Virus record (IMG/VR): IMGVR_UViG_2872180393_000003
Location: 1-12,621 of that record
DNA length: 12,621 nucleotides
Reading direction: 5' to 3' (one strand)
DNA from: a virus
Lineage: Duplodnaviria > Heunggongvirae > Uroviricota > Caudoviricetes
Both the position numbers and the translations under genes were made by a program. Below are positions 1 through 12,621 of this stretch, piece by piece (position 1 is the stretch's first letter; each line of letters starts with the position of its first letter). The notes below the pieces were generated by a model. That model did not search any database and was not told where the DNA came from. It worked only from the letters and a program-made list of their open reading frames with translations.

Positions 1-7247: not shown

Positions 7248-7718
7248 TTACGGAGCGATATGAGACGCGCCCGCGTCTTTTTTCATATCGTTTGCACAGT
7301 CACATTCGCGATTTATGGTGGGCTGTGTGGGGGAGCCGAAACCGATAACCATTTCTTTGTTGAAGAGACAAAGCGAGCAGGCCAGTCCGATCGCGGTCCA
7401 ACTGAGCCCCATTTCACGGGATTTTTCGGTAATACCATTCTCCCGATTGCTCCAGCGTTCCATAATCCAGTGGATCCACTCCTCCTGCTTAGGGAAGAGT
7501 AAAAACGGAATGGTCACCGGCAGGCCATAATCAATATTACGCGGGTCCGTTGTCATGCCCCAGCCGATAATGAACTGAGCCGGGTTGGTACGGTAAAACT
7601 GTTTTAGTGCAGGCAATATTTCAGGATTCTGGCGAATGCGCTGTAGGCGTTCCATCCGCCATTCAAAAACCATCTGGTAATCAGGATGTTTAAAATCGAA
7701 GGGGAATGGTAACGGCAT
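7248..7718 (-). pseudogene. phage terminase large subunit, N-terminal fragment only
   Basis: ATG 7718 overlaps the terminase small subunit stop. The N-terminal 125-130 aa look terminase-like (...[13 protein letters not shown]...), but the ORF stops after 156 aa where terminase large subunits are 400 aa or more. The last ~30 codons run through junction sequence containing a hairpin. Confidence 0.65.
7263..7283 (+). terminator. orphan terminator-like hairpin with T6 tail, plus strand
   Basis: AGACGCG-CC-CGCGTCT followed by TTTTTT. There is no plus-strand gene upstream, and it is not terminator-like on the minus strand (A-run precedes the hairpin). Confidence 0.35.
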
Positions 7719-7720
7719 AC

Positions 7721-8278
7721 TTAGCCCATCATTTTTCTATACACCTCTGCGGCCTGCTCAGGCGTTAATTTGGTAATTTCTGTTCTGACTGGTCCTCCGT
7801 CAGCGCCAGTCACTTCATTTTTGACGTTGTCTTTAAACGCCTGAACAGAAACATGACGCCCAAGCAACTCAAGGTTTTTAACCTTATCAGGCCATTTGAT
7901 TTTCTTCAGAAGTGCGGCGCTATCTGCGGATACCATCTCCACGACATCCATTCCTGATAGCGTTGTGCGCCATACCTTCTTAGGCCAGTCTTTAATGGGC
8001 TTTAGCTCACCGTTTTGCAAGAGAATGTCGAGCACATCCATCTGGTCGATTTCAACCAATCTACGAAGAACATAGGCGGCATCTATACCCGTCTGCTCAA
8101 CGCGGGCGGATTTAAGTTCAGCAACGAATTTTTGAACATTAACATTTGCTAATAATCGAGATGCCTGCTCATTGGCGGTCTTCTCGCTGTAGCCCGCCCT
8201 GATAGCTGCCTGTGTGCCGTTCAGATCTTTCAGGTACTCACGGGCAAACAGCTCTTGTTTGTCGGTGAGCTTTGCCAT
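7721..8278 (-). CDS. phage terminase small subunit (P27-type)
   Basis: 185 aa [43 protein letters not shown]..., the N-terminal signature of P27-family small terminases. GGAG lies about 9 nt upstream of the ATG. Confidence 0.85.
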
Positions 8279-8300
8279 TATTTGTGCTCCGTTTATCCGT

Positions 8301-8380
8301 TAAAAGGGATATCAGTTAAGTTATCCCGTGTAGGGTATAAGCCATTATCAAGCCCACCAGTAGATGGGCTTTGTAATGGC
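8301..8380 (-). other. structured intergenic region upstream of terS: compound inverted repeat plus a hairpin with T-run
   Basis: 8341-8380 is GCCATTA-caa-AGCCCA-8 nt-TGGGCT-tga-TAATGGC (7-bp outer and 6-bp inner stems). 8306-8327 is GGGATA-10 nt-TATCCC, followed on the minus strand by TTTT. Confidence 0.4.
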
Positions 8381-8637
8381 TACTTCGCTTTTGCTTCCGC
8401 TCGCTTACGCCGGCGCTCTTCTTTCCTCTCGGCTTTTGCCATGTCCATGAATGTCTGCATGATCGAGTTCCGCATCATGTAGCTAACAAAGTGATGATTG
8501 ACACAGCCGTTGAGGCGCAGCTGCTCGCCAAACTCATCCACCGAGGCCAATGCTTCCATCATGCCCTTCTCGCCTTTCATGAACTCTGAGAAGTCGCGCC
8601 CCGCTCTGGAGGCGCATTCAATGACACGATCACTCAT
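8380..8637 (-). CDS. small basic protein of unknown function, co-transcribed with the KilA-N gene
   Basis: 85 aa with a lysine/arginine-rich C-terminus (KAERKEERRRKRAEAKAK). Its ATG overlaps the KilA-N stop (ATGA). No function recognised. Confidence 0.5.
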   Translation of the reverse strand: MSDRVIECASRAGRDFSEFMKGEKGMMEALASVDEFGEQLRLNGCVNHHFVSYMMRNSIMQTFMDMAKAERKEERRRKRAEAKAK

Positions 8638-9131
8638 CCCGGAAGCCCGGGGATCGTTATCTGCAGCTGGTTAGCCAGGGAGTTAATCTCAGCGACCAAC
8701 ACTGGCTTCGTATAGCGCCATGCCGCCAGCCCTTGTCCACAGAAGTTCGCCATATCTTTTTTCTGATCAAACTCATGACACTTCATATTGAGCTGCGCAC
8801 TTAAGCTGTTGCGATGCTGAAGTTCTCCGGTGAAGTAGTCATCCAGGACTTTATAGGCTGCATATTTAAATCCGGGGTTTAGCCATGCTGCATAATCATA
8901 AGCAACAAACTTCCCGCCATATGTTCCACCGTGTACACCGCGCTCAGTAAAAACCACAGATTCGTGGTTTTTCTCCAGCTCGGCTAAGAACTCTTTGGTC
9001 TGCTTGTTTCGCAGGTAGTGGTACGGAGATTCAGATTCACTTTTACCACTGGCTTTCCACATATCAGTGAGGCAGATCATTCCTGATTCATCAACACGGA
9101 TCGGTGTATTAAAAAGCGTGATTGCTTTCAT
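8634..9131 (-). CDS. KilA-N domain protein
   Basis: 165 aa whose N-terminus (MKAITLFNTPIRVDESGMICLTDMWKASGKSESESPYHYLRNKQTKEFLAEL) looks like a KilA-N/APSES-type DNA-binding domain. Sits between the lysis cassette and terminase, a common cargo position. Confidence 0.65.
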   Translation of the reverse strand: MKAITLFNTPIRVDESGMICLTDMWKASGKSESESPYHYLRNKQTKEFLAELEKNHESVVFTERGVHGGTYGGKFVAYDYAAWLNPGFKYAAYKVLDDYFTGELQHRNSLSAQLNMKCHEFDQKKDMANFCGQGLAAWRYTKPVLVAEINSLANQLQITIPGLPG

Positions 9132-9336
9132 GGCGTCTTTACCTTTTAGAAAGATGAGCCTGTTCGCACAGAAAAGCCGTCCCCGAGATGGTCGCCACCA
9201 TATACGGCAATTCTCAGGCTCAGCTTTCTGAAAGACTCGGGGTTTATATGCGCTGCGATGCGCGGTTTACTGCGGACATATAAAAGCCCCGCAAGTGCGA
9301 GGCTCATTAAATGGACTTTGTGATTTGCAAAAAAAT

Positions 9337-9804
9337 TTATTTCAGGCACTGAGTCCTGATGTACTCCTGAAGCATTCTCAATGCTGTCTGGTCGCTGATG
9401 ATTCCGTCCCGGATACCGAGAACGTTTCGTCCAGCAACTGGAGAGAGTTCGACGGTGGCATCATTGCCCATGCCGGAGGCGCTGGAGGTTTCGGCTGAGG
9501 ATGGCACAGGGCATTTTCCTTTGACGAGCACCCGACCACCATTATCAAGCTTGCGCCGAAGAGCATCATTTTCAGCTTTCGCATTGGCTAACTCCTTCGT
9601 GTATTTAGCATCGAGTGCATCAGCAGCACGCTGGCGCTGCTGCATGTCAGTAATGGTTGCGTTCGCCAGCTTCAGTTCTCTTGCGTTTTTGTCGCGCTGC
9701 TCTTTGTAGGTAATGGCGTTATCACGGTAATGATTAACAGCCCATGACAGGCGGACGATGATGCAGATAACCAGAGCGGAGATAATCGCGGTGACTCTGC
9801 TCAT
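9337..9804 (-). CDS. Rz: Rz (i-spanin)
   Basis: 155 aa [26 protein letters not shown]... with an N-terminal TM segment and a coiled-coil-like body. ATG overlaps the endolysin stop (ATGA). The track ORF from 9816 is over-extended. Confidence 0.8.
9378..9584 (-). CDS. Rz1: Rz1 (o-spanin lipoprotein) embedded in Rz in the +1 frame
   Basis: [21 protein letters not shown]... with a lipobox (VVGC) and a proline-rich mature part ([11 protein letters not shown]), lying wholly inside Rz. Confidence 0.65.
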
Positions 9805-10298
9805 TGCTGCCCCCACAAACAGACTTCACGCTCAATCTCATGACGGGTCATCAGCCCTTTCCATTGCTTACCGCCAGCATATGTCCAGCGACGTAGCTGG
9901 TCACATGCGCCTTTGATATCGCCCTGGTTTATTTTGCGAAGAAGCGTCGATGTTCTGAAATTGCCAGCGCCCACGTTGTAAACGAACGAGTAAAGAGCGC
10001 CGCGCGTTGTTTCCGGTATATCGACTTTGATGTACGGGTTAATTTGTCTGGCGACAGTGGCAAGGTCTTTATTCAGGAGAGCTTTGCATTCTGCTTCGGT
10101 ATACGTTTTACCAGGCATGATGTCTTTTCCGGTGTGTCCGTGACATACAGTCCATACACCAATGATATCTTTGTATGGTATGTAGCTGACACCTTCCAGA
10201 CCATCGTTACCACCTGGGCCAGTGATTAACACAGATGCTATAGCAACAGCCCCGCCACCAATAGCAACTGCAACAGCCTTGCGTAATGATGGCGACAT
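9801..10298 (-). CDS. R: SAR endolysin (phage 21 R-type lysozyme)
   Basis: 165 aa [57 protein letters not shown]...: a glycine/alanine-rich signal-anchor-release segment followed by a lysozyme core. Confidence 0.9.
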
Positions 10299-10513
10299 TA
10301 TTCACCTCTCGCAGCCTTACGCTTGTCTTCTCTTAATTTGAAATACAGATTCGTCAGATAAGTCAGAAGCCCCAGAAGCAGACTTCCCAGCACACCAATC
10401 GCAGCCCACTGTGATGGACTGACCTGATCCAACCACTGCAAAAACCAGTAGCCGGCACTGCCGGCGGAGGTGCCGTAGGCAATGCCCGTTGAAATTTTGT
10501 CCATGGATTTCAT
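10298..10513 (-). CDS. S: class II holin (phage 21 S-type) with dual-start motif
   Basis: 71 aa [71 protein letters not shown]. Two in-frame starts (M1, M4) as in the S21 holin/antiholin pair. GGAGGTGAGG Shine-Dalgarno upstream; the stop overlaps the R start (TAATG). Confidence 0.9.
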
Positions 10514-10629
10514 AGCCTCACCTCCGCAAATAACGGATGGCGTAGTTCTTATATTGGGAAGGGAAAAAAAAGGCCGCAGCGTAACTGTCACTGATGAATT
10601 CAGGATAGCCAGTGGCTACGGCTCAGTTA

Positions 10630-10705
10630 TGGTGCTGGTTAACGGACTTGAACCGCTACCCATTCGCTTACAAGGCGACTGCTCTACCATTAGAGCTAAA
10701 CCAGC
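10630..10705 (-). tRNA. tRNA-Thr (anticodon UGU), 76 nt with encoded CCA
   Basis: Manual cloverleaf: 7/7 acceptor pairs, D stem GCTC/GAGC, anticodon loop CTTGTAA, T arm AGCGG-TTCAAGT-CCGTT, discriminator A plus CCA. One mismatch in the anticodon stem. Confidence 0.7.
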
Positions 10706-10710
10706 ATATT

Positions 10711-10785
10711 TGGCGGGACAGCGTGGACTCGAACCACGATAAGAAGGTTAACAGCCTTCCGTAATGACCTTTATACGACTGACCC
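10711..10785 (-). tRNA. tRNA-Asn-like (anticodon GUU), with mismatches; possibly a pseudo-tRNA
   Basis: Anticodon arm GAAGG-CTGTTAA-CCTTC and T arm CGTGG-TTCGAGT-CCACG are canonical, ending G-CCA, 5 nt upstream of tRNA-Thr. The acceptor stem has one T-T mismatch and the D stem one mismatch. Confidence 0.5.
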
Positions 10786-10974
10786 AAATAAAAAATCTCG
10801 AAAGCAGGCTCTATTCCTATGTGCTCTCGAGTTTATGATGCGCATGTCAGTGCGCTTAGCGAAAAACGCCGTAAACCCTCGCCCGACAGGGCGGGGAGCA
10901 GTCACAACTTAAAGATGAGGTGGGTAAAAAACCGAAAGAATGTGAACGGATATAAACCTGCCATTCTTGAGTCA

Positions 10975-11003
10975 AATTTACCCAACTTTATTCAAAAAGT
11001 CAA
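10975..11003 (-). promoter_or_regulatory. late promoter pR' (lambda-like), with overlapping qut-type region
   Basis: Minus strand reads TTGACT - 17 bp - TAAATT followed by TGACTCAAG, very close to lambda pR' as recalled, about 43 bp downstream of the Q stop. A weak hairpin plus T6 run (10926-10968) follows, a possible short tR'. Confidence 0.6.
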
Positions 11004-11045
11004 TATCATGCCGTTAAGATGTTGCCATCCGTGGCAATCATGCCG

Positions 11046-11422
11046 CTAACGTGTGACCGCATTCAAAATGTTGTCTGCGATTGACTCTTCTTTGTGGCAT
11101 TGCACCACCAGAGCGTCATACAGCGGCTTAACAGTGCGTGACCATGTGGGTTGGGTGAGGTTTGGGATTAGCATCGTTACAGCGCGATATGCTGCACTTG
11201 CTGGCATCCTTGAATAGCCGACACCTTTGCATCTTCCGCACTCTTTCTCGACAACTCTCCCCCACTGCTCTGTTTTGGCTATATCAACTGCCAGACCTGT
11301 TCCGTGGCAATCTCTGCATCTTGCGCCCGGCGTCGCGGCACTACGGCAATAATCCGCATAAGCGAATGTTGCGAGCACTTGCAGTACCTTTGCCTTAGTA
11401 TTTCCTTCGAGCTTTGCCACAC
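11046..11422 (-). pseudogene. Q: late antiterminator Q (lambda type), C-terminal ~125 codons only; N-terminus replaced by the IS600 end
   Basis: ...AKLEGNTKAKVLQVLATFAYADYCRSAATPGARCRDCHGTGLAVDIAKTEQWGRVVEKECGRCKGVGYSRMPASAAYRAVTMLIPNLTQPTWSRTVKPLYDALVVQCHKEESIADNILNAVTR matches the lambda Q C-terminal zinc-finger region as I recall it. The frame runs into the IS600 right end at 11423 with only a TTG start inside the IS. Confidence 0.75.
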
Positions 11423-11464
11423 TGAGGTGTACTGGCAATAGCGGACACTACCATTTGTTCTTTT

Positions 11465-12283
11465 TTAAGCAGCCATCTGATGATATTTTTCCCTGAAGGC
11501 TGCCGGGGAGATATTCCCCAGACGAGAGTGACGACGCTGACGATTGTAGAAAATCTCAATGTATTCCCGTATTACTGAGATGGCTTCATCCCGGTTATTA
11601 AAACGATAGTGGCTCAGGCTCTCATTTTTCAGCGTTCCCCAGAAGCTTTCCATCGGAGCGTTGTCGTAACAGTTACCTTTACGCGACATTGATGTTTTCA
11701 GACCAAACTGCTCCTGTATGACCCGGTAATCGTATACGCAGTACTGTGAACCTCGATCAGAGTGGTGGATTAGCCCGGCAGGTGGGCGCTGGCTCCTGAG
11801 CGCCATAAACAGGGCTTTACCTGTCAGCTCTTTTGTCATTCGCTCTCCCATGGCGTAGCCGACAATTTCGCACGTATAAACATCTTTGATGCCAGCGAGG
11901 TACAACCATCCCTCCTGTGTGGCAACATACGTCAGGTCCGCCACCCAGACCTGATTTGGTGCTGTAGGAGCGAACGTCTGGTTCAGCAGATTTGGCGCAA
12001 CTGGCAGATTGTGGTTCGGGTTCGTAGTCGCTCTGAACTTGCGTTTCTGCTTACAGCGTAGCCTTAGCTCCTTACGAAGACGTGCCAGTCGGTCACGACC
12101 AACGATGATGCCATTCTCTGCCAGCTCCGTCTGGAGCCGCCGGGTTCCATATGTTTCGCGAGTGCGGATATGTGCCACCTTAATCTCCAGTTTTAGCCGC
12201 TCATCACTTTGTTTTCTGTCTGAGGGTTCATGCTGTACCCGGTTGTAATAACCGCTCCTGGATACACCAAATACCTGACACAT
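11465..12283 (-). CDS. IS600 OrfB (copy 2; W15R and A183V relative to copy 1)
   Basis: 272-aa ORF identical to copy 1 OrfB except for two substitutions. Confidence 0.9.
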   Translation of the reverse strand: MCQVFGVSRSGYYNRVQHEPSDRKQSDERLKLEIKVAHIRTRETYGTRRLQTELAENGIIVGRDRLARLRKELRLRCKQKRKFRATTNPNHNLPVAPNLLNQTFAPTAPNQVWVADLTYVATQEGWLYLAGIKDVYTCEIVGYAMGERMTKELTGKALFMALRSQRPPAGLIHHSDRGSQYCVYDYRVIQEQFGLKTSMSRKGNCYDNAPMESFWGTLKNESLSHYRFNNRDEAISVIREYIEIFYNRQRRHSRLGNISPAAFREKYHQMAA

Positions 12284-12318
12284 CGCTTCAATGGGAAATT
12301 GTTGTCGCCATTGTTCGA

Positions 12319-12621
12319 TTAACGCGTATTTTTCAGCGACTCCTGTGCAAAATACGCTGTTGCTTTTTTTAATATATCTCGCTCAAGGCGAGCTTCATTT
12401 AACGCCTTACGCAGTTGCAGAATTTCAGATTCCAGTTCAGCCACCGTGCGGGAACCAGGAGTACCGAGCCCTTTTCTGGCGGCGGTAACCCATTGTCCTA
12501 AAGTGCCTTCAGGAAGGGATAATCGGGAAGCGCCTTCACTGATCGAAAGTTGATTTTCAAGAACCGTTCTGACAGCTTCGGCTTTGAACTCTTTAGAGTA
12601 ACGTTGGGTTTTTCTGCTCAT
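12319..12621 (-). CDS. IS600 OrfA (copy 2); start codon is the last triplet of the window
   Basis: 100-aa ORF identical to copy 1 OrfA. The T7 run at 12364-12370 is the complement of the frameshift site. Confidence 0.9.
   Translation of the reverse strand: MSRKTQRYSKEFKAEAVRTVLENQLSISEGASRLSLPEGTLGQWVTAARKGLGTPGSRTVAELESEILQLRKALNEARLERDILKKATAYFAQESLKNTR

Follow-up and report, generated by a model that had tools for sequence, protein, structure and literature searches.

The window, by which we mean the whole stretch of 12,621 nt that was analysed, carries a pair of small genes between Rz (9337-9816, with Rz1 embedded at 9378-9584) and terS (7721-8278; Terminase_2, E 3.6e-38). All of these genes lie on the minus strand. 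In the direction of transcription the order of elements is a terminator-like hairpin straight after Rz, a pseudoknotted leader RNA, a gene for a KilA-N/ORF11CD3 protein, a partner gene that overlaps it by ATGA, and a two-tier hairpin. A first-pass annotation of this DNA had placed the pair between the spanins and terS, as is indeed the case with Rz/Rz1 upstream and terS downstream. It had overlooked the leader, the hairpin after Rz, the relatedness to Rha and the weakness of a second hairpin just upstream of terS.

The upstream gene of the pair (8634-9131, minus strand) encodes a protein of 165 aa and corresponds to hkbK of HK620, whose product is 99.4% identical in amino-acid sequence. The earlier claim that this is a KilA-N protein is borne out: residues 7-101 match the KilA-N domain (Pfam PF04383; E 6.3e-16, 58.6 bits against a cut-off of 23.8) over profile positions 6-106 of 107, exceeding the gathering score. 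Residues 109-161 match the entire 54-position profile of ORF11CD3 (PF10549; E 6.8e-12, 45.9 bits, cut-off 25), and the protein also matches phrog_129/phrog_10441. Its C-terminal 68 aa are 34% identical to the C-terminus of P22 Rha (E 3e-8). The Rha proteins, of 172-183 aa, likewise end in an ORF11CD3 domain with its terminal Q-x-x-I-P-G-L motif, whereas their N-terminus is a Phage_pRha domain (E 1.7e-22 in P22, 4.6e-26 in Stx2a Rha) and they are not accompanied by an 85-aa partner gene. Phage_pRha (PF09669) found no match in the 165-aa protein at E<=0.01. The protein is therefore an analogue of Rha by slot, leader and C-terminal domain but stands outside the Rha family, and it is best read as a domain-swapped Rha relative in which KilA-N appears to have replaced the Phage_pRha head while ORF11CD3 was kept. 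A natural frameshift fusion (P0001) includes just part of ORF11CD3.

The downstream gene (8380-8637, minus strand) encodes 85 aa and is the same gene as hkbL of HK620 (98.5% amino-acid identity) and HK97p61. Its product matches phrog_875 over the full length (residues 1-85 of 85, E 6.1e-54) and belongs to no Pfam family. Bases 8634-8637, ATGA on the coding strand, are common to both genes, the start of the partner overlapping the stop codon of the KilA-N gene. This arrangement, from which translational coupling had been proposed, is retained in about 82 of 90 scored loci and is replaced by TGATCATG in the HK97 type. The median dN/dS was 0.066 for the KilA-N gene (427 allele pairs) and 0.096 for the partner gene (37 pairs), so both ORFs are real genes under strong purifying selection. 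Invariant residues of the partner include E7, C8, R11, G13, R14, D15, F16, S17 and C45, and N47, H48 and H49 are nearly invariant. Its description as a small basic protein fits the Arg/Lys-rich C-terminal tail (residues 68-85, net charge about +6) but not the body, which is slightly acidic. An AlphaFold2 model (mean pLDDT 92.8) predicts helices at residues 3-20, 26-42 and 48-84; Foldseek comparison of this model with the PDB returned generic helical bundles alone (best E 1.7), and sequence searches of the PDB gave no match for either protein.

The distribution of the partner is informative. A KilA-N gene lies directly upstream in 92/92 loci encoding it. The partner was not seen beside Rha in any locus examined, though Rha has ORF11CD3 too, nor was it seen with Ant or HNH cargo. 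Near-identical alleles of it follow both KilA-N+ORF11CD3 and KilA-N+P63C genes, and these two KilA-N domains share just 22% identity. Since two KilA-N proteins that are otherwise unrelated have it as companion, whereas Rha, Ant and HNH cargo never do, we infer that the partner is KilA-N-specific and may serve this domain as cofactor or moderator. It is not indispensable, since the KilA-N gene of phage vB_Apl-pPE4 is intact although the partner there is shortened to 20 codons. When 1.84 billion representatives were searched with a profile of the partner, just 20 clusters at 50% identity were recovered, comprising one small family plus one T5orf172 fusion; P0132 is a fusion of a partner-like with a T5orf172/MUG113 (GIY-YIG-like) domain.

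Between the hairpin after Rz and the start codon of the KilA-N gene (9131-9129) lies a structured 5' leader RNA of about 135 nt (9132-9274, minus strand). Our covariance model for it, R1, scores 165.7 bits at 9129-9274, its sole sense-strand match in the window. The leader consists of six helices, all given here in minus-strand order. The stem H0 (9263-9260/9253-9250) holds in its loop the strand K (9258-9254), which pairs with K' (9168-9164); A (9242-9236) pairs with A' (9187-9181), B5 (9234-9215) with B3 (9162-9143) and C5 (9208-9205) with C3 (9179-9176), and D is a hairpin at 9201-9188. A-A' and K-K' are pseudoknots because both cross helices B and C. Helix B, at the base, is a duplex of 18-20 bp ending at the Shine-Dalgarno sequence AAAGG, which is covered by B3. 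In 12/12 leader variants the basal helix pairs the Shine-Dalgarno, and it does so via different sequences; a B-type insertion ACCTGC, for example, pairs with its own GTAGGT. Some unpaired positions of the leader are invariant.

In MAFFT alignments of the leaders helices A, C, D and K were out of register, and we therefore used covariance-model alignments together with an alignment-free permutation test. As the former are fitted to the structures, they flatter the paired percentages, which were 94.9% of cells for the nested helices H0/B/C/D and 90.2% for the K-K'/A-A'/D set. Compensatory changes occurred in 27 of 30 pairs of the nested helices, where 0/500 shuffles matched the observed values, and in 12 of 15 pairs of the second set, whose covariation score was 0.446 compared with 0.186 in shuffles (0/500). 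The permutation test is without the alignment-fitting bias, and in it cognate leader duplexes outperformed non-cognate ones (0/100,000 permutations as good). In 11/12 variants the nested fold was more stable than the alternative nested fold by 5-25 kcal/mol, the exception being L089, where it was slightly less stable; a balanced two-state switch was rejected on this ground, and we tentatively favour a single pseudoknotted fold. Folding energies of sense and antisense did not discriminate the strand, and G.U exceeds A.C in the leader by just 56 to 28. A search of 8250-9360, which covers leader and hairpins, against Rfam 15 gave nothing better than E 1.2 (17 bits), far below the gathering scores, and the leader is without similarity to any Rfam riboswitch or ribozyme family. 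HDV-like, pistol and other ribozyme topologies, compared by eye, do not accommodate helix C and the upstream K pairing. The leader is apparently undescribed.

The same type of leader is common to rha of P22 and phi80, ant of 933W and HNH-AP2 genes, and precedes at least five unrelated families of cargo genes, among them genuine HNH_3+AP2 endonuclease genes. A single phage can hold several such genes. The leader type of the window is 92-93% identical to the rha leaders of phiKp_30, JEP4, SF3 and g341c and 86% identical to that of phi80; model R1 gives the phi80 rha leader 153 bits and the P22 rha leader 61.9 bits. The ant product of 933W is composed of P22_AR_N and ORF11CD3, and just the latter domain is common with the 165-aa protein. 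A terminator-like hairpin comparable to the one after Rz precedes every other copy of the leader that we have seen.

In the window this upstream hairpin (GAGCCTCGCACTTGCGGGGCTT plus TTATATGT; 9284-9305, minus strand) has 9 pairs, 6 of them G-C, according to a consensus terminator scan. Homology to other phages begins or breaks at 9289-9304, the Klebsiella copy beginning at 9291, and the hairpin thus appears to mark the left boundary of a mobile cassette. The opposite end is formed by the compound inverted repeat of the first-pass annotation, which proved to be a two-tier hairpin of 42 nt (8340-8381, minus strand; 8 bp, a 2x2 internal loop, 9 bp and a tetraloop). It starts within the partner stop codon and has no U-tract after it. 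The 107-nt stretch here folds at -36.6 kcal/mol, compared with -19.0 ± 3.1 for shuffled sequences (z -5.8; 0/200 as good). Nearly every allele class has a hairpin downstream of the partner gene; the variants show wobble pairs (G.U) on the mRNA strand and, in L090, a compensatory A-U to G-C change. In HK620, HK97 and HK022 two half-related copies of the hairpin are separated by additional DNA of 160-790 bp, also given as 160-220 bp, whereas the window has none. Homology is lost at 8343 and regained at 8377-8401, suggesting that the two-tier hairpin acts as punctuation and recombination point of the slot.

Between it and terS lies a junction segment (8279-8339, minus strand) consisting of TTATACCCTACAC, a weak hairpin, TTTT, AACGGATAAACGGAGC and the RBS of terS, whose ATG is at 8278. 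The hairpin with a T-run that had been noted upstream of terS is present here, GGGATA (8327-8322) pairing with TATCCC (8311-8306) ahead of TTTT at 8305-8302, but with 6 bp and a 10-nt loop it is weak and was not called by the terminator scan. In HK620, HK97 and HK022 the junction segment lies ahead of hkbM-like genes, in the window ahead of terS. Hence the second hairpin is a weak terminator candidate that belongs to the shared junction segment, not to the cassette. A crude consensus match, which a weak or non-sigma-70 promoter could escape, found no minus-strand sigma-70-like promoter in 7600-9900, and inspection of the leader variants revealed no conserved -35/-10 pair.

The gene pair is an accessory, mobile cassette of lambdoid phages. 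The accessory status suggested earlier is upheld by its rarity, as the partner is encoded in 56 of 50,697 phage records and the pair is no universal core component, and by the varying contents of the slot. The interval from Rz to the packaging genes holds rha in P22 (orf201), phi80 and the Stx2a phages, with the same hairpin after Rz and the same leader as in the window; in 933W it carries bor on the opposite strand, and other cargo of the region includes a RelE/ParE-ParD pair. The cassette occurs with three unrelated terminase types (P22-like, HK97-like with HNH, and lambda-like) and in Klebsiella phage RAH1 it is found between tail genes. In every locus it is co-oriented inside the late operon. 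The points where homology breaks off are the terminator, the beginning of the partner gene (8622) and the 3' hairpin. Foreign origin by base composition was considered, but the G+C profile is flat (0.44-0.55) and gave no sign of it; the cassette is not distinct from its flanks.

The explanation that we prefer, with a probability of roughly 0.6, is that the pair and its leader form a Rha-like, DNA-binding cargo cassette of enterobacterial lambdoid phages, which is expressed late only, throttled at translation and exchanged horizontally. With no promoter of its own and a terminator upstream, it would be transcribed solely by the Q-modified, terminator-resistant polymerase late in lytic growth. 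As the basal helix of the leader would hold the Shine-Dalgarno paired, translation of a potentially harmful DNA-binding protein would be throttled or gated. Ribosomes ending the KilA-N gene could then restart at the overlapping AUG, which would tie synthesis of the partner to that of the KilA-N protein. The latter is predicted to bind DNA and may hinder the host or competing elements in their replication or transcription, and the partner may act on the KilA-N domain as cofactor or moderator. DNA binding, toxicity and contact between both proteins are all predictions. If a weak or non-sigma-70 promoter is present, lysogens could express the cassette. It is also conceivable that the leader is more than a passive throttle, given that two pseudoknots exceed the needs of RBS masking. 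The prophage in the window is a rearranged remnant, so that this copy of the cassette is probably silent.

Some support for a harmful cargo comes from Rha. PMC4936722, with reference to Mozola and Friedman 1985 and Henthorn and Friedman 1995, describes Rha as detrimental to lytic growth without IHF and reports IHF-dependent control of rha. The phi80 record is annotated with 'DNA synthesis inhibition in IHF- hosts'.

It might be thought that the pair encodes an antirepressor, the KilA-N/ORF11CD3 protein inactivating the repressor of its own or a co-resident prophage in the manner of P22 Ant and the Gifsy antirepressors and the partner modulating this activity. KilA-N, ORF11CD3 and P22_AR_N do belong to one domain-shuffling 'Bro network' (PMC10111431), the 'ant' gene of 933W has the same leader, and databases label homologues 'antirepressor'. 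Such names are annotation by similarity, however, and late-only expression behind a terminator would be an odd timing for the removal of a repressor. Moreover, the repressor-binding domain is absent (the 165-aa protein has no Pfam match to ANT/KilAC, P22_AR_N or P22_AR_C). Of the characterised relatives Rha comes closest in slot and C-terminal domain, and its known effect is to inhibit growth, not to derepress. We regard an antirepressor as unlikely. A defence or toxin-antitoxin module, in which a KilA-N toxin or abortive effector akin to BstA and P1 KilA is paired with an antidote and expressed in the lysogen for exclusion, is a good deal harder to sustain and strikes us as very improbable. 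The overlapping two-gene architecture would suit it, as would the RelE/ParE-ParD pair among the cargo of the region, the alignment of P1 KilA with residues 11-127 at 30% identity and a match of the KilA-N protein to the defence candidate PDC-S22, which shares the KilA-N domain (33 bits, E 6.8e-9). But the cassette has a terminator directly upstream, no promoter-like site and a constant orientation within the late operon, and an isolated phage has an intact KilA-N gene beside a truncated partner. Nor does the partner co-vary with the type of KilA-N, as near-identical partners follow domains of 22% identity. No validated-system model of PADLOC-DB v2 matched either protein, a PADLOC match of the partner to QatB (E 0.019) being noise; NCBIfam gave nothing usable, and no toxin or antitoxin family was found for either protein in Pfam, NCBIfam or PADLOC.

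A selfish origin, in which the cassette and its relatives persist by homing-type spread while leader and terminator merely limit the harm to the carrier, would account for the leader upstream of HNH_3+AP2 endonuclease genes, the varied positions and phage types, the sharp homology boundaries, the fusion in P0132 and the several leader-fronted genes that one phage can hold. Against it, Pfam and PHROG profiles revealed no recognisable nuclease motif in the KilA-N, ORF11CD3 or partner proteins, and the exchange is explained equally well if the conserved leader and hairpins serve as sites of homologous recombination. Purifying selection shows that the proteins matter, though selfish elements need proteins too. 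On balance we think this origin improbable. The leader itself might be processed by RNase III, as the lambda N leader is, or might be a switch that opens the RBS on sensing a ligand or protein. The length of helix B and its end at the Shine-Dalgarno are consistent with either, and the two covarying pseudoknots and invariant unpaired positions point to a fold beyond what masking needs; IHF-dependent control of rha, as reported in PMC4936722, would fit as well. The stability of the nested fold in 11 of the 12 variants leaves no obvious two-state balance, however, and no Rfam riboswitch or ribozyme resembles the leader. A dedicated processing site or switch is a possibility that we hold tentatively. 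A bolder proposal, which we offer as speculation, is that the leader is a new, compact, double-pseudoknotted regulatory RNA, maybe a sensor (of a metabolite, of a protein such as IHF, or of RNase III) or catalytic, that serves as common gate for a pool of exchangeable and potentially harmful late-operon cargo (rha, ant, kilA-N, HNH-AP2 and other genes) in enterobacterial lambdoid phages, including Shiga-toxin phages, and that the partner is a new KilA-N-specific domain of the Bro network.

The preferred reading, a late and throttled Rha-like cassette, can be set beside several known systems. The hkbK-hkbL genes of HK620 are the same two genes as the pair in the window. HK97 has leader, partner gene and 3' hairpin like the window, but its gp73 is a KilA-N + P63C protein of 242 aa and the join to HK97p61 is TGATCATG, not ATGA. 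Our literature search found no functional study of hkbK/hkbL, HK97 gp73/p61, the pair or the leader. P1 KilA and BstA have the KilA-N domain in common with the present protein but differ in C-terminal domain, genomic position and regulation: BstA is a protein of about 300 aa whose gene lies next to the immunity region, is driven by a promoter of its own and contains within it an anti-BstA DNA element. Masking of ribosome-binding sites is known from the lambda N leader, which contains an RNase III site, and from the hairpin of mobE, a homing endonuclease gene. There too the 3' strand of a stable helix holds the Shine-Dalgarno of a harmful or timed gene, but the window leader is more elaborate, with its six helices, two pseudoknots and at least five cargo families. 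Like the morons of HK97 and HK022, the cassette is mobile, accessory DNA bounded by hairpins in a slot of variable occupancy, and it may likewise be an insertion between genes that are adjacent in relatives. It differs from a moron in that no promoter of its own was found, its composition is not distinct and its T-run hairpin lies upstream instead of downstream. At the position of a moron-type downstream terminator the window has the strong hairpin at 8340-8381, which lacks a U-tract, and the weak TTTT hairpin, which was not called.

Genes of the Bro network (Rha, Ant, KilA-N and others) are among the commonest unexplained genes of temperate phages, Shiga-toxin phages included. The apparent Rha relative with a swapped DNA-binding head, the partner that tracks KilA-N and the one RBS-masking leader common to the cargo turn 'hypothetical proteins' into a testable regulatory unit, and the leader provides a concrete handle on the old observation that rha is under IHF control. 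If it is a sensor, it would represent a phage-specific class of riboregulator present in hundreds of sequenced phages. The work on the leader also corrects the annotated start codons of rha in P22 and phi80.

The 165-residue protein encoded by the upstream gene of the cassette (8634-9131, minus strand) contained a KilA-N domain (E 6.3e-16), bearing out the identification made in the first-pass annotation, together with an ORF11CD3 domain (E 6.8e-12). Its partner gene (8380-8637, minus strand) encodes 85 residues matched end to end by phrog_875, and a profile search found no Pfam family for it. The two genes overlap by the ATGA at 8634-8637 that had been described earlier, and both reading frames are under strong purifying selection (median dN/dS 0.066 for the KilA-N gene and 0.096 for the partner). 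An AlphaFold2 model of the partner (pLDDT 92.8) confidently predicts three helices, the last of which would bear the tail KEERRRKRAEAKAK. This tail may resemble an arginine-rich RNA-binding motif of the kind present in lambda N.

The flagged genes correspond to hkbK and hkbL of HK620 (99.4% and 98.5% amino-acid identity, respectively). The pair recurs in Stx-converting phages, in Salmonella phages, in HK97-like prophages with a P27-type terS and HNH, and in lambda-like prophages with a different terminase, while in the Klebsiella phage vB_Kpn_RAH1 it sits between the major-tail and tape-measure genes. Since the partner is encoded by only 56 of 50,697 phage records and yet the pair occurs in such different phages, it is accessory and mobile; the earlier reading as accessory cargo therefore stands, and these are not universal core genes. 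In all 92 partner-encoding loci fetched, a KilA-N gene lies directly upstream of the partner. This gene is of two types, either the 165-residue KilA-N+ORF11CD3 form with the ATGA overlap or the 242-residue KilA-N+P63C form of HK97 gp73 with a TGATCATG junction. The KilA-N domains of the two types are only 22% identical but the partner alleles are nearly identical, and Rha proteins possess ORF11CD3 without a partner. The partner thus tracks the KilA-N domain and not ORF11CD3. Its family is tiny and was restricted to Enterobacterales. A distant member found in the representative search (P0132, 164 residues) joins a partner-like domain to one of the T5orf172/MUG113 (GIY-YIG-like) kind. As the latter also belongs to the Bro network, the partner fold can be counted among the modules which that network shuffles. 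In the isolated phage vB_Apl-pPE4 (L097, 2465-3070) the KilA-N gene is intact and 99.4% identical, while a recombination joint has cut the partner to 20 codons, so that the partner is dispensable at least in this phage. An enterobacterial-type cassette is also odd in this phage, which is listed for Actinobacillus.

In P22, phi80 and Stx2a phages it is rha that fills the slot after Rz and ahead of the packaging genes, and the Rha proteins of P22 and Stx2a phages consist of Phage_pRha and ORF11CD3 domains. The C-terminal 68 residues of the window protein align with the C-terminus of P22 Rha (34% identity, E 3e-8) through the terminal IPGL. Given the same slot, the common ORF11CD3 domain and this alignment, the 165-residue protein is, to judge by its sequence, a relative of Rha with an exchanged N-terminal DNA-binding domain. 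A terminal motif Q-(I/T)-x-(I/L)-P-G-(L/F) is common to the ORF11CD3 proteins (8634-8660 in the window, and the C-termini of P22 and Stx2a Rha). The form Q-I-x-I-P-G-L presumably resembles beta-clamp-binding peptides, which would fit the reported inhibition of DNA synthesis by Rha. The head swap between Rha and the window protein is of the kind described as domain shuffling in the Bro network (PMC10111431). [quoted passage not shown]

Upstream of the KilA-N gene, a terminator-like hairpin (9284-9305, minus strand) 3' of the Rz stop codon is followed by a leader of about 135 nt (9132-9274, minus strand) that moves together with the cassette. In the Klebsiella phage the copy starts at 9291, and the breaks in homology cluster at 9289-9304. 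Both elements lie outside the segment first singled out (8301-9131). At least 12 leader variants, though different in sequence, preserve one set of helices: the small hairpin H0, the long helix B (18-20 bp) and the inner helices C and D. In addition, the strand just 5' of B pairs with the strand just 3' of D (A-A'), and the loop of H0 pairs with the stretch that immediately precedes the 3' arm of B (K-K'). Because A-A' and K-K' cross B and C, they form pseudoknots. In covariance-model alignments, which are fitted to the structures they score, the nested helices were 94.9% paired with compensatory changes in 27 of 30 pairs; none of 500 shuffles reached these values, and slid controls dropped to 27-53% paired. 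A second model comprising K-K', A-A' and D was 90.2% paired with 12 of 15 compensatory pairs, and its covariation score (0.446 versus 0.186) was matched by 0 of 500. Because of this fitting, an alignment-free comparison was added, in which cognate strands were set against non-cognate ones by duplex energy. Cognate means were -6.9 kcal/mol for K-K' and -12.0 kcal/mol for A-A', against -3.2 and -6.4 kcal/mol for non-cognate strands; the cognate mean was reached in none of 100,000 permutations.

The Shine-Dalgarno sequence is paired by the 3' end of helix B in all 12 variants, and in the commonest of these an extra insertion matches its own, different Shine-Dalgarno sequence. In 11 of 12 variants, a fold made up of A-A' and K-K' alone is less stable than the nested one by 5-25 kcal/mol, and in variant L089 it is slightly more stable; we therefore favour one compact pseudoknotted fold over a balanced switch. 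Rfam 15 contained no match to the leader region.

The same leader is found in front of many other genes. The leader model detects the leaders of rha in phi80 (153 bits), P22 (61.9 bits) and Stx2a phages, and further copies front P22_AR_N+ORF11CD3 'ant' between R and Rz in 933W-type phages, HNH_3+AP2 endonuclease genes located after Q or after Rz, and a short ORF. Late-region cargo preceded by a copy also includes a TerB-like gene (L097, vB_Apl-pPE4, 456-1012) and phi80 gp49 (L094, 4130-4979). Every copy is preceded by a terminator-like hairpin and has a start codon at its end, and a single phage can carry two or three. According to the model, rha of P22 starts 23 codons downstream of the annotated 39575, in frame (L095, 39497-39646), and that of phi80 starts 12 codons downstream of the annotated locus position 2638, in frame (L094, 2536-2676). 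The annotated starts of both fall within the structured leader.

The compound inverted repeat noted earlier after the pair is a two-tier hairpin of 42 nt (8340-8381, minus strand; -36.6 kcal/mol for the region, z -5.8 against shuffles). The T-run hairpin reported near terS is also present (8302-8327, minus strand, with TTTT), though it is weaker and was not called by the terminator scan. Nearly every allele class has a hairpin after the partner gene; it lacks a U-tract, and its variants show one compensatory change as well as G.U wobbles when read as mRNA. A single merged hairpin is present in the window, as in about 40 further loci. Between the partner hairpin and a second, related one, HK620, HK97, HK022 and many IMG/VR contigs have an extra 160-790 bp of DNA, sometimes with an additional ORF (4065-4352 of L001, the HK620 locus in late-operon orientation; also loci L004, L007, L009 and L025). 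This arrangement is reminiscent of small cassettes set in a row and punctuated by hairpins. Between 8339 and the start of terS, and taking in the weak TTTT hairpin, lies a shared junction which elsewhere precedes hkbM-like genes. The hairpins therefore seem to serve the slot as punctuation and as sites of recombination, perhaps also to stabilise 3' ends, and less to act as a dedicated terminator.

We rate the pair as late-operon cargo with a leader that masks the ribosome-binding site. Building on the observed anatomy, domain content and mobility of the cassette, the association of partner and KilA-N gene, the leader structure and the Shine-Dalgarno pairing, a mechanism may be proposed. Given the upstream terminator and a scan that found no promoter-like site for the cassette, transcription would be by Q-modified polymerase only. 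The leader would throttle or gate translation, and the ATGA overlap would couple synthesis of the partner to translation of the KilA-N gene. The product of the latter gene may bind DNA and act like Rha, with the partner as a KilA-N-specific cofactor or moderator. Databases already list both gene products, as hypothetical proteins or as KilA-N proteins. What is new to the literature, as far as we found, is the relationship to Rha, a partner specific to KilA-N, the anatomy of the cassette and above all the shared pseudoknotted leader, which is the main source of interest.

The window is a rearranged lambdoid prophage remnant inserted in mlrA. Truncated mlrA (1-648) adjoins a split integrase gene (723-1671), and two IS3-family copies lie in inverted orientation (1981-3137, plus strand; 11465-12621, minus strand). 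The early genes on the plus strand (DnaB-like helicase, NinB and Dam) face a late region on the minus strand comprising Q (11046-11438), holin (10298-10591), lysozyme (9801-10298), Rz (9337-9816) with embedded Rz1 (9378-9584), the flagged pair, terS (7721-8278) and terL cut to 156 codons (7248-7718), which implies inversion and deletion. A database comparison found this arrangement in none of the complete E. coli genomes. Genes for tRNA-Thr(TGT) and tRNA-Asn(GTT) (10630-10785, minus strand) lie between Q and holin, a position taken in Stx phages by tRNAs and toxin genes; the window lacks a toxin gene at this place. Another late-region cargo, a RelE/ParE-ParD pair, was seen between Rz and the cassette in locus L002 (5039-5573). 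Adjoining truncated terL, 7194-7283 (plus strand) matched the Rfam families isrK (70.6 bits, exceeding the gathering score of 50) and c4-a1b1 (45.3 bits, slightly below the gathering score of 46.7). It looks like what is left of an antisense immunity or antirepressor module of the c4/IsrK type whose downstream genes are gone. At the junction of the early and late segments (6498-7206, minus strand), the genes for a HigB/RelE-like protein of the Gp49 family (E 1.4e-25) and for an HTH_3 protein overlap, and the two are likely a toxin-antitoxin pair.

Follow-up and report, generated by a model that had tools for sequence, protein, structure and literature searches.

A phage 21-type tRNA-Asn/tRNA-Thr cassette with a probable role in counter-defence, stranded in a prophage remnant

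tRNA genes in phage late leaders and the nucleases that cut host tRNAs

The SfI paper reports a pair of tRNA genes, tRNA-Asn followed by tRNA-Thr, and cites Sf6, ST64T, PS3 and p21 (PMC3636060). In the phage 21 record the pair lies directly behind pR', the Q-binding element (QBE) and tR', and before the S21 pinholin. The Sf6 record has an equivalent annotated Asn-Thr order, spacing and position, and the records of phage 21, Sf6 and phage L annotate a terminator at the site directly before tRNA-Asn. Each of the 61 phage records that contain the pair belongs to a lambdoid, P22-like or SfI-type phage of the non-Stx kind, and 369 of 5426 complete E. coli genomes contain it as well; it is also found in mEp506, Kapi1, BTP1 and numerous Salmonella phages of P22-like type. 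The second tRNA is remodelled in the ST64T/L/PS3 lineage. P1 and P7 also carry Asn and then Thr with a short spacer, in the C1-controlled ban operon, and N4-like phages have an Asn-Thr tandem with a tRNA-Ser in between.

What the Thr member does has been described by Govande et al. (2025; PMC12445682). P2-lambda interference has P2 Old as its effector, which kills cells through cleavage of thrU, the only UGU (ACA-reading) tRNA in MG1655, at paired CNG motifs. Phage tRNA-Thr(UGU) species rescue cells from P2-OLD, although the rescue is by plasmid expression and is partial only. The phage 21 tRNA-Thr(UGU) resists cleavage by P2-OLD and protects cells, and anticodon mutants lose protection. C28U/G42A, the pair of changes that alters the CNG motif in the phage 21 molecule, gave no protection when placed alone in thrU. 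The paper does not say whether phage 21 itself escapes P2 interference (PMC12445682).

Other nucleases act on the same host tRNAs. Lys(UUU) and Thr(UGU) are targets of AriB of the PARIS system and Asn(GUU) is a weaker one; AriB cuts at 40/41 in the context UAAUC|A (PMC12409363). Host tRNA-Asn is the slower substrate of OLD (PMC12445682) and of AriB (PMC12409363). HepS is another nuclease directed against Thr isoacceptors; the HepS paper is silent on these phage tRNAs. How does the pair in the present window compare with these systems?

The locus and its surroundings

The window is the whole stretch of DNA analysed, 12,621 nt long. ARAGORN finds exactly two tRNA genes in it, both on the minus strand and both scoring above the RF00005 gathering score of 29 (Table 1). 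A sequence-only reading had placed a pair of phage-borne tRNA genes in the interval from pR' to the holin, and the ARAGORN and Rfam calls, with the positions of promoter and holin, bear this out; the tRNA caller rejected neither candidate. tRNA-Asn comes first in the transcript and is separated from tRNA-Thr by a spacer of 5 nt.

Table 1. Features of the late operon and its surroundings; positions are those of the window
Feature	Position	Strand	Description and evidence
IS600, second copy	1917-3181		inverted relative to the first copy
Rz spanin gene	9337-9816	minus	PF03245 Phage_lysis (L007)
Rz1, embedded in Rz	9378-9584	minus	PF06085 (called on L006)
SAR endolysin, R21-type	9801-10298	minus	165 aa; PF00959
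Class II holin (pinholin), S21-type	10298-10513	minus	71 codons, dual start Met1/Met4; PF04971 on identical sequence (L007)
Terminator-like element in the tRNAs-to-holin spacer	10564-10622	minus	hairpin 10572-10622 and U8 at 10564-10571
tRNA-Thr(UGU)	10630-10705	minus	76 nt, A73, encoded CCA; ARAGORN; Rfam RF00005 63.2 bits, E 4.5e-12
tRNA-Asn(GUU)	10711-10785	minus	75 nt, G73, encoded CCA; ARAGORN; Rfam RF00005 55.3 bits, E 6.7e-10
tR'-like intrinsic terminator	10786-10831	minus	hairpin 10797-10831 and AUUUUUUAUUU run
Late promoter pR'	10975-11003	minus	sigma-70, TTGACT-17-TAAATT; promoter scan
Q remnant, lambda-type antiterminator pseudogene	11046-11421	minus	C-terminal 124 of 207 codons
IS600, first copy	11422-12621, runs off the window end	minus	272-aa and 100-aa transposase ORFs

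The fold of tRNA-Thr, described as clean in that reading, is nearly so: the cloverleaf has one mismatch, G27·A43, which heads the anticodon stem; the arm reads GUCGC/GCGAA. The mismatches noticed in the acceptor and D stems of tRNA-Asn are real and correspond to U4·U69 and U13·U22, respectively. Synthetase identity rules for Asn and Thr tRNAs are established E. coli tRNA biochemistry, and the required elements are present, G34, U35, U36 and G73 in tRNA-Asn and G1:C72, C2:G71, G35 and U36 in tRNA-Thr. By score, covariation, identity elements and 3' CCA, both genes qualify as bacterial elongator tRNAs.

In the late operon around the pair, the 124 residues of the Q remnant all match (124 of 124) residues 84-207 of an intact homologue, the 207-aa Q in a FDAARGOS_943 prophage; DNA homology of the Q region ends at 11422, and the adjoining IS600 is 99.5% identical to an annotated IS600 in the same genome. 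The block consisting of the Q end and pR' has 93% identity to lambda, and the HK446 record labels the homologous site 'similar to lambda PR''. The tR'-like terminator stops one base short of tRNA-Asn; its hairpin folds at -14.4 kcal/mol (z -2.5) and its tail resembles that of lambda tR'. On the other side of the pair, the spacer to the holin (10514-10629, 116 nt) has no ORF of its own, in agreement with the earlier observation, and a 97-aa ORF found there only prolongs the holin frame in the upstream direction. The spacer hairpin folds at -23.4 kcal/mol (z -4.1, equalled by 0 of 200 shuffles), and a terminator scan flags part of the element. The 61-nt hairpin block is 92% identical to lambda and is kept in 21, Sf6 and HK446. 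The holin region has 92% nucleotide identity to the S21 of phage 21, and the endolysin, whose homologue is lysozyme RrrD in RefSeq, is collinear with its counterpart in phage 21, a SAR endolysin. Further along the operon are a KilA-N gene, the small terminase subunit and a truncated large terminase subunit.

Over 156 nt the pair is 98.7-99.4% identical to those of 21, Sf6, SfI and HK446, and the pairs of mEp506, Kapi1, BTP1 and the P22-like Salmonella phages fall in the same range. tRNA-Asn is identical in phages 21, Sf6, L, JLK-2012 and HK446, and tRNA-Thr is one D-loop base apart from the phage 21 molecule, with an identical anticodon arm. The window and phage 21 share the Asn-Thr order, the 5-nt spacer, the position just after tR' and the hairpin block downstream; the window, phage 21 and SfI also have an S21 pinholin and an R21-type endolysin in common. 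The window differs from phage 21 in that its Q and pR' are of lambda/HK446 type, those of phage 21 being 21-type, and in having a Q truncated by IS600 and a scrambled prophage. Resemblance to the P1/P7 pair is more distant. Their tRNA-Thr is about 80% identical, but their tRNA-Asn represents another lineage with a fully paired acceptor stem, and the operon context is unlike that of the window. The P7 tRNA-Thr, moreover, retains CUG/CAG and a full 5-bp stem. Judged by its sequence, the pair is the published phage 21/Sf6/P22-type late-leader cassette, and is already known.

The cassette combines with a lambda-type or a 21-type Q and with S-lambda or S21 holins, and from these sequence combinations it behaves as a mosaic module. 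Lambda has 163 nt of unrelated sequence at the position of the cassette, between the same flanks (the pR'/tR' tail and the hairpin block). Might these 163 nt be a decayed tRNA pair? The idea was rejected, as global alignment gave a z of 1.7 and 29 of 500 shuffles did equally well; a relaxed Rfam scan of the 163 nt detected no tRNA.

The prophage that carries the pair is a scrambled, IS600-riddled, dead remnant. At about position 7341 the late block meets an early region of opposite orientation, with O', a DnaB-like helicase, ninB, dam, ninE, a toxin-antitoxin pair and isrK, preceded by the second IS600, a frameshifted integrase and mlrA. An exact protein match placed the window in CP026846.1, to which it is 100% identical and where the same scrambled prophage is found; CP026845.1 has the same inversion junction, but its Q is intact. 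The load of IS600 would point to Shigella. A search of genome contigs gave no match to the isrK/terL' junction. Q has lost its first 83 codons, IS600 standing in place of the 5' third, and the late genes are no longer inducible by the prophage's own Q.

What remains of expression? In a live phage, the pair would be transcribed only once Q-modified RNA polymerase passes tR', and host tRNA-processing enzymes would presumably excise both tRNAs from the late transcript. The timing is awkward for counter-defence: the tRNAs are late, whereas the codon ACA is most frequent in early genes and an early function, Gam, sets off OLD. Without Q, transcription from pR' should end at tR', and the pair in the window is therefore probably silent. 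Because Q lacks 83 codons and the prophage is inverted and truncated, leak-through past tR' would be the sole route to expression of this copy, the sequence of which is intact. If leak-through occurs, one may speculate that the hairpin-U8 element could halt transcription ahead of the holin.

Predicted nuclease resistance and competing explanations

The anticodon stem of the window tRNA-Thr departs from that of thrU at the positions that matter to OLD. At nucleotides 28-30/40-42 it reads UCG/CGA, with G27·A43 above, whereas thrU reads CUG/CAG in a full stem; the arms compare as GUCGC/GCGAA versus ACUGA/UCAGU. The window molecule thus shows the features of OLD resistance, namely the UGU anticodon, the CNG motif altered by C28U/G42A and a shortened anticodon stem. 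Of the phage tRNAs known to resist P2-OLD, tRNA-Thr21 and tRNA-Thr6, the former has these features and an identical arm. At the level of sequence the window allele carries the same resistance determinants as the phage 21 tRNA-Thr, and it would be expected to act like it. The GUCGC/GCGAA arm is found in 92 of 98 viral Thr genes among the matches listed. In the 20 distinct Thr variants among these matches, 27:43 is always unpaired (20 of 20), 28:42 and 29:41 are invariant, and the acceptor and T stems covary. Selection on the resistance determinants would be expected to give this pattern.

Against AriB, the nearest comparison is with the T5 tRNA-Lys/Thr/Asn, and the window pair covers two of the three main AriB targets. 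It differs from the T5-type resistant tRNAs in having no tRNA-Lys, and the pair cannot alone defeat the B185 PARIS because tRNA-Lys(UUU) is the prime PARIS target. The setting is also different from that of the resistant-tRNA systems, being the late operon of a temperate phage and not a large virulent phage with a tRNA battery.

Are the stem mismatches signs of decay instead? The sequence-only reading had suggested that tRNA-Asn may be decaying, and tRNA-Asn does have two non-canonical pairs and tRNA-Thr one, in a prophage that is itself dead. Erosion of the second tRNA is seen elsewhere: ARAGORN misses the phage L/ST64T copy and the tRNA-Thr of JLK-2012, and Rfam scores go down to 42 and 49 bits there. 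That tRNA-Asn, or both genes, should be pseudogenes is nevertheless scarcely credible. The 166-nt span over both tRNAs is 100% identical to an intact-looking prophage, with pR' and tR' intact too, and tRNA-Asn is identical to the gene in the propagating phages 21, Sf6, L and HK446. A scan of viral contigs gave at least 120 loci, of which at least 114 are in the cassette's family. In the 20 distinct Asn variants among the matches listed, nine pairs (29 cells) have compensatory double changes, a figure reached by 0 of 500 shuffles and compared with at most two pairs in slid controls; in the 20 Thr variants, also among the matches listed, five pairs (13 cells) have double changes, again reached by 0 of 500 shuffles. 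U4·U69 is unpaired in 18 of 20 and U13·U22 in 20 of 20 of the same Asn variants, and pairs 5:68, 6:67 and 7:66 covary beside the persistent U4·U69. Since the mismatches are kept while neighbouring pairs covary, they are conserved family traits. It had also been proposed that the phage is related to Stx phages but free of toxin, or that an stx-like cargo has gone from its Q-S slot. Stx phages carry tRNAs plus stx in this slot, and the position of the pair, between Q/pR'/tR' and the holin, is indeed the same; there is no toxin gene at the locus, the spacer having no ORF of its own. In 933W the tRNA set at the Q-S locus is ileZ-argN-argO, plus stx2AB, and as in the window the tRNAs lie on a Q-dependent late transcript; the mlrA/yehV site of the prophage is also used by the O157 Stx1 prophage. 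Cargo is found in JLK-2012 (57 kb), where Q, Asn and Thr are followed by tRNA-Gly, tciA, tciB and yjhS (DUF1737), and then by S. Yet both versions of this reading are highly improbable. Among the 61 phage records that contain the pair, no name is that of a Stx-converting phage. The tRNA-spacer-holin junction aligns with phages that have no cargo there, being collinear with phage 21 and SfI at 92% identity, which is the outcome that the sequence-only reading itself had named as refuting it, and an intact-looking E. coli prophage has an equal Q-tRNA-holin layout. The layout is canonical and not a deletion scar, as it is the same in phage 21 and in that prophage. The lambda-shared hairpin block and the S21 ribosome-binding region leave no residue of the spacer unexplained, and loss of cargo was rejected since nothing is missing at the junction. 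The tRNAs of 933W are also of other identities than Asn and Thr, its tRNA segment is not known to be related in sequence, and the window has no toxin or other cargo. The Q-S slot is a moron hotspot, and the lineage of the window is the plain version.

Does the pair merely boost codons in which phage genes are rich, ACA for Thr and AAC/AAU for Asn? A check of host codon usage, proposed in the sequence-only reading for ACA and AAC, shows an excess of ACA in phage genes and hardly any of Asn codons. ACA occurs at 10.4-18.0 per 1000 codons in lambdoid genes, 2-3 times the K-12 level (3.6 in ribosomal/EF genes and 5.8 in ordinary genes), and thrU is the sole UGU tRNA of MG1655 (PMC12445682). Asn codons are barely enriched, AAC shows no bias, and the SfI paper finds the same ACA bias and saw none for Asn (PMC3636060). 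The ACA excess, however, is equal in lambda, which has no tRNAs, and in HK446, which has them, and it peaks in early genes that are transcribed ahead of the tRNAs. The host has several asn tRNA genes, and supplementation leaves the invariant G27·A43 and the UCG/CGA arm unexplained. Pure codon supplementation is accordingly a possible but unlikely account of the pair. It is compatible with counter-defence, not exclusive of it, and ACA supplementation is a plausible side benefit for tRNA-Thr. A role of the tRNA structures mainly as RNA-processing signals, by which the leader is cut off the lysis mRNA, or as boundaries of a recombination module, appears very unlikely. The cassette does lie exactly between conserved boundary blocks and is exchanged among Q and holin types, and chimeric tRNA-Thr genes (a phage 5' half with a thrU 3' half) in JLK-2012 and one IMG/VR contig signify recombination with the host gene. 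But conserved anticodons, identity elements and an encoded CCA are needless for a processing signal, lambda does without the cassette, and the activity of tRNA-Thr is dependent on decoding, as the loss of protection in anticodon mutants indicates.

The best explanation, and one held with good confidence, is that the window has a phage 21/Sf6/P22-type tRNA cassette, here intact but stranded, of which the Thr member is best supported as a counter-defence element. tRNA-Thr would be a nuclease-resistant substitute for thrU, the host's sole ACA reader, on which the P2 Old Toprim nuclease primarily acts and which is also among the main targets of PARIS AriB. Resistance would lie in the anticodon stem, where C28U/G42A would remove the paired CNG motif and G27·A43 would shorten the stem.

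The Asn partner and the significance of the pair

What, then, is the role of the Asn partner? The partner may substitute in a similar manner for host tRNA-Asn(GUU), on which both nucleases act secondarily. The anticodon arm of the window tRNA-Asn has no CNG motif and no U39, and the common phage Asn allele of E. coli and Salmonella, which reads AAG/CUU with C39, likewise has neither; the host asnT has both CNG motifs (CGG/CCG) and UAAUC. With the slower cleavage of host tRNA-Asn by OLD and AriB and the Asn-Thr tandems of P7/P1 and N4-like phages, this makes a second nuclease-resistant replacement a tentative suggestion. A more far-reaching reading, and a rather unlikely one, is that Asn is no passenger and that the two tRNAs make up a minimal kit directed at Toprim tRNases such as OLD and PARIS. 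The conserved U4·U69 and U13·U22 could be further anti-recognition features. Counter to such a role, the anticodon stem varies freely among the viral variants in the matches listed; both CNG motifs are present in 12 of 114 viral Asn loci among these matches, mostly in an Asn-Phe-Thr-Arg architecture, and P7 has a tRNA-Asn with a perfect AriB motif and a tRNA-Thr that keeps CUG/CAG.

Simple rules of escape were not sustained. A rule that coliphage Asn and Thr tRNAs escape AriB via U39/N41 was dropped, as the P7 tRNA-Asn has a perfect UAAUC|A, and so was a rule that tRNA-Asn must avoid CNG, as Klebsiella-type variants carry it.

Could the pair act in lysogens? Leak-through from the constitutive pR' could supply a trickle of resistant tRNAs there with the lysis genes unexpressed, because the pair is boxed by tR' upstream and by the hairpin and U8 downstream. 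Even remnants with a dead Q, such as that of the window, might retain such a supply.

Alone, the finding matters little, as the pair is already in GenBank records and in papers, and lies within a dead prophage. It does indicate that loss of toxin cargo cannot be deduced from a tRNA in the Q-S slot, and that stem mismatches in phage tRNAs can be selected anti-nuclease features and not decay. If the Asn member is nuclease-resistant too, the widespread lambdoid Asn-Thr pair, which has parallels in the Asn-Thr tandems of P1- and N4-type phages, would represent a compact counter-defence module of temperate phages.

Rearrangement of the prophage remnant

Near position 7341 of the window, the early region is joined tail-to-tail with a truncated large-terminase gene, and a chimeric open reading frame results. 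Q is truncated by the right IS600 copy, and the left copy stands in place of all DNA that would otherwise separate the integrase from replication gene O. In what order did the inversion and the Q insertion occur? Genome CP026845.1 has an identical inversion junction, yet its Q is intact; because of this, the inversion is the older event, and IS600 hit Q later. The phage DNA of the window is flanked on both sides by the inverted IS600 pair. The integrase pseudogene lies beside mlrA (yehV), the gene at which the Stx1 prophage of E. coli O157:H7 has its attachment site.

The sRNA isrK comes directly after the genes of a toxin-antitoxin system, and about 58 nt separate its end from the junction. 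Its usual downstream partners, i.e. ant, rusA, ninH and the 5' part of Q, are absent from the window and present in the related prophage of E. coli FDAARGOS_943, whose toxin-antitoxin system is a RelE/ParE-family type II system according to the RefSeq annotation.

Features of the window and of related phage regions (the latter in their own coordinates)
Feature	Position	Strand	Remarks
mlrA (yehV)	1-702	-	product called at 233 aa; adjoins prophage
Integrase pseudogene	723-1671	-	split into two ORFs; next to mlrA
IS600, left copy	1917-3181	+	inverted relative to right copy
Gp49/HigB-like toxin (PF05973) and HTH antitoxin	6498-7206	-	within nin region
isrK Hfq-binding sRNA	7207-7283	+	Rfam RF01394, full-length match, 70.6 bits vs 50
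Chimeric 156-aa ORF	7248-7718	-	spans inversion junction
Inversion junction	about 7341		no IS element at site
Long hairpin	10564-10622	-	immediately after tRNA-Thr; lambda counterpart 1146-1206
IS600, right copy	11422-12621	-	inverted relative to left copy
JLK-2012 Asn-Thr region	3506-4738		terB/tciA-type gene and STnc100 match after tandem
JLK-2012 chimeric tRNA-Thr	3586-3661		phage 5' 26 nt plus thrU-like remainder
Phage L remodelled second tRNA	786-857		annotated tRNA-Leu(TAA); Rfam 42 bits; ARAGORN misses
Klebsiella phage ST16-OXA48phi5.2 expanded cassette	901-1220		Asn-Phe-Thr-Arg(UCU)
P7 Asn-Thr region	825-978 and 1621-1736		terB/tciA-type gene and STnc100 match after tandem

Surroundings and variants of the Asn-Thr cassette

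Lambda, a phage with no tRNAs, has a counterpart of the hairpin downstream of tRNA-Thr, at 92% identity. A run of 7-8 U comes after the hairpin in the window and in phage 21, where it is terminator-like; in lambda, Sf6 and HK446 the hairpin has no U-run, and about 180 nt more of leader comes next.

Phages P7 and JLK-2012 both carry a tellurite/colicin-resistance-type gene downstream of the tandem, along with an STnc100 sRNA match (43 bits in P7, 107 bits in JLK-2012), which hints at a larger module in common. ST64T, PS3 and ST160, of the P22-like lineage, share the remodelled second tRNA of phage L, and throughout this group tRNA-Asn is unaltered. Since the Asn member is kept there, it can, to judge from these genomes, persist without a canonical Thr partner. 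The expanded architecture of the Klebsiella phage recurs among the IMG/VR matches listed, with Gly added in some; it shares with the window the slot between Q and holin and the Thr arm, and its Asn arm, CAG/CUG, has both CNG motifs.

Chimeric tRNA-Thr genes

In JLK-2012 the first 26 nt of tRNA-Thr are those of the phage gene and the remainder is near-identical to host thrU; ARAGORN, run on this copy, no longer calls it. A second chimera of the same kind occurs in one IMG/VR contig among the loci listed. These genes carry the ACUGA/UCAGU-type arm, which is sensitive to the P2 nuclease OLD. Because a phage 5' part is joined to a thrU-like remainder, their composition implies that phage and host tRNA genes have recombined.

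What the first reader, a model, noticed from the sequence alone, without database searches (positions are those of the whole stretch)
10926..11422. Intact lambda-like pR' and early terminator, but the Q antiterminator has lost its N-terminus to IS600
The promoter hexamers and spacing are nearly those of lambda pR', and a hairpin plus T6 run lies about 40 nt downstream of the predicted start. The only Q protein available is a C-terminal fragment with a TTG start inside the IS. Late transcripts should therefore terminate early, leaving holin, endolysin and spanins silent unless a Q is supplied in trans by another prophage.
Basis: partly seen in the sequence, partly recalled or inferred. Interest (0 to 1): 0.45.

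Follow-up and report, generated by a model that had tools for sequence, protein, structure and literature searches.

The report
IS600-truncated lambda Q late-gene switch

Summary
All features are on the minus strand. The observation largely holds. IS600 (from 11423) has removed codons 1-83 of a 207-codon lambda-type Q. The remnant (11422-11046) is residues 84-207, 122/124 identical to lambda Q. The lost part includes the torus, residues 1-44, needed for antitermination. pR' is intact, with lambda's own hexamers and spacing (TTGACT-17-TAAATT, 11003-10975). Its Q-binding site is identical to that of viable phages HK446 and mEp506.

The T6 at +38..+43 (10931-10926) exists. Its hairpin is weak: -6.5 kcal/mol, z -1.7, 7 AU-rich pairs, a 19-nt loop, and 4 nt before the T-run. 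In 8 of 18 related loci it reads CAG+T5. The homologue of lambda's mapped tR' lies outside the flagged range. Its stem is at 10831-10797 (-14.4 kcal/mol, z -4.0) and its T6 at 10795-10790, predicting a roughly 180-nt 6S-like RNA. Two tRNA genes, another hairpin with T8, and an intact holin/endolysin/Rz/Rz1 cassette follow.

The same leader occurs with full-length Q in the other related prophages where Q could be read, so it is a natural variant. The locus is 100% identical over 2.2 kb to Shigella boydii 600690. Silence of the lysis genes without a Q supplied in trans is plausible but untested. This is ordinary prophage decay.

The parts
11423..12621 (-). IS600 (IS3 family) copy b. It is cut by the window end; about 65 nt are missing. 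orfA is at 12621-12319 and orfB at 12283-11465. It is transcribed in the same direction as Q'.
   Evidence: It is 99.5% identical to an annotated IS600 in E. coli FDAARGOS_943. The terminal inverted repeat was fixed by comparison with the complete 1264-bp copy at 1917-3180. rve/HTH_21 domains are present.
11046..11422 (-). Q' remnant: codons 84-207 (plus 2 nt of codon 83 and the stop) of a 207-codon lambda-type antiterminator Q. Codons 1-83 are absent from the window.
   Evidence: PF03589 matches at E 1.3e-36. It aligns to residues 84-207 of PDB 7UBM and 47-170 of 4MO1. It is 124/124 identical to the intact Q of L004 and 122/124 identical to lambda-type Q. The Q N-terminal coding DNA has no hit in the window or in L006.
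11436..11438 (-). TTG inside the IS600 terminal repeat that opens the 130-aa fusion ORF (MPVHLS + Q 84-207). No obvious Shine-Dalgarno sequence lies upstream.
   Evidence: ORF list. The same 130-aa product is called in NCBI assemblies. The upstream sequence was read.
10975..11003 (-). pR' late promoter: -35 TTGACT (11003-10998), a 17-bp spacer, and -10 TAAATT (10980-10975). The Q-binding (qut) 21-mer TTTTGAATAAAGTTGGGTAAA lies at 10997-10977.
   Evidence: One search found the site. The alignment to lambda-type HK630 and to HK446/mEp506 shows identical hexamers. The 2 spacer mismatches to lambda are shared with viable phages that GenBank annotates as 'PR' with 2bp mismatch'.
10963..10968 (-). 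Predicted transcription start (+1 = A at 10968) and a sigma-dependent pause element, -10-like AAGAAT (lambda has AACGAT).
   Evidence: +1 was placed by homology. The same rule applied to HK630 gives a 194-nt RNA ending in the tR' T-run. Pausing itself was not tested.
10926..10968 (-). It is a 5' hairpin at +1..+33 (AAGAAUG/CAUUCUU), a UCGG spacer, and T6 at +38..+43 (10931-10926).
   Evidence: Folding gives -6.5 kcal/mol and z -1.72, with 13/200 shuffles as stable. The site reads CAG+T5 in 8 of 18 related loci. Lambda has an analogous 5' hairpin (-9.1 kcal/mol) with no T-run.
10860..10905 (-). A 46-nt insert in the leader (+64..+109). It holds a GC-rich hairpin followed by TTTACGGCGTTTTT, and resembles the right end of ISEc46 (IS200/IS605 family).
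   Evidence: It is absent from leader variants L005 and L013. It matches about 400 E. coli chromosomes at roughly 91% identity. In the one match inspected, it lies just after the ISEc46 tnpA gene. It folds at about -20 kcal/mol.
10790..10831 (-). tR' homologue: a stem-loop at +138..+172 (10831-10797), one A, then T6 at +174..+179 (10795-10790). This is the predicted end of a roughly 180-nt 6S-like RNA.
   Evidence: It aligns with the 3' half of lambda tR' (TAGAGCCTGC...TTTCGgGATTTTTTAT). It folds at -14.4 kcal/mol with z -4.04 and 0/200 shuffles as stable. Substitutions among relatives keep pairing (U-A, U.G, G.U). The element is retained in all leader variants.
10711..10785 (-). tRNA-Asn(GUU) gene, starting 4 nt after the tR' T-run.
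   Evidence: ARAGORN. Rfam tRNA, 55.3 bits. The same gene is annotated in phages mEp506 and Kapi1.
10630..10705 (-). tRNA-Thr(UGU) gene.
   Evidence: ARAGORN. Rfam tRNA, 63.2 bits.
10564..10621 (-). Second terminator-like signal just before the holin: a strong hairpin (10621-10574) followed by T8 (10571-10564).
   Evidence: It folds at -19.4 kcal/mol with z -3.69, and the scan partly called it. The hairpin is conserved in lambda. The T-run length varies among relatives, and T8 also occurs in L025, which has intact Q.
9337..10513 (-). Intact lysis cassette. P21-type class II holin at 10513-10298, lysozyme-family endolysin at 10298-9801, Rz at 9804-9337, and embedded Rz1 lipoprotein at 9584-9378.
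   Evidence: Pfam PF04971, PF00959 and PF03245. Alignment to the L004 cassette is ungapped and 99.6% identical, with 0-2 amino-acid differences per protein. The Rz1 translation has a VVGC lipobox.

Best explanation
This is a lambda-type Q/pR'/tR' late-gene control cassette in a heavily decayed lambdoid prophage beside mlrA. The sequence is essentially identical to Shigella boydii 600690.

Shown from sequence and homology:
- An IS600 insertion removed codons 1-83 of Q.
- pR', its Q-binding element and the -10-like pause element are intact.
- The leader from +10 to about +150 is a rare mosaic variant, unrelated to lambda's 6S body.
- The leader rejoins lambda homology at the 3' half of tR'.

Inferred:
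- RNA polymerase still starts constitutively at pR' (10968) and pauses at the sigma-dependent element.
- With no functional Q to load, it terminates mainly at the tR' homologue. The stem is 10831-10797 and the T6 is 10795-10790, giving a roughly 180-nt 6S-like RNA.
- The weak +40 hairpin/T6, the ISEc46-like GC hairpin, and the hairpin+T8 before the holin may add minor or backup stops.
- The two tRNA genes and the intact holin/endolysin/Rz/Rz1 genes are therefore silent. They would be expressed only if a lambda-specificity Q is supplied in trans by another prophage or an infecting phage.
- The 130-aa Q' ORF is very unlikely to be active. It lacks the torus (residues 1-44), the segment 45-60, and residues 61-83 of the four-helix body.
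For: - Q truncation and IS600 boundary.
- N-terminal residues 1-44 form the antitermination torus, and deletion of 1-38 abolishes antitermination; the body is residues 61-113 plus 153-207 (PMC9388147).
- pR'/QBE identity with lambda and with viable phages HK446 and mEp506.
- The +1 rule was validated on lambda-type HK630.
- tR' homologue: alignment; -14.4 kcal/mol, z -4.0, 0/200 shuffles; the stem ends 1 nt before T6; substitutions preserve pairing; it is retained in all variants, even where an HNH gene is inserted.
- Early element: weak, z -1.7, 4-nt spacer, variable among relatives.
- Three of the ten minus-strand T>=6 runs in the 12.6-kb window fall in the 455-nt stretch from pR' to the holin.
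- The same leader occurs with full-length Q in the related loci where Q could be read: 207 aa in 12, and long open frames of 219 and 251 codons in two more.
- No other promoter-like site was found between tR' and the holin.
- The prophage is otherwise defective. It has no immunity region, a split integrase, a truncated terL, and an inverted late block.
- A sister genome carries a further IS600 in the holin gene.
Against: - No transcript data exist, so all termination sites are predictions.
- The tR' homologue is weaker than lambda's (-14.4 against -24.6 kcal/mol).
- A rough d'Aubenton-Carafa-type score, using a formula recalled from memory, is negative for it and positive only for lambda tR'. 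Some Q-independent read-through is therefore possible.
- The simple terminator scan called neither the early element nor the tR' homologue. It also misses lambda's genuine tR', so it does not discriminate.
- The hairpin-to-3'-end distance at the early site (about 8-10 nt) is geometrically compatible with some termination.
- The rest of the host genome was not searched for another lambda-type Q.
Confidence: 0.72

Rival explanations
1. One reading: the hairpin plus T6 at about +40 (10968-10926) is the operative early terminator. pR' transcripts would be about 40-nt RNAs ending near 10926.
For: The T6 run exists, and a hairpin at +1..+33 is predicted in both the minimum-energy and centroid structures. 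The stem end lies 8-10 nt from a 3' end placed within the T-run. The hairpin arms are invariant in all 18 loci that carry this leader.
Against: The hairpin folds at only -6.5 kcal/mol, and 13/200 shuffles do as well. It has 7 AU-rich outer pairs, a 19-nt loop, and a UCGG spacer. Standard terminators have the hairpin immediately followed by a 7-9-nt U-tract (PMC9388147). Eight of 18 relatives read CAG+T5 at this site. Lambda has an equivalent 5' hairpin with no T-run, so the hairpin needs no terminator role. The leader keeps a separate, better tR' homologue.
Confidence: 0.13
2. Leaky cassette: none of the leader signals terminates efficiently. The tRNAs and lysis genes would then be transcribed at a low constitutive level from pR', or by read-through from IS600 orfAB, independently of Q.
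For: The tR' homologue is about 10 kcal/mol weaker than lambda's and scores negative on a rough terminator index. IS600 orfAB points the same way as Q'-pR'. The lysis proteins are still intact.
Against: Four hairpin/T-run signals lie in series before the holin, including a -19.4 kcal/mol hairpin with T8. Constitutive holin and endolysin expression would be harmful. Intact relatives with the same leader keep a full-length Q, which implies that Q is needed.
Confidence: 0.1
3. The 130-aa Q' ORF (TTG 11438) is translated and retains a function. It could antiterminate, or it could occupy the QBE as a dominant-negative that blocks activation by a Q supplied in trans.
For: The ORF is open and is called as a gene in public assemblies. 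It keeps the zinc-ribbon arm and the helix-turn-helix part of the body with no amino-acid change against an intact Q. A Q lacking residues 1-38 still binds the QBE (PMC9388147).
Against: The product lacks the torus, so it cannot antiterminate. It also lacks residues 61-83 of the four-helix body, so its folding is doubtful. The start is a TTG with no evident ribosome-binding site. Perfect sequence conservation is equally explained by a recent insertion.
Confidence: 0.03

Closest known systems
Bacteriophage lambda late control cassette (Q, pR' with QBE and sigma-dependent pause element, 6S RNA, tR')
   Same: The Q C-terminal 124 residues are 122/124 identical. The pR' hexamers and 17-bp spacing are identical. 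The QBE lies in the same place. A -10-like element sits at +1..+6. The 3' half of tR' and its T6AT tail are homologous. The short leader RNA has a similar predicted length (about 180 against 194 nt).
   Different: Q lacks codons 1-83 because of IS600. The QBE differs at 2 positions and the pause element at 2 (AAGAAT against AACGAT). The leader from +10 to about +150 is unrelated in sequence and contains a T6 at +38 and an ISEc46-like insert. The tR' stem is shorter (-14.4 against -24.6 kcal/mol). tRNA genes and a P21-type lysis cassette follow, instead of lambda S-R-Rz.
Phages HK446, mEp506 and Kapi1 (lambda-type Q, pR', tR', then tRNA-Asn and tRNA-Thr)
   Same: They share the same QBE variant and the same tRNA pair starting 4 nt after the tR' T-run, at 96-98% DNA identity over Q and the tRNAs.
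   Different: They have intact Q, a lambda-type 6S leader and pause element, and a lambda-type holin. No record in the 50,697-record phage collection carries the window's leader variant.
Prophages in E. coli FDAARGOS_943/944 and IMG/VR contigs L017-L019, L022 and L025
   Same: L004 (the FDAARGOS_943 prophage) is 99.6% identical over Q', the leader, the tRNAs, the holin, the endolysin and Rz. All these loci share the same leader, including the +38 T6 and the 46-nt insert. L004 also shares the nin/HigBA region.
   Different: Their Q is full length at 207 aa. In L004 the late block is collinear with the nin region and continues into a full set of head genes.
Shigella boydii 600690 chromosome (CP049278)
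   Same: It is 100% identical over window 10424-12621 and has the same Q'/IS600 junction and the same nin/terL' joint.
   Different: It has a third IS600 inserted in the holin gene at about window 10424-10426.

Membership tests
Lambda-type Q antitermination cassette | Full-length Q protein (PF03589), including the N-terminal torus-forming residues 1-44 | tested here: not met
   Only residues 84-207 remain. The N-terminal coding DNA is absent from the window. The torus requirement comes from PMC9388147.
Lambda-type Q antitermination cassette | Q DNA-binding body and zinc-ribbon arm homologous to lambda Q | tested here: met
   PF03589 matches at E 1.3e-36. PDB 4MO1 and 7UBM match at E about 1e-80, with 122/124 identity. 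Body residues 61-83 are missing.
Lambda-type Q antitermination cassette | pR' promoter directly downstream of Q, with the QBE between -35 and -10 | tested here: met
   TTGACT-17-TAAATT lies at 11003-10975. The QBE has 2 mismatches to lambda and is identical to that of viable phages HK446 and mEp506.
Lambda-type Q antitermination cassette | Sigma-dependent pause element (-10-like) in the initially transcribed region | tested here: inconclusive
   AAGAAT at +1..+6 is closer to TATAAT than lambda's AACGAT. Pausing cannot be tested with these tools.
Lambda-type Q antitermination cassette | Intrinsic terminator between pR' and the late genes | tested here: met
   The lambda tR' homologue at 10831-10790 folds at -14.4 kcal/mol with z -4.0, and its stem abuts T6. 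Termination activity was not tested.
Lambda-type Q antitermination cassette | Late (lysis) genes downstream on the same strand | tested here: met
   Holin, endolysin, Rz and Rz1 are intact.
   It folds at -6.5 kcal/mol with z -1.7. It has AU-rich pairs, a 19-nt loop, a 4-nt UCGG spacer, and U6. The criterion is as stated in PMC9388147.
IS600 (IS3 family) | An element of about 1264 bp with terminal TG...CA inverted repeats and overlapping orfA/orfB (rve integrase core) | tested here: met
   Copy a is 1264 bp (1917-3180). Copy b has identical ends up to the window edge. Both are 99.5-99.7% identical to an annotated IS600.
IS600 (IS3 family) | A 3-bp target duplication flanking a simple insertion in Q | not testable with these tools
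   The other IS end lies beyond the window. In S. boydii 600690 it abuts host genes (ycaO-focA-pflBA), so the original flank has been rearranged away.

The most novel reading that the evidence does not exclude
The hairpin, 4-nt spacer and U6 at +1..+43 of this rare leader variant may be a functional non-standard stop signal. It could be an attenuator that sets basal pR' output. Alternatively, it could be an example of the 'hairpin-spacer-U-tract' terminators that Yin et al. (PMC9388147) proposed might respond differently to Q-modified polymerase.
Probability: 0.04. Interest if true: 0.45.

Novelty: already known. Interest (0 to 1): 0.12.

Why it matters
It matters little beyond annotation. It gives a clean, well-delimited example of how IS600 expansion in Shigella disables a prophage lysis switch while leaving the promoter, terminators and lysis genes intact. 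Such a cassette could still be fired by a lambda-type Q from another phage.

Two minor points of interest:
- The late-leader variant is rare. It was found in 19 of 5,426 complete E. coli genomes and in no sequenced phage isolate.
- That variant carries an IS200/IS605-end fragment, and in some relatives an HNH endonuclease gene is inserted in the tR' hairpin region.

Tried and rejected
1. The exact Q'/IS600 junction was searched in the GTDB representative genomes and gave no match. The source lineage was found instead through the exact 130-aa ORF.

2. The variant leader was searched in the phage collection. Only the ISEc46-like 44-60 nt piece matched, in two unrelated phages.

3. I considered that the T8 before the holin reflects selection to silence lysis after loss of Q, because two of the ten differences from L004 create it. 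This was rejected: L025 has the same T8 with an intact Q.

4. I considered a simple inversion with the Q N-terminus just beyond IS600. This is not supported. In S. boydii 600690 the IS is followed by host genes, and no Q N-terminal DNA lies within 20 kb.

5. The consensus terminator scan was tried as a discriminator and rejected. It misses lambda's genuine tR' as well.

6. The d'Aubenton-Carafa-type score was computed. It rests on a formula recalled from memory and on modern energy parameters, so it is used only for rank order.

7. Covariation analysis of the early hairpin was uninformative, because its arms are invariant in all 18 loci.

Full report
**Layout.** All relevant features lie on the minus strand, so positions count downwards.
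- The window starts in the host gene mlrA (1-648).
- A split integrase follows (723-1671).
- A complete IS600 lies on the plus strand (1917-3180).
- Then come a replication-gene remnant, a DnaB-type helicase, NinB, Dam, NinE and a HigB/HigA-like pair (3181-7206, plus strand).
- An isrK-family sRNA hit lies at 7207-7283.
- On the opposite strand sits an inverted late block. It holds terL' (about the first 129 codons), terS, a KilA-N gene, Rz/Rz1, endolysin, holin, two tRNA genes, the late leader, pR' and Q'.
- A second IS600 runs off the window end.
- There is no immunity region. The prophage is a remnant.

**The observation.**
- IS600 boundary. The complete copy is exactly 1264 bp, running from TGAGGTAGCC... 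to ...CACCTCA. The second copy's end, TGAGGTGTACTGG, starts at 11423. Both copies are 99.5-99.7% identical to an IS600 annotated by NCBI in E. coli FDAARGOS_943.
- Q remnant. Window 11422 aligns with nucleotide 248 of an intact 624-bp Q gene in that prophage (L004). Codons 1-82 and the first base of codon 83 are therefore gone.
- The remaining 124 codons are identical to that Q and 122/124 identical to lambda-type Q. They match Pfam PF03589 at E 1.3e-36. They align to residues 84-207 of the full-length lambda Q chain in PDB 7UBM.
- A TTG at 11438, inside the IS terminal repeat, opens a 130-aa ORF. Gene callers have recorded that ORF in several assemblies. I see no ribosome-binding site upstream of it.
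- The Q N-terminal coding DNA is not elsewhere in the window.

**The promoter.**
- The consensus scan finds one site, TTGACT-17-TAAATT at 11003-10975. One hit is no more than shuffles give (1.8 expected).
- What makes it real is homology. The stretch from Q' through the -10 element is about 96% identical to lambda and its relatives. The hexamers and spacing are lambda's own.
- The 21-nt qut/QBE stretch differs from lambda at two positions. It is identical to that of the viable phages HK446 and mEp506, whose GenBank records annotate it as pR' 'with 2bp mismatch'.
- I placed +1 at A 10968 by homology. The same rule on lambda-type HK630 gives an RNA ending in the tR' T-run at 194 nt, the known 6S length (the 6S length is from my own knowledge).
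- The -10-like pause element at +1..+6 reads AAGAAT, against lambda's AACGAT.

**The leader is a mosaic.**
- After +9 the sequence loses all similarity to lambda's 6S RNA body. It regains similarity at TAGAGCCTGC...TTTCGAGATTTTTTAT, the 3' half of lambda tR'.
- No record in the 50,697-record phage collection carries this leader variant.
- It occurs in 19 of 5,426 complete E. coli genomes and in 14 IMG/VR contigs.
- In every related locus where Q could be read it is long and open. Q is 207 aa in 12 loci. Two more have open frames of 219 and 251 codons with a different N-terminal sequence.
- The leader is therefore a natural, functional-looking alternative and not a by-product of decay.
- Three sub-variants exist:
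  - Type A includes the window. It has a 46-nt insert at +64..+109.
  - Type B lacks the insert.
  - Type C lacks the insert and has an HNH endonuclease gene inserted after TAGAGCCTG. A lambda-type tR' 3' arm follows at about +861.

**Which signal is the terminator?** Four T-runs of five or more lie between +1 and the holin.
T6 lies at +38..+43 (10931-10926). It is preceded by a hairpin at +1..+33 with seven AU-rich outer pairs and a 19-nt loop, and then by UCGG. The fold is -6.5 kcal/mol with z -1.72, and 13 of 200 shuffles fold as well. Standard terminators have the hairpin immediately followed by a 7-9-nt U-tract (PMC9388147), and this one does not. In all eight type C loci the site reads CAG+T5. 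Lambda has an equivalent 5' hairpin (-9.1 kcal/mol) with no T-run. The hairpin is thus a shared leader feature that needs no terminator role.
- The inserted GC hairpin. It folds at about -20 kcal/mol and is followed by UUUAC and then U5.
- The tR' homologue. Its stem spans +138..+172 and folds at -14.4 kcal/mol with z -4.04 and 0 of 200 shuffles as stable. One A and then T6 at +174..+179 (10795-10790) follow. Differences among relatives in this stem keep pairing: U-A in the window, U.G in L004, G.U in L017. Every variant retains the 3' arm plus T6AT.
- A conserved hairpin before the holin. It folds at -19.4 kcal/mol with z -3.69 and is followed by T8 at 10571-10564.

Three of the ten minus-strand T>=6 runs in the whole window fall in this 455-nt stretch.

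The caveats are as follows.
- The tR' homologue is about 10 kcal/mol weaker than lambda's.
- A rough terminator index, using a formula from memory, is positive only for lambda tR'.
- The simple scan flags neither candidate. It also misses lambda's real tR', so it does not discriminate.

The +40 element is at most a minor contributor.

**Why Q' cannot work.**
- In lambda Q, residues 1-44 fold into the torus that narrows the RNA-exit channel.
- A deletion of residues 1-38 abolishes antitermination while leaving QBE and RNA polymerase binding.
- Residues 45-60 fold on loading.
- The four-helix body is residues 61-113 plus 153-207 (PMC9388147).
- Q' starts at residue 84. It lacks all of the first two parts and the first 23 residues of the body.
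- I infer that it is inactive and probably misfolded.

**Downstream genes.**
- tRNA-Asn starts 4 nt after the tR' T-run, and tRNA-Thr follows. The same arrangement is found in phages HK446, mEp506 and Kapi1.
- The P21-type holin, the endolysin, Rz and Rz1 are full length. They show 0-2 amino-acid differences from the L004 versions.
- No other promoter-like site was found between tR' and the holin.

**Source and context.**
- The 130-aa ORF led to CP049278, the chromosome of Shigella boydii 600690.
- That chromosome is 100% identical over window 10424-12621 and 99.98% identical over 4863-10426.
- It carries a third IS600 inside the holin gene.
- It has host genes (ycaO-focA-pflBA) on the far side of the Q-proximal IS600.
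- The lineage is therefore still accumulating IS600 hits and rearrangements in this remnant.

**Mechanism, committed.**
- pR' fires constitutively.
- Polymerase pauses at the sigma-dependent element.
- No Q loads.
- Transcription ends mainly at about 10790, with backup stops before the holin.
- The tRNAs and lysis genes stay off unless a Q of lambda specificity is supplied in trans.
- The sequence features are shown. The transcriptional behaviour is inferred from the lambda paradigm.
- Trans-activation is plausible in principle. In all, 3,098 of 5,426 complete E. coli genomes have at least one match to the Q'-through-holin-start query, up to six places per genome. Most listed hits include an antitermination gene. 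I could not search the rest of the S. boydii genome.

**Verdict.** The named terminator is probably the wrong one. The whole is a textbook cassette undergoing ordinary IS-driven decay, so interest is low.

Noticed in passing
window 10860-10905 (-): A 46-nt insert in the late leader holds a GC-rich hairpin followed by TTTACGGCGTTTTTCG. It is about 91% identical to a short intergenic sequence in roughly 400 E. coli chromosomes. In the one example inspected, that sequence is the right end of ISEc46 (IS200/IS605 family), next to ptrB. The insert is absent from otherwise identical leaders (L005, L013).
   Followed up: partly
L010, L014-L016, L020, L021, L023, L024 (about +170 to +860 of their late leaders): Related prophages carry an HNH endonuclease gene inserted after TAGAGCCTG, inside the tR' hairpin region. 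The gene therefore sits between pR' and a lambda-type tR' 3' arm at about +861.
   Followed up: partly
window 7331-7341: A rearrangement joint fuses the nin/HigBA/isrK side (plus strand) to terL' at about codon 129 (minus strand) through the microhomology AGCCGAAA. The whole Q'-to-terL' block is inverted relative to the replication and nin genes.
   Followed up: partly
window 7207-7283 (+): An Rfam isrK (Hfq-binding sRNA) hit scores 70.6 bits and lies beside the HigB-like toxin gene. In intact relatives antirepressor genes follow it, but here the rearrangement joint cuts it off from them.
   Followed up: no
window 1917-3180 (+) and 723-1671 (-): A complete 1264-bp IS600 replaces everything between the integrase and the replication genes, so cI, cro and N are absent. 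The integrase is split into two overlapping ORFs, probably by a frameshift.
   Followed up: partly
L006 11015-12279 (window about 10424-10426): Shigella boydii 600690 has the same locus with a third IS600 inserted in the holin gene. Host genes ycaO-focA-pflBA lie directly beyond the Q-proximal IS600, which implies a large IS600-mediated chromosomal rearrangement.
   Followed up: partly
window 10564-10571 (-): The T-run after the conserved pre-holin hairpin varies among relatives. It is T8 in the window and in L025 (which has intact Q), TTCTTTT(T) in other relatives, and TTTTAC in lambda. Two of the ten differences from L004 create the T8.
   Followed up: yes
window 6498-7206 (-): A Gp49/HigB-like toxin gene and an HTH antitoxin gene form a pair embedded in the nin region. 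The pair is conserved in the intact relatives L004 and L005.
   Followed up: no
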